A stretch of DNA of 64,000 nucleotides from a bacterium (lineage in GTDB: Bacteria > Patescibacteriota > Minisyncoccia > Phycocordibacterales > UBA1006): assembly GCA_037144045.1 (NCBI GenBank), contig JBAWXN010000001.1:1387-65386 (forward strand). Direction: 5' to 3'. The notes below the pieces were generated by a model. That model did no database searches. It had not been told where the DNA came from and saw only the letters and a program-made list of their open reading frames with translations. The translations under genes and the position numbers were made by a program. Position 1 is the stretch's first letter. Every line of letters begins with the position of its first letter. Positions 1 to 64,000 of the stretch are shown in pieces.

Positions 1-714
1 ACCTTTCCCATCAACGAAGTCTACATCCAACAAACCGGAGGTACCAACTGTACTATCACGAGTACGGGAATCAGTTGTACCTCAGATGAAAACTTGAAGA
101 CCAACATTACTGATCTCAGTAACAACATCTTAGACTCGCTCAGTAGAGTACGTACCGTAACCTACAACTGGAAATCTAGTCCAGGTAGTAACCAAATGAT
201 CGGATTCTTGGCTCAAGACCTTGAACAATACTTCCCACAGTTAGTAACTACTGATAAACAAGGACAGAAGTCAGTAAACTATGCCAATATGACTCCGGTG
301 TTGGTTGAAGCGATTCGGGAATTGAATGTAAAGCTTGCTACTATTCAGACTACGGCTGCAACGGTTACTGATCACACGGGACTTGTTGCGTGGTTTGCTG
401 ATGCAGCGAATGGGATTGGGGATTTGTTTGTAAGCTCAATTCATGCAAAGAATGAAGTATGTATTGATGATGTGTGTGTTACTAAGGCTGATTTGCAGAC
501 ATTGGTAAACCAACGAACGGGTGCAATCCCTGTAGTTCCTCAAGAAGGGGGTACAACCACTGATACTACAAGTTCTACGGGTTCATCACCAGAATCTACC
601 AGTCCAGAACAGGTAATTGAGGATACTTCATCAGATCCGGTTCCTGCGCCACAACCAGTCCCAGAACCTGTGGTTCCAGCTCCTGATCCGGTTATAGATC
701 CTGTTACGCAATAA
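1..714 (+). CDS. C-terminal fragment (5' end outside window) of a secreted fibre-like protein with a Peptidase_S74 / intramolecular-chaperone (endosialidase CIMCD-like) domain and a Pro-rich tail
   Basis: Frame open from nt 1. Motif SDENLK..NITDLS..NYANMTPVLVEAIRELN matches the S74 chaperone domain and the C-termini of the paralogs at 24269 and 26740. Shares the W.ADAANGI...C.DD.C.TK module with them. Confidence 0.6.
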   Translation, partial: TFPINEVYIQQTGGTNCTITSTGISCTSDENLKTNITDLSNNILDSLSRVRTVTYNWKSSPGSNQMIGFLAQDLEQYFPQLVTTDKQGQKSVNYANMTPVLVEAIRELNVKLATIQTTAATVTDHTGLVAWFADAANGIGDLFVSSIHAKNEVCIDDVCVTKADLQTLVNQRTGAIPVVPQEGGTTTDTTSSTGSSPESTSPEQVIEDTSSDPVPAPQPVPEPVVPAPDPVIDPVTQ

Positions 715-725
715 TGCTGTAAAAA

Positions 726-748
726 CTACCCGAAAAGGGTAGTTTTTC
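726..748 (+). terminator. intrinsic terminator (ctaccc-gaaaa-gggtag + T-run)
   Basis: 6-bp GC-containing stem, 5-nt loop, TTTTT tract directly after the stop of the upstream CDS. Confidence 0.6.
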
Positions 749-777
749 TTGACTTTTTACCTAAAACCAGGTACGAT
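749..777 (+). promoter_or_regulatory. sigma70-like promoter for tuf (TTGACT -17- TACGAT)
   Basis: -35 TTGACT 749-754, 17-nt spacer, -10 TACGAT 772-777, about 115 nt upstream of the tuf ATG. Confidence 0.5.
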
Positions 778-892
778 GGGCGGGTTATTATTAATTAATT
801 GAGAGACAGTTTCTCGATGAAGAAATGCAACATTGGCACTTTTTGGTGTCTCCGTTTTTTCAAGGACGCTCCTCTCGCAAAATAACATTTAT

Positions 893-2089
893 ATGGCAGA
901 TTTTGATCGTTCAAAACCTCACGTAAACGTGGGAACCATTGGTCACGTAGACCACGGTAAAACAACATTAACAGCGGCTATTCTTAACGTGCTTGCACGT
1001 GAAGGAAATGGTTACTCAGCTAAATTGGTAGGTATCGATGGAATCGATAAGGCTCCAGAAGAAAAAGCACGTGGAATTACGATTGCGTTGTCACACAACG
1101 AATACGAAACTCCTAAGCGACACTATGCTCACATCGACGCTCCAGGACACGCCGACTACATCAAAAACATGATTACGGGTGCCGCTCAAATGGACGGTGC
1201 GATCATTGTAGTAGCTGCGACTGACGGTGCTATGCCACAAACTCGAGAACACATTTTGTTGGCTAAACAAGTAGGGGTACCAAGTATTATTGTATTCTTG
1301 AACAAATGCGATATGGTTGATGATCCAGAAATGCTTGATTTGGTTGAAATGGAACTCCGAGAATTGTTAACGAAGCAAGGATTTGATGGAGACAACGCTC
1401 CAGTAATCCGAGGTTCAGGTCTTAAAGCTCTTGAATCTGCTGACAATTCAGACCCATATGCACAAAAAATCCTAGAATTGGTTAAGGCTTTGGATGAATA
1501 TATTCCAGAACCAGTTCGAGATCTTGAAAAACCTTTCTTGATGCCTATTGAAGACATCTTCTCAATTGAAGGACGTGGAACAGTAGTAACAGGAAAGATT
1601 GAACGTGGAATCGTTAAAGTAGGTGAAGAAATTGAAATTGTGGGTATCTTTGATACACAAAAGACAACCGTAACAGGTGTTGAAATGTTCAACAAATCAC
1701 TTCCAACAGGACAAGCTGGAGATAACGCTGGAATCTTGCTCCGAGGAGTTAAGAAAGAACAGCTTACTCGAGGACAAGTTCTTGCTAAACCAGGTTCAGT
1801 AACTCCACATACACAATTTGAATGTGAAGTGTACATCTTGAAAAAAGAAGAAGGTGGACGACACACTCCATTTATTCAAGGATACAAACCTCAATTCTAT
1901 ATCCGTACAACTGACGTAACCGGAGAAGTAACCCTTCCAGAAGGAACTCAAATGGTTATGCCAGGAGATACTGTTAAATTGAACGTTAAATTGCTTGCAC
2001 CGGTTGCTCTTGAAGACAACAGTCGATTTGCAATCCGAGAAGGTGGTAAGACCGTAGGAGCTGGAGTTGTTACCAAAATCATCGCTTAA
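893..2089 (+). CDS. tuf: elongation factor Tu
   Basis: [30 protein letters not shown]...DAPGHADY...NKCD G-domain motifs, full-length EF-Tu. Start taken at ATG 893 rather than the upstream ORF-track start. Confidence 0.96.
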
Positions 2090-2229
2090 AGAAGAATTTT
2101 AAAATTGAGCGACTGCTTCGTTGTCATCGCAAAAAATTTACTCAACGTATATTAAATACGTATCATAAATTTTTTGCTCGACTCCTTGCATTCATCTCAA
2201 TTTTGAAAATTCTTTGAAAGCTAAAATCT

Positions 2230-2568
2230 ATGGCAACTAAATCAGAAAAAAAAGAAGGAGCTGTAGGTGGTATCCGTTTGCGAGTACGAGCGTACGAAAG
2301 TAAAATTTTGGACGCTTCAGTAAAACAAATTATGGACGTCGCTGCGCGTCACGAAGCAGTGCTTCGTGGACCAGTTCCTCTTCCTAACGAAATCAAAAAG
2401 TATACCGTTAACCGTTCAACATTCGTTCACAAGGACGCTCGTGAACAGTTTGAAATGCGGGTACACAAACGACTTATCGACATTACTAACCCAAATCCAA
2501 AATTGATTGAAGCATTGGGAACAATGAACCTTCCATCAGGAGTTGAGGTTGATATGAAGATGATGTAG
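2230..2568 (+). CDS. rpsJ: 30S ribosomal protein S10
   Basis: [14 protein letters not shown]...[27 protein letters not shown] signature. Confidence 0.95.
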
Positions 2569-2655
2569 TTATTATTAAAACAATTCACGTTGGTCGTATT
2601 GCAAGATACTCAGCCCTGCATAGCTTTAGCGAAGCAGGGGCCAACCAATGAAACT

Positions 2656-3279
2656 ATGAAATTTATCTTAGGAGAAAAGGTCACTATGACCCAATTCTTC
2701 GATGAGGCCGGGCGCGCTTTTGGTGCAACCGTTGTAAAAGCAGGTCCTGCAGTAGTAACTCAAATCAAAACAGTTGCAACTGATGGATACACCGCAGTAC
2801 AAATCTCATTCGGGGAAAAGAAACAAAAAAACCTTGCGAAAGCACAGGTTGGACATTATAAAGGACTTGGAAACTTCCGTTATTCTCAAGAATTCCGTGT
2901 AGACGAATCTGAAATTGGAAACTATGCCGTAGGTCAAGCAATTGACGCATCAGCATTCGTATCTGGTGACACGATCCGCGTTACAGGTATTTCAAAAGGT
3001 AAAGGATTCCAGGGAGGGGTTAAACGACATGGGTTCCATGGAGGTCCTCGGTCACACGGTCAGAAACACTCTGAACGTGAACCAGGGTCAATTGGTGGAT
3101 CAGGTGGACGTGCCGGAGGGCGTGTAGCGAAAGGTATGCGTATGGCCGGACGAATGGGATCAGATGTGATCACGGTTCGAAACCTAAAAGTGCTGGCAGT
3201 CGACCAAGCTACTAATACATTGGTGATTAAGGGTGCGGTTCCAGGGAAACCAGGAACACTCCTTTCAGTCATTGCATAA
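2656..3279 (+). CDS. rplC: 50S ribosomal protein L3
   Basis: MKFILGEKVTMTQFF... typical L3 N-terminus. ORF-track start 2590 is probably an upstream extension. Confidence 0.9.
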   Translation: MKFILGEKVTMTQFFDEAGRAFGATVVKAGPAVVTQIKTVATDGYTAVQISFGEKKQKNLAKAQVGHYKGLGNFRYSQEFRVDESEIGNYAVGQAIDASAFVSGDTIRVTGISKGKGFQGGVKRHGFHGGPRSHGQKHSEREPGSIGGSGGRAGGRVAKGMRMAGRMGSDVITVRNLKVLAVDQATNTLVIKGAVPGKPGTLLSVIA

Positions 3280-3283
3280 TTCT

Positions 3284-4006
3284 ATGGCAACAAAGAAAAC
3301 AACCAAAACAGTTGATTTGAATGCTGCGGTATACAATATTTCTGGTAAAGAAGTATCTAAAATCGCTCTTCCTGAATCAGTATGGGGAGTGCAATGGAAT
3401 GCTGACCTTGTTCACCAAGTAGTAGTAGGGATGCAGTCAAATGCACGTACAGGTCTTGCAAATGCAAAGATGCGAGGTGAAGTATCAGGTACCGGGAAAA
3501 AGCCATGGCGACAAAAAGGAACTGGTCAAGCACGACACGGTTCTCGCCGATCACCTATTTGGGTAGGAGGTGGAGTTTCTCATGGTCCACGTTCTGATAA
3601 ATCATATGACAAGAAAATTAATCGTAAAATGAAGACAAAGGCGTTGTTTACAGCCCTTTCTCAGAAATTCCGCGATGGAAAAGTATTGTTTGTTGATTCA
3701 CTTGATCTTTCAGCAATCAAAACCAAAGATGCTATGAACGCCTTGGTAAACCTTGCAAAAGTTGAAGGATTCAACACCTTGAACACAAAGAAAGAAAATA
3801 ACATTTTCTTGGTAGTACCTAAGAAGTCAGAAACAACTGCAAAAAGTTTCCGCAACATCGCTCACGTAACCGTGGAAGAAGTTCGTAACCTAAACGCAGT
3901 AGATCTCTTGAACTATCGTTATGTGATCATGGCGAATCCTGAAGCAGTAAACGAAGCATTTGCTTCAAAAACGGTCGCAAAAGAAGTAACCGCGAAGAAC
4001 GCATAA
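3284..4006 (+). CDS. rplD: 50S ribosomal protein L4
   Basis: MATKK...WRQKGTGQARHGSRRSPIWVGGGVSHGP L4 signature. Start at ATG 3284 (ATGGCA context). Confidence 0.9.
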   Translation: MATKKTTKTVDLNAAVYNISGKEVSKIALPESVWGVQWNADLVHQVVVGMQSNARTGLANAKMRGEVSGTGKKPWRQKGTGQARHGSRRSPIWVGGGVSHGPRSDKSYDKKINRKMKTKALFTALSQKFRDGKVLFVDSLDLSAIKTKDAMNALVNLAKVEGFNTLNTKKENNIFLVVPKKSETTAKSFRNIAHVTVEEVRNLNAVDLLNYRYVIMANPEAVNEAFASKTVAKEVTAKNA

Positions 4007-4010
4007 TCAT

Positions 4011-4331
4011 ATGGCAACAAAAAAAGCTAAGAAAGAAGTTTCAGCTGATGTAAAACCAGTTGGAAATTCAGTGGTTATTGGTCCACGTGTTACTGAAAAA
4101 GCAGCCTACGCAAGTGAACGAAATGTATTTGTATTTAACGTTGCAATGGATGCGAACAAAATTCAAATCAAGCAAGCGATTAAAGAACTCTACAAAGTAA
4201 CTCCTATCAAAATTGCAATTGTGGTTACCAAACCAGAAGTTGTAGTTTTCCGAGGAAACCTTGGTAAAAAATCAGCATTCAAAAAAGCGTACGTAACCTT
4301 GAAAAAGGGAGATACGATTGACCTGAACTAA
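4011..4331 (+). CDS. rplW: 50S ribosomal protein L23
   Basis: size, position after rplD and KAAYASERNVFVFNVAMDANKIQIKQAIKELYKV match L23. Confidence 0.9.
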   Translation: MATKKAKKEVSADVKPVGNSVVIGPRVTEKAAYASERNVFVFNVAMDANKIQIKQAIKELYKVTPIKIAIVVTKPEVVVFRGNLGKKSAFKKAYVTLKKGDTIDLN

Positions 4332-4340
4332 TGGTTCAAA

Positions 4341-4364
4341 AAACACCCGCGCGGGTGTTTTTTG
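4341..4364 (+). terminator. intrinsic terminator inside the r-protein cluster (cacccgcgcgggtg + TTTTTT)
   Basis: Perfect GC-rich palindrome 4344-4357 followed by a T6 tract, immediately after the rplW stop. Confidence 0.7.
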
Positions 4365-4382
4365 TTGAGAAAAAATTTAATA

Positions 4383-4802
4383 ATGGCTGCTAGTATGGTC
4401 TCCATGGAATTCCTATTTAAGAAATTTAAAACCTGGTTTCTTCTTAAAGAAAAACTTCATGCTATACACGCAAAGCCGCCTTATTTTAACGAGTCGGATA
4501 TTTGGTGGTGTAGTATGGGTGAAAATATTGGCGTTGAGGTTAATGGAAAGAGTGAGCTTTTTTCAAGACCAGTACTTGTTTTAAGAAAGTTGTCACGAGA
4601 ATCTTTTTTAGGTATTCCTTTAACATCTCAAGAAAAGAAGGGTACTTGGTACGTTCCCATTACTCAAGGAAAAAGTGTTTCCTATGCGTTGTTAAATCAA
4701 GTACGATTACTTTCTACCAAACGTCTTTCTTCCAAGATGGGAAGCCTTGATGAAATAGATTTTAATAAAGTAAAATCAGGTTTTATAGACCTGATTTTGT
4801 AA
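4383..4802 (+). CDS. MazF/PemK-family (CcdB/MazF fold) endoribonuclease toxin-like protein with an N-terminal extension of about 35 aa
   Basis: SDIWWCSMGENIGVEVNGKSELFSRPVLVL aligns to MazF/EndoA GD(L/V)(I/Y)W(V/F)D..P..G.E..G.RP(A/V)(L/V)V(L/I). ALLNQVRLLSTKRL aligns to ILLEQIRTIDKQRL of B. subtilis EndoA. First ATG is 4383; the ORF-track start 4362 is a TTG inside the terminator T-tract. Confidence 0.6.
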   Translation: MAASMVSMEFLFKKFKTWFLLKEKLHAIHAKPPYFNESDIWWCSMGENIGVEVNGKSELFSRPVLVLRKLSRESFLGIPLTSQEKKGTWYVPITQGKSVSYALLNQVRLLSTKRLSSKMGSLDEIDFNKVKSGFIDLIL

Positions 4803-4932
4803 TATTTCCACTACTTGAGTGGACCGCGGGAAATCCCCGAAAGTAATTTAATTATAACCATGACGCTCCTAGTGTCAACATGGTACATTACTTACTTTAT
4901 TAAAAGTTTAGAAATAGCTGATTCAGTATTAG

Positions 4933-4960
4933 TTGACAAAAACCCTTAATTTGCTATAGT
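4933..4960 (+). promoter_or_regulatory. sigma70-like promoter (TTGACA -16- TATAGT) upstream of rplB
   Basis: consensus -35 TTGACA 4933-4938, 16-nt spacer, -10 TATAGT 4955-4960, about 150 nt upstream of the rplB ATG. Confidence 0.45.
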
Positions 4961-5045
4961 TTCCCAGTCACAGATCATCTTTTTACAGTGGTTGTTGGGA
5001 CAGAGACTTAGGCAATCTCATATTAAAAACTATCTTACCGGAAAG

Positions 5046-5096
5046 CCTTATCGGTAATTGAGTCCGACAAAGACGGACGAAGATCCGCCGATAAGG
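5046..5096 (+). promoter_or_regulatory. conserved-looking stem-loop in the rplB 5' leader (ccttatcgg ... ccgataagg with an inner gtccg/cggac hairpin)
   Basis: Perfect 9-bp inverted repeat 5046-5054 / 5088-5096 enclosing a second 5-bp hairpin, ends 13 nt before the rplB ATG. Candidate autoregulatory r-protein leader or processing site. Confidence 0.35.
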
Positions 5097-5109
5097 CGGA
5101 TGGACACAT

Positions 5110-5958
5110 ATGAAACACTATAAACCAACATCAAAGTCACGACGAATGATGTCAGTAGTAACTTACAAAGGAGTTATTACTACTAACGAACCTCACAAGG
5201 CGTTAACATTCGGACGTGCAAAACATGCAGGACGTAACAATCGAGGGATTGTTACCGTTCCCCACCAAGGAGGAGGAAACAAAAATCTTTACCGAATGGT
5301 GGACTTCAAATTTAACAAGAAAAACATCCCTGCTAAAGTTGAAACGATTGAATACGATCCAAACCGAACTGCATTCATCGCTCTTATTTGTTACCGTGAC
5401 GGTGAACGACGCTACATGCTCGTTCCTGCAACGGTTGCAGTAGGTGATGTTATTACTGTAGCAGCTGACGCACCATTGAAACCAGGAAACCGGTTACCAT
5501 TGCGATCAATTCCAGTAGGAACATTTATTTACAACATTGAATTGTATCCAGAAGCAGGTGCTAAATTAGTACGTTCAGCTGGAAACTTTGCTCAAGTACA
5601 AGGTCACGATAACGGAAAAGTTCAAATTAAATTACCTTCAGGTGAAATTCGAACCGTTTCTGACACGTGTTGGGCATCAGTGGGAACCGTATCAAACGGT
5701 GAACACCAATTAGTAAACCGAGGTAAAGCTGGTAAGTCACGATGGCTTGGAATTCGTCCAACCGTTCGTGGTACTGCTATGAACCCAGTAGACCACCCAC
5801 ACGGAGGAGGGGAAGGAGTTCAAGGAATTGGACTTCGCCGAGGACCAAAAACTCGACACGGGAAACAAGCGTACGGTGTTAAAACACGACGACCAAAGAA
5901 ATACTCAAATTACGCTATTATCACTCGTCGCAAGACGAAGCGAAATACGCCAAAATAA
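5110..5958 (+). CDS. rplB: 50S ribosomal protein L2
   Basis: MKHYKPTSKSRR...TFGRAKHAGRNNRG...PHGGGEG L2 signature. Confidence 0.95.
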   Translation: MKHYKPTSKSRRMMSVVTYKGVITTNEPHKALTFGRAKHAGRNNRGIVTVPHQGGGNKNLYRMVDFKFNKKNIPAKVETIEYDPNRTAFIALICYRDGERRYMLVPATVAVGDVITVAADAPLKPGNRLPLRSIPVGTFIYNIELYPEAGAKLVRSAGNFAQVQGHDNGKVQIKLPSGEIRTVSDTCWASVGTVSNGEHQLVNRGKAGKSRWLGIRPTVRGTAMNPVDHPHGGGEGVQGIGLRRGPKTRHGKQAYGVKTRRPKKYSNYAIITRRKTKRNTPK

Positions 5959-5975
5959 TTTGGTATTCACAAATC

Positions 5976-5996
5976 ATCCCTACGGGGATTTTTTGT
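5976..5996 (+). terminator. intrinsic terminator after rplB (atccc-tacg-gggat + T-run)
   Basis: hairpin followed by TTTTTTG. Confidence 0.6.
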
Positions 5997-6011
5997 TGGA
6001 AAAAATATGTA

Positions 6012-6038
6012 ATAAAAAACCACCCTATTACAGGTGGC
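6012..6038 (-). terminator. intrinsic terminator for the convergent minus-strand gene (ccacc-tattacag-ggtgg, A-run on plus = T-run on minus)
   Basis: hairpin 6020-6037 preceded on the plus strand by AAAAAA. Confidence 0.5.
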
Positions 6039-6063
6039 TCAAGACCGCGAGATCCTTGATTAA

Positions 6064-7665
6064 TTATGTAGTTTTTTTAGTTCTGAGCACAAACGTAAGT
6101 GATACATACCGTTTGCCTACAGGTAGCCCTGTTTTGGCAACAGTAGTAACTTCTTGTGCAGTGGCTAATGCTTTATCACCTAAACGAGTACTAATATACG
6201 TTGCTCGGTTCAATGCTAAGTCCTCATTTTTTGCATAAGGAAGGACATCTGCAGTGCCGGTAACAATAATACTAAACCGCATCGGCATTTGAGCTGATAT
6301 GTCACTTAATTCTTCACTTACTACGTTGCTGCAGTAATAGAAAAAATTAGCAATGGTGGGTATTTCGAATTCACCAACAGGAAACAGTTGTTGAGTGGTA
6401 TCGCACCCGTTAAGTAATACTTCATAAGTAGTATCGTTAATAGCTCGAGCACTTAAACACGTGCCACGAAGTTCTTTCCTGTTACTCAGTTCAACTTCAA
6501 GATTGCGACTCACTGCTTTTTCCAGGGAATAGGCAGTATAGCTTACTTTTTTGCCGTACCGTGGTTTTGGTTGAACCACTACAGTGTCCGATGATTGTAG
6601 CTTTTCAGTAGGGATAACCGATTGAGGAGCAACTGATTTCGGTCGCGCCACTACCTTGGTAAGACCAAGGACACAGCTGTAATATGACTCAAGGTTTGCA
6701 ATCGTCCCTTTGGTAAGACCGAGGTCTTTCAAGTACCCATTCGACTGAAATTTTTCCCCCGCATCCCATAGGTCGAGGAGGTTGATCTTCATTTGGATAT
6801 TCATAGGTGCCTCACCTAATGTTGCTAGTTGCAAGAAACAGAGTTCCTTTACAATATCAGCATTAACATTACCCCATACATTCAATCGTTGCGCATTCGC
6901 CTCCTTAAATATATCAGTATTTCCCGCATTTAATGCAACCAGTACTTTCGTAGCTGGTGCCGCTTCAACGGATTCCGGATGTAATATGAGTTCTTTCGTT
7001 GCGGTGCAGTTGGGAAACTCACTAATCGTTTGTTTCTTGCCACCGCATGTGCAGGTACGCATGTCTTGCTTGTGGTAGTAACAATTCACTTGTTCCTGCC
7101 AAAGCGCCATGTAACCTTGTGCTTTTAAGCTGTCTTGGTCCCATGTATTCAATGAATTATACAAACGCATAATGTGTTCATAATGATCTTGAATACGCAC
7201 ATTTTCGGAATAGAATAATTCGCCCTGGATCTTCACCGTATAGTAATAGATTTGTCCCAGGACGTTAGTTGGTGGAACTGCTTTCACATTCATCTCTATT
7301 TCATCAATAGTAATACCTTTACCAATATCAGTAGTAAAAGAAAACAGACTAATATGCTTTTCAGCAGCTGTTTGCTCATACCAAGCACCAATGCCGGGGA
7401 ACACTTCTTCAAGTTTCTTTTTCATATTCGGGCACAATGCCTCGTATTTCCAGATTTGTTTCTGGATGGTTGGGTTTTTGCCGGCTTCGAAAGTAATTTT
7501 CTCCGCAGCGAATTTTTCTTGTGCGGAAATTGATCCAAGTTTCTGTAACGCAGCGTACTTACCGCTGGCGTCCTTCTTGGAAAGATAAATAGCGCGTACA
7601 TTTTGCGCATACGTGGTTGCAATGCTTATAGTGCATAGCAAGAGAATAAGCCCTAATTTTTTCAT
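6064..7665 (-). CDS. secreted Cys-rich hypothetical protein (signal peptide) with a possible degenerate OmpA-like C-terminal motif
   Basis: N-terminal MKKLGLILLLCTISIATTYA signal peptide; many Cys (CTCGGKK, PNCTATKE). C-terminal IVTGTADVLPYAKNEDLALNRATYISTRLGD resembles the OmpA_C core (GHTD..G....N..LS..RA..V..YL). No other recognisable domain. Confidence 0.55.
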   Translation of the reverse strand: MKKLGLILLLCTISIATTYAQNVRAIYLSKKDASGKYAALQKLGSISAQEKFAAEKITFEAGKNPTIQKQIWKYEALCPNMKKKLEEVFPGIGAWYEQTAAEKHISLFSFTTDIGKGITIDEIEMNVKAVPPTNVLGQIYYYTVKIQGELFYSENVRIQDHYEHIMRLYNSLNTWDQDSLKAQGYMALWQEQVNCYYHKQDMRTCTCGGKKQTISEFPNCTATKELILHPESVEAAPATKVLVALNAGNTDIFKEANAQRLNVWGNVNADIVKELCFLQLATLGEAPMNIQMKINLLDLWDAGEKFQSNGYLKDLGLTKGTIANLESYYSCVLGLTKVVARPKSVAPQSVIPTEKLQSSDTVVVQPKPRYGKKVSYTAYSLEKAVSRNLEVELSNRKELRGTCLSARAINDTTYEVLLNGCDTTQQLFPVGEFEIPTIANFFYYCSNVVSEELSDISAQMPMRFSIIVTGTADVLPYAKNEDLALNRATYISTRLGDKALATAQEVTTVAKTGLPVGKRYVSLTFVLRTKKTT

Positions 7666-7790
7666 TCTTAAGTTTTAAATGTTTGGTAATATAATTCTTA
7701 ATCATAATAACAGACTTATTAAAAAAGTCAAGTGAGTACAGGGTCTTTTAGAACGAGATTAACTATAGGTCGCATTTCCCAAGGAACCCC

Positions 7791-7819
7791 TTGACAAAAA
7801 AACTTAAAAATGCTTTAAT
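7791..7819 (+). promoter_or_regulatory. candidate promoter (TTGACA -17- TTTAAT) for the flotillin-like gene
   Basis: consensus -35 with a weak -10, about 190 nt upstream of the ATG at 8009 in the divergent intergenic region. Confidence 0.3.
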
Positions 7820-8008
7820 AGCCCGGAATGGTTCGTTGAACACTCGTGATTTTCTGTGCCTTATAGGTACACAAACTCACCGAACATGATTTACCGCTTG
7901 CTTTAGCAAGGTTCATCACTCAGGTAATCAGAGCTGATCACTCTTAGAAAATGGTCTGGTATCATTGCACCAGAAGCAATAAATCTTCAAAACATCAATT
8001 AATTTTAG

Positions 8009-10387
8009 ATGATAGCAACAATTTTGAGCTTCATAGCTCATTTCATAATACCTTTGGCGATACTCGCACTGGTATTGTTTGTATTGTATAACTCCGTAAC
8101 TATTGCCGGTGGTGATGAAATTATTACCCTGGAAAGAAAGTATTTCGGAAAACACATGCCAGATGGTAGAACCGTAGCGCTTAGTGATGAGGTAGGTATG
8201 CAGGCCCGTGTTTTAGGACCAGGAGTGCATTGGCTTATTCCATTTATTTATTCTACAAAGAAACACAAGTTTTTGGTTATACCTAAGAACAAGGTGGGAG
8301 TAGTAAGAGCGATTACCGGTGCGCCAATTCCTTCAGGCTCGTTTATGGCGAAAGCGGTAGACTGTGACCTGTTTCAGGATGGTGAAAAGTTCCTTAAAAA
8401 TGGCGGTGAAAAAGGTGCTCAGTTGGCTATTTTGCCGGAAGGTGAATACAAAATCAACCCGCACTTATTTCAGGTCGTTGAAGAGGATGCTATCCTGGTA
8501 GAAGACAATGAAGTAGCGGTGATTGAATCTATTGCCGGTCAGCAAGTAAAACGCTCAGGTGGTAACTTTGGTTCCCCTGTAGAATGCGATAACTTCCAAA
8601 ACGCACAAATGTTCTTGGAAAATGGCGGTCAGAAGGGTCCACAGATAGCATTCCTTACGCCTGGTATTTATCGTATTAATACTATTTTGTTCTCGGTAGT
8701 TAAGAAACCAATTACGGTTATTCCGGGTGGTATGATGGGGCTTGTAGAAGCAACGGACGGTGCCCAAATTTCGGCTGGTCGACTTCTTGCAAAAGAGGTA
8801 GATGGCCATAACAACTTCTTCGATGGCGAGGCATTTATTAAAAATGGCGGTGAAAAAGGTAGACAACTTCAGGTGTTAAAACCAGGAACTTACCGTTTGA
8901 ATCCACTATTGTTCCGCGTTGTGGAGAAGGTTGAATGGACACACATTGATTCGAACCAGGTTGGTATCGTTACGGTAAACGAAGGTGAGCCGGTAAAAGG
9001 TGAAGCTATTGCTGCCGATAAGGTGCCATTAGCTGACCATAATAGTTACCAAGATCCTGCAAAATACCTTGCGGTAAAAGGCCAAAAAGGTTTGCAGCAA
9101 GAAGTGCTTCGTGCTGGTAACTACATCATAAACCCATGGTTTGCGAGCGTAGAAAAAACACCAATGACGGAAATTCTGATTGGTACTTGTGGTGTTGTAA
9201 CAAGTTTCGTAGGAGAAGAAGGTGAGGATTTAACTAAAGACGACAAGAACGTTAACGCGAAAATTGTTGCAAATGGTAAGAAGGGTATATGGACAGAACC
9301 ATTAAGCCCGGGCTTGCATCCGATTAATACTCGTGTGTGCAAGATTACTATTGTACCTACCACACAAATTTTGTTGAGCTGGGCGGATGATACCTCCAGT
9401 GCACACAAGTTTGATGAAGGTTTGAAAACAATTGAACTACTTACCGCTGATGCATTCAAAGTAAACATGGATGTGCGTGTGATCATTCACATTGCCATGG
9501 CTGATGCTTCAAAAGTGGTAGCGAACCTGGGTTCGGTGCAGAACATGATTGCGCAAGTTCTTGAGCCTGCTATTTCTTCGCATTTCCGTAACGCAGCGCA
9601 AAAAGTCCAAGCATTGAAATTGCTTGACGAGCGTAGCGAATTACAGGAAGCTGCTAAGATACATATTCAGGGAATTTTGAAATCGCATAACATCGAGTCG
9701 AAAGACACTATGATTGCAGCGATAGTATTACCTCCGGCATTGACCAAAACAGTAACTGATCGTCAGTTGGCTGAACAGGAGAAGAAAACCTACCAAACTC
9801 AAAAAGAGGCTCAATTTGAAAAACGAGAACTGGAAAACGCAACAGCTCAAGCAAATGCTCAGGCTGACGTTGTGAAATCTGAGCGTGATGTTGAAATTCA
9901 AAAGAACATCGCGGCTGGTAAGGTAGAAGCTGCAACTGGTGCGAAAGAAGCGGCAGTATTGGATGCTACCGGTAAGGCAGAAGCGAGAAAACTTTCGGCA
10001 ACTGCTGAGGCAGAAGCTGTAAAGGTTACTGCGAATGCGAATGCTGAGGCTACCAAGGTGAATGCAATTGCAGATGCTGAGGCTAAGGAGAAAGTAGGTC
10101 TTGCAGAAGCGAAGGTTATCCTTGAAAAGGGTAAATCTACTGCAGAGGCTTACAAGCTGGAAGTAGGTGCGATGGGACAAGAAAACTTCGGTAGAATTAA
10201 TGCTCTGAAAGAGATTAAGGATCTGAAGTTGAAACTGGTTCCTGATGTGCTTATTGTGGGCGGTGGCGAAGGCGGTGGCTCTATTGATAATTTCATGAAG
10301 TTAAACCTGCTTGAAAAAGTAACTGGTAAAGACTTCTTGGAGTTAGCAAAACCTGCTGGCGACACAACTGAAGCCCCAAAGGCCTAA
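8009..10387 (+). CDS. flotillin/YqiK-like SPFH-domain membrane protein with five tandem N-terminal repeats and a C-terminal Ala/Glu-rich flotillin domain
   Basis: N-terminal TM helix. Five repeats of the unit F.DGE.FLKNGGEKG.QL..L.PG.Y.INP.LF.VV. SPFH core (KVNMDVRVIIHIAMAD...) aligns to E. coli YqiK. EA-rich coiled-coil repeats (AEAEAVKVTANANAEATKVNAIADAEAKEK) are typical of flotillins. Confidence 0.75.
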   Translation: MIATILSFIAHFIIPLAILALVLFVLYNSVTIAGGDEIITLERKYFGKHMPDGRTVALSDEVGMQARVLGPGVHWLIPFIYSTKKHKFLVIPKNKVGVVRAITGAPIPSGSFMAKAVDCDLFQDGEKFLKNGGEKGAQLAILPEGEYKINPHLFQVVEEDAILVEDNEVAVIESIAGQQVKRSGGNFGSPVECDNFQNAQMFLENGGQKGPQIAFLTPGIYRINTILFSVVKKPITVIPGGMMGLVEATDGAQISAGRLLAKEVDGHNNFFDGEAFIKNGGEKGRQLQVLKPGTYRLNPLLFRVVEKVEWTHIDSNQVGIVTVNEGEPVKGEAIAADKVPLADHNSYQDPAKYLAVKGQKGLQQEVLRAGNYIINPWFASVEKTPMTEILIGTCGVVTSFVGEEGEDLTKDDKNVNAKIVANGKKGIWTEPLSPGLHPINTRVCKITIVPTTQILLSWADDTSSAHKFDEGLKTIELLTADAFKVNMDVRVIIHIAMADASKVVANLGSVQNMIAQVLEPAISSHFRNAAQKVQALKLLDERSELQEAAKIHIQGILKSHNIESKDTMIAAIVLPPALTKTVTDRQLAEQEKKTYQTQKEAQFEKRELENATAQANAQADVVKSERDVEIQKNIAAGKVEAATGAKEAAVLDATGKAEARKLSATAEAEAVKVTANANAEATKVNAIADAEAKEKVGLAEAKVILEKGKSTAEAYKLEVGAMGQENFGRINALKEIKDLKLKLVPDVLIVGGGEGGGSIDNFMKLNLLEKVTGKDFLELAKPAGDTTEAPKA

Positions 10388-10420
10388 GTTAATAATTGAA
10401 TACTAGTGCTCACGCACGGA

Positions 10421-10452
10421 CCCGTTCCAATTTGGAACGGGTTTTTTATTTT
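10421..10452 (+). terminator. intrinsic terminator after the flotillin-like gene (cccgttcc-aattt-ggaacggg + T-run)
   Basis: 8-bp stem then TTTTTTATTTT. Confidence 0.65.
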
Positions 10453-10460
10453 ATAACATG

Positions 10461-10496
10461 CAAAAAATAAACCCTGTCGCAATGACAGGGTTTTTG
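10461..10496. terminator. bidirectional intrinsic terminator (A-run, ccctgtc-gcaat-gacaggg, T-run)
   Basis: 7-bp stem flanked by AAAAAATAA upstream and TTTTT downstream; serves the convergent minus-strand gene ending at 10507. Confidence 0.6.
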
Positions 10497-10506
10497 GGTA
10501 ATTAAA

Positions 10507-12303
10507 TTATGACCAGAACATATACCAAGGCTTAGGATAGAATGATGCAAGTTTTGTTACTACTTTTGCCCACTCAGTACTTCTTCTTGGAAATAATTCA
10601 AGTAACGCCTCACATGGTTGTGGTTGACGCGCATTGGATAATTCCGATTCAAGTAATGTGCAGGCACGTTTGTAACATAGAACAGCATATTCTGATTCTG
10701 GAGGAAATAAGTACATTTGCTTCATTGCTACAGCTACAGTGCTGTATTTTGAAATTTTATGTTTTGTTTCCTCGTCTTGTAGGCGTAATTCGTTCATTTG
10801 CTTATTACGTAACCGTTCTTCCTCTGCGGGGTCGGTTGCTGGAGCTTCTTCTGTTACTACAAGAGGAGCAATGACTACAGGTTGAACCGCTGCTGGGGTA
10901 GATTGAGTTACTTTCGGTCCAAAGCGTTGTGCGAGGCGATACATGGCGAACGAGGCGTCTCTGATGCGGTAATCGCGCGCGTCACTTTCATTAGTGAATA
11001 ACTCAACTAAACGCAAATCAAGAAGGTCTTCTTCAGTGCTTGGTGAGTCTACATAATTTTCAAAGCCGGTAAGCTCCTTCACTGATCGTGCGCGTGACTG
11101 TTCTTCTTTTAATAGTCGAGACAGTTTTGTTTGTGCAAGGTTGCCAATGTAGGTATCGGTATCAACCAGGTTATGAAGGTCATCCTTGGTTTGTATAAGG
11201 TTAACAATCCGTTCGGTAACCTGCTTTTTTAACGGATCGCCAAATTCAAGGTCCTCAAGGTGATTTTCAAGTTCAGATACATCAGTAGTTTTTTCCAGAT
11301 ACTGTGCAAGTAGTATGTGTTCACGCTTAGCAGCCATTCTGCCTATACGTGAATCGCTGCTGAATGATTCCTGGATACTACCCAAAACTTCAATAACAGT
11401 ATCAGTAAATGCATTGCACTGATTAATAGCGCCTTGGGCAAGTACTTCTTGAGCTTCAGAGCCGTCATTGAACGAATCGTGATGTTCCCAAATTTTTTCA
11501 GGATCACGTCCGCACAATTGTACGATCTGTTGAGCCAAGTAAACATTTGAATCGTCCTCTGAATCAATGAAGTCATCCAAATCGTTCACATCGTTCAGGG
11601 AACGAATATTATTGATGGCTCGTTGAACCAGTTCACGATGTTTATTCTGTACCAAGTAATATTCCAAACTGTCTTCCGAAAACACATCATTAATCAATTC
11701 GTGGGTTTCTGAAGGGGAAGTGCACGTATTAATAAGCTTCTGTGCCAAATACTGCATTGATTCCTTACGGTATGCATCGTTTTGATATAATGAAACAAGG
11801 TCATCAAAGTCCTTAGTTTCGTTAATAATGCGTTGCTCAAGGGTTTTAATCTTTGCAAAAATTGCTAACTCTTCAGCACTACCGTCAGGAGTGTATTTAT
11901 TTAACTCCTCCAAATCGTCTAAATCATCAGTCGCAGAGAGCTTTTGAGCAATAATACGTACTAATTTTTCATACGCAATGATAAATTCACCATCGGTGTA
12001 GTCGAGTTGTTCAAGGATTCCATAAAGTTCCTCAGGATCCTCCGTGTCTGCAATTTCTTGCAACGTGGTGACCCCTGGTTCTTCCTCCCATTCAGGACCT
12101 TTGTAGTGATTTTTGGGTTCTACTACCGTAGACGGCATATTTTTAGTACCTTGTTGCAGTTGGTCAAAGATAGTTACTGGTTTATCAGTTAAAAAGTAGG
12201 GTCGTTGGGACTGATAGGTCCCATCGAGTATCTTTTTCAGTTCAGACACGGAAATACCGGTATCTTCTGAAAGTTTACGTAAATGAACGTCTTTACTGGT
12301 CAT
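10507..12303 (-). CDS. hypothetical protein with an N-terminal helix-turn-helix-like segment followed by about five acidic 35-aa repeats
   Basis: N-terminal LRKLSEDTGISVSELKKIL is HTH-like. Repeats share D(L/F)DDL..L......AQKL(I/S) / YLAQ(K/Q)(L/I)(I/V) spacing; very acidic. No database family recognisable from sequence alone. Confidence 0.5.
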   Translation of the reverse strand: MTSKDVHLRKLSEDTGISVSELKKILDGTYQSQRPYFLTDKPVTIFDQLQQGTKNMPSTVVEPKNHYKGPEWEEEPGVTTLQEIADTEDPEELYGILEQLDYTDGEFIIAYEKLVRIIAQKLSATDDLDDLEELNKYTPDGSAEELAIFAKIKTLEQRIINETKDFDDLVSLYQNDAYRKESMQYLAQKLINTCTSPSETHELINDVFSEDSLEYYLVQNKHRELVQRAINNIRSLNDVNDLDDFIDSEDDSNVYLAQQIVQLCGRDPEKIWEHHDSFNDGSEAQEVLAQGAINQCNAFTDTVIEVLGSIQESFSSDSRIGRMAAKREHILLAQYLEKTTDVSELENHLEDLEFGDPLKKQVTERIVNLIQTKDDLHNLVDTDTYIGNLAQTKLSRLLKEEQSRARSVKELTGFENYVDSPSTEEDLLDLRLVELFTNESDARDYRIRDASFAMYRLAQRFGPKVTQSTPAAVQPVVIAPLVVTEEAPATDPAEEERLRNKQMNELRLQDEETKHKISKYSTVAVAMKQMYLFPPESEYAVLCYKRACTLLESELSNARQPQPCEALLELFPRRSTEWAKVVTKLASFYPKPWYMFWS

Positions 12304-12438
12304 AATGTAAGTATGTTGTTTTTGGTGTACGAAATGGTTATTACTGTAGCATTGATTGATTGTTTTGTCAAAAAATAGTGTTTTGAATTTACTAGAGTGA
12401 AATAAGTTAAAATTTGCAGGGGAGTGTATGGTTTTTTA

Positions 12439-12467
12439 TTGACATATAAGGATTTTCTTGCTATATT
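12439..12467 (+). promoter_or_regulatory. near-consensus sigma70-like promoter (TTGACA -17- TATATT) restarting transcription of rpsS to rplE
   Basis: -35 TTGACA 12439-12444, 17-nt spacer, -10 TATATT 12462-12467, followed by a leader of about 150 nt containing an inverted repeat gtatctcg/cgagatac. Confidence 0.55.
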
Positions 12468-12616
12468 GCTCCTTGTCTTGTTTCTCACCCGAGACAGTAT
12501 CTCGATAAATTTTTGGACCGTTACTTCCTAAAAATTTGGACGAGATACACCTATTAATCAGCCCTTATCGTGCACTGCTAAACAGTACCTGTTTTAGTAT
12601 CACACAAAATATTTAG

Positions 12617-12967
12617 ATGACACGTTCACTTAAAAAAGGCCCTTATATCGACATTAAATTGTTGAAAAAAGTAGAAGGGAAAAAGCCGCTTGAAACCGGC
12701 GTTATCAAGACTTGGGCTCGCGCATGCGTGATCTGCCCGGAAATGATTGGTTTCACATTTGGTGTACATAACGGACGCAAGCACCTTGAAGTGCTGGTAT
12801 CTGAAGACATGGTCGGACACCGCCTGGGTGAATTTTCTCCAACTCGAACCTTCCACAAACACGGAGGTAAGATGCAAAAAGAAATTGAACAAAAGGCTCG
12901 AGAATCAGAAATTGCATCAGCCAAAGCCGCTAAAGCGTCTCCAGCTGCCGCTCCAAAGAAAAAATAG
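12617..12967 (+). CDS. rpsS: 30S ribosomal protein S19 with a Lys/Ala-rich C-terminal extension
   Basis: [19 protein letters not shown]...[12 protein letters not shown]...[14 protein letters not shown]19 signature; extra 25-aa KA-rich tail. Confidence 0.93.
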
Positions 12968-12970
12968 TAT

Positions 12971-13342
12971 ATGAAAGCAGAACTTAAAAACTATCGACAA
13001 TCTCCTCGTAAGGTTCGCCTTGTGGCCGACGTTGTTCGAGGCAAGAAAGTAGCAAACGCCCTTGTGGAATTACAATTCCTCGGGAAACGAGCTGCGCTTC
13101 CATTTGCTAAATTGATTGCTTCAGCAGTTGCAAACGCTTCACATAATCACAAGACTTCATCAGAAGACCTTGTAGTAAAAAGTGTTTCTGTAACTAAGGG
13201 TCCTACATTAAAACGAATCAAACCACGGTCACGAGGTATGGCAAATCGTATTAATAAGCGAACCAGTGTTCTCAAGGTCGAGCTTGCGGTACAAGCACCT
13301 AAAAAAGCAAAATCACCTAAACCGGTTAAAGCCGCTCAATAA
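12971..13342 (+). CDS. rplV: 50S ribosomal protein L22
   Basis: MKAELKNYRQSPRKVRLVADVVRGKKV L22 signature. Confidence 0.92.
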   Translation: MKAELKNYRQSPRKVRLVADVVRGKKVANALVELQFLGKRAALPFAKLIASAVANASHNHKTSSEDLVVKSVSVTKGPTLKRIKPRSRGMANRINKRTSVLKVELAVQAPKKAKSPKPVKAAQ

Positions 13343-13344
13343 TT

Positions 13345-14016
13345 ATGTCAAAAATTGTACATCCTTATGCACATCGACTCCCTTTGATCCGAGATTGGAA
13401 ATCTCGTTGGTTTAAGATGGGTAAAGAATATCGTGATTTGCTCCGAGCAGACACATTAGTGCGAGAATATCTAGAAAAGAAACTCCGAGGAAGTTATGTT
13501 GCGGATATTGAATTCGAACGAAATCAAAAATCTACCAAGATCATGATTTCAACATCACGACCAGGTATGTTGATTGGACGAAACGGAGAAGGTGCTACTG
13601 CGCTTAAAAATGACCTTGTGAAATTCATGAAGTCTAAAGCAGTAACTCTTCCTGAAGACCTCAAAATCGACATTATTGAAGTTACCAACCCTGATGCTAA
13701 CGCTAAGATTGTCGCGTATTCAATCGCAGAAATGCTTGAGAAACGAATGACCTTCCGACGTGTTATGAAAACAACTCTTGAAAAAATCATGCAAGCGCGT
13801 GGAGTAAAAGGTGCCAAGATCGTTCTTTCTGGACGATTGGGAGGTGCTGATATGGCTCGACGTGAAGAATTGAAAATGGGAGGAATTCCACTCCAGTTCA
13901 TGCGCGCAGACGTAGATTACGCTACAGAAACGGCTCGAATGACATACGGAGGAGTTGGTATCAAAGTTTGGATTTATAAGGGTGACACACTCCTAACCCG
14001 AGCTAATCAAAAATAA
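13345..14016 (+). CDS. rpsC: 30S ribosomal protein S3
   Basis: KH domain plus S3 C-terminal domain, LIGRNGEGATALK. Confidence 0.93.
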   Translation: MSKIVHPYAHRLPLIRDWKSRWFKMGKEYRDLLRADTLVREYLEKKLRGSYVADIEFERNQKSTKIMISTSRPGMLIGRNGEGATALKNDLVKFMKSKAVTLPEDLKIDIIEVTNPDANAKIVAYSIAEMLEKRMTFRRVMKTTLEKIMQARGVKGAKIVLSGRLGGADMARREELKMGGIPLQFMRADVDYATETARMTYGGVGIKVWIYKGDTLLTRANQK

Positions 14017-14022
14017 ACCTTT

Positions 14023-14448
14023 ATGTTATTTCCAAAAAAAGTAAAACACCGAAAATGGCAAACTGATCGACGAAATCCTAACAAGAAAATTGTTGCGACT
14101 CGTGGAACAGAACTCCAATTCGGATCATTTGGACTTCGCGCACTTTCAAGTGAACGAGTTAAATCAAATCAAATCGAAGCTGCTCGTAAAGTAGTTTCGC
14201 GAACTCTTGGTAAAACAGGAAAATATTGGATTCGTATCTTCCCAGATCGACCTATTACAGCAAAAGCTGCTGAAGTAGGTATGGGTAAGGGTAAGGGGGA
14301 TCCACAAGGATTCTGTTTCGAAGTAGAACCAGGTCGAATCATTTTCGAAGTTGATGGAGTACCTGATGCAGTAGCAAAAGAAGCACTCCGCAAAGCTGGT
14401 TGTAAGCTTCCTATCAAAGTTCGTATTATCAGTCGCAACGACATGTAA
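14023..14448 (+). CDS. rplP: 50S ribosomal protein L16
   Basis: MLFPKKVKHRKWQ...RLEAARKV...EVEPGRIIFEV L16 signature. Confidence 0.93.
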   Translation: MLFPKKVKHRKWQTDRRNPNKKIVATRGTELQFGSFGLRALSSERVKSNQIEAARKVVSRTLGKTGKYWIRIFPDRPITAKAAEVGMGKGKGDPQGFCFEVEPGRIIFEVDGVPDAVAKEALRKAGCKLPIKVRIISRNDM

Positions 14449-14451
14449 TGT

Positions 14452-14712
14452 ATGAAAAAAACAGTAACTACAGAAACACAAGTAAATAAGAAAACATTAC
14501 AGGGTGTTGTTGTGTCAGATAAGATGCAAAAAACATTGGTAGTGAATGTGCAACGTTTCGTTAAAGATGCTAAGTACGGTAAGTACATGAAAATCTCTAA
14601 GAAATACAAAGCGCATTACGAAGGTTCAGATATCAAAATTGGTGACAAAGTTACCATTGTTGAATGTCGCCCACGGTCGAAAGATAAACACTTTGAAGTA
14701 ACATCAATCTAA
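14452..14712 (+). CDS. rpsQ: 30S ribosomal protein S17 (directly follows rplP; no rpmC between them)
   Basis: [33 protein letters not shown]...[20 protein letters not shown]. Confidence 0.92.
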
Positions 14713-14716
14713 TTAT

Positions 14717-15085
14717 ATGATTCAAGTAGGAACAAATGTTACCATCGCTGATAACACCGGAGCTAAAAAAGCTCGCGTGTTTAAGGTATTAGGTGGTTCA
14801 AAACGACGCTATGCGAGTTTAGGTGATGTGGTTATTCTTTCGATTAAATCAGCAGAACCTCGTAAAGCGGTTAAGAAAAAAGGAGTTCACAAAGCTGTGA
14901 TTGTTCGTCAAAAAATGGCGTACCGACGTAAAGACGGTTCGTACATTCGATTTGATGACAACGCGGTAGTGATTCTTGAAAAAGGACAAGAACCAAAAGG
15001 AGGTCGAATCTTCGGTCCTATTCCCCGAGAACTCGGAGAAAAAGGTTATCAGAAAATCGTATCACTTGCCCCAGAGGTATTGTAA
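14717..15085 (+). CDS. rplN: 50S ribosomal protein L14
   Basis: [27 protein letters not shown]. Confidence 0.93.
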
Positions 15086-15090
15086 GCTTT

Positions 15091-15306
15091 ATGATTAAAA
15101 AAGGAGACAATGTTGTGGTGATTGCTGGATCTGACAAAGGAAAGAAGGGAACTGTGGTTAAAGCACTTCCTAAGACTTCCCAAGTTGTGATTGAAGGCAT
15201 CAACATAAAGAAAAAGCATCAGAAAGCGAAAACTACTGATGGTGTTGGAAAAGTGATTGAAGTAGCTAAGCCGGTTCACGTGTCAAACGTGAAGTTGGCG
15301 AAATAA
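15091..15306 (+). CDS. rplX: 50S ribosomal protein L24 (short, KOW domain only, 71 aa)
   Basis: MIKKGDNVVVIAGSDKGKKGTVVKAL...VIEGINIKKKH KOW motif; lacks the usual C-terminal 30 aa or so. Confidence 0.88.
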   Translation: MIKKGDNVVVIAGSDKGKKGTVVKALPKTSQVVIEGINIKKKHQKAKTTDGVGKVIEVAKPVHVSNVKLAK

Positions 15307-15313
15307 TACGCAT

Positions 15314-15895
15314 ATGGAAACACTGAAACAAAAACAAGCAAGTGCCTATGATGTACTGAAAGCTCAATTCGGATACACTAATAAATTGGCAGCGCCTCGC
15401 ATCGAAAAAGTAGTAGTATCAGTTGGTACTGGTTCTGGAATGAAACGAGATCGCAACAAGAATGACTTCGTTATTGATCGTTTAACAAAAATTGTGGGTC
15501 AAAAGCCTTCAGTAAAATCTGCTAAACAATCAATTGCATCATTCAAAATTCGTCAAGGTGATCCAGTTGGAGTGGTAGTTACCCTTCGTGGTGAACGTAT
15601 GTGGTCATTCTTGGATAAATTGGTAAACGTGGCATTGCCTCGAACTAAGGACTTCCGAGGAATCACACGATCATCTGCGGGTGATCTTGGTAACATGACT
15701 ATCGGTATTCGTGAACATACGATCTTCCCAGAAACATCTGATGAAGAAATTTCACAAGTATTTGGTCTTGCTATCACTATCGTGACTACGGCAACTTCTC
15801 GACCAGAAGGTCTCGCATTCTTTGAATATCTTGGATTCCCTCTTAAGAAGGAAGACGAGAAAAAAGCAAAGCGAACTCGAAAACGAGGAAAATAA
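15314..15895 (+). CDS. rplE: 50S ribosomal protein L5
   Basis: LKQKQASAYDVLKAQFGYTN...PRIEKVVVSVG...FRGITRSSAGDLGNMTIGIREHTIFPE. Confidence 0.93.
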   Translation: METLKQKQASAYDVLKAQFGYTNKLAAPRIEKVVVSVGTGSGMKRDRNKNDFVIDRLTKIVGQKPSVKSAKQSIASFKIRQGDPVGVVVTLRGERMWSFLDKLVNVALPRTKDFRGITRSSAGDLGNMTIGIREHTIFPETSDEEISQVFGLAITIVTTATSRPEGLAFFEYLGFPLKKEDEKKAKRTRKRGK

Positions 15896-15902
15896 CAAAT
15901 TG

Positions 15903-15923
15903 CTACCGAAAGGTAGTTTTTTG
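15903..15923 (+). terminator. intrinsic terminator directly after rplE (ctacc-gaaa-ggtag + TTTTTT)
   Basis: tetraloop hairpin plus T6; ends the r-protein transcript before the rest of the spc genes would normally follow. Confidence 0.7.
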
Positions 15924-15952
15924 TTTTGGTAAATTTACGATATACTAGACTC

Positions 15953-18900
15953 ATGAAATTTTTTATACGAATCCTAATACTAGGAATGTTCTTTGTAACT
16001 GCTCACACTGCTTTTGCAGCTACTATTACCGTAAATACAACAACTCCTGGAATAGTAAGTGATGGAGAGTGTTCATTGTCAGAAGCGATTAATAACGTCA
16101 ATGGCAACAATGATACTTCAGGGGGAGATTGTGCATCCGGAGAAGCTCTCCCTGTTGTTGATCGTATCGAATTTGCAATTCCTGGTGCCGGTCCACACAC
16201 CATAGCAACCAATGCCCAGTTTGGGATTATGGAGGCTGTAGTTATTGATGGAACAACACAGCTAGGTACTGCGTGTCCTCTCGAAGGAGGACTGCGTCAG
16301 CTTCAGATTAACATTGACGGAGGGGGTATTTCTTCTTCGTCTAATATTTTTGATATTCCTCCTGGAGCAAACAACGTAACTATTAAGGGGTTAGCAATTT
16401 ATGGAAACGTATTTGGATCAGGTATTACTACGCAAGCAAACAATACTACGGTTCAATGTACAAACATCGGAACTGATAGTGATGGTTTAGTCGCGCATCC
16501 TAACTTGTATGGAATCAGTATTTATAATAACGGATTAGTGGCTACCTCTGGACATATATTTGGTGGTCCCAATCCGGGAGATGGAAATCTTGTCTCAGGT
16601 AATAACGTGACCAATTCAGGTAGTTTTTTTGACGGTACGGGTATTACTTGTTCGGCAAGTAATGTTTTGATTCAGGGAAACTGGATTGGAATTGATAGTA
16701 CGGGTCAGTCAATTCTAGCAAACAAAAATACAGGTATTCAGTGTGGTAATTCTGGTTCAGAGTTGATTACTTACGAGAATATTCAGATTCTCGACAATGT
16801 TATTTCTGGTAATGGAACAACGGGTGGTCAAAGTTTTTCTCCAGGTATTAATATTGGAGGTGCTGAAATTGGGGGAACCAACGAATTAATTACTAATTTG
16901 GTAATTAAAAGAAATATCATAGGTCTATCTGCTGATGGTTTGACTGCTATTCCCAATGAAGGCGATGGAATTTTTGTAGGAACTACTTCTTCTGCAGTGA
17001 CTATTGGTGGAATTGGTGATGGAAATATTCTTTCAGGGAACGGGGGGAACGGTTTAACATTGGGGTATGATGTTTCAAATATTCAGGTGCTAGGAAACAC
17101 TATCGGATTAAATGCTTTGGGTCTGGCCGCTATTCCTAATAGCCTGCAAGGTATTAGTTTTTCCCCACCCCTCTTTGTGGGTGGTGGTACTGTAACCAAT
17201 GTTACTATTGGAGGAACAAATATCGGAGAGGGAAATACGATTTCTTGCAACAACTCTGGCGGTATCAATATTCCTGCAAATACTAGTAATATCTCTATTA
17301 TCGGGAATACAATTGGTCCCAATAGTAGCGGACAGAATTGCGATACAGGATTACAAAGCGTTGGAATTTATGCTACTGGTACAACCAATCTTACTATTGA
17401 CGCTAACATAATTAAATATCGGTATCTAGCAATACGGATGTATGCACTTGGTGGTTCGTCCGCGATAAAAAATAATACTATTACAGACAACAATACGGGT
17501 ATTTCAATTGTTTCTTCTTCAACAGTCAATCCCATGGTGAGTGTTACGGGAAATAGTATTACAAATAATACTAATATGGGTATTGATCTTTCAATAGATG
17601 CGGACGACAATGGTGTCGGCGACAATATAGGAATTCAAAATACAAATGATATCAATGACACGGACAGTGGGCCAAATAATTATTTAAATCATCCTGTTGT
17701 TCTCATGACGTTACAAAATGGGGCAGATACGAGCGTCTTGTATGGGCTTGATGTCCCCGTGGGATACTATCGGGTAGAATTTTTCATCAACCCAACCAAC
17801 GGAGTAGATGCATCCGGATATGGAGAAGGAGAAGTATATAAAGGATTTTCAGTTATTACGAAATCAGCTTTGGGTTTTGAAACCTATAGCAAGATATTAA
17901 CGAATACAAATCTGAATGATGGTGTAACGGCGACAGTTACCGAATGTACTGATGCGTCTTGTACGAACTATATTGGCACTTCAGAATTTTCAAACACTGC
18001 ACCTCCAGGAGTTGACTACGATGCAACTGATTATACAGCGTCACACGTACTTAATACGGTTTACTTGGGTGCCTGTGTAAACGGTGATAATGGATCAAGT
18101 AGTAATACTGATGCCGATGGTCCCAATCAGGCTGGTGCGTATTTGGGTACGGGGCCGTGTATTGATGACCGAGATGGTGTAGTATTTGGTAGTTCGACTT
18201 CTGGTGGTATTACCCCAGCGTCAATATCTGGAGTCACTCTGTTTTCACAAGGTGGTGATTTTAGTGGAGCACTCAATGATATGACAGTTTCAGGAACATA
18301 TACGGGTGCGGATCATGTGAATGTGTTAGTTTTGATATTCTCTGTTTCTCCTGGGAATTCAGACGATGCAGATTATTTCCTTCCAGTGTTTAACATAGGA
18401 AGTGACTATTTAACTGGTTCTCCTACTAAAATTACTCCAGGAATTCCACAATCAATTGGATCAGGCGTATCTATCATGTTTCAAAATGGTACTGGTCACA
18501 CAGCATTTGATACTGGCTCAGGCACAGGTCCAGTTTTAGTTTTTAGTGCTAATAGTGAGAGCGAAGCATTTACTTTTACTCAAAATACGGGAACATTTCT
18601 TCCTGGAGCTACTACTGCTGTCCAAACTACCGCATCAGCAAATGGATATGTACATGTATGGTTAGATAGTAACAACGATGGCGATTTTCTAGACACGGGG
18701 GAACAGGTTGTTGAGAGTACTATCATAACTTCTGGAGAACATATTGTTAATTTTACTGCACCGATCCAGGCGGGAACCTATCCTGTACGGGTGCGGTATA
18801 CTTCATATGAAGATACCAATCTTGGTCCGACAGGACTTGCAAATGATGGTGAAGTAGAAGATTATCAACTTACGGTAGCTGTCCCGGTTTCTACTGCAGG

Positions 18901-19312
18901 AGGGTCTACGGGGTATCTTCCAAGGCTTGCATTTAAACCGGTTACAGTGCCGGCAGGTGTTTCATCAAATAATTCAGCAGAAGATATTTTGGGTTCAGGT
19001 ATCTGTTCAACAGAGCTTATTATTAAAGATCTTATGAAACAAGGAGATAGAAATGGTAAATATGGTGCTTATAATAAAAAAACAGTGAAAGACGTGAACC
19101 TTCTTCAAGTTCATATTAATCGAATACTTGCCGCCCAATACAACCAGGCAGCAGGTCCAACGGATGGAATTTTTGGAAAACTCACTAAGCGCGGGGTGGA
19201 ACGGTTGCAAACTGCACTCAATAGTTTCCTAAAGCCAGCACCAAAACTGAAAATAGATGGTGTTGTGGGTCCTTTTACTCGAGATGCGATTAATAATAGT
19301 TGTGGTAAATAA
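15953..19312 (+). CDS. giant secreted right-handed parallel beta-helix repeat protein with a GEVED domain and a C-terminal PG_binding_1-type peptidoglycan-binding domain
   Basis: Signal peptide MKFFIRILILGMFFVTAHTAFA. About 20 PbH1-like repeats (N..I.GN.IG.....G). ...DGEVEDYQLTV (GEVED motif). C-terminal LLQVHINRILAAQYNQAAGPTDGIFGKLTKRGVERLQ...IDGVVGPFTRDAIN resembles PG_binding_1. Confidence 0.7.
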   Translation: MKFFIRILILGMFFVTAHTAFAATITVNTTTPGIVSDGECSLSEAINNVNGNNDTSGGDCASGEALPVVDRIEFAIPGAGPHTIATNAQFGIMEAVVIDGTTQLGTACPLEGGLRQLQINIDGGGISSSSNIFDIPPGANNVTIKGLAIYGNVFGSGITTQANNTTVQCTNIGTDSDGLVAHPNLYGISIYNNGLVATSGHIFGGPNPGDGNLVSGNNVTNSGSFFDGTGITCSASNVLIQGNWIGIDSTGQSILANKNTGIQCGNSGSELITYENIQILDNVISGNGTTGGQSFSPGINIGGAEIGGTNELITNLVIKRNIIGLSADGLTAIPNEGDGIFVGTTSSAVTIGGIGDGNILSGNGGNGLTLGYDVSNIQVLGNTIGLNALGLAAIPNSLQGISFSPPLFVGGGTVTNVTIGGTNIGEGNTISCNNSGGINIPANTSNISIIGNTIGPNSSGQNCDTGLQSVGIYATGTTNLTIDANIIKYRYLAIRMYALGGSSAIKNNTITDNNTGISIVSSSTVNPMVSVTGNSITNNTNMGIDLSIDADDNGVGDNIGIQNTNDINDTDSGPNNYLNHPVVLMTLQNGADTSVLYGLDVPVGYYRVEFFINPTNGVDASGYGEGEVYKGFSVITKSALGFETYSKILTNTNLNDGVTATVTECTDASCTNYIGTSEFSNTAPPGVDYDATDYTASHVLNTVYLGACVNGDNGSSSNTDADGPNQAGAYLGTGPCIDDRDGVVFGSSTSGGITPASISGVTLFSQGGDFSGALNDMTVSGTYTGADHVNVLVLIFSVSPGNSDDADYFLPVFNIGSDYLTGSPTKITPGIPQSIGSGVSIMFQNGTGHTAFDTGSGTGPVLVFSANSESEAFTFTQNTGTFLPGATTAVQTTASANGYVHVWLDSNNDGDFLDTGEQVVESTIITSGEHIVNFTAPIQAGTYPVRVRYTSYEDTNLGPTGLANDGEVEDYQLTVAVPVSTAGGSTGYLPRLAFKPVTVPAGVSSNNSAEDILGSGICSTELIIKDLMKQGDRNGKYGAYNKKTVKDVNLLQVHINRILAAQYNQAAGPTDGIFGKLTKRGVERLQTALNSFLKPAPKLKIDGVVGPFTRDAINNSCGK

Positions 19313-19313
19313 A

Positions 19314-19333
19314 AAGCACCTACGGGTGTTTTT
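19314..19333 (+). terminator. intrinsic terminator (gcacc-tac-gggtg + TTTTTT)
   Basis: short GC hairpin plus T6 after the stop at 19312. Confidence 0.55.
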
Positions 19334-19392
19334 TGACTTACAGGAACGATTTTAGGTATAATAATCCTGTTTATCAAGATAACTAAAAAAAT

Positions 19393-20394
19393 ATGAAAGA
19401 AGCAATATCACTCGGTTCTGGTGCAGGAAACGAACAATTTAAACATACTCAAGACGGCAAAAAGTATTTATACGAAAAAGATGGTACTTTTTATGGAGGT
19501 GATTATATGGACGAACCACCGCAAGAACTTTTTATCGATGTTGGTTCGGCACCAGCAAGCCCTGCAAAATCATATCGCGAAATTGGTGCAGCTAACCGTG
19601 CAGCATTTAATGAAAAAATCGAGAAGAAAAAAACTTGGTTGAGTGGACTGTTTTCACGGTTTGGATCTAAAGTTAAAGATACTAAAGAATCAGCAATAGA
19701 TCATGCTTTTGCAACACGCCAGATGGCAGCTGATGGATATGAAGCAGTAGACAAGGGGATTCAAAAGATGGAAGACAAGATTGTATTTGGAAGTGAGGTT
19801 GCAGGTCGCGCAGCAGAACTTGCGGGTGCGTATGCAGCATACAAGGCCAAGGAAGGAATGGCTTCAGCTAACAAATTCATTGATAATCGTATTGTGAATC
19901 CTATTGATGCAAAAGTGCAAAAATTAGATGCGTACGTTGATAAAAAATGGGAACAAGGAAAAAACTATGCAGAACTTAAAAAACAACAAGGAGCTGCATG
20001 GATGAAAGACAAGGCGGAAACAGCTGCTGCAGTAGGAATTATTGGAGGATACATTGCAAAAGGGGTTGCAGGATCAATTAAAGAAGGATTCACTCAAAAA
20101 GTTGCAGAAGCGAAAGAAAAAGTTTCTCAAGGATATGAAAATGTTCTGGGAATGGGAGCTGCTGCTATTGCATCTGCTGAACAAAAACGAAAATCGTTGA
20201 TTTCTGGAGCGCGCGATAAATGGAACCAGATTCAACTCGGTTTCCTTAATCGACAACTTGCTAATGAACGAGCAAAAGCAGAAATGGCTCGAGAAGAACT
20301 CGAATCACGAGAAGCTAAAGCAAAGCTTATTGAACAAAAAATGGCACTTCTTAATACAGACTTCGTGGGGAATGCTCAGGAAGCAACTGCATAA
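19393..20394 (+). CDS. hypothetical Ala/Lys-rich helical protein
   Basis: long ORF with periodic A/K/E composition (apolipoprotein/LEA-like helices), no TM helices, no recognisable motif. Confidence 0.45.
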   Translation: MKEAISLGSGAGNEQFKHTQDGKKYLYEKDGTFYGGDYMDEPPQELFIDVGSAPASPAKSYREIGAANRAAFNEKIEKKKTWLSGLFSRFGSKVKDTKESAIDHAFATRQMAADGYEAVDKGIQKMEDKIVFGSEVAGRAAELAGAYAAYKAKEGMASANKFIDNRIVNPIDAKVQKLDAYVDKKWEQGKNYAELKKQQGAAWMKDKAETAAAVGIIGGYIAKGVAGSIKEGFTQKVAEAKEKVSQGYENVLGMGAAAIASAEQKRKSLISGARDKWNQIQLGFLNRQLANERAKAEMAREELESREAKAKLIEQKMALLNTDFVGNAQEATA

Positions 20395-20399
20395 TATAT

Positions 20400-20774
20400 A
20401 TGACAATACAAGAACTCATTCAAAAAATTACAGACAGTGTCCTTTCAGAAAGTGCTAAAAAGCAGATTATTGACCTTGCGGGTACTTATTCTGAAGTAAC
20501 TCCTGACCTTGAAGACCAGGTAAAAGCACTTATTCAAGAAGATATTGATCGCGACTTGGCTGCGCTTGGAGCTGACGAAAACAGTCCTGAAATTCAGGCA
20601 GTCCAAGCAGAACTCGAAGCTGGTTTGGCTGAAGTTGATGCTGAACTTGATCAAGATATGACCTATGTAGACCAAGAACTTAAAGAGCTTGATGCTATGC
20701 GCCTTGAAATTACTCGAGCCGAAGAAGCGCTTAAAATTGAACAATTACGGAATGATTTGACCGCTGGGTCATAA
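20400..20774 (+). CDS. hypothetical acidic coiled-coil protein
   Basis: 124 aa, very acidic, starts 6 nt after the upstream stop (likely co-transcribed). Confidence 0.4.
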   Translation: MTIQELIQKITDSVLSESAKKQIIDLAGTYSEVTPDLEDQVKALIQEDIDRDLAALGADENSPEIQAVQAELEAGLAEVDAELDQDMTYVDQELKELDAMRLEITRAEEALKIEQLRNDLTAGS

Positions 20775-20783
20775 TTCACCAAA

Positions 20784-20807
20784 AACCTCCTTGAAAAGAG
20801 GTTTTTG
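20784..20807 (+). terminator. intrinsic terminator (aacctc-cttgaaaag-gaggtt + TTTTT)
   Basis: 6-bp stem plus T5. Confidence 0.55.
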
Positions 20808-20819
20808 TGTAGGAAATAC

Positions 20820-20848
20820 TTGCCTTTTTTAGGAAAATAAGGTATGGT
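20820..20848 (+). promoter_or_regulatory. candidate promoter (TTGCCT -17- TATGGT) for rpsL-rpsG
   Basis: -35/-10-like hexamers with 17-nt spacing, about 185 nt upstream of rpsL. Confidence 0.3.
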
Positions 20849-21033
20849 GGTACGGTCTTTATATGGTAACTGTGGTTAATCCATGGATCATATGCTGGAC
20901 GATTTGAGGGGTATTGCTCCAAAAAATCAGTTTATACGCAACGAATAGTACTGAGGTGAGTACAAAAGGTAGTTTTAATTACTTATCCTTTATTCTCCAT
21001 CTCGTGTTCTCATTCACTAACTAATTAATATTA

Positions 21034-21453
21034 ATGCCAACCGTAAACCAATTAGTACGTAATCGACGAAAAAAGGTATCTACCCGTTCAAAAGCGGTAG
21101 CTCTTCGACGTGGATTCAACGCACTTGAAAACCATCCTACTTTTAACCCATCTCCATTCAAACGAGGAGTATGTACTAAAGTAACTACAACAACCCCTAA
21201 GAAGCCTAACTCTGCGGTTCGAAAGATTGCACGTGTTCGGTTAACGAACGGAATGGAAGTTACTGCATACATCCCAGGAATTGGACACAACCTCCAGGAA
21301 CACTCTGTGGTTATGATCCGAGGTGGACGTGTAAAGGACTTGATCGGGGTACGTTATACCGTAGTTCGAGGAGTTCTCGACGCGCAAGGAGTAGCTAAAC
21401 GAGCAAATGGTCGATCACGATACGGAGTTAAACGACCTAAGGCGGCTAAATAA
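21034..21453 (+). CDS. rpsL: 30S ribosomal protein S12
   Basis: [14 protein letters not shown]...PKKPNSA(V)RK(I)ARVRLTNG...KDLIGVRY S12 signature. Confidence 0.95.
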
Positions 21454-21464
21454 GCTGAAAATAT

Positions 21465-21935
21465 ATGCGAAGAAAAGTAACCAATCGAAATATTCCTAAA
21501 CCAGACTCAGTATACGGATCTGCTAAACTTGCAAAGTTTACTAACGTAGTAATGTGGGATGGTAAAAAGGAAACCGCTCAAAAAATCATTAATGACGCTT
21601 TCAAAGTAATCAAGGAGAAAACAGAAACTGAAAACCCTCTTGAAATCTTCGAATTAGCTCTTAAAAACGCTGGTCCAACTGTAGAAGTACGATCACGACG
21701 AATCGGTGGTGCAAACTACCAAGTTCCTCGAGATGTACGTCCAGAACGACGACTTGCGCTTGCAACACGATGGATTATTGAAGCAGCTCGCTTGAAAAAG
21801 GGAGCACCAATGCACATTAAACTTGCTGATGAATTAATTGCAGCTTCAAAAAATGAAGGTTCTGCAGTTACTAAGCGAGACAACACCCACAAAATGGCAG
21901 AAGCTAACAAAGCATTTGCACACTTTACGTGGTAA
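21465..21935 (+). CDS. rpsG: 30S ribosomal protein S7
   Basis: position after rpsL; VMWDGKKETAQKIINDAF...VEVRSRRIGGANYQVP. Confidence 0.93.
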   Translation: MRRKVTNRNIPKPDSVYGSAKLAKFTNVVMWDGKKETAQKIINDAFKVIKEKTETENPLEIFELALKNAGPTVEVRSRRIGGANYQVPRDVRPERRLALATRWIIEAARLKKGAPMHIKLADELIAASKNEGSAVTKRDNTHKMAEANKAFAHFTW

Positions 21936-21944
21936 TGGAATAAA

Positions 21945-21967
21945 GTCCTCATGCGAGGGCTTTTTTC
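21945..21967 (+). terminator. intrinsic terminator between rpsG and fusA (gtcctc-atgc-gagggc + TTTTTT)
   Basis: 6-bp stem (one G.U) with tetraloop and T6. Confidence 0.55.
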
Positions 21968-22047
21968 TTGCAAAAATGCCTTTTTTACGGTACAGTGGTT
22001 GTCTTATTAGAGATTTTCAGGCCCGAATTATTACTTAAATTATACTT

Positions 22048-24198
22048 ATGAACCGAGATTACCCATTGGAAAAGACACGAAACTTTGGAGTTATTGCCCA
22101 CATCGATGCGGGTAAAACAACTACTTCAGAACGTATTTTGTTCTACACCGGAATGTCCCACAAAATTGGAGAAGTGCATGAAGGTGCAGCAACCATGGAC
22201 TGGATGGAACAAGAAAAAGAACGAGGAATTACTATTACGTCAGCAGCGACGACTTGTTTTTGGACGCCTACTTATGTGGCAGACAAAAAAGACACTGCTA
22301 AAAAATTCCGATTTAACGTAATCGATACCCCAGGTCACATCGACTTTACTATTGAAGTACGACGATCACTCCGCGTGCTCGACGGTGCTCTCGTAGTATT
22401 CGACGGAGTAGCTGGAGTAGAACCTCAATCAGAAACTAACTGGCGTTATGCCGATGAAGGAAAAGTTCCTCGCATTTGTTTCATTAACAAACTCGACCGA
22501 ACAGGAGCTTCATTTGAACGTTCATACGCATCTATTCTTGATCGTTTGACTAAAAGTGCGGTTCGATTCCAAATTCCAATTGGTGAAGAAGAAAAAATGG
22601 AAGGAGTAGTAGATCTTTTGAAAATGAAGGCGTACTATTTCGAAGGAAACATGGGAACTGATGTGATTGAAAAAGAAATCCCTGAAAATCTTAAAGCTGA
22701 TGCTGAAAAGTATCATGCAATCCTCGTTGAAAAAATCGTTGAACACGATGAAACTATGATGATGGAATTCCTTGATGGGAAAACAGATTTCGATATTGAA
22801 GCTCTTAAAAAAGTAGCTCGAAAAGCAACCATTGCGAACGATATTGTTCCTGTATTTGCAGGAACAGCGCTTAAAAATAAAGGGGTACAACTTGCACTCG
22901 ATGCGGTGGTAGATTATTTGCCAGCACCGACAGATTTGAAAGATAACAAAGGGGTTAATCCAGATACTGGAGCAGAAGAAACCCGAAAAGCATCAGATAA
23001 TGAACCGCTTTCTGCGCTTGCCTTTAAAATTGCAACGGACCCATTCGTAGGACAATTGGTATTCTTCCGTGTCTATTCAGGTACGCTTGAAGCAGGTTCA
23101 TATGTGTTAAACACTCGAACAGGTAACAAGGAACGTATTGGACGTATTTTGCGAATGCATGCCAACGAACGTGAAGAAGTGAAAAAGGTGTTTGCAGGGG
23201 AAATTGCTGCAGCAGTAGGACTTAAAGAAACTACTACTTCAGACACGCTCTGTGACCCAGCTCACCCAATCGTTCTCGAAGAAATCAAGATTCCAGAACC
23301 AGTAGTAAGTCTTAAGATTGAACCAAAAACAAAGGCAGACCAAGAAAAAATGGGTATGGCTTTGAACCGATTGGCAGCAGAAGACCCAACCTTCCGAGTA
23401 ACTACTGATCCTGAAACTGCAGATACTATTATCTGGGGAATGGGAGAACTTCACTTGGATATTATTGTGGATCGTATGAAGCGAGAATTTACCGTTGAAG
23501 CAAACGTGGGACGACCACAAGTAGCTTACAAGGAAACCATTACGGGAACTGCTGAAGTGGATAACAAATATGTTAAACAATCAGGAGGTAAAGGACAGTA
23601 CGGTCATGTTAAAATCCGTATCAAGCCTATGGACCTTACGGTAGATCCAGCTGATCTTCCTAAGAACACGAAGCGTTCAGAAGGATTTGAATTCATCAAC
23701 AACATTAAAGGAGGGGTTATTCCACAAGAATTTATCGCTCCTGTTGAAAAGGGATTGAAAGAAGGAATGCAGCGAGGTGTCCTTGCTGGATACCAAATGG
23801 TAAACATTTCAGCGGACTTGTTTGATGGGTCATACCACGATGTAGACTCAAGTGAAATTGCCTTTAAGGTTGCAGCGTCACAAGCAATGCAAGAAGCGCT
23901 TGCGAAAGCGTCTCCGGTTATCCTTGAACCGATGATGAAAGTTGAAGTAACCATCCCAGAAAAATTCTTGGGAGATATTACCGGAAACGTATCATCTAAA
24001 CGTGGAATGATTGAAGGGGTAGACGATCGAGGAATGGTGAAAGCGGTTCGTGCGATTATGCCACTTTCAGAAATGTTCGGATATATGAACTCACTTCGAT
24101 CAATGACCGAAGGACGAGGATCATTCACTATGGAATTTACCCGTTATGACATCGTTCCTAAGAACGTTGCTGACGAAATTATTTCAAAGCGAAAATAA
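22048..24198 (+). CDS. fusA: elongation factor G
   Basis: [20 protein letters not shown]...DTPGHIDF...NKLDR G-domain plus full-length EF-G domains II-V. Confidence 0.95.
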
Positions 24199-24268
24199 TC
24201 CTGCCTCGCGTAAAGCTACGCAGGACACAAAATTTCCCATTGGGGGATTTTTTGTTACACTTATAAAT

Positions 24269-26656
24269 ATGACATTTGGTCGGAAAACTCTTTTTTCTGT
24301 TATTACGATTCTTTCAATCATTGGATATGGTTTTGTAGTTTTTGCGGTGGCACCAGTTGGAGGATATACTCCTGCTCAAACATTAAATCCTGCATGTGCA
24401 CCAGGTGATATTGATTGTGTGGTTCAAATGGCGGTAGTCATTGGGTCTTCTGTGATAAGCGGAATGCCGAATCAGGTGCTCTATACTGATACGGATGGTA
24501 AGGTTTTTGGTGATTCACAATTTACTCGTGACTCGACAACAGGAAATACAATTATTGGTGTGGCAAATGGGGTAGTTGCTTCGAATATGAGTATTTTGAA
24601 TACAGGGAATGTGCTCACTTGGGACGCAGATGTGAATGATTCAATCACAGATGGACTCATTCAAGGAAATAACCTAAATGGAGTTGGGATAAAAGGAAGT
24701 GCATTGGCTCATAGCAATACATCAACTTTTGAGTCAGCATCTTTCTTTGCTGGAGACACTACTGCTGTTGGTGGTAATCCATATGAAGCAAGTATGGCTT
24801 ATGTTCTTCCAGGAGGAATCAACGGGGCTTTTGCATATACTGTTAATGAAGAAGGATTAAAAGCAGACTACTATGATAGTGTAGGAAATATCAAAAGTCA
24901 GATTCTTCAAGAGGCAACAGGAAACACTATTTTATGGGATGCGGATACTACAGATGATATACAAGACTTGTTTGCGCAAAACCAAAACATTGGAGGTTCA
25001 CCCTTCAAAGGAAATGGTATTGCCCATGTTAATACAGCTACAGGAGAAAATGTTTATTTAGGAATTGGTGACGCAAGTGGTGTTGGGCAACGTCCTTTTA
25101 CAGGAATCATTGGATATCAAAATGCTGGTGGTACTCTTTTAAATGCATTAAGAGTGGATGATAGAGGTGCTGTAATAAGTCATCGTGACAGTGTTGCGAA
25201 TACGCAAGGATTCATGACCACATTTGGAGGTGGGAACCTGTCAGTTTGGAAGGCTGACACAACTGACACGATAATTACAAAACTTGAACAGACACAAGAC
25301 ATATTAGGACTTGGTGCTTTCTCAGGATCGGCTCTCACTTGGCAAGATACAGGTACTCAAGTAACAGGACTGGTGGGTGCTGTTGATGGAACTGGAACTG
25401 GACTTTTCCCGGGAAGTACTATTATGGCAACAACTAATGATGCATCTCTTGCGTCAGCAAGCCTTTCTACAAATTATGATACGTTAAGCTTGCAAGCAAC
25501 ACTTATAGCAAATGTTGCTAATGGGCCTGGTGATACAGGATTTGAGTTTGATAGGACGCGGGGAATTATTCGACGTAGAGACTACGGAACAGGTTTTGAG
25601 TCAGCATTTGAAGTTAATGGAAATAATGCGATCGCAAAATATACACTTAACGGTACCAATGAATACCAGACACAACTGGGTGATGGTACGTTCGCATTCC
25701 TGAATACAACTACAAATGATAAGTATCTATCGCTGGATTCAGTGTCAGGAATCATGAAGATAGCGCCACCAACAGGAGGAGATTTCGAAGTTAATACACT
25801 TACAACGAACAAAGTCGCATTTACAGTAATTCCTGATAACTTCTATGTGAAAATGGGAGATGGTGATAATGTTGCAAATCATACGTCATTGACAGTAGAC
25901 GACGCTTCACAAGCAATTACATTTGGTTATACTGGAAGTAGTTATACTTTCCCAGTTGGTGACGGTACTACTAACTACCTTCTTGCAACGGATGGCACAG
26001 GACAACTTTTCTGGCAAGATCCAACGATGGTCCCATCGGATCGATCACTCAAATCAAACATAGGTGGATTGTCGTATGGACTTGATACGTTAATGCAATT
26101 AAATCCAGTGTCTTATACCATGAATTCAAGTGGTAAAGAACAAATTGGATTCATTGCCCAAGAAGTAGAATCGTTAGTGCCAGAGCTGGTAGGGGAAGTT
26201 GCAAATGGTAAGAAAGGATTAGCCTACGGACAGATGACAGCAGTGATTGTAAAATCAGTTCAGCAGCTCAATTTGAAAATAGTCAACATTGAAAACTTTG
26301 CTGACGCTGAAAACAAAACATTCTTGAATAATTTGATTGCGTGGTTAGGTAGTGCAGCTAACGGTCTCGGAAAATTATTTGCCGGTGAAGTAGAAACAAA
26401 AAAACTTTGTATTGCTGACGATACAGGGAGTACTACGTGTATTACTAAATCACAGTTAGACGAATTTCTTACTCATCAAAATAATAGTCCAGGATCGAGT
26501 GTTGCACCTATTCCGCCTTTGGATAATCAGGGTGACAACTCGATACCAGTTCCAGGTCCAGATTTAGTATCTGATTCAGTACCAGAAACAGGACCAGGTC
26601 CACTACCTGTCGCACCAGATCCAATATCTGATCCGGTAATTGAAGAGGTTAATTAA
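24269..26656 (+). CDS. secreted fibre-like protein with a conserved N-terminal module and a C-terminal Peptidase_S74 / intramolecular chaperone (CIMCD-like) domain and Pro-rich tail
   Basis: Signal peptide ...IGYGFVVFA|VAPVGGYTPAQTLNPACAPGDIDCVV. C-terminal DRSLKSNIGGLSYGLDTLMQLNPVSYTMNSSGKEQIGFIAQEVESLVPELV (Ser/Lys dyad context) then WLGSAANGLGKLFAG..KKLCIADDTGSTTCITKSQLDEFL. Start chosen at ATG 24269; the ORF-track start 24146 overlaps the fusA 3' end. Confidence 0.7.
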   Translation: MTFGRKTLFSVITILSIIGYGFVVFAVAPVGGYTPAQTLNPACAPGDIDCVVQMAVVIGSSVISGMPNQVLYTDTDGKVFGDSQFTRDSTTGNTIIGVANGVVASNMSILNTGNVLTWDADVNDSITDGLIQGNNLNGVGIKGSALAHSNTSTFESASFFAGDTTAVGGNPYEASMAYVLPGGINGAFAYTVNEEGLKADYYDSVGNIKSQILQEATGNTILWDADTTDDIQDLFAQNQNIGGSPFKGNGIAHVNTATGENVYLGIGDASGVGQRPFTGIIGYQNAGGTLLNALRVDDRGAVISHRDSVANTQGFMTTFGGGNLSVWKADTTDTIITKLEQTQDILGLGAFSGSALTWQDTGTQVTGLVGAVDGTGTGLFPGSTIMATTNDASLASASLSTNYDTLSLQATLIANVANGPGDTGFEFDRTRGIIRRRDYGTGFESAFEVNGNNAIAKYTLNGTNEYQTQLGDGTFAFLNTTTNDKYLSLDSVSGIMKIAPPTGGDFEVNTLTTNKVAFTVIPDNFYVKMGDGDNVANHTSLTVDDASQAITFGYTGSSYTFPVGDGTTNYLLATDGTGQLFWQDPTMVPSDRSLKSNIGGLSYGLDTLMQLNPVSYTMNSSGKEQIGFIAQEVESLVPELVGEVANGKKGLAYGQMTAVIVKSVQQLNLKIVNIENFADAENKTFLNNLIAWLGSAANGLGKLFAGEVETKKLCIADDTGSTTCITKSQLDEFLTHQNNSPGSSVAPIPPLDNQGDNSIPVPGPDLVSDSVPETGPGPLPVAPDPISDPVIEEVN

Positions 26657-26693
26657 TAACTTACATGTAGCGTGCCTTTAAAACAATAAAAAA

Positions 26694-26720
26694 CCAAACG
26701 CTCTTGCGCTTGGTTTTTTA
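26694..26720 (+). terminator. intrinsic terminator (ccaaacgc-tctt-gcgcttgg + TTTTTT)
   Basis: 8-bp stem (one mismatch) plus T6. Confidence 0.55.
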
Positions 26721-26739
26721 TATATGTTAGTATGATTAT

Positions 26740-28272
26740 GTGAAAATTCTAAAAAACAAAAAATTAGCAGTCGCAATGAGTATTGCATCTGTAATCGGTT
26801 ATGGAACACTTGCTTTTGCAGTTGCGCCAGTAGGGGGATACATTCCAGGTCAAACCCTTAATCCTACGTGTACTCCTGGAAGTACAGACTGTTCAGTTGC
26901 ATCAGCGTGGAGTATTGATACGGTGAATGAACTAATTAGTAATAATTTTAATAACATAACCATAGCGGGAAATACAGAGTTACTTGGAAACACAACATCC
27001 CTGAATGAATTTTCAGGCTCACGCTTTGGCATAATTCAAAATGGACCCAGCACAACTCTTGGAACAAGTGCTTTTGAGAACGGGCTTAACTTACGTTTTA
27101 TTGACGATCAGAAATCAGCTGGTATTTTTATGGGTGATTTAAGTGGACTCCTTCCTGGTAATACGAATACTATTTATATAAATAATACTAACGATGCTAC
27201 CGGTGATTCTGCATATGCATTTTTTAATGCAGATGGTAGTCTCATGCTCGCAGCCCAAGATGCAAACAAGCATTCAAATATTAATGTTTTTAAACAAGGT
27301 TTCAGACTTCGTCATGCAGGTGGTCCGGATAGTAGTCCAACGGGTGATTGGCATTCCCGAATAGATATAGAAGACAATCGAGTGCTAAGTACGTTTCAGA
27401 GAGGTGGTGGTACTGATCCAGGAGTAACACTCACTACTTGGACAGAGACACAATTAGATGAAAACGGGTTTGCTATAAAAGGAATTGATGATAGTGGCCT
27501 CAATCAAGCGTTTTTAGTTAAAAATAACACTGGATTACAAGCGTTGCGTGTCATGAACGATGGTGCGGTACGTATCGGAGCCCTTGCTGGAGGCATCTGC
27601 CCACTCGAGGTAGATGTGACGGGTACTATTATTTGTAGTACTCCTTCCGATGCAAATCTTAAGCATGATATTACTGATTTATCCTATGGACTTGATACTA
27701 TTATGAAACTGCGACCGGTTTCGTATCAGTATAACGATGCAAAATACGGATCAGGAAACCAGATTGGTTTCGTGGCTCAAGAAGTTCAAGAAGTTATTCC
27801 GGAAGTAGTATTCAGAAGTCAGGGACACTTGGGAATTAACTATGCATTACTTACATCAGTTAACACAAAGGCGATTCAAGAACTTGAACTAAGGCTCACA
27901 GCTCTCGAAGGGGTTGCACAGTCAGTTAACAGTTCAGGACTCTCGCTGATTCGTAATTGGTTAGCAGATGCAACCAATGGAATTACAGAAATTATTGCTG
28001 GAAAAATATCTACTCATGAATTATGTATAGATGGACAATGTCTCACAAAAGACGATGTGCAGCAATTACTCATATTAAAAAATCAATTACAGAATACCGA
28101 ATCCATCCCTCCGAGTAGTGCCAGTACTCCAGTAGAAACCCCAAGTCCTGCTGATGTGCTGCCAGAGGTGGTACTAACTACCGAAAGTTCAACCGAAATA
28201 ACACCAGACGAGGGAGTAACTCCCGATGCTACACCAGAAACAGGTACGAGCAGTGATACGGTAGCGAATTAA
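26740..28272 (+). CDS. paralogous secreted fibre-like protein with the same N-terminal module and a C-terminal Peptidase_S74 chaperone domain
   Basis: ...IGYGTLAFA|VAPVGGYIPGQTLNPTCTPGSTDCSV. C-terminal SDANLKHDITDLSYGLDTIMKLRPVSYQYNDAKYGSGNQIGFVAQEVQEVIPEVV then NWLADATNGITEIIAG...CIDGQCLTKDDVQQL and a Pro/Thr-rich tail. Confidence 0.7.
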   Translation: MKILKNKKLAVAMSIASVIGYGTLAFAVAPVGGYIPGQTLNPTCTPGSTDCSVASAWSIDTVNELISNNFNNITIAGNTELLGNTTSLNEFSGSRFGIIQNGPSTTLGTSAFENGLNLRFIDDQKSAGIFMGDLSGLLPGNTNTIYINNTNDATGDSAYAFFNADGSLMLAAQDANKHSNINVFKQGFRLRHAGGPDSSPTGDWHSRIDIEDNRVLSTFQRGGGTDPGVTLTTWTETQLDENGFAIKGIDDSGLNQAFLVKNNTGLQALRVMNDGAVRIGALAGGICPLEVDVTGTIICSTPSDANLKHDITDLSYGLDTIMKLRPVSYQYNDAKYGSGNQIGFVAQEVQEVIPEVVFRSQGHLGINYALLTSVNTKAIQELELRLTALEGVAQSVNSSGLSLIRNWLADATNGITEIIAGKISTHELCIDGQCLTKDDVQQLLILKNQLQNTESIPPSSASTPVETPSPADVLPEVVLTTESSTEITPDEGVTPDATPETGTSSDTVAN

Positions 28273-28277
28273 TAAAA

Positions 28278-28299
28278 AACTCCGTAAAGGAGTTTTTTA
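28278..28299 (+). terminator. intrinsic terminator (aactcc-gtaaa-ggagtt + TTTTTT)
   Basis: 6-bp stem plus T6. Confidence 0.6.
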
Positions 28300-28341
28300 T
28301 GTGCTATACTATAGTCACGACTACTCATTAATCATAACTCT

Positions 28342-29061
28342 ATGAAAGAATACCTACAACAAAAATCATCAATTATTACCGCAGGAGCAATTATTATTGC
28401 TGTTATTATAGGTGGTGTGTTTTATACCACCAAGACATCAGGGACGAATACACTTACGGTTACAGGATCAGCAAAACAAAGTGTTGTCGCAGATAATGCT
28501 ATTTGGCGATCATCTATTACTCGAAATGTATTAGCTTCTGAAGTGAAAATAGGATATACCCAACTTGCTGGGGACCTTAAAATTGTCGAAGCGTTTATGG
28601 CAAAGAATGGTATTACGGATAAGCAAATCATTGTGTTACCGGTGTCGCTTATGCAGGATTACTCACAAAATGCGAATGATCCGAAACGATATACATTGAC
28701 CCAAAGTATTGAAATCGATACTACTGATGTTACAAAAATTACTGCAATTGCAAAAAATGTAGACAGTATTGTAAACCAAGGAGTATTGTTTCAATCAAAT
28801 CCTGTTGAATATTATTATTCACAACTAGACAAGGCGCGTGTTGAATTACTTACCGCTGCAACCGCCGATGCCCAAGCACGCGCTGCAGCTATGGCTAAAT
28901 CATCTGGTCAGTCAGTAGGGAAATTACAATCAGCTTCATCAGGAGTTGTTCAAGTATTATCAAAAGGAGCTATTGATAATGGTGATTACGGACAATACGA
29001 TACTTCAAAAATTGATAAAGATATTTCGGTAACCGTACGCGCTACGTTCAAACTTAAATAG
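28342..29061 (+). CDS. SIMPL-domain (DUF541, YggE-like) protein with an N-terminal membrane anchor
   Basis: TLTVTGSAKQSVVADNAIW..., ...DKARVELLTAATADAQARAAAMAKSSGQSVGKL pattern matches the YggE/SIMPL family. Confidence 0.6.
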   Translation: MKEYLQQKSSIITAGAIIIAVIIGGVFYTTKTSGTNTLTVTGSAKQSVVADNAIWRSSITRNVLASEVKIGYTQLAGDLKIVEAFMAKNGITDKQIIVLPVSLMQDYSQNANDPKRYTLTQSIEIDTTDVTKITAIAKNVDSIVNQGVLFQSNPVEYYYSQLDKARVELLTAATADAQARAAAMAKSSGQSVGKLQSASSGVVQVLSKGAIDNGDYGQYDTSKIDKDISVTVRATFKLK

Positions 29062-29071
29062 TTATATACAA

Positions 29072-29102
29072 AGAACCCTGCGTTGTGCAAGGTTCTTTTT
29101 AT
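29072..29102 (+). terminator. intrinsic terminator (agaacc...ggttct + TTTTT)
   Basis: 6-bp outer stem with an inner ctgcg/tgcaag pairing, then T-run. Confidence 0.5.
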
Positions 29103-29120
29103 TTGTATACTAATCGGTAT

Positions 29121-29687
29121 ATGCAATCACTAGAAAGTGGCGTCTATTATTCATTTGGCCCTAAGAGTTTCATTGCAAAAATAGTGCAAGGGCTTATTGC
29201 TCCTGTTGCTATTTTGCTGTTAACCGCCGGTGCATTTTTCATTCAAGACACTGCTTTTGCAGTCATGGTTGAATCGTTTATTAAATTAAACCTGGTTGCG
29301 GTTCTGGTTTCATCAGGGGTAATCCTTGCCGTATTAGTTGCCCTCGCACAACTTATTGTTGCTTGGCTGTATTATCGCAATACACATTTTATGATTAGTG
29401 ATAATGCGTTGTATATTCGCACAGGAATCATTCAGCGCAATGAAATAAGTATTCCATTGCGACATATTAATAATATCCTTCAGCAACAGAGCATTACCGA
29501 TCGTATGTTTCAAGTGTGTACCTGTACTATTGAAATTCAAGAAGACGAAGTGTCACAAACGGCAGGTACTCCTACTTCGTCTGATAATGTAGTACTGTAT
29601 CAACTCGATTTGGAATATGCTACACCACTGCGTGAATTACTGCTCAGTCGTTCAAATACGCAACGTATGGTTATGGTAACTAAATAA
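29121..29687 (+). CDS. membrane-flanked bacterial PH domain (bPH_2, YdbS/YdbT-like) protein
   Basis: two TM helices then RNTHFMISDNALYIRTGIIQRNEISIPLRHINNI...; start at ATG 29121 (ATG 29085 lies inside the upstream terminator). Confidence 0.55.
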   Translation: MQSLESGVYYSFGPKSFIAKIVQGLIAPVAILLLTAGAFFIQDTAFAVMVESFIKLNLVAVLVSSGVILAVLVALAQLIVAWLYYRNTHFMISDNALYIRTGIIQRNEISIPLRHINNILQQQSITDRMFQVCTCTIEIQEDEVSQTAGTPTSSDNVVLYQLDLEYATPLRELLLSRSNTQRMVMVTK

Positions 29688-29708
29688 ACCGCTCGGCGGT
29701 TTTTTTAT
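29688..29708. terminator. bidirectional intrinsic terminator between convergent genes (accgc-tcg-gcggt, A-run / T-run)
   Basis: GC hairpin flanked by AAATAAA and TTTTTTT. Confidence 0.6.
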
Positions 29709-30343
29709 TAATTGGCTAATGTCCATGCAATGACGCGCTGTGCTCCTGCTTTAATAAGGACGTGGCGTGCTTCGCTAAGAGTAGATCCGGTAGTTACAAT
29801 ATCATCAACAAGGATAATATTTTTACCTTGAATGAGATGCTGATGGTCTATAGAAAACGAACCAGTTATATTTTGGGCGCGTTCCTCGCGTGATCGTGCA
29901 GTACCTTGTTTCTTGGTATGGTGTGTTTTCACTAATACTGAAGTGAGTAGTTGAATGGTGAACTGGCGCGACATGGCATAAGCAATAAGCTCTGACTGAT
30001 TAAAGCCTCGCTGTCGAAACCTGGTTGGTGCAATGGGAATAGGAATAATAACCCATAAGTCTGGATTACGGGGTCTATTTAGAATTCGATCTGAAAAGAG
30101 CTTTGCACAATAGTGCGCAATACGGTCGTTCGGCATGGATTTAATGTGTCGGAGCACGATTTCTGCGTGAGGATCTCTGTAATTCCAAAAACTCGTAATC
30201 CATTTCTTTTTTTGATACTTGGGCCACGTGAAGGTATGGCTACATGATGTGCAAATATCTGACCCATACGTTCCGCAGAGTAAGCAAGAAACAGGGAATA
30301 GTTGATTAAAAAACCATGAACAGACAGTAATAATAGTGCTCAT
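29708..30343 (-). CDS. comFC: ComF-family competence protein (zinc-ribbon plus phosphoribosyltransferase domain)
   Basis: N-terminal CLLCG...CTSCSH zinc ribbon; C-terminal PRTase motif IILVDDIVTTGSTLSEA. Confidence 0.8.
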   Translation of the reverse strand: MSTIITVCSWFFNQLFPVSCLLCGTYGSDICTSCSHTFTWPKYQKKKWITSFWNYRDPHAEIVLRHIKSMPNDRIAHYCAKLFSDRILNRPRNPDLWVIIPIPIAPTRFRQRGFNQSELIAYAMSRQFTIQLLTSVLVKTHHTKKQGTARSREERAQNITGSFSIDHQHLIQGKNIILVDDIVTTGSTLSEARHVLIKAGAQRVIAWTLAN

Positions 30344-30378
30344 GGTGTAAGTCTACCTATTATGAATCAAGACTTGCT

Positions 30379-31527
30379 TTGAAAATGATAAATTATGATA
30401 TAATTGCGTATATGTCATTTTTCCAAGACCTTATTCAAAAGAGTCAAAATTTTATAAAGCTCGCGAAACCAGTAAATAGTATTGTAGGAATTGATGTGGG
30501 AACATCGGCTATTAAGGTAGTTCAGGTAAAGCGTGAAGGGGGTAAAATCCAGCTTGAAACGTATGGTGAACTAGGATTGGGTACTTATGCTAATGAGAAA
30601 CTCGGTAAGGTAGTAACCCTAGGTCCTGATGTTATTGCAACAGCAATTAAAGACATTTTGCGAGAAGCAAATGTGACAACTACTACGGCGGTATTATCCA
30701 TTCAATCGCAGGCAACATTGATTTTCTTGGTTGAACTCCCACAGGTGAAAGAATCAGAGCTTGCAGAAATTATTCCGAACGAAGCGCGAAAGTATATTCC
30801 GGTACCTTTGACCGAAGTATCCCTTGATTGGTATGTGGTGCCCCAGAAACAAACCTACAGCGAAGAACAAGCAGCTCCTGCAGCACAACCAAAAATGGAA
30901 ATCGTAGTGGTTGCGGTGCGTAACGAAACCTTGTCACAGTATCGTGATATTACTCAAAAAGCGGGTATTGAAACTCGAGGAAACGAAATTGAAATATTTA
31001 GTGCTATTCGTTCGGTATTTCATCGTGAAATTGCCCCAGTATTAGTAGTCGATTACGGTGCAGGAACCACGAAGGTGTCAGTGGTAGAATATGGAGTAGT
31101 CCGCGCCTATCACGTGATCAATCGCGGATCGGCATTCATTACTGAGTCGGTTGCACGTACGATGAATATTGATTTTGATAAAGCTGAGGAACTCAAAAGA
31201 ACTATCGGAATGAATATGGTTGCTGGACAGGAAAAAGTAGCAGAATCAATTGCCGCAAATACTCAGTATGTAATTAACGAGATTCAAACTATTCTGCTGC
31301 AATACGAACGACAATCACATAAAGCAATTACTAAAATTATCTTGTGTGGTGGGGGATCAAGTATGCCAGGATTTATAGAAAAAATGGTTGCTTCATTTGG
31401 GGTTGAAACTATTTTCGGAGATCCTTTTGATAAAGCAGAAGCTCCAGAATTTATGAAACCAGTACTCGTAAAGGCAGGTCCTGAATTTACCGTTGCGATG
31501 GGCTTGGCGCTTAAAGAATTTATATAG
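30379..31527 (+). CDS. pilM: type IV pilus assembly protein PilM (actin-like ATPase fold); exact start uncertain (alternative ATG 30412)
   Basis: IVGIDVGTSAIKVVQVK...ETYGELGLG, size and position before the pilN/pilO-like genes. Confidence 0.75.
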   Translation: MKMINYDIIAYMSFFQDLIQKSQNFIKLAKPVNSIVGIDVGTSAIKVVQVKREGGKIQLETYGELGLGTYANEKLGKVVTLGPDVIATAIKDILREANVTTTTAVLSIQSQATLIFLVELPQVKESELAEIIPNEARKYIPVPLTEVSLDWYVVPQKQTYSEEQAAPAAQPKMEIVVVAVRNETLSQYRDITQKAGIETRGNEIEIFSAIRSVFHREIAPVLVVDYGAGTTKVSVVEYGVVRAYHVINRGSAFITESVARTMNIDFDKAEELKRTIGMNMVAGQEKVAESIAANTQYVINEIQTILLQYERQSHKAITKIILCGGGSSMPGFIEKMVASFGVETIFGDPFDKAEAPEFMKPVLVKAGPEFTVAMGLALKEFI

Positions 31528-31565
31528 TATACTAAATGCGATACGTGATATAGTAAAGAGAACAT

Positions 31566-32180
31566 ATGGAGAATCAATTTACAACAACTTTCATTCCCAA
31601 AAAACCAATGGTTCAAGAAACCGCTTCATCAAGTGCGCCGGTATCACGACCTGTTGGTATTTTGTCGTCTCTTTCTTTAGTGATTTTTTTCATCACGATT
31701 GCACTAGGAGGTGGTGTCTATTTTTGGGAACAATATGAAACAAGTAATGTAGCATTGCTTGCCGACTCTGTTAAAAAAGTAGAAAAAGAATTTGAACCAC
31801 AACTAATTACTCAACTCCAGTCACTTGATAAGCAGTTACGTAATGCGAATATTTTGGTTAAAAACCATACAGTCGCAAGTCCACTTTTTGACCTTCTTGA
31901 ATCAACAACTCTGAAACAAGTTCAATTCGGAAAATTTGATTATTCAGTAGATGAAAAATCAGGAGTACAGGTGCGTATGTCAGGAATTGCCGATGGGTAC
32001 CAATCAATTGCCCAGCAGGCTGACGTCCTTGGGGCAAGTACCTTCCTGAAAAATGTTATTTTCTCGAACTTCTTCTTGAATCAACAAGGAAAAGTATCTT
32101 TTGATTTATCGTTTGGGATAACTCCCGATTTCCTTAACTTCCAGACAGCACCATTAGCAAGTAGAGCCGTTACTAATTAA
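31566..32180 (+). CDS. pilN: PilN-like type IV pilus inner-membrane assembly protein
   Basis: single N-terminal TM helix, about 200 aa, directly after pilM. Confidence 0.5.
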   Translation: MENQFTTTFIPKKPMVQETASSSAPVSRPVGILSSLSLVIFFITIALGGGVYFWEQYETSNVALLADSVKKVEKEFEPQLITQLQSLDKQLRNANILVKNHTVASPLFDLLESTTLKQVQFGKFDYSVDEKSGVQVRMSGIADGYQSIAQQADVLGASTFLKNVIFSNFFLNQQGKVSFDLSFGITPDFLNFQTAPLASRAVTN

Positions 32181-32198
32181 TTATTTGAGCACACTATT

Positions 32199-32750
32199 AT
32201 GAGACTCATCCTTTCCATTTTAATGCTTCTAGCGTCAATTGCGGGATTCGCAGTCTTTATCGTGCCTCATTATAATACAATCTCGACATTGCGAGCTCAG
32301 GAAGCAGATTATCAGACCGTCCTTACTAATGCTCGTAAACTGAAAGAACAACGAAACGCTCTGGTTAAAAAATATAATTCATTCGATCAAAATAAATTAG
32401 GTCAGTTGGCAACCATGTTACCGACGAATCCTGAAAACATGAAGTTAATATTGTCACTGCAGTCAGTGGCGTCACAATACGGTATGGTACTGCAGAACGT
32501 GAAAATTGAAGATCCTACTACTGATCCCGCAGCTCAAAATAAGCCAGGATCCCAAGGAAATAGTGAATTAGGAATGCTTACGATTAATTTCTCGGTTGCA
32601 GGTTCGTATGCTTCATTTACTAACTTTATTCGCACCATAGAAAAAAGTCTTCGAGTAATTGAAATTCAAAAGGTGTCATTCTCTGCATCGGATCCAAAAT
32701 CGCAAAATTATCAGTATTCAGTAGCCGTGAAGACGTATTGGCTCAAATAA
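32199..32750 (+). CDS. pilO: PilO-like type IV pilus inner-membrane assembly protein
   Basis: N-terminal TM helix, coiled coil, C-terminal ...VIEIQKVSFSAS...YSVAVKTYWL pattern typical of PilO. Confidence 0.5.
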   Translation: MRLILSILMLLASIAGFAVFIVPHYNTISTLRAQEADYQTVLTNARKLKEQRNALVKKYNSFDQNKLGQLATMLPTNPENMKLILSLQSVASQYGMVLQNVKIEDPTTDPAAQNKPGSQGNSELGMLTINFSVAGSYASFTNFIRTIEKSLRVIEIQKVSFSASDPKSQNYQYSVAVKTYWLK

Positions 32751-32757
32751 TATTATT

Positions 32758-33207
32758 ATGAAATCAAAATCATCAACATTCATATTGATCGTAGTCATCC
32801 TCCTTGTGGTAGGTGGTTTGGTGTACTTCTTTGTGATAAAAGGTGATTCGGGTAGTACAGCGCCTAAGACTGGACTTGTTTCTACAAACACAGGAAAGGC
32901 GACTGGTATAGCGGTTGCAACCACTGGTGGTGGAACGGGTGATCAAGTAGTGTCATTGCTCCGTAACTTGTCAGTTATTCAGCTCAGTGATGCTATTTTC
33001 CAAAATCCATCATTTAGTATGTTGCAAGATATTAGTATTACGCTTCCTCCGGTAACGAACCAAGGACGTAGAAATCCATTTGCAGTAGTAAGTGGAGACA
33101 ATGCGGCACTACCCGTAACGACAGGTACTGCTTCAGTCTCTGGTACTCCTGCGGTAATTACGCCAAGTACTGGTTCAAGTGCTTCAGGTACTCCAGCAGT
33201 TCAATAA
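32758..33207 (+). CDS. membrane-anchored Thr/Gly/Ser-rich hypothetical protein (possible PilP-like accessory)
   Basis: N-terminal TM helix, low-complexity TGTASVSGTP tail; position only. Confidence 0.4.
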   Translation: MKSKSSTFILIVVILLVVGGLVYFFVIKGDSGSTAPKTGLVSTNTGKATGIAVATTGGGTGDQVVSLLRNLSVIQLSDAIFQNPSFSMLQDISITLPPVTNQGRRNPFAVVSGDNAALPVTTGTASVSGTPAVITPSTGSSASGTPAVQ

Positions 33208-33240
33208 ATCCTCCTTGGGGGATTTTCTTGTTTTTATTCT
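33208..33240 (+). terminator. intrinsic terminator (atcctcc...gggggat + T-rich)
   Basis: hairpin plus TTTTCTTGTTTTT. Confidence 0.45.
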
Positions 33241-33261
33241 AAATGGGTTTATACTATAGGC

Positions 33262-33408
33262 ATGACACAAGAAGAAATGGAATTATTAGCTGCAAAAGTT
33301 GCAGATGGAACCGCAACTGATGAGGAAGAACTCGCCTTTTATCAGGAATTAAATAAGGAAGCCGACGAATTATTAGCCTTAGCAGAAGACATGCCTGATC
33401 AAGAATAA
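33262..33408 (+). CDS. small acidic protein (48 aa), copy 1 of a duplicated module
   Basis: MTQEEMELLAAKVADGTATDEEELAFYQELNKEADELLALAEDMPDQE; paralog of 33758..33922; not in the ORF track because it is under 60 aa. Confidence 0.45.
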   Translation: MTQEEMELLAAKVADGTATDEEELAFYQELNKEADELLALAEDMPDQE

Positions 33409-33412
33409 TTAT

Positions 33413-33742
33413 ATGAAAACTCCAGATAATAGAGCTCCGTCTTCACCAGACAAGTCAAAAACTAAACCAAAGCCAAAGCAAGAAGCGGCACCGGGTCCTG
33501 CTAAAAAAATTGAATCACCAGCCGTAAAAGCAGAAAAGGAAAAATTTGAGAAAAAATCTGAAACCCTTAAAAAGACAGTGGAGAAAAAGGGTGGCGTTTC
33601 TAAGTTTGTCGAAGAAAACAGTACTGGAATTGCCAGTGGTGGATTATTTCTTCTTGGATTGCTCACAGGAGCACTCCCGTTTATGTTTTTAGGTGGATGG
33701 TTATTTCACCAAGATTCAAAGTCTAAAGAAAAGAAGGGTTAA
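33413..33742 (+). CDS. basic Lys-rich protein with a C-terminal TM helix (109 aa), copy 1
   Basis: KKGGVSKFVEEN then TM GIASGGLFLLGLLTGALPFMFLGGWLF; paralog of 33924..34289. Confidence 0.5.
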   Translation: MKTPDNRAPSSPDKSKTKPKPKQEAAPGPAKKIESPAVKAEKEKFEKKSETLKKTVEKKGGVSKFVEENSTGIASGGLFLLGLLTGALPFMFLGGWLFHQDSKSKEKKG

Positions 33743-33757
33743 TATTTATATAATACT

Positions 33758-33922
33758 ATGTCTGAAGAACGCATGAAGCTTCTGCTGGAAAAGGCAGATA
33801 CTGGGATCATTTCACCCGAAGAAGAACTAGAGCTTCTTGAAGAACTCAATAAGGGGCTCGAAGCATTACAAAAAATAGTTGACCAAATGCCAGATGCAGA
33901 ACCTGGTGCGGTCATTGAATAA
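33758..33922 (+). CDS. small acidic protein (54 aa), copy 2
   Basis: MSEERMKLLLEKADTGIISPEEELELLEELNKGLEALQKIVDQMPDAEPGAVIE; shares M(S/T).EEM.LL..KA....(P/D)EEEL....ELNK...........MPD.E with copy 1. Confidence 0.45.
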   Translation: MSEERMKLLLEKADTGIISPEEELELLEELNKGLEALQKIVDQMPDAEPGAVIE

Positions 33923-33923
33923 T

Positions 33924-34289
33924 ATGGGATTTGAAAACTTTTTTGGGAAAAAGAAAAACAGTAATGAAACCAAAGAGACTATTTGGGATAAGATAGAAAA
34001 AGAGCGAAATAGATATCGCGAGAATGTTTCGAGACTAAAAGATTCTGTTAAGAAAAAAGGAGGTTGGGGCAAAGTTTTTAGTGACAAGATGAGACAAGGG
34101 TATGATTTTTATGCTGAAAAAGTAGCACCTTATGTATATGTTAGTGCTGCTACGATTACGCTTGCCTTGATTATAAGTGGCGCCCCGGTTATGGCTTGGA
34201 TGCCTTATTCAATCATTAATAGTGGTAATTATTTAATACATAGTGGTTGGGAAAAAAGAAATGAAGAGTCGCAACAAAAAGCTGCTTAA
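33924..34289 (+). CDS. basic protein with a TM helix (121 aa), copy 2
   Basis: MGFENFFGKKKN...KKKGGWGKVFSDK then TM VYVSAATITLALIISGAPVMAWM; start at ATG 33924 directly after the stop of 33758..33922 (the ORF-track start 33879 overlaps the upstream gene). Confidence 0.5.
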   Translation: MGFENFFGKKKNSNETKETIWDKIEKERNRYRENVSRLKDSVKKKGGWGKVFSDKMRQGYDFYAEKVAPYVYVSAATITLALIISGAPVMAWMPYSIINSGNYLIHSGWEKRNEESQQKAA

Positions 34290-34324
34290 CTCCTGGAGCA
34301 TACTAAGGAGTGAGCGGTTTTTTG
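34290..34324 (+). terminator. intrinsic terminator (ctcct...aggag, gagcgg + TTTTTT)
   Basis: hairpin followed by T6. Confidence 0.45.
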
Positions 34325-34354
34325 TATGCAAAAGAAAATCGTGTGATACAATAA

Positions 34355-36097
34355 GTGCATATGCAATTTCTAGAACAATTGGTAAAAATGGGAACCATTA
34401 ATCGCTACCAAATGGAAGACATTTTGGAAAAGGCGAAATCAATGAACGGGGACTTGGATAAGGCAATTGAAGCCGAAGGAATTCCGAGTGATGTGGTTCG
34501 CCAAGCTAAAGGTGAATTTTACGGTGTCGCAGAACGAGTAATTAATTTTCAAGACGTGTCGTTAGATGCCTTGAAATATATTCCTGAAGACGCATCGGCT
34601 AACTACCGCATTGTTCCTATTGGAATAAAAAATGGAGTCCTTGAAATTGGAATGCTTGATCCAGGTGATGTTGCTGCAGTAGGGGCGCTCCAGTTTATTT
34701 CCTCAAAAATTAAAATGCCGATCGAGAAATTCGTAATATCCTATGATGACTACAAGAAAGCAGTTGAAGGATATCATGGGGTGAGTGATTTCGTAGAAGA
34801 AGACTCAGGTAACAGAAGTGCAATGGCTGATGAAATCCTTGACGTGCCTAACGATGAAATAGACGAAAACGCAGGAGTAAACAAAGACGGTTCAATCACA
34901 GAAGACGCCCCAGCAACTAAAATGATTGGGGTAATTGTTAAAAATGCTATCGATGGGGGAGCTTCAGATATTCATATCGAACATATTGGAACCGAAGTAC
35001 GGGTTCGGTATCGTGTAGATGGAATTTTGCATACGTCACTGCGTCCTAATAAGTCATTTCACGGAGCATTAGTTGCTAAGATTAAGACCCTTACTGGAAC
35101 GATGAAACTCGATGAAAAACGTAAACCACAAGACGGTCGATTCGTAGCAGTGGTAGACAAGGGAACAGGACGAGAACGTAAGGTAGATTTTCGTGTATCT
35201 ACAATGCCAACATTCTACGGCGAAAAGGTGGTGATTCGTATTTTGGATCCAGAACGAGGAGTAAAAACACTTGAAGACGTAGGACTATCACCAGAGCACC
35301 TTGCCTTAGTACGAGACGTTATTAAACGTCCGCACGGACTCATCCTCATGACAGGACCTACTGGGGAAGGTAAATCAACGACGTTGTACGCAATGATTAA
35401 AGAAATCGATCGTGAAGGACTCAATGTGGTATCACTCGAAGACCCGATCGAATATAACATTCCAGGAATGAGTCAATCACAAGTGAAGCCTGAAATTGGA
35501 TATGATTTCGCTACAGGACTTCGTAGTATTTTGCGACAGGACCCTGATGTAATTATGGTAGGGGAAATTCGTGATAAGGAAACGGCAAAGCTCGCTATTC
35601 AAGCCGCACTTACGGGTCACTTGGTATTTGCCACACTCCACACCAATAGTGCGATTGGGGCAGTGCCTCGTTTGATTGATATGGGAGTGGATCCTTACTT
35701 GATTGCGCCGACATTGCTTATGTCTATGGCACAGCGATTGGTTCAGAAGCTCATTCCAAATACTGGAAAAGCAGTACCAGTAGATGGTTCAATTGCTGAA
35801 ATGATTGGAAAAGAATTCGGTGATTTGCCGCAACAATTCCTTGAACAGCTTCCGATTACTAATACCGTGTATGAAGCACAGCGTTCGGAAGGTTCTGAAT
35901 CAGGTATGCATGGACGTATGCCTGTTGCAGAAATGTTTGTTGTTGATAAAGACATTCAAAATATTATTTTGACCAACCCAGTAGAAAACGCTATTTACGA
36001 ATATGCGCGTAATAAAGGATTCTTGACCATGAAAGACGATGCCGTACTTAAATGTATGGCAGGTAAAATCCCTTGGGATGAAGTAAACACTTTGTAG
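34355..36097 (+). CDS. pilB: type IV pilus assembly ATPase PilB (GspE family)
   Basis: GspE N-domain, GASDIHIE, Walker A GPTGEGKST, Walker B/Asp box, His box. Confidence 0.9.
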   Translation: MHMQFLEQLVKMGTINRYQMEDILEKAKSMNGDLDKAIEAEGIPSDVVRQAKGEFYGVAERVINFQDVSLDALKYIPEDASANYRIVPIGIKNGVLEIGMLDPGDVAAVGALQFISSKIKMPIEKFVISYDDYKKAVEGYHGVSDFVEEDSGNRSAMADEILDVPNDEIDENAGVNKDGSITEDAPATKMIGVIVKNAIDGGASDIHIEHIGTEVRVRYRVDGILHTSLRPNKSFHGALVAKIKTLTGTMKLDEKRKPQDGRFVAVVDKGTGRERKVDFRVSTMPTFYGEKVVIRILDPERGVKTLEDVGLSPEHLALVRDVIKRPHGLILMTGPTGEGKSTTLYAMIKEIDREGLNVVSLEDPIEYNIPGMSQSQVKPEIGYDFATGLRSILRQDPDVIMVGEIRDKETAKLAIQAALTGHLVFATLHTNSAIGAVPRLIDMGVDPYLIAPTLLMSMAQRLVQKLIPNTGKAVPVDGSIAEMIGKEFGDLPQQFLEQLPITNTVYEAQRSEGSESGMHGRMPVAEMFVVDKDIQNIILTNPVENAIYEYARNKGFLTMKDDAVLKCMAGKIPWDEVNTL

Positions 36098-36146
36098 GTG
36101 TTTTTTCATTTACTTCGTAAGGTTGCTCGTGATAGAATACGGTTAT

Positions 36147-37214
36147 ATGCAATCAAGTTTCCAACAACAAGTAGATGCTTTGCTCGATATCGTATTTCAA
36201 AATGGTGCTTCAGACCTTCATTTATCAGTGGGGCGTCACCCGTTTATTCGTGTAAATGGAGCATTGAACGAAGTTACTAATTTCCCAGAACTAACACCGG
36301 ATGACATGGTGGGAATCGTAACCCTTGTTGCAGGTGAAGAAAAATCTGCAAAACTCGCAAACCTTGAAGAAATAGATTTTGCCTACAACTATGCTGATAA
36401 ATTACGCCTCCGAGGAAATGCCTACATTCAATCAGGGAAAGTAACCCTTGCACTCCGCACTATTGAAAAAATTCGAACCCTTGCTGACTTGAAATTGCCT
36501 CAAATATTGCTTCAATTTACCCGTTCTAAACAAGGATTTTTCCTCGTAGTAGGTCCTGTAGGGCAAGGAAAGTCGACGACACTTGCAGCAATGATTGATT
36601 CTATTAACACGGAACGTCGTGAACATATTCTTACTATTGAACACCCTATCGAATATTTACACACAGAAAAACAGTCAATTATCGATCAACGTGAAGTAGG
36701 GCTTGATACTGAATCGTTTCATACAGCACTTGAATCTGCATTCCGAGAAGACGCAAACGTAATTCTGGTAGGTGAAATGCAAAACCCAGAAACGATTGCA
36801 ACTGCCGTAACCGCTGCTGAAACAGGTCACTTGGTATATTCAACACTTCACACTAATAGTGCGGCGCAAACCATTGACCGTATTATCGATTCATTCCCAC
36901 CAGCCCAGCAAGAACAAGTTCGCGTGCAGCTCGCGGCAACACTCCTTGGGGTATTTTCACAACGACTCATCCCAAGTTTGAAAGGAGGTCGTGTAGCAGC
37001 GTACGAATTACTTATTAACACCAAAGGGGTAGCAACCATGATTCGTGAAGGACGCACTCATGAAATTGATACTGCTATCGAAACAGGAAGTGAACACGGC
37101 ATGATTTCCATGAATCGTTCATTAATTGACTTAGTACAGCGGGGTGAAATATCAGTCGATGATGCCCGTATGTTTACGACCAATCCTGATGGATTGACGA
37201 GTATGATGCAATAA
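36147..37214 (+). CDS. pilT: twitching-motility / pilus retraction ATPase PilT
   Basis: GASDLHLSVGRHPFIRVNG, GPVGQGKSTT Walker A, about 355 aa; start at ATG 36147. Confidence 0.88.
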   Translation: MQSSFQQQVDALLDIVFQNGASDLHLSVGRHPFIRVNGALNEVTNFPELTPDDMVGIVTLVAGEEKSAKLANLEEIDFAYNYADKLRLRGNAYIQSGKVTLALRTIEKIRTLADLKLPQILLQFTRSKQGFFLVVGPVGQGKSTTLAAMIDSINTERREHILTIEHPIEYLHTEKQSIIDQREVGLDTESFHTALESAFREDANVILVGEMQNPETIATAVTAAETGHLVYSTLHTNSAAQTIDRIIDSFPPAQQEQVRVQLAATLLGVFSQRLIPSLKGGRVAAYELLINTKGVATMIREGRTHEIDTAIETGSEHGMISMNRSLIDLVQRGEISVDDARMFTTNPDGLTSMMQ

Positions 37215-37228
37215 CCTACAACTAATCT

Positions 37229-38434
37229 ATGAATTTTAATTATAAAGTAATCGACCCAACCGGAAAGGAGGTAGCTGGGCAAATAGATGCGGTAACCAAC
37301 GACGCAGCGGTATCATCACTGCAGCGGCGTGGCTTTATTGTGGTTTCGGTAGTTGCCGACAGTCAAAAAAATATCCTTCAAAAAAGTTTTTCATTTTTTG
37401 ATAAGGTGCCCATGAAAGACGTAGTGATTATGTCACGCCAGCTTTCGGCATTGTTTGATGCTCAGGTATCAGCGCTCAAAGCATTTACCCTGATGTCAGA
37501 ACAGTCTGATAATGGGATGCTTAAATTTGCACTGCAGACCATCAGTCAAGACATTCAAGGAGGTATTTCCATTTCTGGTGCTATGGAAAAACATCCCAAC
37601 GTATTTTCAAACTTTTATGTAGCCATGGTGCGCGCAGGGGAAGAATCTGGGAAACTCACCGAGACGTTCAAGTATCTTGCGGATTATTTGGAACGACAAT
37701 ATGAATTGGTTGCTAAAACTAAAAATGCCTTGGTATATCCGGCATTCGTAGTAGTAACCTTTATTGCAGTAATTGTTTTGATGCTTACGATTGTAATTCC
37801 ACAGTTATCATCAGTACTCCTTGAAACTGGGCAACAACTTCCAATTTATACACGAATCGTAATTGCATTGTCTGACGTGTTCGTACATTACTGGCCGATT
37901 ATGCTTGTGGTAGTTATTGGGTTAGTTGCATACTTCTCATACCTAGCAAGTCGTGAAAGTGGTAAGCGAACGCTTGATTCATGGAAATTAGCACTTCCTG
38001 CATTCGGAAACTTGTATCAGAAACTCTACCTGTCACGTATTGCAGATAACATGAACACGATGCTTTCTGCAGGTATTCCGGTACTCCATGCGCTTGAAAT
38101 TACGGGTGCGGTAGTAGACAACAAAATCTACGAAGAGGTCCTTAAACAAGCCGTAGACGATGTACGCGGAGGAAACCTTATTTCTGCATCATTTGAAAAG
38201 ACTCAATACATTCCGGCAATTATGGTTCAAATGGTAAAAGTAGGAGAAGAAACCGGATCGCTCGGACAAATCCTTTCAACATTGGCTCGTTTCTATAAAC
38301 GAGAAGTAGACAACGCGGTAGACACGTTAATCGGATTGATCGAACCGGTAATGATTGTGGGACTCGGGGTTGGGGTAGGGTTCTTGCTCACCGCCATCCT
38401 TATTCCTATTTATAACATTGCAGGGTCGCTCTAG
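37229..38434 (+). CDS. pilC: type IV pilus platform protein PilC (GspF family, two T2SSF domains)
   Basis: about 400 aa, 3 TM segments, duplicated GspF domain pattern. Confidence 0.88.
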   Translation: MNFNYKVIDPTGKEVAGQIDAVTNDAAVSSLQRRGFIVVSVVADSQKNILQKSFSFFDKVPMKDVVIMSRQLSALFDAQVSALKAFTLMSEQSDNGMLKFALQTISQDIQGGISISGAMEKHPNVFSNFYVAMVRAGEESGKLTETFKYLADYLERQYELVAKTKNALVYPAFVVVTFIAVIVLMLTIVIPQLSSVLLETGQQLPIYTRIVIALSDVFVHYWPIMLVVVIGLVAYFSYLASRESGKRTLDSWKLALPAFGNLYQKLYLSRIADNMNTMLSAGIPVLHALEITGAVVDNKIYEEVLKQAVDDVRGGNLISASFEKTQYIPAIMVQMVKVGEETGSLGQILSTLARFYKREVDNAVDTLIGLIEPVMIVGLGVGVGFLLTAILIPIYNIAGSL

Positions 38435-38486
38435 GGGTAGTATACTATTATCAGTTATTATTTAATTACAAAACAGGTACGCATTT

Positions 38487-38930
38487 ATGAAAAAAAATAT
38501 CTTACAAAAAGGATTTACATTGATCGAACTCCTCGTGGTAGTAGCTATTATTGCTATCCTCTCAGGAACGATCTTGGTAGCGCTTAACAGTGCTCGTGCA
38601 AAAGCGAAAGACGCGCGTATTCAAGCAGAATTGCAACAATTGAAATCGCAAATGGAATTGTATTACACGAGTAATAATAATGGGTATGGATCAGCAACAG
38701 ACTGTACTTCTGGTACCGGTAATCCATTTACTTCTACAGGTGGGACGAACAACGCAGCTACTTTAATTACAGGTCTCGAAATAGATAATGGGTCTGCTTC
38801 ACTAAGTTGTCAAGCAAGCTCAGCTAGTTGGGCTGTTTCATCTCCGTTATCATCAGCAAGTTCAACTTGGTGCGTAGATTCAAATGGAAAATCAAATACA
38901 GGTACCGCTACTGGAGGTTCATGTATCTAA
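38487..38930 (+). CDS. type IV major pilin paralog 1 (class III signal peptide)
   Basis: MKKNILQKG|FTLIELLVVVAIIAILSG... prepilin leader, cleavage after Gly, Glu+5; C-terminal Cys pair. Confidence 0.85.
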   Translation: MKKNILQKGFTLIELLVVVAIIAILSGTILVALNSARAKAKDARIQAELQQLKSQMELYYTSNNNGYGSATDCTSGTGNPFTSTGGTNNAATLITGLEIDNGSASLSCQASSASWAVSSPLSSASSTWCVDSNGKSNTGTATGGSCI

Positions 38931-38985
38931 ACAACTAACTGCTTCGGCGGTTTTTGTTTTAGATAAAACGGGTTATACTACGGTT

Positions 38986-39471
38986 ATGAAAAAAATCTCG
39001 GCAGGGTTTACCTTAATTGAATTACTGGTAGTGGTTGCAATTATTGCGATATTATCAGGAACAATACTGGTTGCTCTGAACAGTGCTCGTACAAAAGCAA
39101 AAGAAGCACGTATTCAAGCTGAAATGCAGCAATTAAAATCACAAATGGAGCTCTACTACACAACAAATGGTGGTTATGGTTCAACCAGTGGGGATTGTAC
39201 GACAGGTGCTTTTGCAAACGGTACTGATAATCCTTCAACGCTTATTAATGGCCTTACTCTAGATATTTGTGGAGCGCTAGGATACTGCAATAAATTAGCT
39301 TGTTATTCAGGTACTGATTGGTGGGTAACTGCGGTGCAAATGCCTAGTGGTTCAACTACGTGGTGTGCGGATTCTAATGGAGCTTCAAAACCTGGAGTAG
39401 ATTCCAATGGAGCACCAAGCGCATCACCATTGTGGGTAATTTCAAACACTCCTAATAAATACTGCTGGTAG
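38986..39471 (+). CDS. type IV major pilin paralog 2
   Basis: MKKISAG|FTLIELLVVVAIIAILSGTILVALNSARTKAKEARIQ...; start at ATG 38986 (the ORF-track start 38884 overlaps pilin 1). Confidence 0.85.
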   Translation: MKKISAGFTLIELLVVVAIIAILSGTILVALNSARTKAKEARIQAEMQQLKSQMELYYTTNGGYGSTSGDCTTGAFANGTDNPSTLINGLTLDICGALGYCNKLACYSGTDWWVTAVQMPSGSTTWCADSNGASKPGVDSNGAPSASPLWVISNTPNKYCW

Positions 39472-39503
39472 CAGTTTTTTTAGTGACTTGGTATACTACA
39501 TAC

Positions 39504-40004
39504 ATGAAAAAAGCCTCAGGATTTACATTGATCGAGCTCCTCGTGGTAGTAGCTATTATTGCTATTCTCTCAGGAACGATCTTGGTAGCACTGAACAGTG
39601 CTCGTGCAAAAGCGAAAGACGCGCGTATTCAATCCCAGTTACAACAAATAAAAGCTCAAGCAGAACTCTATTATACGAACCATGGCAATGCGTATTCAAC
39701 CTACTGGTCAACCTTCACCGGAAACACGGAATCGTTATGTGGAACAGCTGGATATGGGGTGTTTGATGCAACTGATCCGGATTCATCATTTAGGCTTTTG
39801 AAAGACGCAGTCTATGAATACGATGGGCAATGGAATGGTGGTGCTGGGTGGTGTTTCCTAGGCGCAGGAGGGGAAAGTTGGATGGCGCTTGCCGCATTAC
39901 ATTCAGGGGGATATTGGTGCGTAGATTCCAATGGGTCTTCTAAAAATTTTACAGGAAATCCTTGGTCTATTACCTATACTGGGGGTCAAATAAATTGTCC
40001 TTAA
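39504..40004 (+). CDS. type IV major pilin paralog 3
   Basis: MKKASG|FTLIELLVVVAIIAILSGTILVALNSARAKAKDARIQ...; N-terminal 110 nt are about 96 percent identical to paralog 1. Confidence 0.85.
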   Translation: MKKASGFTLIELLVVVAIIAILSGTILVALNSARAKAKDARIQSQLQQIKAQAELYYTNHGNAYSTYWSTFTGNTESLCGTAGYGVFDATDPDSSFRLLKDAVYEYDGQWNGGAGWCFLGAGGESWMALAALHSGGYWCVDSNGSSKNFTGNPWSITYTGGQINCP

Positions 40005-40010
40005 TACATT

Positions 40011-40562
40011 ATGAAAAAAAATAACTTACAAAAAAATAGTGGATTTACCGTACTAGAACTCCTGGTTATTTTAGGAATTATTACTATTTTAATCGGATTA
40101 GTACTTACTGGTTTAAATGCGGCACGAAAACATTCAAACGATGAACGAAAAGTAGCGACCCTTAAGACGGTAGCCCTTGGACTCCGTGAATACTTTAACA
40201 TTTGTCGTGCCTATCCAGTAACCATGGCAGCTAATGAAGCGTGTCCCGCACTTGCAAACCAGGTACCGGCTCGACAATTGAGCGACGTGATTCCTGGAAT
40301 TGTTGGCCTTGATATAAACGGTGCGACTTCAAAATATCATTATGTAAGTCTAGTTGATACGACCTCAAATGGACAAGGCGCTACCGACTGTACCAATTTC
40401 CATGTATGGGTTGACCTTGATGCGGATGGAGCTTCTCTTGCAGCTCAAAAAAGTAACAAGACATCAGCAGATTACGCAACGCTTGGACTCGTTCAGTGTT
40501 CAGGTAATACCGTGGTACCACTTGCAACTCAAGACAACACGGTGTATGACATCTTAAAGTAA
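40011..40562 (+). CDS. type IV pilin-like protein (divergent fourth pilin)
   Basis: MKKNNLQKNSG|FTVLELLVILGIITILIG... prepilin motif. Confidence 0.8.
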   Translation: MKKNNLQKNSGFTVLELLVILGIITILIGLVLTGLNAARKHSNDERKVATLKTVALGLREYFNICRAYPVTMAANEACPALANQVPARQLSDVIPGIVGLDINGATSKYHYVSLVDTTSNGQGATDCTNFHVWVDLDADGASLAAQKSNKTSADYATLGLVQCSGNTVVPLATQDNTVYDILK

Positions 40563-40570
40563 TTACTATT

Positions 40571-41317
40571 ATGAATATTCTTATTACTATTCTCGCAGGA
40601 ATCCTCGGCCTTATTATTGGTAGTTTTTTAAATGTGGTTATTTTACGAATGAATACAGGGCGAGGACTCGGCGGGCGATCAAAATGTTTTTCATGTAATA
40701 AAACACTTGCGTGGTATGAATTACTACCGGTAGTAAGCTATCTTGTTCAAGGTGGGAAATGTCGAAATTGTAAAACACCTATTTCAAAGCAGTATGCGTT
40801 AGTTGAAGGAGTAACGGCACTGCTATTCGCCGGGGTTGCAGCACAAATGAATGTATTGACACAACCAATAACGGTGTTGTTGTGGTTAGTGCTTGTTTCG
40901 CTAGGAATGATTATTGCGGTTTACGATATTCGTCATTATGTAATTCCTGAAATGCCACTCATTTTATTTTTAGGTACTACGATTGCTATTGGATTTCATG
41001 GGATTGCTTTTCTGCTGGTTCCATTACCATTTTTGTTGTTATGGGTTGTTTCAAGGGGTGCTTGGATTGGTTTTGGAGATATAGAACTTATGGCATGCGC
41101 TGGAATGTTGCTTGGGATTACAGGAGGAATTGCAGCAGTAGTAAGTTCTTTTTGGATTGCGTGTATCGTGATCCTTCCCTGGTATGCACTCCAAAAATTA
41201 CGAAAGAAAAACGTATCGCACAAAGTTCCGTTTGGTCCATTTCTCTTGGCGGGAATGTATTTAGTGGGAATCTTTGGAATAAATGTTTTAACAATGATAA
41301 TGGGTATGGTAAAATAA
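40571..41317 (+). CDS. pilD: prepilin peptidase / N-methyltransferase (A24 family)
   Basis: CFSCNKTLAWYELLPVVSYLVQGGKCRNCKTPIS zinc motif, multi-TM, conserved Asp residues. Confidence 0.88.
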   Translation: MNILITILAGILGLIIGSFLNVVILRMNTGRGLGGRSKCFSCNKTLAWYELLPVVSYLVQGGKCRNCKTPISKQYALVEGVTALLFAGVAAQMNVLTQPITVLLWLVLVSLGMIIAVYDIRHYVIPEMPLILFLGTTIAIGFHGIAFLLVPLPFLLLWVVSRGAWIGFGDIELMACAGMLLGITGGIAAVVSSFWIACIVILPWYALQKLRKKNVSHKVPFGPFLLAGMYLVGIFGINVLTMIMGMVK

Positions 41318-41321
41318 CCTT

Positions 41322-41975
41322 ATGAAACACAAAGGGTTCACACTTATAGAATTCATTGTTATTATCAGTATTTTTGCAGTGATGGCATCAGTTGCATTGT
41401 TTAACTTTAATGGATTTAGAAGTAATGTAGGATTAAACAACCTTGCACACGACATTGGACTTACGATTCGCCAAGCTCAAGTATTTGGGTGGGTAACGCA
41501 GTCAGCGTCGTCATCAGGAGCAATTGCGCTTGATAGTCTAGATCCGATTACGGGAAACCCGGTTCGATTCGCAGACGGAGTATTTTTTGATAGTGCGACA
41601 TTAGGTACAGAATTTATCTTGTATCGAAAAACAAACGAAAATAATCCTAAAAATTACGAAACAGGATTAGATTCACGAATTGATACCATTAAAATTAATG
41701 GTCCGTATATTATTGAGAAAATATTATCGTCTCCCAATAAGGCTGACCTTAAAATTACATCAGCAAACCTGGTTCCAACCACAGGTCTCATTACGACCAT
41801 GTCTGATGTATCTATTGCATTTACTCGTCCAAAACCTGAAGCAGCATTCTTTAGTGGAGTTGCACCTAGTGCTGATACTTATGTTGCTATTTATATTCGT
41901 GGAACAACTGACCCACTAGGAAGCGCGAGTCATGTCGTGATCGTTTCTCGTACGGGTGAAATTGATGTACAATAA
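41322..41975 (+). CDS. minor pilin / pseudopilin (prepilin-type N-terminal cleavage domain)
   Basis: MKHKG|FTLIEFIVIISIFAVMASVA. Confidence 0.75.
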   Translation: MKHKGFTLIEFIVIISIFAVMASVALFNFNGFRSNVGLNNLAHDIGLTIRQAQVFGWVTQSASSSGAIALDSLDPITGNPVRFADGVFFDSATLGTEFILYRKTNENNPKNYETGLDSRIDTIKINGPYIIEKILSSPNKADLKITSANLVPTTGLITTMSDVSIAFTRPKPEAAFFSGVAPSADTYVAIYIRGTTDPLGSASHVVIVSRTGEIDVQ

Positions 41976-41987
41976 TACTATTCTCTT

Positions 41988-42542
41988 ATGTTTTCTCAAT
42001 CTCGATTAACAACAAAACGACACGCAGGATTTACCTTGATGGAGGTGATGGTTTCGGTTTCCATTTTTACTATTGTCGTTGTTGTGGGGATTGGGTCATT
42101 GCTTACTATTAATGAAACATATCGTAAATCACAAACTGACCGTAAAGCAGTAGATAGTCTCACGTACAACCTCGAGGCTATGAGTCGCCGTATTAGAACG
42201 GCTCAGACATGGAGCGGGGTAATCGGAACACCTGCTAATTCATTTTCATTTAAAGATCAAGACGGTGTAGATGTGAGTTATCAATACGATGCACTTATCC
42301 CTGATCATATTGCGGTTACGGAAACACCTCCAGGTGGGACTGCAGCTACGTATGATATTACCCCTGATGGGGTGCATATCGATAGCTCAGTTCCTGGTGG
42401 TGGTATGTGGTTTACTCAATATCAAACAGGAGTAACGGGTCAAAAATATCTCCAAATTAACATTGGAGGACGGGTTGAAAATGGAAAGCAGACATCACAA
42501 TTCATGTTTCAAACGTCAGTATCGAAACGAACTTTTGAATAA
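41988..42542 (+). CDS. minor pilin / pseudopilin
   Basis: ...KRHAG|FTLMEVMVSVSIFTIVVVVG. Confidence 0.75.
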   Translation: MFSQSRLTTKRHAGFTLMEVMVSVSIFTIVVVVGIGSLLTINETYRKSQTDRKAVDSLTYNLEAMSRRIRTAQTWSGVIGTPANSFSFKDQDGVDVSYQYDALIPDHIAVTETPPGGTAATYDITPDGVHIDSSVPGGGMWFTQYQTGVTGQKYLQINIGGRVENGKQTSQFMFQTSVSKRTFE

Positions 42543-42544
42543 TT

Positions 42545-43102
42545 ATGCAACGACTCAATCGACAAAAACATAGTCTTGAATCTTCTCGACATAACGGGTT
42601 TACTTTGATTGAGACCCTTTTTGCAATTCTAATCTTTTCGGCAGCGTTAATTTCTCTTCTTGCAATTTCAAGTAAAGGTATTAGTGCAACGAATGAAGTA
42701 AAAAATGAAACCACGGCATATTATTTAGCTCAAGAAGGCCTTGAGGTGGTGCGTAATATTCGTGATAATAATTTCCTCCTCATTCAAGCAGGAGGATCAG
42801 GTAGTTGGACTGATGGATTTTTGAATAACCCTGACTGTAGTACTACCCCGTGTCATGTGGTGTACTCCCCAGGATCCGTTCCAGTGCTTGCTCAAAATAG
42901 TGGACAACTATCGAATGAAATTTATTTGAATGCTGGCCAATATGCAAATACAGGAACAGACGATACAGGATTTTCTCGGGATATTACGGTTGCGGTAGGT
43001 GCGGGTCTAGATGAATATATTATTACGTCAACGGTAAACTGGCAGGCAAAAACTATTAAGAAAACGGTGACCCTACAAACATTTCTTAAGAAGTGGCAAT
43101 AA
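42545..43102 (+). CDS. minor pilin / pseudopilin (PilV-like)
   Basis: ...SRHNG|FTLIETLFAILIFSAALISL. Confidence 0.75.
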   Translation: MQRLNRQKHSLESSRHNGFTLIETLFAILIFSAALISLLAISSKGISATNEVKNETTAYYLAQEGLEVVRNIRDNNFLLIQAGGSGSWTDGFLNNPDCSTTPCHVVYSPGSVPVLAQNSGQLSNEIYLNAGQYANTGTDDTGFSRDITVAVGAGLDEYIITSTVNWQAKTIKKTVTLQTFLKKWQ

Positions 43103-43110
43103 ATTATCAT

Positions 43111-43644
43111 ATGAAAAAGAACACTCATCACAAGGGATTTGTTATATTGTTTACGATTCTTATTGCAGCCATTATTATGGTGATTGGTCTTGGTATTTAT
43201 TCAATTGCATCACGGGAAACCGTGCTTTCAGGTACGGCTCGCGAAGCTCAATATGCGTTTTATGCTGCTGATGCAGGAGTGGAATGTGCGCTTTATGCAC
43301 AAAATCAAGACAATACTACGGCAAATCCCAAATTGTACGATCCTAACCTTAGTGTTGGGCCTTACTTTAACTGTGGTGCAGCTTTGGTTGCAATTTCTGG
43401 ACAAGGAACTCTTGCGAGTCCTTTTACTATGAACATAGTAGTGGATACTAATCATAAAACGTGTGCCAAAGTAAGTGTTTTTGAATCAGGTTCAACTCGA
43501 CGTATCATTTCTCAAGGATATAACTTGTGTAATATTTCAACAGGGTTACCCCTCCTTTCAAACCCTATTCTTGTAGAACGTGACTTGGATACTCGGTATA
43601 ACATTACGGGCGGAAACCTTTCTGCGACCGGAACTAATCCGTAA
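43111..43644 (+). CDS. minor pilin (PilX-like)
   Basis: MKKNTHHKG|FVILFTILIAAIIMVIGLGIY...EAQYAFYAADAGVE. Confidence 0.65.
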   Translation: MKKNTHHKGFVILFTILIAAIIMVIGLGIYSIASRETVLSGTAREAQYAFYAADAGVECALYAQNQDNTTANPKLYDPNLSVGPYFNCGAALVAISGQGTLASPFTMNIVVDTNHKTCAKVSVFESGSTRRIISQGYNLCNISTGLPLLSNPILVERDLDTRYNITGGNLSATGTNP

Positions 43645-43663
43645 TATGGTATACTAGGCTTAT

Positions 43664-45679
43664 ATGGCAACGTCCCATCGGATTTCTCAACTTAAAAAAC
43701 TCATTGCACATCACGCAGAGCAGTATCACACCCATGATGCGCCAGAAATTTCTGACGAAGCATACGACGCTTTGGTGCGTGAACTCATCTCCTTAGAAGG
43801 GGATTTTTCTGGTTCGTCGCCAAGTCAAAAGGTGGGAGGTAAAATCCTTGAAGGATTTACTAAAACAAAACACTTATTACCGCAATGGTCGTATGATAAT
43901 GTATTTGGTTTTAACGAATTAAAACAATGGGATGAACGTAATAGAAAAATATTAGAAAAGGAAGGTAGTACCCTTGCACGAGCACCATGGAAATACTGTT
44001 GCGAACTTAAAATTGATGGACTTAAAATTGTGCTTACGTATAACCATGGCGAATTACAAGTAGGTGCAACACGGGGCGATGGAGTGGTCGGTGAAGATAT
44101 TACTGAAAACATTCGCATGATTCAAACGATTCCGCAAAGGATTGCTGATAAGCGACATTTAGTAATAGTAGGCGAGGTGTGGATGAAGAAGAGTGATTTG
44201 GAAATGATAAATACCGAGCGGCAAACCGCAGGTTTGCCGCTCTATGCAAATCCTCGTAACCTTGCCGCTGGAACATTACGACAACTAGACACTTCAATTG
44301 TTGCGGCACGTGACCTACAAGTATTTTGTTACGATATTGATGTACTTGGAGAGCGTAATGCTTTTCCAACACATCACAAAGAACTTGAACATCTTAAAAA
44401 ATTAGGATTTCAAGTAAATCAAGAAACAAAAATAGTTACCACGTTACAAGACATTGAGCACTTTGTTGAACAGTGGATTCCGCTCAGGAATCATGAAGAA
44501 TACGCAGTGGATGGAGTAGTTATTAAACTTGATGGTACGTCATTACGCGAACCGCTTGGTTATACTGCAAAATCACCTCGATTTGGAGTTGCATATAAAT
44601 TTCCCGCAGAAGAAGTTACTACTATTGTCGAGAATATCGATATTCAAGTAGGGCGCACCGGGGTGCTTACTCCAGTAGCGCATGTGCGACCTGTGTTAGT
44701 TGCAGGTTCTACCGTTTCGCGGGCTACATTACATAACCAAGACGAAATTGATCGACTCGATGTACGTATTGGTGACACGGTAATTTTACGTAAAGCAGGG
44801 GATATTATCCCTGAAATTTTGGAAGTGGTTACAGAACTTCGTCCTCAAAAGACAAAAAAATACACTATTCCTAAAGAATGTCCGGTGTGTGGCACTTTGG
44901 TTTCAAAAAAAGTTGGAGGATTAGGTGATGATTCGGTGGCATTATATTGTACGAATCGTAAATGTCCGGCTCAGTCATTGGAAAACCTCATCCATTTCGC
45001 ATCGAAAAAAGCGATGAATATTGTTGGAATGGGTGAAAAAATTGTTGAAAAATTAGTTGATCAAGGACTTGTTCAGACGTTTGCAGATATTTACTCTTTA
45101 AAAAAATCTGATTTAGAATCACTTGAAAAATTTGGTGACCTTTCTGCTTCAAACATTATTCAATCAGTTGAAGCAAGTAAAAAAACAACGCTTTCAAAAT
45201 TCTTGTTTGCGTTAGGAATTCATCATGTAGGTGAAGAAACAGCAGACTTGATTGCCGGATTATATTCATGGAAAACCAATAAAGAGTTATTTAAAAAAAT
45301 AATTTCTACGAGTAATGCTGATCTTATGGTGATTAACGGAATCGGAAAAACGGTAGCGGAGTCATTTGTTGATTACGTCAATGATTCAGAACGACAGCAG
45401 GTTATTGCGCAGTTGTTTGAAATACTTACCTTCGCACAAATTGAAGCGGCGAGTCAAACATTTATTGGAAAAACTTTTGTAGTAACTGGTACTCTTGAAA
45501 CATTATCACGTGATGAAGTTAAGGCGCTCATTAAATCGCATGGGGGCAAGGTTGCGTCAGCAGTCTCAAAAAATACTGATTATGTTGTGGCAGGGGAAAG
45601 TGCTGGGTCCAAATATGATGAGGCAGTACGGTTAGGGGTGGCTATTATTTCCGAGCAAGAATTCAAAAAAATGCTATAA
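43664..45679 (+). CDS. ligA: NAD-dependent DNA ligase
   Basis: adenylation motif KIDG, OB fold, Zn finger CPVCG...C, HhH repeats and C-terminal BRCT. Confidence 0.93.
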   Translation: MATSHRISQLKKLIAHHAEQYHTHDAPEISDEAYDALVRELISLEGDFSGSSPSQKVGGKILEGFTKTKHLLPQWSYDNVFGFNELKQWDERNRKILEKEGSTLARAPWKYCCELKIDGLKIVLTYNHGELQVGATRGDGVVGEDITENIRMIQTIPQRIADKRHLVIVGEVWMKKSDLEMINTERQTAGLPLYANPRNLAAGTLRQLDTSIVAARDLQVFCYDIDVLGERNAFPTHHKELEHLKKLGFQVNQETKIVTTLQDIEHFVEQWIPLRNHEEYAVDGVVIKLDGTSLREPLGYTAKSPRFGVAYKFPAEEVTTIVENIDIQVGRTGVLTPVAHVRPVLVAGSTVSRATLHNQDEIDRLDVRIGDTVILRKAGDIIPEILEVVTELRPQKTKKYTIPKECPVCGTLVSKKVGGLGDDSVALYCTNRKCPAQSLENLIHFASKKAMNIVGMGEKIVEKLVDQGLVQTFADIYSLKKSDLESLEKFGDLSASNIIQSVEASKKTTLSKFLFALGIHHVGEETADLIAGLYSWKTNKELFKKIISTSNADLMVINGIGKTVAESFVDYVNDSERQQVIAQLFEILTFAQIEAASQTFIGKTFVVTGTLETLSRDEVKALIKSHGGKVASAVSKNTDYVVAGESAGSKYDEAVRLGVAIISEQEFKKML

Positions 45680-45742
45680 AAATACCTTGTTTATAGAGGG
45701 TATTTTTTATGCAAAAAAGCTCAAATATGCTAGGATAAACCC

Positions 45743-46021
45743 ATGATTACTTCAGAAGAAATAAAGAAATTGGCGCATTTGGCACGTATTTCAGTAACAG
45801 ATGACGAAGTTGCTGCGTACGCTAAGGATTTCGAGGCTATTTTAGGTTATGTTGATCAAATTAATAATGTGAATGTTTCAGAACTTGAAACCGTAACGAT
45901 TCAAGACAATATTGCCCGTCTCGATGAAAATCCACATGAACCAGGACATTATGTAACAGGAATGCTAGCAGATGCACCTGAATCACAGGATGGATTTTAT
46001 AAGGTTCCTAAGATTCTCTAG
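45743..46021 (+). CDS. gatC: Asp/Glu-tRNA amidotransferase subunit C
   Basis: ITSEEIKKLAHLARISVTDDEVAAYAKDFEAILGYVDQI. Confidence 0.88.
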   Translation: MITSEEIKKLAHLARISVTDDEVAAYAKDFEAILGYVDQINNVNVSELETVTIQDNIARLDENPHEPGHYVTGMLADAPESQDGFYKVPKIL

Positions 46022-46024
46022 TAT

Positions 46025-47446
46025 ATGATTGATATTACAACACTTACCATTGAACACGCACATGAGTCACTCATGAAAAAAGAAATTTCTGTTAAAGAAC
46101 TTGTTTTTGCCTATACAGAGAATGCAAAAAAGCAAAATCCTGAAATTCATGCATTTCTCGAATTTTTTACTACTGACGATGCAATACACCGAGCCCAGCA
46201 AATGATAGATTCAGGAACGGCTCACGTACTCTGTGGTATTCCTTATGCCGTAAAAGACAATATTTTAGTCGAAGGACATATAGCGAGCGCGTCATCTAAA
46301 ATGCTTGAAAATTATGTTGCAACTTATAATGCAACCGTAATTGATAAATTAAATACTGCGGGTGCCATCTGCATCGGAAGAACTAACATGGATGAATTCG
46401 CCATGGGTTCAAGTACCGAAAACAGTGCCTACGGAGTTACTAAAAACCCTATTGACCCTACGCGAGTACCAGGAGGTTCATCAGGAGGTTCAGCAGCAGC
46501 AGTCGCTATGAATAGCTGTTTGTTTGCACTAGGAACTGACACAGGTGGCTCTATTCGACAACCAGCGGCATTTTGTGGGATTGTAGGTATGTATCCAACG
46601 TATGGATGTGTTTCTCGATCTGGATCAATTGCCATGGGATCGTCACTTGACCAAATTGGACCTTTTGCTAAAAATGTTCGCGATGCACAACTCGTACTTG
46701 ATTGCATTAAAGGTGTCGACGTAATGGATGCAACGACATTGAGTAATGAAACTCGAGAACGATTAGCATCTAAAAGTATTAAAAAAGTAATTGGCGTACC
46801 TCGACACTTGCTTAACCTTCAAGGTATTGAGGAAGATGTAAAAGTAAATTTTGAATTAGCGCTTAAAACATTAATCGATGCTGGGTATGAAATTCGCGAT
46901 ATAGAACTACCTCATGCTCATTTAGGACTTGCCGTGTATTACATTGTCATGCCAGCGGAAGTATCATCAAATCTTTCACGATTTGATGGAATGCGCTATG
47001 GACTTCGTAAGTCAGGTGAAAACCTCCTTGATACGTACCTTAATTCACGACATGATGGATTTGGCCCAGAAACACGTCGTCGTATTATGTTGGGAACCTA
47101 TGTACTTTCGGCAGGATATTATGATGCGTATTATACTAAAGCACTTAAAGTACGTGAATTAATTAAAAAAGACTTTGAAAACGTTTTTGCAACAGGGGTC
47201 GATGCAGTACTTACTCCTACGACACCATCAGTAGCATTTAGACCAGGTGAAAAAGTGGATCCGTTATCAATGTACTTAGCTGATATATTTACGGTTACTG
47301 CTAACTTGTGTCATATGCCAGCAATATCAGTACCTTCGGGAATAAATCGGGACGGTATGCCTTTCGGTATTCAATTTACAACATCATGGGGTAAGGAAGA
47401 CAATTTATTCATGGTTGCGAGTGATTTTGAAAAAAACAATAAATAG
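46025..47446 (+). CDS. gatA: Glu-tRNA(Gln)/Asp-tRNA(Asn) amidotransferase subunit A
   Basis: amidase signature GGSSGGSAAAVA, Ser-cisSer-Lys triad context, about 470 aa. Confidence 0.92.
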   Translation: MIDITTLTIEHAHESLMKKEISVKELVFAYTENAKKQNPEIHAFLEFFTTDDAIHRAQQMIDSGTAHVLCGIPYAVKDNILVEGHIASASSKMLENYVATYNATVIDKLNTAGAICIGRTNMDEFAMGSSTENSAYGVTKNPIDPTRVPGGSSGGSAAAVAMNSCLFALGTDTGGSIRQPAAFCGIVGMYPTYGCVSRSGSIAMGSSLDQIGPFAKNVRDAQLVLDCIKGVDVMDATTLSNETRERLASKSIKKVIGVPRHLLNLQGIEEDVKVNFELALKTLIDAGYEIRDIELPHAHLGLAVYYIVMPAEVSSNLSRFDGMRYGLRKSGENLLDTYLNSRHDGFGPETRRRIMLGTYVLSAGYYDAYYTKALKVRELIKKDFENVFATGVDAVLTPTTPSVAFRPGEKVDPLSMYLADIFTVTANLCHMPAISVPSGINRDGMPFGIQFTTSWGKEDNLFMVASDFEKNNK

Positions 47447-47461
47447 GCGATAATAGAAGGC

Positions 47462-48079
47462 ATGGATACTGGAAACGTGCCTTTTATTAATCTCGAATAT
47501 ATATTTGTTAAGATCTATGATTTTTTCATCTACCTTCAAAATGTTCTGGTAACCGGAAGCTTTCTCGCACCTTCTGGTGGAACCAGTGATTACGCTCAAA
47601 GTTTTGGGAATGCCTTTTCATGGCTCGCAACAATTCTTACATTTGCGTTCATTGGATTTATTATCTGGGCAGTATACATTCGTATTAGGGTGTATGAAGT
47701 TGATGAATTACTGAATGGTGCTTATTCATCACATTTCGTAAAGCCAGAAATTGTGGCTAAGCGAATAAATCCAAAATGGGAACAAATTCGTAATCATTTT
47801 GAATCAACGAATCCTAATGATTGGCGCGCTGCAATTATTGACGCAGATGCATTACTTGAAGAACTGGTAACCGGTCTTGGGTATACTGGAGAATCGCTCG
47901 GAGCAAAACTCACATCAATTCGAGTTAATGATTTTCCAACCCTGCAGTCCGCTTGGGAAGGGCATAAAATGCGAAATATTATTGCCCACGAAGGGAGTAA
48001 TTTCACCCTTACAGAACGGCAGAAGGAGATCACGCGAAGGCATTTTGAAGCAGTATTTCACGATGCTGGAGTTATATAA
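47462..48079 (+). CDS. hypothetical membrane-anchored protein
   Basis: one TM helix (LATILTFAFIGFIIWAVYI) then a soluble domain; no recognisable motif. Confidence 0.4.
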   Translation: MDTGNVPFINLEYIFVKIYDFFIYLQNVLVTGSFLAPSGGTSDYAQSFGNAFSWLATILTFAFIGFIIWAVYIRIRVYEVDELLNGAYSSHFVKPEIVAKRINPKWEQIRNHFESTNPNDWRAAIIDADALLEELVTGLGYTGESLGAKLTSIRVNDFPTLQSAWEGHKMRNIIAHEGSNFTLTERQKEITRRHFEAVFHDAGVI

Positions 48080-48099
48080 AACATAGATATAACAAAAAA

Positions 48100-48120
48100 C
48101 TACCCTGCGGTAGTTTTTTG
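48100..48120 (+). terminator. intrinsic terminator (ctacc-ctgc-ggtag + TTTTTT)
   Basis: tetraloop hairpin plus T6. Confidence 0.6.
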
Positions 48121-48127
48121 TTTCTTG

Positions 48128-48198
48128 TTGCGGGGCCCGGATTCGAACCGGGGTCTTCAGGTTATGAGCCTGACGAGATACCATTACTCTACCCCGCG
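48128..48198 (-). tRNA. tRNA-Met (anticodon CAU); C1xA72 mismatch suggests the initiator type
   Basis: Cloverleaf readable on the minus strand: acceptor CGCGGGG/CCCCGCA with a C1-A72 mismatch, anticodon loop CUCAUAA, T-loop TTCGAAT; CCA not encoded. Confidence 0.75.
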
Positions 48199-48259
48199 AT
48201 GCCTCAAAATAATGAGGCTTTCAGTATACTCTTAATAAATTAAAAATCAAGCAATGGTT

Positions 48260-48481
48260 TTATTGTCCTGTCTGTAATTGCTGTTTTGCTGATATGAGTG
48301 CTTCTAGCATTACACGGAGGGTTTCTGATTCTTCATCGGTGGTAATTTTAGTTTTATTACCAAGATGTTGAATTCTTATTTTAAACATCGCATGGGAATC
48401 CTGAAATAAATGATCAAGGTGTTGTTGACTTGATTTATCACGTATTAAGAAAAAACGGGGAGTTAGGGAATAAGTGTTCAT
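48260..48481 (-). CDS. small hypothetical protein (73 aa)
   Basis: ORF only; ends 6 nt after the radC stop. Confidence 0.3.
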   Translation of the reverse strand: MNTYSLTPRFFLIRDKSSQQHLDHLFQDSHAMFKIRIQHLGNKTKITTDEESETLRVMLEALISAKQQLQTGQ

Positions 48482-48486
48482 GGTGA

Positions 48487-49227
48487 TTATTTATTTTCAA
48501 TAATACTTTTAAATCCTTGTTCTGAAACGATAACATGGTCGATCAAATCGATGCCCAGTAGTTTACTTGCTTGGATGAGTTGTTCGGTAATAGTGAGATC
48601 GTCGTTACTCGGTTCTAAATTCCCTGATGGGTGATTATGAACAAGTATTACGGCTGCAGCCGCATATTCGAGAGCAGGACGGAATACTTCACGAGGGTGA
48701 ATAATATTTGCATCAATAGTTCCAATAGAAATAGTTTCATCATGAATTACCTTGTAGTGGCTATTAAGGTAAATACCGCGAAGGTGTTCTTTAGGGAGGT
48801 CACGCATTCCTTTGGTGTATTCATAGACGTCATGCGCCGTGCGAATAATTTTTGCTCCAGTGGGATTGCGTTCAAAGAGACGTTTACCGAGCTCCACTAC
48901 TGCGATAATCTGAGTTGCTTTCCCGAGAGGGATTGATAATTCCTCAGCAAGTTTTTTAGGATTGGTTTCGCGCGTAATACTTCGTTCCCCGTATTCCTTA
49001 AGGATACGGTTGCTCATGGTAATAATGTCTTCGCGTTTAGTACCCAGGTTTAAAATAATTGCCCAGAGTTCTGCAATATTAAGCACAGTAGGACCTTCGC
49101 GGAGAAGTTTTTCCCGAGGTTTTTGATCTACAGGAATATCGCGAATTGTAAGTCGATACGGTTTTAAAACCGTGTTAGTAATAATAGGAACATAGGTTGA
49201 TCGGGTATAGTTCTTTTCCATGCGCAA
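48487..49227 (-). CDS. radC: RadC-like JAB-domain protein
   Basis: HhH N-terminal part plus JAMM motif HNHPSGNLEPSNDDLTIT. Confidence 0.85.
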   Translation of the reverse strand: MRMEKNYTRSTYVPIITNTVLKPYRLTIRDIPVDQKPREKLLREGPTVLNIAELWAIILNLGTKREDIITMSNRILKEYGERSITRETNPKKLAEELSIPLGKATQIIAVVELGKRLFERNPTGAKIIRTAHDVYEYTKGMRDLPKEHLRGIYLNSHYKVIHDETISIGTIDANIIHPREVFRPALEYAAAAVILVHNHPSGNLEPSNDDLTITEQLIQASKLLGIDLIDHVIVSEQGFKSIIENK

Positions 49228-49305
49228 ACTATATCATTTTTTACTCCAAGAAAAAATACCTTGAGAGCCAAGGTTTATTTTTTCTTTATCTTTAGATAAT
49301 TCGTG

Positions 49306-49379
49306 CGCAGCCGAAGGGACTTGAACCCTCAACCTCTCGCGTGACAGGCGAGTGCTCTAACCAGTTGAGCTACGGCTGC
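49306..49379 (-). tRNA. tRNA-Asp (anticodon GUC)
   Basis: acceptor GCAGCCG/CGGCTGC, anticodon loop CUGUCAC, T-loop TTCAAGT. Confidence 0.85.
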
Positions 49380-49450
49380 AATGCTTGGTATCGTATCACA
49401 AACAAGGATAAAAACCAAGAGGTCCTTCCTCGCTCAGGCTACGAAGGACG

Positions 49451-49527
49451 TGGTGTCAGAGGTGGGAGTTGAACCCACGACCTCGGCGTTATGAATGCCG
49501 CGCTCTTACCAACTGAGCTACTCTGAC
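49451..49527 (-). tRNA. tRNA with CAU anticodon (elongator Met or lysidine-modified Ile2), CCA encoded
   Basis: acceptor GTCAGAG/CTCTGAC, D-loop AGTTGGTAA, anticodon loop UUCAUAA with an A31-C39 mismatch in the stem, T-loop TTCAACT, genomic CCA. Confidence 0.8.
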
Positions 49528-49596
49528 AAGAACTCCAGTATACTTATTTTCTTGAAAATTTCAAGATTTGTGGTACGATGACTTGGCGTTTGAAGT

Positions 49597-49669
49597 GCCG
49601 TTGTAGCTCAGCTGGTAGAGCACGTCATTGGTAATGACGAGGTCTCGGGTTCGATTCCCGACAATGGCT
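49597..49669 (+). tRNA. tRNA-Thr (anticodon GGU)
   Basis: acceptor GCCGTTG/CAATGGC, anticodon loop UUGGUAA, T-loop TTCGATT. Confidence 0.85.
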
Positions 49670-49695
49670 CAATTTTCCTAAAATACAAAGACTTG

Positions 49696-49995
49696 CTAAG
49701 CAGCAAGTCTTTGTTCGTCTTCTTCAGGCACGTATTCAAATCGTGACTCCGTTTTCCCTTTGTGGTAACTAATAGTAAGGACTGCTTTGCGGGCACGAGT
49801 CTCGTTTTCTAGAATGTCAGTTCCCGTAATAACATAAGTACAATTTTCCGGAGTCGCGCAAGTCTTTGAATAGTTGAGTGCGTGAAATTCTCGATGAAGG
49901 TCCTCATGATGAATAAGTTCTCCAAATACTTCTCGAGGCATATTGGTTCGAGTAAGCTTATTTTCGTTATGTGCAAATGGTTCAAATAGTTCCAT
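49696..49995 (-). CDS. hypothetical protein (99 aa)
   Basis: ORF only. Confidence 0.3.
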   Translation of the reverse strand: MELFEPFAHNENKLTRTNMPREVFGELIHHEDLHREFHALNYSKTCATPENCTYVITGTDILENETRARKAVLTISYHKGKTESRFEYVPEEDEQRLAA

Positions 49996-50114
49996 AGAAT
50001 AATAATATCACAGCAGTATAATATATTAAATATTTTATAGAGTTAATGAGGTATTTGACGCTGGATTGCCTTTTGGTAGTGTTTCCTATAGTATGAATTT
50101 AAATCTTAATAAGA

Positions 50115-50660
50115 ATGAAACAAATTACTTTTATTACTGGTAATCCTGGTAAAGCTGAACGTATTCGTAAGCATCTTCCTATAGAATTACTCCATCAAGC
50201 AATAGATTTAAATGAAATCCAATCGCTTAACTTACAAGAAGTAGCTGGACACAAGGCTCAAGAAGCGTACAAATTCGTACAGGGACCAGTTCTTGTTGAA
50301 GACGTTTCCTTAGTGTTTAATGCATTAGGTGCTTTACCGGGACCACTTATTAAATGGTTCCTGAAAGAATTGGATAACCCAGGTTTGTGTAAATTACTAG
50401 ATGGGTATACTGATCGGTCTGCGGTGGCAAAAGTATGTTTCGCATTATTTGACGGGAAGGAAACATATTTTTTTGAAAACGAACGATCAGGTACTATTGT
50501 GCTCGAACCAAGAGGTAAAAAACTATTCGGTTGGGATACTATTTTCGTTCCAGATGGTTATGAAAAAACCTGGGGTGAAATGACAGAAGAAGAAACCGTT
50601 CCCAGTTCGATGCGTCGTCCAGCACTTAAGAAACTTCAAGAATTTCTTACTACAACATAA
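50115..50660 (+). CDS. non-canonical purine NTP pyrophosphatase (Ham1/RdgB/ITPase family)
   Basis: ITFITGNPGKAERI...E..ETY.ENA..KA motif pattern, about 180 aa. Confidence 0.8.
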   Translation: MKQITFITGNPGKAERIRKHLPIELLHQAIDLNEIQSLNLQEVAGHKAQEAYKFVQGPVLVEDVSLVFNALGALPGPLIKWFLKELDNPGLCKLLDGYTDRSAVAKVCFALFDGKETYFFENERSGTIVLEPRGKKLFGWDTIFVPDGYEKTWGEMTEEETVPSSMRRPALKKLQEFLTTT

Positions 50661-50671
50661 TTACAAATAAG

Positions 50672-50697
50672 CCACCCGATGAGGTGGTTTTATATTT
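50672..50697 (+). terminator. intrinsic terminator (ccacc-cgatga-ggtgg + T-run)
   Basis: hairpin plus TTTTATATTT. Confidence 0.5.
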
Positions 50698-50740
50698 ATG
50701 GACAAAAAAGTTAAAGCAGGTATGATAGTCTTGTTTCCAA

Positions 50741-50816
50741 GCCAAAGTAGCTCAGTTGGTAGAGCACGTCTTTCGTAAAGACGGGGTCGCCGGTTCAATC
50801 CCGGCCTTTGGCTCCA
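50741..50816 (+). tRNA. tRNA-Thr (anticodon CGU), CCA encoded
   Basis: acceptor GCCAAAG/CTTTGGC, anticodon loop UUCGUAA, T-loop TTCAATC, CCA. Confidence 0.85.
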
Positions 50817-50852
50817 AATAAAAACTAGTCGCAATGAGTACGACTAGTTTAT
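50817..50852. terminator. bidirectional terminator (ctagtcg-caatgagta-cgactag flanked by A- and T-runs)
   Basis: 7-bp stem; AATAAAAA upstream and TTTATAGTATT downstream. Confidence 0.5.
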
Positions 50853-50856
50853 AGTA

Positions 50857-51597
50857 TTACCGGTAATGAGTAGTTTTCTTTATAGATGTTACATGGCGCA
50901 TAACGGTCCACATACTTACGTAATTAATCATATAGCGGTAAGCAGTGATAACTATTCCTCCTTGAGCAAATCTGCGTGATGACGTTTCAACTATAACACC
51001 GGGATCATAAGCAATAATCCCTTTTTTCCCAAGCAGGAGTGCGGTGTGTGCATCATCACCATAAAACGCGATGTCGGTGTTGAATCCTCCGATTGATTCA
51101 AGTGCTGATCTGCGAAACCAAGCATTAGCAGCTGGCATGATAGCTCGTGCGTGGAGTACTCGATGAAACAACCAATGGAAGAACCTCATGAGATAATCAG
51201 TAGCAATAATGAGTGCAATACGCAGCGATTTTTTACCATCAAATCTGCACACTCCTGTAATACCTACAACATGTTGATTAGTAAAGTGAGGTAGTGCACT
51301 CGTAATCCAGTCCTTGGGAACAACGCAATCAGCATCAAGTGTTGCAACAATTTCACCGTGTGAGACACGGAGTGCTTTTTGGCGTGCAGCATTAGGTCCT
51401 ACTATAGTTTCGTGAACAAGTATTACATTGGGATACTTTTCTACAATTGCACAGGTCGCATCCGTACTATTATTGTTGCACACAACAATTTCTAGGCCAG
51501 GGTAGTTAAGGGCGCATAAGGAATCGAGGCAGGCCGCAATATAAGCTTCCTCGTTATGGGCCGGAATAAGTATTGAGACAGTGGGTATATATGTCAT
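50857..51597 (-). CDS. family 2 glycosyltransferase
   Basis: VSILIPAHNEEAYIAACLDSL...VVCNNNSTDAT...LDADC GT2 (GT-A, DxD) pattern. Confidence 0.8.
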   Translation of the reverse strand: MTYIPTVSILIPAHNEEAYIAACLDSLCALNYPGLEIVVCNNNSTDATCAIVEKYPNVILVHETIVGPNAARQKALRVSHGEIVATLDADCVVPKDWITSALPHFTNQHVVGITGVCRFDGKKSLRIALIIATDYLMRFFHWLFHRVLHARAIMPAANAWFRRSALESIGGFNTDIAFYGDDAHTALLLGKKGIIAYDPGVIVETSSRRFAQGGIVITAYRYMINYVSMWTVMRHVTSIKKTTHYR

Positions 51598-51655
51598 TGT
51601 TTTTATTTTACCATACCATATTTGAATATAGGAGTAAATTTGCTATGGTAGAGTT

Positions 51656-52345
51656 ATGAACAATGATTTGGCATGGGAACGAGAATATCAAAACCCACAA
51701 TTTTTAACCCTAGGAACCGAGCCTTTGGCAGACGTACGTGATTTTATTAAATGGCTCCGTCGCAAGCAAAAAGTTGATACCACAGAATTTACGGTGCTTG
51801 ACCTTGGGTGTGGTAATGGAAAAAATCTTAATTATATAATCGACCTGTTTGCGAAACAGGGTATCGGGTATGATATTTCGTCAACCGCTATTAACCATGC
51901 ACAGGAACTTGCTGGGACATTGCCAGTTACGTATGAAGTACGTTCAATAAGCGATCCATTTCCATTAGAAAATAAGAGTATTGATTTAGTATTAGATGTC
52001 ACCGCTTCTAATTCATTAAGTGAAGCAGAACGCGCGAAATTTCTGAAAGAAATTTCGCGCGTTCTCAAGCCAGGAAGTTACTGTTTCACTCGCGCACTGT
52101 GTAAGGATGGCGATGATAATGCCAAAAACCTGATTAAAGATTTTCCTGGACTTGAATACGATACTTATGTTCTTGCAGAAACGGGTATTACCGAACGCGT
52201 ATTTTCAAAGCAAGATTTTATTGATACGTACAACTCTTATTTTGAGATTATTGAACTTGAGAAAAAGTCTGGATATCAGCGATGGGGGAATCAGAAATAT
52301 AAACGGAATTACTGGCTTGCGTACTTGAAGATAAAGAAAAACTAA
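51656..52345 (+). CDS. class I SAM-dependent methyltransferase
   Basis: motif I VLDLGCGNGKN, acidic post-I LDVTASN. Confidence 0.7.
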   Translation: MNNDLAWEREYQNPQFLTLGTEPLADVRDFIKWLRRKQKVDTTEFTVLDLGCGNGKNLNYIIDLFAKQGIGYDISSTAINHAQELAGTLPVTYEVRSISDPFPLENKSIDLVLDVTASNSLSEAERAKFLKEISRVLKPGSYCFTRALCKDGDDNAKNLIKDFPGLEYDTYVLAETGITERVFSKQDFIDTYNSYFEIIELEKKSGYQRWGNQKYKRNYWLAYLKIKKN

Positions 52346-52420
52346 ACGATTGGTCACAAGCTTATCAAATCAGGTTCTGTAAATATTGATTACGCCTCAT
52401 TCAGTTATTAGAATAGTGTT

Positions 52421-52714
52421 ATGAATAGTAAGGAGCTAGAAAAGAGAATAAATGACGGAAAAGAAATTTCTCTAAACGAATTAGGAAAATTAATTATCAT
52501 TAAGCAAAAAGAAACAAAGGAAGCAACAAGGCGCTTGATTTTAGGATTAGATAGAAAATTATCAGACGAAATACGTATTGCTAAAGAAGAGGTGGTATAT
52601 AAAGTTGAAGATGTACACATCAAGCTTACTACTAAAATAAATAACGTTGATGCGAAATTTACTCGGAAAACAGATAGTGAAGAAGTGAAAGTAAAAATAC
52701 AAAAACTCGCCTGA
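52421..52714 (+). CDS. hypothetical small coiled-coil protein
   Basis: ORF with a TGA stop inside a terminator hairpin; no motif. Confidence 0.35.
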   Translation: MNSKELEKRINDGKEISLNELGKLIIIKQKETKEATRRLILGLDRKLSDEIRIAKEEVVYKVEDVHIKLTTKINNVDAKFTRKTDSEEVKVKIQKLA

Positions 52715-52726
52715 GGGCGGGTTTTT
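52705..52726 (+). terminator. intrinsic terminator (ctcgcc-tgag-ggcggg + TTTTTT)
   Basis: 6-bp GC stem, tetraloop, T6. Confidence 0.65.
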
Positions 52727-52741
52727 TGCTAGACTGCGGGC

Positions 52742-53617
52742 ATGAATAAGGAACAGATTGCGCAACAGGTTGCAGAACTCGAAACGCTTATGTATAGCGC
52801 TGATTTTTGGAATGATAAAGAAAAAGCACAATCGGTGTTGCGCGAAATTGAAGAACTTAAGACAAAACTTGAAGGAGGCGGGAAGTTCGACAAGGGCGAT
52901 GCGGTACTTTCTATTTTTACGGGTGCAGGTGGTGACGACGCTGAGGATTTTTCGCGAATGCTCTATGAAATGTATTTGGCATTTATTGAAACAAAAGGGT
53001 GGAAGACCATCCTTCTTGATAAAAACGAAAACGGTAATGGTGGATTTAGAAGTATCGCGATTGAGGTTCATGGGAAAAATGCGTATGGAACATTGAAGAA
53101 CGAATCAGGGGTGCATCGACTCGTGCGCATGAGTCCATTCAATGCAAAAGGAAAACGCAATACGAGTTTTTCAATGATAGAAGTATTGCCTAAATTTGAA
53201 CTCGCTGAATTTTCAATTCCGGAAACAGACCTTGAAATGTCATTTGCTAAATCAGGCGGCAAGGGTGGCCAAAATGTTAACAAGCGCGAAACGGCGGTAC
53301 GTATTACGCATATTCCTACTGGGCTTACCGCACACGCGACTGCTGAACGATCACAAGAAGCAAATCGCGAAGAAGCGATTCGTATGGTTTCGGCAAAGGT
53401 GTGGAAACATGAAGAAGAAAAGCAAAAAGCCGCTGAGCGCGGTATGGCGATTTCTACAACAACCGACAACGAATGGGGAAGTCAGATTCGTTCCTATGTA
53501 CTGCATCCATACAAAATGGTTAAAGACCATCGTACTGGGGTAGAAACTGGGAATGTTGAAAAGGTGTTAGAACGCGGGGAGCTCGATGAATTCATTGAAG
53601 CAGAAAAAGATTTATAA
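52742..53617 (+). CDS. prfB: peptide chain release factor 2 (short form, no programmed frameshift)
   Basis: SPF tripeptide motif (RMSPFNAKGKR) and GGQ (SGGKGGQNVNKRETAVRITHIPTG). Aligns to E. coli RF2 from about residue 45; no upstream frame-0 leader or CUU UGA C site. Confidence 0.85.
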   Translation: MNKEQIAQQVAELETLMYSADFWNDKEKAQSVLREIEELKTKLEGGGKFDKGDAVLSIFTGAGGDDAEDFSRMLYEMYLAFIETKGWKTILLDKNENGNGGFRSIAIEVHGKNAYGTLKNESGVHRLVRMSPFNAKGKRNTSFSMIEVLPKFELAEFSIPETDLEMSFAKSGGKGGQNVNKRETAVRITHIPTGLTAHATAERSQEANREEAIRMVSAKVWKHEEEKQKAAERGMAISTTTDNEWGSQIRSYVLHPYKMVKDHRTGVETGNVEKVLERGELDEFIEAEKDL

Positions 53618-53622
53618 AAATT

Positions 53623-53650
53623 ACCCACCAATTGCTTGGTGGGTTTTTTA
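53623..53650 (+). terminator. intrinsic terminator (cccaccaa-ttgc-ttggtggg + TTTTTT)
   Basis: 8-bp stem, tetraloop, T6. Confidence 0.7.
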
Positions 53651-53693
53651 AAATCGGGACCTTTGTTACGAACCGGCTGTTTCATTTAGTTGT

Positions 53694-53933
53694 TTACGGG
53701 TTTATTAATAGGTGTTTAACTGAGTCACAAGGAACGCAGGTAATCGAGGTTACTTGATAGGTACCATTCGTCATGCTGTTGACCATTCCGAAACATAGAT
53801 TTACACGGTGATCTTTGGTGTAAGTGATGTTTTCGGTGTTGTCTGACGCTTGATCGGTCGATGGCTTAGTTGTGTAGTTACAACTAGATAAAAAAAGTAT
53901 GCTCAGTGCTATAAAACAAAACTTCTTTTTCAT
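53694..53933 (-). CDS. small putative lipoprotein (79 aa)
   Basis: MKKKFCFIALSILFLSSC lipobox-like signal, four further Cys. Confidence 0.4.
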   Translation of the reverse strand: MKKKFCFIALSILFLSSCNYTTKPSTDQASDNTENITYTKDHRVNLCFGMVNSMTNGTYQVTSITCVPCDSVKHLLINP

Positions 53934-54026
53934 ATTAGATTTTTTATTTGATTACATATATATTATCACGAAAATCACTAAAAGTCAAGTACCATCGAAA
54001 AACCCTTATGATATAATACTATTACT

Positions 54027-54656
54027 ATGATTATCACTCACCACGGCAAGCAATTTTTTAAATTACAGACAGGGGATTTCGTAATCGCCTTGAACCCTAT
54101 TTCCAAAGAATCTAAGTTTAAAACCAATGGTTTTGGTGCAAATATTGCCATGATTACCACTGATTACGTTGATTATAATGGTGCTGAATTAGTTGATTAC
54201 GCAGGAAAAACCCCGTTTGTTATCAAAAGTCCAGGTGAATACGAAGTTTCAGATATTATGATTCAAGGGTTTATCTCAAAAGGAACCGATGGAAAAACAG
54301 ACTTAATAAACAGTATTTACTATTTCGAGTTCGATGGTATTAAAATCCTATATTTAGGGGCGATGTACCAATCTGAGCTTTCGGTAGAAGTTCGTCAAAG
54401 TATCGGTGATGTAGATATGTTATTTGTCCCTATTGGAGGTAAAACAGTATTGAGTCCTGAAGCAGCCCACAAAATTGCAGTGTCATTCGGGCCTAAGGTG
54501 ATCATTCCTATGGATTATGGTGCAGATCAAGAAAAAGATGCACTCAAATCCTTCCTTAAGGAGTCAGGTGCAGAAAAAGTTTCACCCCTTGATAAACTTA
54601 CGGTGAAATCAAAAGACTTATCAGGAAAAGAACAAGAAGTAATGGTTATTGAATAA
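54027..54656 (+). CDS. MBL-fold metal-dependent hydrolase (UPF0173/YtkL-like)
   Basis: MIITHHGKQFFKLQ.GDFVIALNPIS N-terminus and about 210 aa size typical of the family. Confidence 0.6.
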   Translation: MIITHHGKQFFKLQTGDFVIALNPISKESKFKTNGFGANIAMITTDYVDYNGAELVDYAGKTPFVIKSPGEYEVSDIMIQGFISKGTDGKTDLINSIYYFEFDGIKILYLGAMYQSELSVEVRQSIGDVDMLFVPIGGKTVLSPEAAHKIAVSFGPKVIIPMDYGADQEKDALKSFLKESGAEKVSPLDKLTVKSKDLSGKEQEVMVIE

Positions 54657-54661
54657 TTATT

Positions 54662-54994
54662 ATGAGAAGAATCATTCACAAAATTAGATTGCAACCGCCA
54701 GAATTTCGAGTAATGATTGCCGTGATTGCCGCATTTATGGTTACTGCAGTAATTGCAGTTTTTTGGGCATCGACGCTCTCTGTGGGAATATTTCAACAAG
54801 AAAAAACAGATACGACCCCTGGCCCTATCTCAGCACTCGTTTCAAATATTAAAGGAGTAATAAGTAATACTAGCCCTGAAAATGACATGACTAATAAATC
54901 AGGGAATTCTGTACAGGTGATTGATTCTGGATCGTCAGTACAATCTGATTTTGATGAATCACGCCCTGCAAATTCGGTTACCACTACTCAATAA
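54662..54994 (+). CDS. small hypothetical membrane protein
   Basis: one TM helix (VMIAVIAAFMVTAVIAVFWA), no motif. Confidence 0.35.
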   Translation: MRRIIHKIRLQPPEFRVMIAVIAAFMVTAVIAVFWASTLSVGIFQQEKTDTTPGPISALVSNIKGVISNTSPENDMTNKSGNSVQVIDSGSSVQSDFDESRPANSVTTTQ

Positions 54995-55013
54995 TTAATA
55001 TCTAGATATATTT

Positions 55014-57476
55014 ATGGCAAAAGAACAAGAAACAACTCCATCAGAAGTTCCTGCTCACGATAAAATGGTTGGCATGAATATTTCAAAAGAAATGCGCGAT
55101 TCGTTTATCGCGTATTCGATGTCCGTAATTACGTCACGTGCGCTTCCTGATGTACGCGACGGTTTGAAACCAGTACATCGACGTATTTTGTACGCGATGA
55201 GTGAACTGGGATTGTATTCAAATGCAAAATTCCGTAAGTCAGCCCTAGTAGTAGGGGAAGTGCTCGGTAAGTATCACCCACACGGGGATTCTTCAGTGTA
55301 CGAAGCCATGGTAAACCTTGCTCAGGATTTTTCGACTCGGTATCCATTAGTATGGGGACAAGGAAACTTTGGTTCGATCGATGGGGATAGTGCTGCGGCT
55401 ATGCGTTATACCGAAGCCAAGATGTCTAAAATGGCTGGTGAAATCCTTCGTGATATTGAAAAAGAAACCGTCGATTTTCGTCCAAACTACGATGCGACGC
55501 AACACGAACCAAGCGTGATGCCAACTGCAGTGCCGACACTCCTATTAAACGGAACTTTGGGTATTGCGGTAGGTATGGCAACGAATATTCCACCTCATAA
55601 CTTGGGTGAAATTATCGATGCAACCACAGCGATTATTGATGATGGGAAAGTTACTAATGAAGACCTTATGCAATATGTAAAAGGTCCTGACTTTCCAATC
55701 GGAGGAATTATTTACAACAAAAAAGACATTGCACACGCGTATGCTACCGGACGTGGTCCAGTAGTTACTCGAGGTGAAGCGGAAATTGTAGAACTTAAAA
55801 ACGGATCATTTCAAATTGTGGTGACGTCTATTCCGTTTCGTGTTAACAAAACAAGCCTTATCGAGAAAATTGCAGAACTGGTTCAAGAAAAGAAATTGCC
55901 GGAAATTCGAGCCATGCGTGATGAATCTACGAAGGAAATGCGTGTAGTGTTTGACTTGAAAGCAGGAACCAATCCACAAAAAGTATTAAACTATTTGTAT
56001 AAGCACACCGAACTGGAAACCAATTTTAACTTTAACTTGGTGGCACTGGTTGATGGAACACCGCAGACGTTGTCATTGAAAGACTTCCTTACTAATTTCA
56101 TTGCGCATCGCCAAGAAATCGTAAAACGACGTACCGAATTTGATTTACGTAAAGCAGAAGCGCGTGCCCATATCTTAGAAGGGTTGAAGATTGCCCTTGA
56201 TCATATTGATGAAGTAATTAAATTGATCCGAGCATCAAAAGATACGCTTGAAGCAAAACTTGGACTTATGAAGAAATTCAAACTGTCTGAAATTCAAGCA
56301 TTAGCCATTCTTGATATGAAACTGCAGAAGCTTGCAGGATTGGAACGTGAAAAAGTGGAAAACGAATTAAAAGAAGTGAAAGCATTCATTAAAGAACTTA
56401 TGGATTTGCTTGCAAGTCCAAAGAAAATGCTTGGAGTAATCCGAGGTGAACTCCTTGAAATCAAAGACAAGTATAACGACGATCGTCGTACCAAAGTAGT
56501 TGCAAAGGCAGTAGGTAATATTTCTGATGAAGACTTGATTCCTGATACTAATGCAGCGTTGGTATATACCGCAGGTGGATACATTAAACGAACCGATCCT
56601 TCAGAATACAAATCACAAAAACGAGGAGGCGTTGGAGTTGTAGACCTTGATACTAAGGAAGAAGATGTGGTAACTCATTTACTCACTACGTCTACACACA
56701 GTGACCTGTTGTTCTTTACCGACCTCGGTAAGGTGTATCAAATGAAGATGTATGATATTCCAGAAGGACGTCGTGCAACGAAAGGTAAATCAATTGTGAA
56801 CTTCCTTGATTTGAAAGACGGAGAACGAGTAACGACCATCCTTCCGGTTCCTAAAGGTTCTGAAGTAGCTGGTAAATCAATCTTTTTTGTAACGAAACAA
56901 GGAACCATTAAGAAGGTTCCTGCAGATTCATTCGCGTCAGTACGACGCAGTGGATTAATCGCTATTAACCTTCATGATGGTGATACCCTCCTTGGAACGG
57001 TTATGTCACAATCAGGCGATAGTATTTGTTTGATTACGTCTGAAGGACAATCAATCAGGTTTGCTGAATCTGATGTGCGTGACATGGGACGAACGGCTGC
57101 CGGAGTTCGAGGAATTGACCTTGATAAAAAAGACTTCGTAGTAGGTCTTGGAGTAGTGTCACCTGATATGAAGAATCCGACCTTGATGGTGATGTCAGAT
57201 CATGGATTTGGTAAACGAACCGATATTGATGAATATAAGATCCAAAAACGAGGAGGTTCAGGAATTAAAACGGCAAACGTAACTGATAAAACAGGGGCGA
57301 TTGTAGGAGCAAAAATTGTAACTGATGATCATTCAGAATTAATTGCTATTTCTGCAAAATCTCAAGTGATTCGTACTGAGTTGGAATCTATTCCCGTGTT
57401 GTCACGAGCTACTCAAGGAGTACGCGTGATGAAACTACGAGAAGGTGACCGATTAGCAAGTCTTACATTACTCTAG
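55014..57476 (+). CDS. gyrA: DNA gyrase subunit A
   Basis: [13 protein letters not shown] active-site Tyr context, QRDR-like region, C-terminal beta-pinwheel repeats; gyrB not adjacent. Confidence 0.93.
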
Positions 57477-57486
57477 TAAGTCCAAT

Positions 57487-57516
57487 ATAAAACCCCGCGA
57501 AATGCGGGGTTTGTTG
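57487..57516. terminator. bidirectional terminator (ccccgc-gaaat-gcgggg flanked by A- and T-runs)
   Basis: 6-bp GC stem between convergent gyrA and the minus-strand gene. Confidence 0.6.
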
Positions 57517-57527
57517 GTATTAATTTG

Positions 57528-58610
57528 TTATCCGATGATCGGAGTAGTGCGCCTTGTTTCTTCGAATAGCTTCATGCTTTTCATGTAGTGAAGAGTACCA
57601 GAGTGTTCTTGAATCAGCTTCAAATTACTTTCCAATATTTTTTTGCCAAGTTCAGCAAGGGAAATTTTTCGCTTGCGGCTTGCAGCAAGCGCTGTCCGGA
57701 ATTCGGCATGACTTATCCAAATTACTGGATTAGTAATGTGAAGTGACGAATGCATAATCATAACCCCTTCCGGAGTTGGAGAAAATACATCATGGCTATA
57801 ATTTTCAGCAATGATTCGTTTACCCTGATGGATATGCTTATCACGTTGTTTCCAGTCGCTGCCATATTCGTTATGAGTAAGGAACCTTGTTTTTATTTCA
57901 ACGGATTTATCGAATTTCTTTTCAAAATAACCAAGACTCAGTGAACTGGTGTAACAATATCCCATGTGACTCAACAGAAAAAAGTTTTTATTAACCATTC
58001 CTGGCTTGCCAAATAAGTGAAGCTGCGGATAAAGTTCATCGAATAGTTTTGAATTACGTGATTCAAATGTCGGGAATTTCTTCCCGTACTCGTCAGGCTT
58101 AATCATATTTGCATGAAGTTCCAGGGTGTACACGCATTTTTTCTGATGTACCCCAGCAATGGTTGCCATGGTTTTCAGAGTCTTAACGGCAAAACGTTTT
58201 TCAATTTTGGTAAGTTTGAATTTATTTTTCGGGTAAATCGTACCTGCAAATTCATGCAATGCTAAATCAGGTACCTGTTCGTTAAGGGTATTGATTTGTT
58301 GAAGAAGTGCCTGGGTTTGTTGGTGAAACGTACGCGCATCTTTTGGATCATATCCGAACCGTAATTGAGTAACCTGGTGTGGTCGTTCAATCATTTGTAT
58401 GAAATGGCGAGCAAGAGTATCTACGTGTCCTGCATAAACAAGTTCGATAGGTTTCTTCTGTTCTTGAGCTGCATCAGCAATGAGTCTAACCGTGGTAAGT
58501 ACTTCGGGATTAATGTCCCGTGAAGGAGTCTTATCGAGCCTTCGTGATAGGGGGCAATGAGTGCATCCTGCAGCGCATGATGCGGTAGTTGGAAATACTT
58601 CTATAGTCAT
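57528..58610 (-). CDS. hypothetical protein with an N-terminal CxxxCxxC motif (possible radical-SAM-like Fe-S enzyme)
   Basis: SCAAGCTHCPL at residues 11-21 fits CX3CX2C; the rest lacks obvious radical-SAM glycine-rich or TIM-barrel motifs. Confidence 0.35.
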   Translation of the reverse strand: MTIEVFPTTASCAAGCTHCPLSRRLDKTPSRDINPEVLTTVRLIADAAQEQKKPIELVYAGHVDTLARHFIQMIERPHQVTQLRFGYDPKDARTFHQQTQALLQQINTLNEQVPDLALHEFAGTIYPKNKFKLTKIEKRFAVKTLKTMATIAGVHQKKCVYTLELHANMIKPDEYGKKFPTFESRNSKLFDELYPQLHLFGKPGMVNKNFFLLSHMGYCYTSSLSLGYFEKKFDKSVEIKTRFLTHNEYGSDWKQRDKHIHQGKRIIAENYSHDVFSPTPEGVMIMHSSLHITNPVIWISHAEFRTALAASRKRKISLAELGKKILESNLKLIQEHSGTLHYMKSMKLFEETRRTTPIIG

Positions 58611-58747
58611 AACTCTGTTTTTTCAAACAATATCACATATATATGAAAAGTCAATAATTAAGTCAAGTGAATTATTGACAATAATAGATGTATATGATAT
58701 AAAAAGTATGTAATTTATATTGTTCATTAATCTAAATATTAGAGCTT

Positions 58748-59023
58748 ATGGCTGAGCACGTACCAGCGAAAACCCCTAAGGAGGTTTTCGATCAAAGTCC
58801 AGTGGCAAAAAAATTTATAGGGGATACTCATGTTGAATTATTGGGAGCAAAGAGGGAAATGGCGCTTCCGGCTGACTACCCTGAAGATTTTGTTTTGCGC
58901 ACTATTTTACACTTCCAACAATCGGGCTGGGATGTAGAGCACGATGGATTGGGTAAAAAACTGAAGTTTACTGCCGGTAAACCAAAGCCGCCCAAGAAAA
59001 GTTTTCTTGATATTTTCGGGTAA
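58748..59023 (+). CDS. hypothetical protein (91 aa)
   Basis: ORF only. Confidence 0.3.
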   Translation: MAEHVPAKTPKEVFDQSPVAKKFIGDTHVELLGAKREMALPADYPEDFVLRTILHFQQSGWDVEHDGLGKKLKFTAGKPKPPKKSFLDIFG

Positions 59024-59081
59024 CCGATACGTAATTATAAAAGTAGGGATGCGTCCTTACTTTTTTTGTTATACTAAATAT

Positions 59082-59687
59082 ATGGCAAAGAAACCTATTA
59101 AGATCAAATATCATATTGGTATCGATGAGGTAGGGCGCGGGCCACTTGCAGGTCCAGTGACAGTGTGCGCATTCGCAATTCTGGAAAAAGACCTTCATAT
59201 CCTTGATGGGGTGGGTGCCAAAGACTCAAAAGTACTTTCAGAGCAAAAGCGAGATATTATTTCAGGAAAACTAAAAGACTTGGTTAGGCAAGGGGTGTGT
59301 ACATTTCAAGTAGCTTCAACATCATCACAAGGTATTGATGAAAAGGGTCTTACGAGGGCTATTGCTGAAGCTATAGCAGCAGCGCTCAAAAAACTAAACA
59401 TTCATCCTGAGCATGCTGATATTTACTTAGATGGAGGACTCAAAGCACCTGTTTCGTTTTTTAGACAACATACGATTATAAAAGGTGATGGACTGATACC
59501 AGTTATTTCATGCGCGTCAGTACTTGCAAAAGTACATCGAGATCGATTAATGAATCAATATGACTTAAAATTTCCTGAATATGGTTTTATAAACCATAAA
59601 GGATACGGGACGCCTGAGCATTATAAGGCAATACGTAAGTATGGTATGACCGAAATACATCGAAGGAGGTTCTTGAAAGACTTGTAG
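59082..59687 (+). CDS. rnhB: ribonuclease HII
   Basis: IGIDEVGRGPLAGPV catalytic motif; start at ATG 59082. Confidence 0.88.
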   Translation: MAKKPIKIKYHIGIDEVGRGPLAGPVTVCAFAILEKDLHILDGVGAKDSKVLSEQKRDIISGKLKDLVRQGVCTFQVASTSSQGIDEKGLTRAIAEAIAAALKKLNIHPEHADIYLDGGLKAPVSFFRQHTIIKGDGLIPVISCASVLAKVHRDRLMNQYDLKFPEYGFINHKGYGTPEHYKAIRKYGMTEIHRRRFLKDL

Positions 59688-59707
59688 TTCTATGTTAGGG
59701 TGACGGT

Positions 59708-59782
59708 ATGTCAGCAGATTTTACCCAAGCAATTCATGCCATCCTTGTTTTTGGCATTTTATACGCTGTCCTTTGGAAATAA
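59708..59782 (+). CDS. candidate micro-ORF encoding a 24-aa hydrophobic peptide
   Basis: MSADFTQAIHAILVFGILYAVLWK; single predicted TM; no own promoter seen. Confidence 0.2.
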   Translation: MSADFTQAIHAILVFGILYAVLWK

Positions 59783-59809
59783 GGCTATTTGAGGAGTACT
59801 GAGAGGCAC

Positions 59810-59838
59810 TTGACAAATATTACATATTGTGCTAATAT
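59810..59838 (+). promoter_or_regulatory. consensus sigma70-like promoter (TTGACA -17- TAATAT) driving a leaderless micro-ORF
   Basis: -35 TTGACA 59810-59815, 17-nt spacer, -10 TAATAT 59833-59838; ATG at 59839/59845 coincides with the expected transcription start. Confidence 0.5.
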
Positions 59839-59844
59839 ATGTAT

Positions 59845-59925
59845 ATGGAACCAAATTTTCTAGGAGCCGCACTCTTGATTGGAGGATTTTATTATCTCTT
59901 CTTCCACGAGTCAAAAGCTAAGTAA
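59845..59925 (+). CDS. candidate leaderless micro-ORF encoding a 26-aa hydrophobic peptide (in-frame alternative start at 59839)
   Basis: MEPNFLGAALLIGGFYYLFFHESKAK; flanked by the consensus promoter and a strong terminator. Confidence 0.3.
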   Translation: MEPNFLGAALLIGGFYYLFFHESKAK

Positions 59926-59960
59926 TCAAGATTATCACTAATTTATTAGTAATTATAAAA

Positions 59961-59995
59961 GAAGTGTGAGCAGCAATGCTTGCACTTCTTTTTTA
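59961..59995 (+). terminator. intrinsic terminator (gaagtg...cacttc + TTTTTT)
   Basis: 6-bp outer stem with inner pairing, T6 tract; followed by TATAAT at 60002-60007 just upstream of rpmF. Confidence 0.55.
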
Positions 59996-60016
59996 TTTGT
60001 GTATAATAATCTCATT

Positions 60017-60226
60017 ATGGTAGTACGAATGCGTCACACAAAATCTCATACAGCAAATCGTCGAAGTCATCACGCACTCAAAGCCCCGAAAGTAGTTACT
60101 GATGCAAAGACTGGATCAGTTCGATTGAACCACCGCGTAGATATGACTACAGGTATGTACAAGGGACGTAAAGTCATTGACGTAGTTGCTAAAGTTGCTA
60201 AAAAACAAGCAAAAGCTAAAAAATAA
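60017..60226 (+). CDS. rpmF: 50S ribosomal protein L32
   Basis: MVVRMRHTKSHTANRRSHHALKAP matches the bL32 N-terminus (..KSR.RRDMRRSHDAL.AP). Confidence 0.8.
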   Translation: MVVRMRHTKSHTANRRSHHALKAPKVVTDAKTGSVRLNHRVDMTTGMYKGRKVIDVVAKVAKKQAKAKK

Positions 60227-60287
60227 TCTGACTCGTTATTAGTTATTTTTTTATTCACGTTCTTTAATCTTTCTTTTACTTTATTCT

Positions 60288-61193
60288 ATGGCACATCGAC
60301 ATCTTGCGCGATCTATTATTATGCAGGCACTCTTTGAACTCGATTTTAACGGGTTTGACGAAGCGCGTGTAGAATCTGCACTTGACCATAGTTTAGGCGA
60401 ATTTGGATCCGGCATTGATAATCCGGATTTTATTCGTGAGACAACTCGTAATGTGGTTAAAAAACGAAAAGTCCTTGATGAAATTATTGAAAAAGCAGCA
60501 CCCGATTGGCCACTTGATAAGATTTCAGTAACTGATCGAAACATCCTTCGATTGGGATTGTACGAACTCCTTTTTGGTGATCGTGAACAAGTACCTCCAA
60601 AGGTGGCTATTAACGAAGCGATTGAACTCGGTAAATCATTCGGTGGTGAAAAATCTGGACCGTTTATTAACGGAGTGCTTGGTGCGATTTATAAAGAAAT
60701 CGGTGAACCAGGTAAAGATCAGGTTTCAAAAAAGAAGCGCCCTCATGTACCCCTTGACCCATCACAATACCCAGTAGAAATTAAAGGAGGAGCTATTGTT
60801 TTTTCTAAAGACGATGCTGGTGCAATTCGGTTCGCAATGGTACATGACGTGTTCGGGTATTGGACCTTATCTAAAGGAGGGATCGATCCGGAACTGGGTG
60901 AAATCGAAGGAACCAAGAAAAAGATTAAAGAAGAAATTGGTATTGATATTACTATCCTCGAAAAACTCGGAGAAAATGAATACATTGCGCATCACCCTGA
61001 AAAAGGACCGATTCGTAAACATGTACTCTATTTCCTTGCTCAAGCAAATTATGAACCGCTTACCTTGAAAGAGAACCCAGGGGGGCTTGATCAAGTAAAA
61101 TGGTTTGAAATGCAGGAAGTAGTAGATCTTACGATGTATGACGATGTGACCCAGTTGATGGCGATGGCTATTGAAAAAATCATGGCAATATAA
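60288..61193 (+). CDS. nusB: NusB (transcription antitermination factor) fused to a C-terminal NUDIX-hydrolase-like domain
   Basis: Residues 1-145 align to NusB (...PPKVAINEAIELGKSFGGEKSGPFINGVLG). Residues 165-301 carry a Nudix-box-like GGIDPELGEIEGTKKKIKEEIGI (G.....E.......KK(I).EE.G(I)). Confidence 0.7.
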   Translation: MAHRHLARSIIMQALFELDFNGFDEARVESALDHSLGEFGSGIDNPDFIRETTRNVVKKRKVLDEIIEKAAPDWPLDKISVTDRNILRLGLYELLFGDREQVPPKVAINEAIELGKSFGGEKSGPFINGVLGAIYKEIGEPGKDQVSKKKRPHVPLDPSQYPVEIKGGAIVFSKDDAGAIRFAMVHDVFGYWTLSKGGIDPELGEIEGTKKKIKEEIGIDITILEKLGENEYIAHHPEKGPIRKHVLYFLAQANYEPLTLKENPGGLDQVKWFEMQEVVDLTMYDDVTQLMAMAIEKIMAI

Positions 61194-61196
61194 AAA

Positions 61197-61219
61197 CTCT
61201 TACATGGTAAGGGTTTTTA
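61197..61219 (+). terminator. intrinsic terminator (cttac-atg-gtaag + T-run)
   Basis: 5-bp stem plus GGGTTTTT. Confidence 0.45.
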
Positions 61220-61293
61220 TATATTGACTTTCATAATATATTATGTTATAATGTATTAAATGTTAACTTTTTAAACCCGTAAACCCATAGCGT

Positions 61294-61836
61294 ATGTTGA
61301 AAAAAATCACAAGCTTTGTCGAATTATATCGAACTCAGGACAATGTTCGAGAATTTAATGAGGTACGAGAAGAAAGAAAATCACTATTTTTCTGTGCAGG
61401 ATTATTGTATCGAATAAACCAATCAGGTGAGTATGAAGTACTCATAATTGATTACCGTGCAGATGGAGTAGGGGAAGTTCAAATCAAGTTTCCGGGTGGG
61501 AGAAGTTCGCTAGGCGAAACTCCAAAAGACACATTGTGGAATAGTTTGAGAAGAGAAGTGGCTTATAAGTATCAATCTCGCAAGTTAAGAATTGTCTTTT
61601 ATGACACCTGGTTTAAAAAAGGTAGTAAGGAAGATATTGATCATGTGAAAATTTTCTTTAGTGAGGAGGTACCGTTTAGTCGGTCATATTTCTTTAGTGA
61701 AATACAGAAGAGTGATTATTCGGAAACTACTAATCCTCGTTGGGAGAAGATCTCTCGCAAGCTCATTGAGAGTGTGTTTTATACCCATCAGAGACCTTTA
61801 ATGTGCCTGGCGAAGTTCTTAAATATAACCCTTTAG
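61294..61836 (+). CDS. hypothetical protein with a degenerate NUDIX-like motif
   Basis: FPGGRSSLGETPKDTLWNSLRREVAY has the G.....E start of a Nudix box but lacks the canonical RE..EE. Confidence 0.35.
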   Translation: MLKKITSFVELYRTQDNVREFNEVREERKSLFFCAGLLYRINQSGEYEVLIIDYRADGVGEVQIKFPGGRSSLGETPKDTLWNSLRREVAYKYQSRKLRIVFYDTWFKKGSKEDIDHVKIFFSEEVPFSRSYFFSEIQKSDYSETTNPRWEKISRKLIESVFYTHQRPLMCLAKFLNITL

Positions 61837-61840
61837 ATAA

Positions 61841-61878
61841 ATACCTCTTTTGCGGCAGCAAGAGAGGTATATTTTTTA
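61841..61878 (+). terminator. intrinsic terminator (atacctct...agaggtat + TTTTTT)
   Basis: 8-bp stem with a 14-nt loop, T6. Confidence 0.55.
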
Positions 61879-61916
61879 TTGAAAAAAACCTATAAATATG
61901 GTATTTTGGGAACATT

Positions 61917-62609
61917 ATGAAAGACTATCCGGCACTCGAAGCACAATTGAATATTACCTTTATAGACAAGAACCTTTTGACACAGGCTTTTTTGCACCGT
62001 TCGTATTTGAACGAAAACAGTGGACTCGGGATGGGGCATAACGAACGCCTTGAATTTTTGGGTGATGCAGTACTAGAACTTGTGGTAACTGACTATTTAT
62101 TTGAAACCTATAAGGAAAAACCAGAAGGGGAACTCACCGCATTTCGTGCGTCACTCGTAAATACGAATACTATTTCCGATGCGGCTAAAAAACTTGGGTT
62201 TGATGAATATCTTTTATTATCAAAAGGTGAATCAAAAGACACAGGAAAAGCGCGGGCATATATCCTCGCAAACACATTTGAAGCATTTACGGGTGCGTTG
62301 TACCTCGATCAAGGATACGATGCTGCGAAGAACTTTATTCATGCGCATTTACTCCCCGAACTCAAAACGATTATTGATCAAGGATTGTGGCGTGATGCTA
62401 AGTCCTATGTTCAAGAAAAATCACAAGAGGTTGAAGGAGTAACCCCGTCATACAAGGTAATGCATGACACGGGTCCTGATCACGATAAGGTGTTTACGGT
62501 TGGTATTTATTTCCGAGACGAGAAAATCGCAGAAGGCAAAGGATCTTCTAAACAAGAAGCAGAAACGGCTGCGGCTCGCAAAGCCCTGGAAGTACGGGGA
62601 TGGAATTAA
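61917..62609 (+). CDS. rnc: ribonuclease III
   Basis: ERLEFLGDAVLELVVTDYLF RNase III signature plus C-terminal dsRBD. Confidence 0.9.
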   Translation: MKDYPALEAQLNITFIDKNLLTQAFLHRSYLNENSGLGMGHNERLEFLGDAVLELVVTDYLFETYKEKPEGELTAFRASLVNTNTISDAAKKLGFDEYLLLSKGESKDTGKARAYILANTFEAFTGALYLDQGYDAAKNFIHAHLLPELKTIIDQGLWRDAKSYVQEKSQEVEGVTPSYKVMHDTGPDHDKVFTVGIYFRDEKIAEGKGSSKQEAETAAARKALEVRGWN

Positions 62610-62617
62610 GTGAAACG

Positions 62618-62645
62618 AAGGGATGCATGCTGCATCCTTTTTTGT
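62618..62645 (+). terminator. intrinsic terminator (aagggatgca-tgc-tgcatcctt + TTTTTT)
   Basis: 9-bp stem, T-run. Confidence 0.6.
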
Positions 62646-62674
62646 TATAATAATCGTATTATTTTATGCACGCT

Positions 62675-64000
62675 ATGACACTGAAACGCCTTGAAATGCA
62701 CGGTTTTAAATCATTTGCCAAGAAGGCGGTTTTTGATTTTTCTGCACCGGTAACAGCAATCGTGGGTCCAAACGGTTCTGGAAAATCAAATGTAGTTGAA
62801 TCAATTCGGTTCGTACTTGGAGAGCAGTCTACAAAGTCACTTCGATCAAAATCAGGAGCAGATCTTATTTTTAAAGGTTCAGGACAAATTGGAAAAATGT
62901 CTCGTGCGAGTGTTTCTATTACGTTTGATAATGCAGGACGTATTTTTTCGCTTCCTACTGTTGAAGACCAAAACCTGTCACTTGATTTTGATGAAATTAC
63001 GATTACTCGTGAAGTGTTCGCCGATGGGGGAAATAAGTATTCTTTGAATGGAAACGAAGTGCGATTAAAAGACATTCATGAATTGATTGCATCAGTGAAT
63101 ATTGGTTCATCAGGACATCACATTATTTCCCAAGGTGAAGCAGATCGGTTGTTGAATTCAAAGCCAGCTGAACGCCGTGAAATGCTTGAAGAATCACTTG
63201 GCTTGAAACTCTATCATTACCGTATCAAGGAGTCTGAACGTAAACTTGAAAAGACTCGCGAACACATGCGTGAAGCTGAATCGATTCGTCGTGAACTTGC
63301 GCCTCATATTAAATTCCTTAAGAAACAAGTTGAAAAAATAGAGAAAGCTCGAGAAATCGAAATTGCACTTCAGGAATTATATGGAACTTATTTGGTACAA
63401 GAACAATCATTACTTGCGCGCAAACAAGGCGAATTACAATTTGAATCAGGACTCCTGGAGCAGCAACTTACTGATGTTGAACAAGAACTCTCACAGGTAG
63501 CGAAAACCGATCATTCTGAAATTCAAAAACTTGAAAACGAAATAAATGAAACGCGGGCATTCCTTCGTGACCTTGCACGTAGTCGCGATGATATTGGTCG
63601 TCAGATGGGACGCGTAGAGGGAATGATTGAATCAGCGACCCGTATTATTCCTGCAAAACAAGGTTCTGTTGCTGTTGCTATGCATGAAATCGAAGCACTC
63701 ATTCATGAACTTGAACAAGGTGTATTTGCGGTTCCTGAAATCATTGCACGATTGAAATCATTTATTGCGAGTAAAAAGGGAAGTCCTGAAACGAAAATCA
63801 CTGTGGATACTTCAGAATTCGAAGCCACGAAACGTGAACTCGACCAGCAAATTGCCGCAATCGATGCGCAGGTAATTGCGAAAGAATCTACAATTCAATT
63901 TTTGGAATCGCAAATTGCGGATGCACGATTGGCTACTGCAGATCGTGAACGTGCATTCTATACCGCTCAAGCTCGTAAAAATGAATTAACCGCAAAGCAG
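62675..64000 (+). CDS. smc: chromosome partition protein SMC, N-terminal part (continues beyond the window)
   Basis: MTLKRLEMHGFKSFAKKAVFDFSAPVTAIVGPNGSGKSNVVESIRFVLGEQS Walker A head, then coiled coil; frame open to nt 64000 (not in the ORF track because no stop is reached). Confidence 0.88.
   Translation, partial: MTLKRLEMHGFKSFAKKAVFDFSAPVTAIVGPNGSGKSNVVESIRFVLGEQSTKSLRSKSGADLIFKGSGQIGKMSRASVSITFDNAGRIFSLPTVEDQNLSLDFDEITITREVFADGGNKYSLNGNEVRLKDIHELIASVNIGSSGHHIISQGEADRLLNSKPAERREMLEESLGLKLYHYRIKESERKLEKTREHMREAESIRRELAPHIKFLKKQVEKIEKAREIEIALQELYGTYLVQEQSLLARKQGELQFESGLLEQQLTDVEQELSQVAKTDHSEIQKLENEINETRAFLRDLARSRDDIGRQMGRVEGMIESATRIIPAKQGSVAVAMHEIEALIHELEQGVFAVPEIIARLKSFIASKKGSPETKITVDTSEFEATKRELDQQIAAIDAQVIAKESTIQFLESQIADARLATADRERAFYTAQARKNELTAKQ

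Follow-up and report, generated by a model that had tools for sequence, protein, structure and literature searches.

Three tandem genes that by their sequences are complete paralogous type IV pilin genes (p1, p2 and p3) lie in the 64-kb stretch of DNA analysed here (the window), and the constant segment of their α1 helix has very probably been subject to recurrent short-tract gene conversion among them. The host is an uncultured ultra-small member of the Patescibacteria, a Paceibacteria/Nomurabacteria-like CPR bacterium. Sequence comparison, on which all the evidence rests, demonstrates a breakpoint in the similarity of p1 and p3 with discordant phylogenies either side of it, a conversion that postdates speciation, and a pattern that recurs across the clade.

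The p1-p3 array is placed between pilC and a conserved fourth pilin-like gene followed by pilD, and the cognate machinery is present at the locus, comprising PilM/N/O, PilB, PilT, PilC, PilD, three minor pilins and a PilX_N-like protein (Table 1). The start of p2 is the ATG at 38986, and a longer ORF from 38884 is not the true gene. Because the fourth pilin-like gene begins only 6 nt past p3, its co-transcription with p3 is probable.

Table 1. Features of the type IV pilus locus and of the pilin array (positions within the window)
Feature	Position	Strand	Remarks
pilM, pilN, pilO homologues	30379-32750	+	Pfam PilM_2 7e-34, PilN 5e-5, PilO 1.5e-9; upstream end of type IV pilus cluster
pilB (assembly ATPase)	34355-36097	+	Pfam T2SSE 3e-111
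pilT (retraction ATPase)	36123-37214	+	Pfam T2SSE 1e-36
pilC (platform protein)	37229-38434	+	Pfam T2SSF 5e-58
TATACT -10-like box, p1	38441-38446	+	intergenic alignment; kept in L161 and L162; function inferred
pilin 1 (p1), 147 aa	38487-38930	+	leader MKKNILQK, then G/FTLIE; N_methyl 2.7e-8
tract, p1 copy	38511-38624	+	Gly(-1) and mature residues 1-37 (α1N, start of α1C)
terminator-like hairpin and T-run after p1	38937-38962	+	kept in L161 with compensatory change
TATACT box, p2	38974-38979	+	6 nt ahead of ATG (leaderless-type spacing); cross-species alignment
pilin 2 (p2), 161 aa	38986-39471	+	leader MKKISA, then G/FTLIE; N_methyl 9e-8
tract, p2 copy	39004-39117	+	not recently converted in this genome; 2 residues, 25/114 nt different
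terminator-like hairpin and T-run, p2	39461-39482	+	overlaps p2 stop codon
TATACT box, p3	39492-39497	+	6 nt ahead of ATG; cross-species alignment
pilin 3 (p3), 166 aa	39504-40004	+	leader MKKAS, then G/FTLIE; N_methyl 9e-9
tract, p3 copy	39519-39632	+	4/114 nt from p1 copy
fourth pilin-like gene (GFTVLE type)	40011-40562	+	single copy after variable array, kept in relatives inspected
PilD (prepilin peptidase)	40571-41317	+	Pfam A24_N_bact 9e-29
three minor pilins	41322-41975, 41988-42542, 42545-43102	+	
PilX_N-like protein	43093-43644	+	

All three proteins carry a class III signal peptide, with a short basic leader, Gly(-1), Phe(+1) and Glu(+5), followed by a hydrophobic α1N and an amphipathic α1C of about 50 residues together (FTLIELLVVVAIIAILSGTILVAL...ELYYT). 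They score over the TIGR02532 cutoff, besides matching Pfam N_methyl (9e-9 to 9e-8). The pilin fold was judged by profile search against PDB sequences only, in which the family profile aligns to Geobacter PilA-N (9e-18), Thermus PilA4, S. sanguinis PilE1 and Neisseria PilE, the last alignment spanning positions 10-143. The C-terminal end S.W...WC[VA]DSNG.S...C is common to p1, p2 and p3, and its Cys pair (WCxDSNG...C) is invariant in an alignment of 68 sequences. Additionally, the fraction of Gly, Ala, Ser and Thr (GAST) reaches 0.39-0.49 in the three pilins (0.49 in p1) versus 0.25-0.27 in PilB and PilC. Exact-protein look-ups returned no record for p1 or p3.

The heads beyond the constant helix were taken as unrelated in a preliminary description of this DNA, which is not the case: with their common C-terminal end, they are diverged homologues. 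Head identity among p1-p3 is only ~30-45%; p1 and p2 have the most similar heads (39% identity across 88 aa; E = 5e-19 in pairwise comparison), and BLASTP scores of 61 bits for p1-p2 versus 27 bits for p1-p3 give the head grouping (p1,p2),p3. A sister species (locus L161) carries the same three pilin genes, at a dS from the window of 0.49-1.8 per gene (0.57-0.60 for PilB and PilC), and amino-acid identity between the two species is 99% for p3, 94% for p2 and 86% for p1. Specifically, the Ser/Thr/Gly-rich p1 head evolves faster than the other two (dN 0.092), and the aromatic-rich p3 head (dN 0.008, dS 0.49) is, by these rates, under strong purifying selection and nearly frozen between species.

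To quantify the shared N-terminal tract, 38 codons (114 nt) counted from the Gly(-1) codon were compared, with dS by NG86. Between the tracts of p1 and p3, four of the 114 positions (18, 48, 72 and 75) are different, all of them synonymous and none changing an amino acid (dS = 0.146), versus 25 of 114 for p1 and p2 (~21 synonymous, 2 amino-acid changes; dS = 1.92) and likewise 25 of 114 for p2 and p3 (dS = 1.88). Similar synonymous divergence among all three copies is thus not seen, and the near-identity of p1 and p3 DNA with a divergent p2, as first described, stands, with the two ranges then given lying a few bases out of register. The N-terminus, described as near-identical for 45 residues, is identical for 38 residues in p1 and p3, and over 53 residues the three proteins differ by 3-9 residues; p2, said to encode the same amino acids, has indeed diverged mainly at synonymous sites but differs from p1 by the two residues above.

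The similarity of p1 and p3 ends abruptly at codon 38. Mismatches rise from 4/114 in the tract to 15/45 over the next 15 codons (Fisher p = 1.4e-6), and pS is 0.86 in codons 39-53; for p1-p2 and p2-p3, synonymous sites are saturated throughout. In nt 1-114, 22 informative sites unite p1 with p3, 1 unites p1 with p2 and 1 unites p2 with p3, versus 5, 10 and 3, respectively, in nt 115-159 (Fisher p = 3.8e-5). Because the grouping of the tracts (p1-p3) conflicts with that of the heads and of codons 39-53 (p1-p2), a recent duplication of p1 into p3 is excluded. Such a tandem duplication, after which the p3 head would have diverged fast under positive selection while the helix remained constant, would explain a low tract divergence, as expected of a young duplicate, and whole-gene tandem pilin duplicates do occur in relatives (L037; L074/L154). 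It is nevertheless highly improbable, since positive selection on the protein cannot produce the saturated synonymous sites found right after codon 38, the p3 head is further from the p1 head than the p2 head is and is strongly constrained, and p3 is old, with orthologues in L161 and in L162 (68% amino-acid identity). The "very recent duplication" offered as an option in the preliminary description is therefore not supported, and neither is the idea that copy 2 is much older: heads and codons 39-53 both place p1 nearest to p2, and p2 orthologues elsewhere are partly converted.

The sister species dates the exchange. In L161, the p1 and p3 tracts show 0/114 differences, and three synonymous changes (tract positions 24, 99 and 102) are present in both L161 copies and absent from both window copies. 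Because these new changes are shared by the L161 paralogues and missing from the window copies, conversion postdates speciation, an argument that rests on the three shared sites together with mosaics in short Logan contigs. Past nt 114, grouping follows orthology, with 1/45 differences between p3 of the window and p3 of L161 and 15-18/45 between p1 and p3. The sharp breakpoint, the conflicting phylogenies and the derived substitutions common to both L161 paralogues bear out the recombination or gene conversion between p1 and p3 that had been suspected at the outset.

Near relatives extend this picture. Orthologues of p2 are found in L161, L165, L164, L003 and L007. The p2 tract of L165, with 18/72 nt unlike the p1 type in its first part but 1/48 in the part that follows (p = 6e-4), is on these counts a further conversion event, and the p1 and p2 tracts of L164 are mosaics. 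Heads are orthologous across genomes although paralogues in one genome share genome-specific tract residues, namely SGTIL in the window and L161, STAVL in L162 and SATIL in L003. In L007, the two tracts differ at 11/114 and the heads score only 40 bits. Array content also varies: the window and L161 have all of p1-p2-p3, L164 has p1-p2 but lacks p3, and L162 has p3 with a pilin that is not assigned to a type. We considered the first pilin of L162 as a deletion hybrid of a p1 leader and a p2 head, which would directly attest crossing-over in the tract, and dropped the idea: its leader is p1-like, but the head resemblance is too weak for an assignment (31% versus 23% identity; best match L007_1).

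Selection on the sequence itself might keep the tracts alike without any DNA exchange, whether through codon optimisation of two strongly expressed genes, through mRNA structure, or through a signal for translation or targeting. The p1 tract has a CAI of 0.70, with codons typical of ribosomal-protein genes, versus 0.43 for p2, and relative to its L161 orthologue it shows 3 synonymous changes in ~30 sites versus ~12 expected (P <= 0.0013). Within the window alone, the p1-p3 tracts (4 differences) are no closer than p1 is to its orthologue (3 differences). The unusual conservation of the p1 tract at synonymous sites implies that some selection on the nucleotide sequence also acts, which could inflate the p1-p3 similarity somewhat. 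As a full explanation, however, selection without exchange is very unlikely. Among the 22 non-optimal codons of p1, 20 are common to p3 and only 5 to p2, and p1 and p3 share 34/38 identical codons versus 16 expected from codon frequencies, with P = 4e-10 even when ribosomal-protein frequencies are used. Besides, synonymous sites have drifted freely in p2 although its peptide is nearly unchanged, and the three new synonymous changes are shared by p1 and p3 of L161. Predicted RNA folding of the 5' ~130 nt gives z-scores of -1.2, -2.05 and -0.47 and no support for RNA structure in the tract, the first and last values (-1.2 and about -0.5) being unremarkable. GC-biased conversion is not significant either, with a GC3 of 0.48 in converted tracts versus 0.40 in others (p = 0.08).

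The preliminary description also likened the array to antigenic variation cassettes with swappable heads. In programmed variation of the Neisseria kind, variable head sequences would pass from cassettes into an expression site, an arrangement with which tandem pilin genes, a constant 5' part, variable 3' parts and differing array content in close relatives are compatible. On this locus it is hardly probable, because it is the constant segment that is exchanged, and the heads, above all the nearly frozen p3 head, are stably orthologous across species. No silent or truncated promoterless cassettes and no inverted tract copies are present within the 64-kb window, in which the heads (by tblastn) and the tract (by blastn) match only the three complete genes. 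Each of these has its own start codon (ATG), leader peptide and conserved promoter-like TATACT box, and p1 and p2 have terminator-like hairpins; a sigma-70 promoter scan found nothing on the + strand, and the boxes are recognised only through cross-species alignment. The only canonical G-quadruplex motif of the window (38359-38380) lies 128 nt ahead of the p1 ATG, is kept in L161 and would fit a Neisseria-like initiator. Its bases are glycine codons belonging to a conserved PilC motif, it is present at only 4/21 orthologous sites and it is missing in relatives with tracts, which makes such a role doubtful.

Across Paceibacteria, PilC-anchored scans of genome and metagenome contigs gave 160 related loci, none above 84% PilC identity, and only protein queries with p3 and p2 led to the informative sister loci. 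Of 42 related Paceibacteria loci that have tandem pilins, 16 show a stretch of 63-116 nt that is nearly identical between copies and gives way to divergence of 30% or more; most of the comparison loci are MAG or metagenome contigs, in which repeats can be mis-assembled. When only pilins whose first 25 residues match exactly are paired, the median difference is 4.5/75 nt within a locus (n = 26) versus 17/75 between loci (n = 869; p = 3e-10). Most loci of the clade have 1-3 pilin copies and one has 6, and heads change fast outside the genus. An assembly artefact, that is, a collapsed or mis-joined repeat pasting one N-terminal segment onto two genes, deserves consideration given that the source is probably a metagenome assembly and that several relatives have 0-mismatch tracts shorter than typical k-mers or reads. 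For the window it is extremely improbable: the p1 and p3 tracts differ at 4 sites, their leaders and flanks differ, the same architecture was assembled independently in L161, from another species and sample, the p2-to-p3 junction recurs in L165, and single array-gene orthologues occur in L162 and L164.

Taken together, we propose that the segment from Gly(-1) to residue 37 is homogenised by recurrent, short-tract, non-reciprocal homologous recombination between tandem copies, probably of RecA type and with p1 as the presumed usual donor. The latest event in this genome would have joined p1 and p3, bypassing p2, whose longest identical run with p1 is 12 nt and which shares at most 15 consecutive bases with either of the two tracts, probably too little homology to start recombination. 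The tract begins exactly where the leaders of differing length end, and it appears to end where the helix starts packing against each pilin's own head. The boundaries may therefore be set by homology loss, by selection for helix-head co-adaptation, or by both. The presumed pay-off would be that a single PilD/PilC/PilB machine and a single filament core can accommodate all three pilins, which would offer alternative or co-polymerising subunits with different surfaces.

Related arrangements are found in other type IV pilus systems. The genes of S. sanguinis PilE1 and PilE2 are reportedly adjacent. To our knowledge, the PilA1-6 genes of Haloferax volcanii do not form one tandem array, and we know of no demonstration of nucleotide-level conversion among them. 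Like p1-p3, PilE1 and PilE2 are major pilins with an identical α1 N-terminal portion that fits one filament core, and they co-polymerise stochastically (PMC6497953, PMC10628169), which by analogy makes them a plausible functional model for the array; their heads are ~78% identical, unlike the ~30-45% found here. Haloferax PilA1-6, although archaeal, similarly combine an identical hydrophobic N-terminal domain with different heads; this H-domain is completely conserved, and each pilin can form pili with distinct roles (PMC6491452). The Neisseria pilE/pilS system shares with the array type IV pilins, a constant N-terminus, variable heads and RecA-type non-reciprocal transfer (presumed for p1-p3), but there silent partial donors move a variable region into one expression locus (PMC3899283), whereas here the copies are complete, have their own promoter-like boxes and transfer the constant region while the heads stay put.

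The hallmarks of interlocus gene conversion and concerted evolution in bacterial paralogues agree with those of p1-p3: within-genome paralogues more alike than orthologues, homogenised synonymous sites, short sharp-ended tracts bounded by homology loss, and escape of a copy that lacks long identical runs. A survey of the process exists (PMC6053082). Here, conversion covers only ~114 nt of a ~450-nt gene, leaving a concerted part and a freely diverging part, and it recurs in many genomes of one CPR class. Gene conversion is a known process, and what is added here is a new group in which it is seen rather than a novel mechanism. Within the CPR, Nanosynbacter lyticus TM7x (PMC11623550) and Paceibacteria UBA5633 (PMC9763046) likewise have type IV pilus loci with several pilins, a role in host attachment and major pilins of high GAST fraction, as in p1-p3. 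The two studies either report a single major pilin for each system or give no more than a list of pilin genes, and a text search of both found no mention of pilin-gene tandem arrays, duplication or recombination.

Patescibacteria have few conserved surface structures; type IV pili are one of them and serve host-cell attachment in cultivated members. Here, a Paceibacteria lineage with two or three complete major-type pilins keeps the filament core interchangeable while the exposed heads evolve separately, which points to a single machine building pili of mixed or alternating surface. The arrays also provide a natural case of sub-genic concerted evolution, with a datable post-speciation event, an escaped copy (p2 here) and ~16 replicate lineages. 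The homogenised α1 segment might be more than a by-product of recombination and act as a standing recombination handle by which these epibiont-like bacteria gain, lose or reshuffle whole heads, retuning pilus adhesion and hence host range. We hold this to be rather unlikely, though the varying array content among close relatives, the copy number of 1-3 (6 at one locus) and the fast head turnover outside the genus hint at it; if true, its routes would be unequal crossing-over in the array and the uptake of foreign pilin genes through these very pili, followed by their homologous capture. The genes p1, p2 and p3 offer a testable handle on how uncultured CPR bacteria encode host recognition.

The window carries a single type IV pilus cluster on the + strand (30.4–43.6 kb), in which three tandem pilin paralogues, p1, p2 and p3, lie between pilC and a fourth pilin. 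The starts of p2 and p3 were placed at the ATG of the shorter frame, which yields a typical MKK leader, and the longer mechanical ORFs were discarded. In all three pilins, the leader ends in Gly followed by FTLIE, and each protein hits the N-terminal methylation motif. A profile built on p3 homologues can be aligned to pilins of solved structure (Geobacter PilA-N, Thermus PilA4, Neisseria PilE over ~134 positions and S. sanguinis PilE1). The closest PilC in public genomes and metagenomes shows 83–84% identity, in entries carrying Paceibacteria/Nomurabacteria-type names; the bacterium itself is an uncultured member of the Patescibacteria, of this same kind. The protein of the last cluster gene (43093-43644) begins with a hydrophobic stretch, KGFVILFTILIAAII, that lacks Glu5, and its PilX_N match is weak (1.2e-4, under the Pfam cutoff). 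Beyond the pilus cluster, at 48127-50816, a group of five tRNA genes on both strands (Met, Asp, Met, Thr-GGT and Thr-CGT) is preceded by ligA, by a gatC homologue (identified through synteny with the sister-species contig L161) and by an amidase-family (GatA-like) gene.

Features of the pilus locus in the window
Feature	Position	Strand	Basis
pilM, pilN, pilO	30379-32750	+	
pilB	34355-36097	+	
pilT	36123-37214	+	
pilC	37229-38434	+	
TATACT box before p1	38441-38446		conserved in three species
p1 pilin, 147 aa	38487-38930	+	
TATACT box before p2	38974-38979		conserved in three species
p2 pilin, 161 aa	38986-39471	+	
TATACT box before p3	39492-39497		conserved in three species
p3 pilin, 166 aa	39504-40004	+	
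fourth pilin-like gene	40011-40562	+	
pilD, prepilin peptidase	40571-41317	+	
three minor pilins and PilX_N-like protein	41322-43644	+	

Over the first 38 codons counted from the Gly(-1) codon (114 nt, hereafter the tract), p1 (38511-38624) and p3 (39519-39632) differ at 4 positions, all synonymous (dS = 0.146), whereas p2 (39004-39117) differs from either at 25 positions with just two amino-acid changes (dS ~1.9). The preliminary description, which reported near-identity of p1 and p3 beside synonymous divergence of p2, was thus essentially right in its numbers. Both limits of the similarity are sharp. The 5' one is the Gly codon, since the leaders have different sequences and lengths (8, 6 and 5 residues), and the 3' one falls after codon 38, beyond which the next 15 codons of p1 and p3 differ at 15/45 nt with saturated synonymous sites (pS 0.86; Fisher p = 1.4e-6 for the shift in divergence). 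The C-terminal globular domains (heads) had been called unrelated, yet those of p1 and p2 are 39% identical over 88 residues, and all three pilins share the C-terminal end S.W...WC(V/A)DSNG.S...C with its conserved cysteine pair. The nearest relative of p1 is p2 by head and by codons 39-53 but p3 by codons 1-38. Informative sites supporting p1=p3, p1=p2 and p2=p3 number 22 : 1 : 1 before nt 114 and 5 : 10 : 3 after it (p = 3.8e-5). Such conflicting groupings on the two sides of nt 114 are the signature of a recombination tract and not of duplication followed by divergence.

A p3 query retrieves one protein with 99% identity, encoded on a 102-kb ENA contig (L161), and another with 68%, encoded on a short contig (L162); a p2 query leads to two further short contigs, L164 and L165. 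L161 belongs to a sister species, with the same gene order, 99% identical PilB and PilC proteins and a dS of 0.5–1.0 for most genes. Within L161, the p1 tract does not differ from the p3 tract (0/114), and both carry three synonymous substitutions (positions 24, 99 and 102) present in neither window copy; therefore, a change that followed the split sits in two paralogues of one genome, which is the observation that defines concerted evolution through gene conversion. Just 3' of the tract, grouping follows orthology (p3 versus p3 1/45, p1 versus p3 15–18/45).

Very recent duplication, which the preliminary description had offered as the alternative to recombination between copies 1 and 3, is excluded by the saturation beyond codon 38, the age of p3 and the disagreeing head tree; the recombination reading stands on the sharp breakpoint, the conflicting groupings and the substitutions shared within L161. 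Convergent codon optimisation is excluded as well: 34/38 codons are identical against 16 expected even under ribosomal-protein codon frequencies (P = 4e-10), and 20 of the 22 non-optimal p1 codons also occur in p3. A constraint by RNA structure finds no support, the predicted folds being ordinary. Against an assembly artefact, this architecture was assembled independently in another species (L161), and parts of it also occur in other samples (L162, L164 and L165).

Between the window and L161, the p1 tracts (5003-5116 in L161) differ at 3 of ~30 synonymous sites where ~12 are expected from background (P <= 0.0013), whereas the p2 tracts show 11 synonymous differences, as expected. Such slowing is not expected of unbiased conversion; it might stem from selection on the codons of a highly expressed p1, from conversion that is biased, or from inter-lineage exchange. 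By far the most diverged genes of the locus, in contrast to PilB and PilC, are the fourth pilin (dS 1.77, dN 0.15, 78% amino-acid identity) and the first minor pilin (41322-41975; dS 1.2, dN 0.24, 70%). The fourth pilin has one substitution in the first ~60 residues from its mature N-terminus, and the fast-evolving surface parts are the fourth pilin, the first minor pilin and the p1 head, not p3.

Among 114 non-redundant related loci, 42 contain at least two tandem pilins of the p1–p3 type. A near-identical tract, defined as a segment with <=5% mismatch starting at or just before the Gly codon and followed by >=30% divergence, occurs in 16 of these 42 and ends 63–116 nt on (median 83); whole-gene duplicates occur in 2. 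The latter, in L037 (2917/3513) and L074 = L154 (11394/12100), are perfectly identical major-type pilins (0 mismatches over 431–511 nt, plus 55–80 nt upstream), which would make them assembly repeats or duplications that happened very recently. For pilin pairs whose first 25 residues are identical, the median difference is 4.5/75 nt within a locus versus 17/75 between loci (p = 3e-10). The reasoning applied to L161 also holds at greater phylogenetic depth, the helix variant being genome-specific and common to that genome's paralogues: SGTIL (window and L161), STAVL (L162), SATIL (L003) and LLAATILASLGG (L007). This is so although L162 has a clear p3 orthologue (head 159 bits) and L003 and L007 have p2 orthologues with a common C-terminal extension. 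The two L007 tracts differ at 11/114, yet their heads score just 40 bits. The L165 p2 orthologue matches the p1 type at 47/48 nt over tract positions 73-120 but differs at 18/72 before (p = 6e-4), and carries the p1-type residues Ala30 and Asp34; in L164, the p1 and p2 tracts are each a mosaic of both types. p2 is not permanently excluded from the exchange.

Array content varies among close relatives. L164 (1-1752) lacks p3, so that the fourth pilin comes directly after the orthologues of p1 and p2; L162 (1-2515) has one pilin of no assignable type, then the p3 orthologue; L165 (1-962) has p2, then the start of p3. L163 (1-811; ENA ERZ19026211 scaffold_170477) holds the final ~55 residues of a p3 head, identical to the L161 type, between an unrelated reading frame (5') and a ribosomal-protein-L18-like gene (3'), a layout that probably reflects chimeric assembly and not a silent cassette.

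Downstream of p1 and of p2 lie terminator-like hairpins, which are kept in L161 with a compensatory change. A TATACT box precedes every array pilin in the window and L161, and both array genes of L162. The boxes of p2 and p3 lie exactly 6 nt upstream of the ATG, a spacing that suggests leaderless transcripts; a sigma-70 consensus scan missed the TATACT boxes because there is no -35 match. A Neisseria-like cassette system, as one reading of the resemblance to antigenic-variation cassettes proposed in the preliminary description, is not supported: no truncated or silent pilin copies occur in the 64-kb window, the constant part is what is exchanged, the heads are stable across species (p3 is nearly frozen, dN 0.008 at dS 0.49), and each gene looks independently expressible. 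Counting both strands, the window has a single canonical G-quadruplex motif, GGGACTCGGGGTTGGGGTAGGG (38359-38380, + strand), located inside pilC at its 3' end and 128 nt ahead of the p1 ATG. It derives from GGG codons for glycine in the conserved PilC motif VGLGVGVGF, where 39% of Gly codons are GGG versus ~12% elsewhere; it is kept in L161, L006 and L085 and lost or cut to three G-runs in most other relatives, some conversion-tract carriers included.

Taken together, recurrent short-tract gene conversion very probably causes this pattern. RecA-type recombination would require a run of identity, and the longest runs reach 39 nt between p1 and p3 but at most 12–15 nt between p2 and either, which would account for the middle gene having been passed over in the last event. 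The 5' tract end would be set by the indel between leaders and the 3' end by homology loss, where selection probably acts too, because the second half of the N-terminal helix (alpha1) packs against its own pilin's head. p1 may be the usual donor, since its tract is the most expression-adapted (CAI 0.70, versus 0.61 for p3 and 0.43 for p2) and equals the inferred ancestral sequence, the four private changes all lying in p3.

Conversion of part of a gene by its paralogue is a familiar process, and recombination is classically associated with pilins. Literature searches in full text found no description of paralogue gene conversion for CPR pilins; unusual here is that the segment made uniform is the constant one, in tandem pilins that are complete and separately promoted, and that conversion recurs throughout an entire class. 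A role of the tract as a handle by which heads are gained, lost and swapped seems rather unlikely, although the differing array content of close relatives points that way. The Gly+Ala+Ser+Thr fraction, a criterion as cited in PMC11623550, is 0.39–0.49 in p1–p3 versus 0.25–0.27 in PilB and PilC, which would fit abundant external subunits. We propose that an identical N-terminal part of alpha1 (alpha1N) would let a single PilD and a single assembly platform go on serving p1–p3 and would allow all three into one filament core. Precedents are S. sanguinis PilE1/PilE2, co-polymerising pilins with an identical N-terminal portion and stochastic assembly (PMC6497953, PMC10628169), and Haloferax PilA1-6, alternative pilins with an identical H-domain (PMC6491452).
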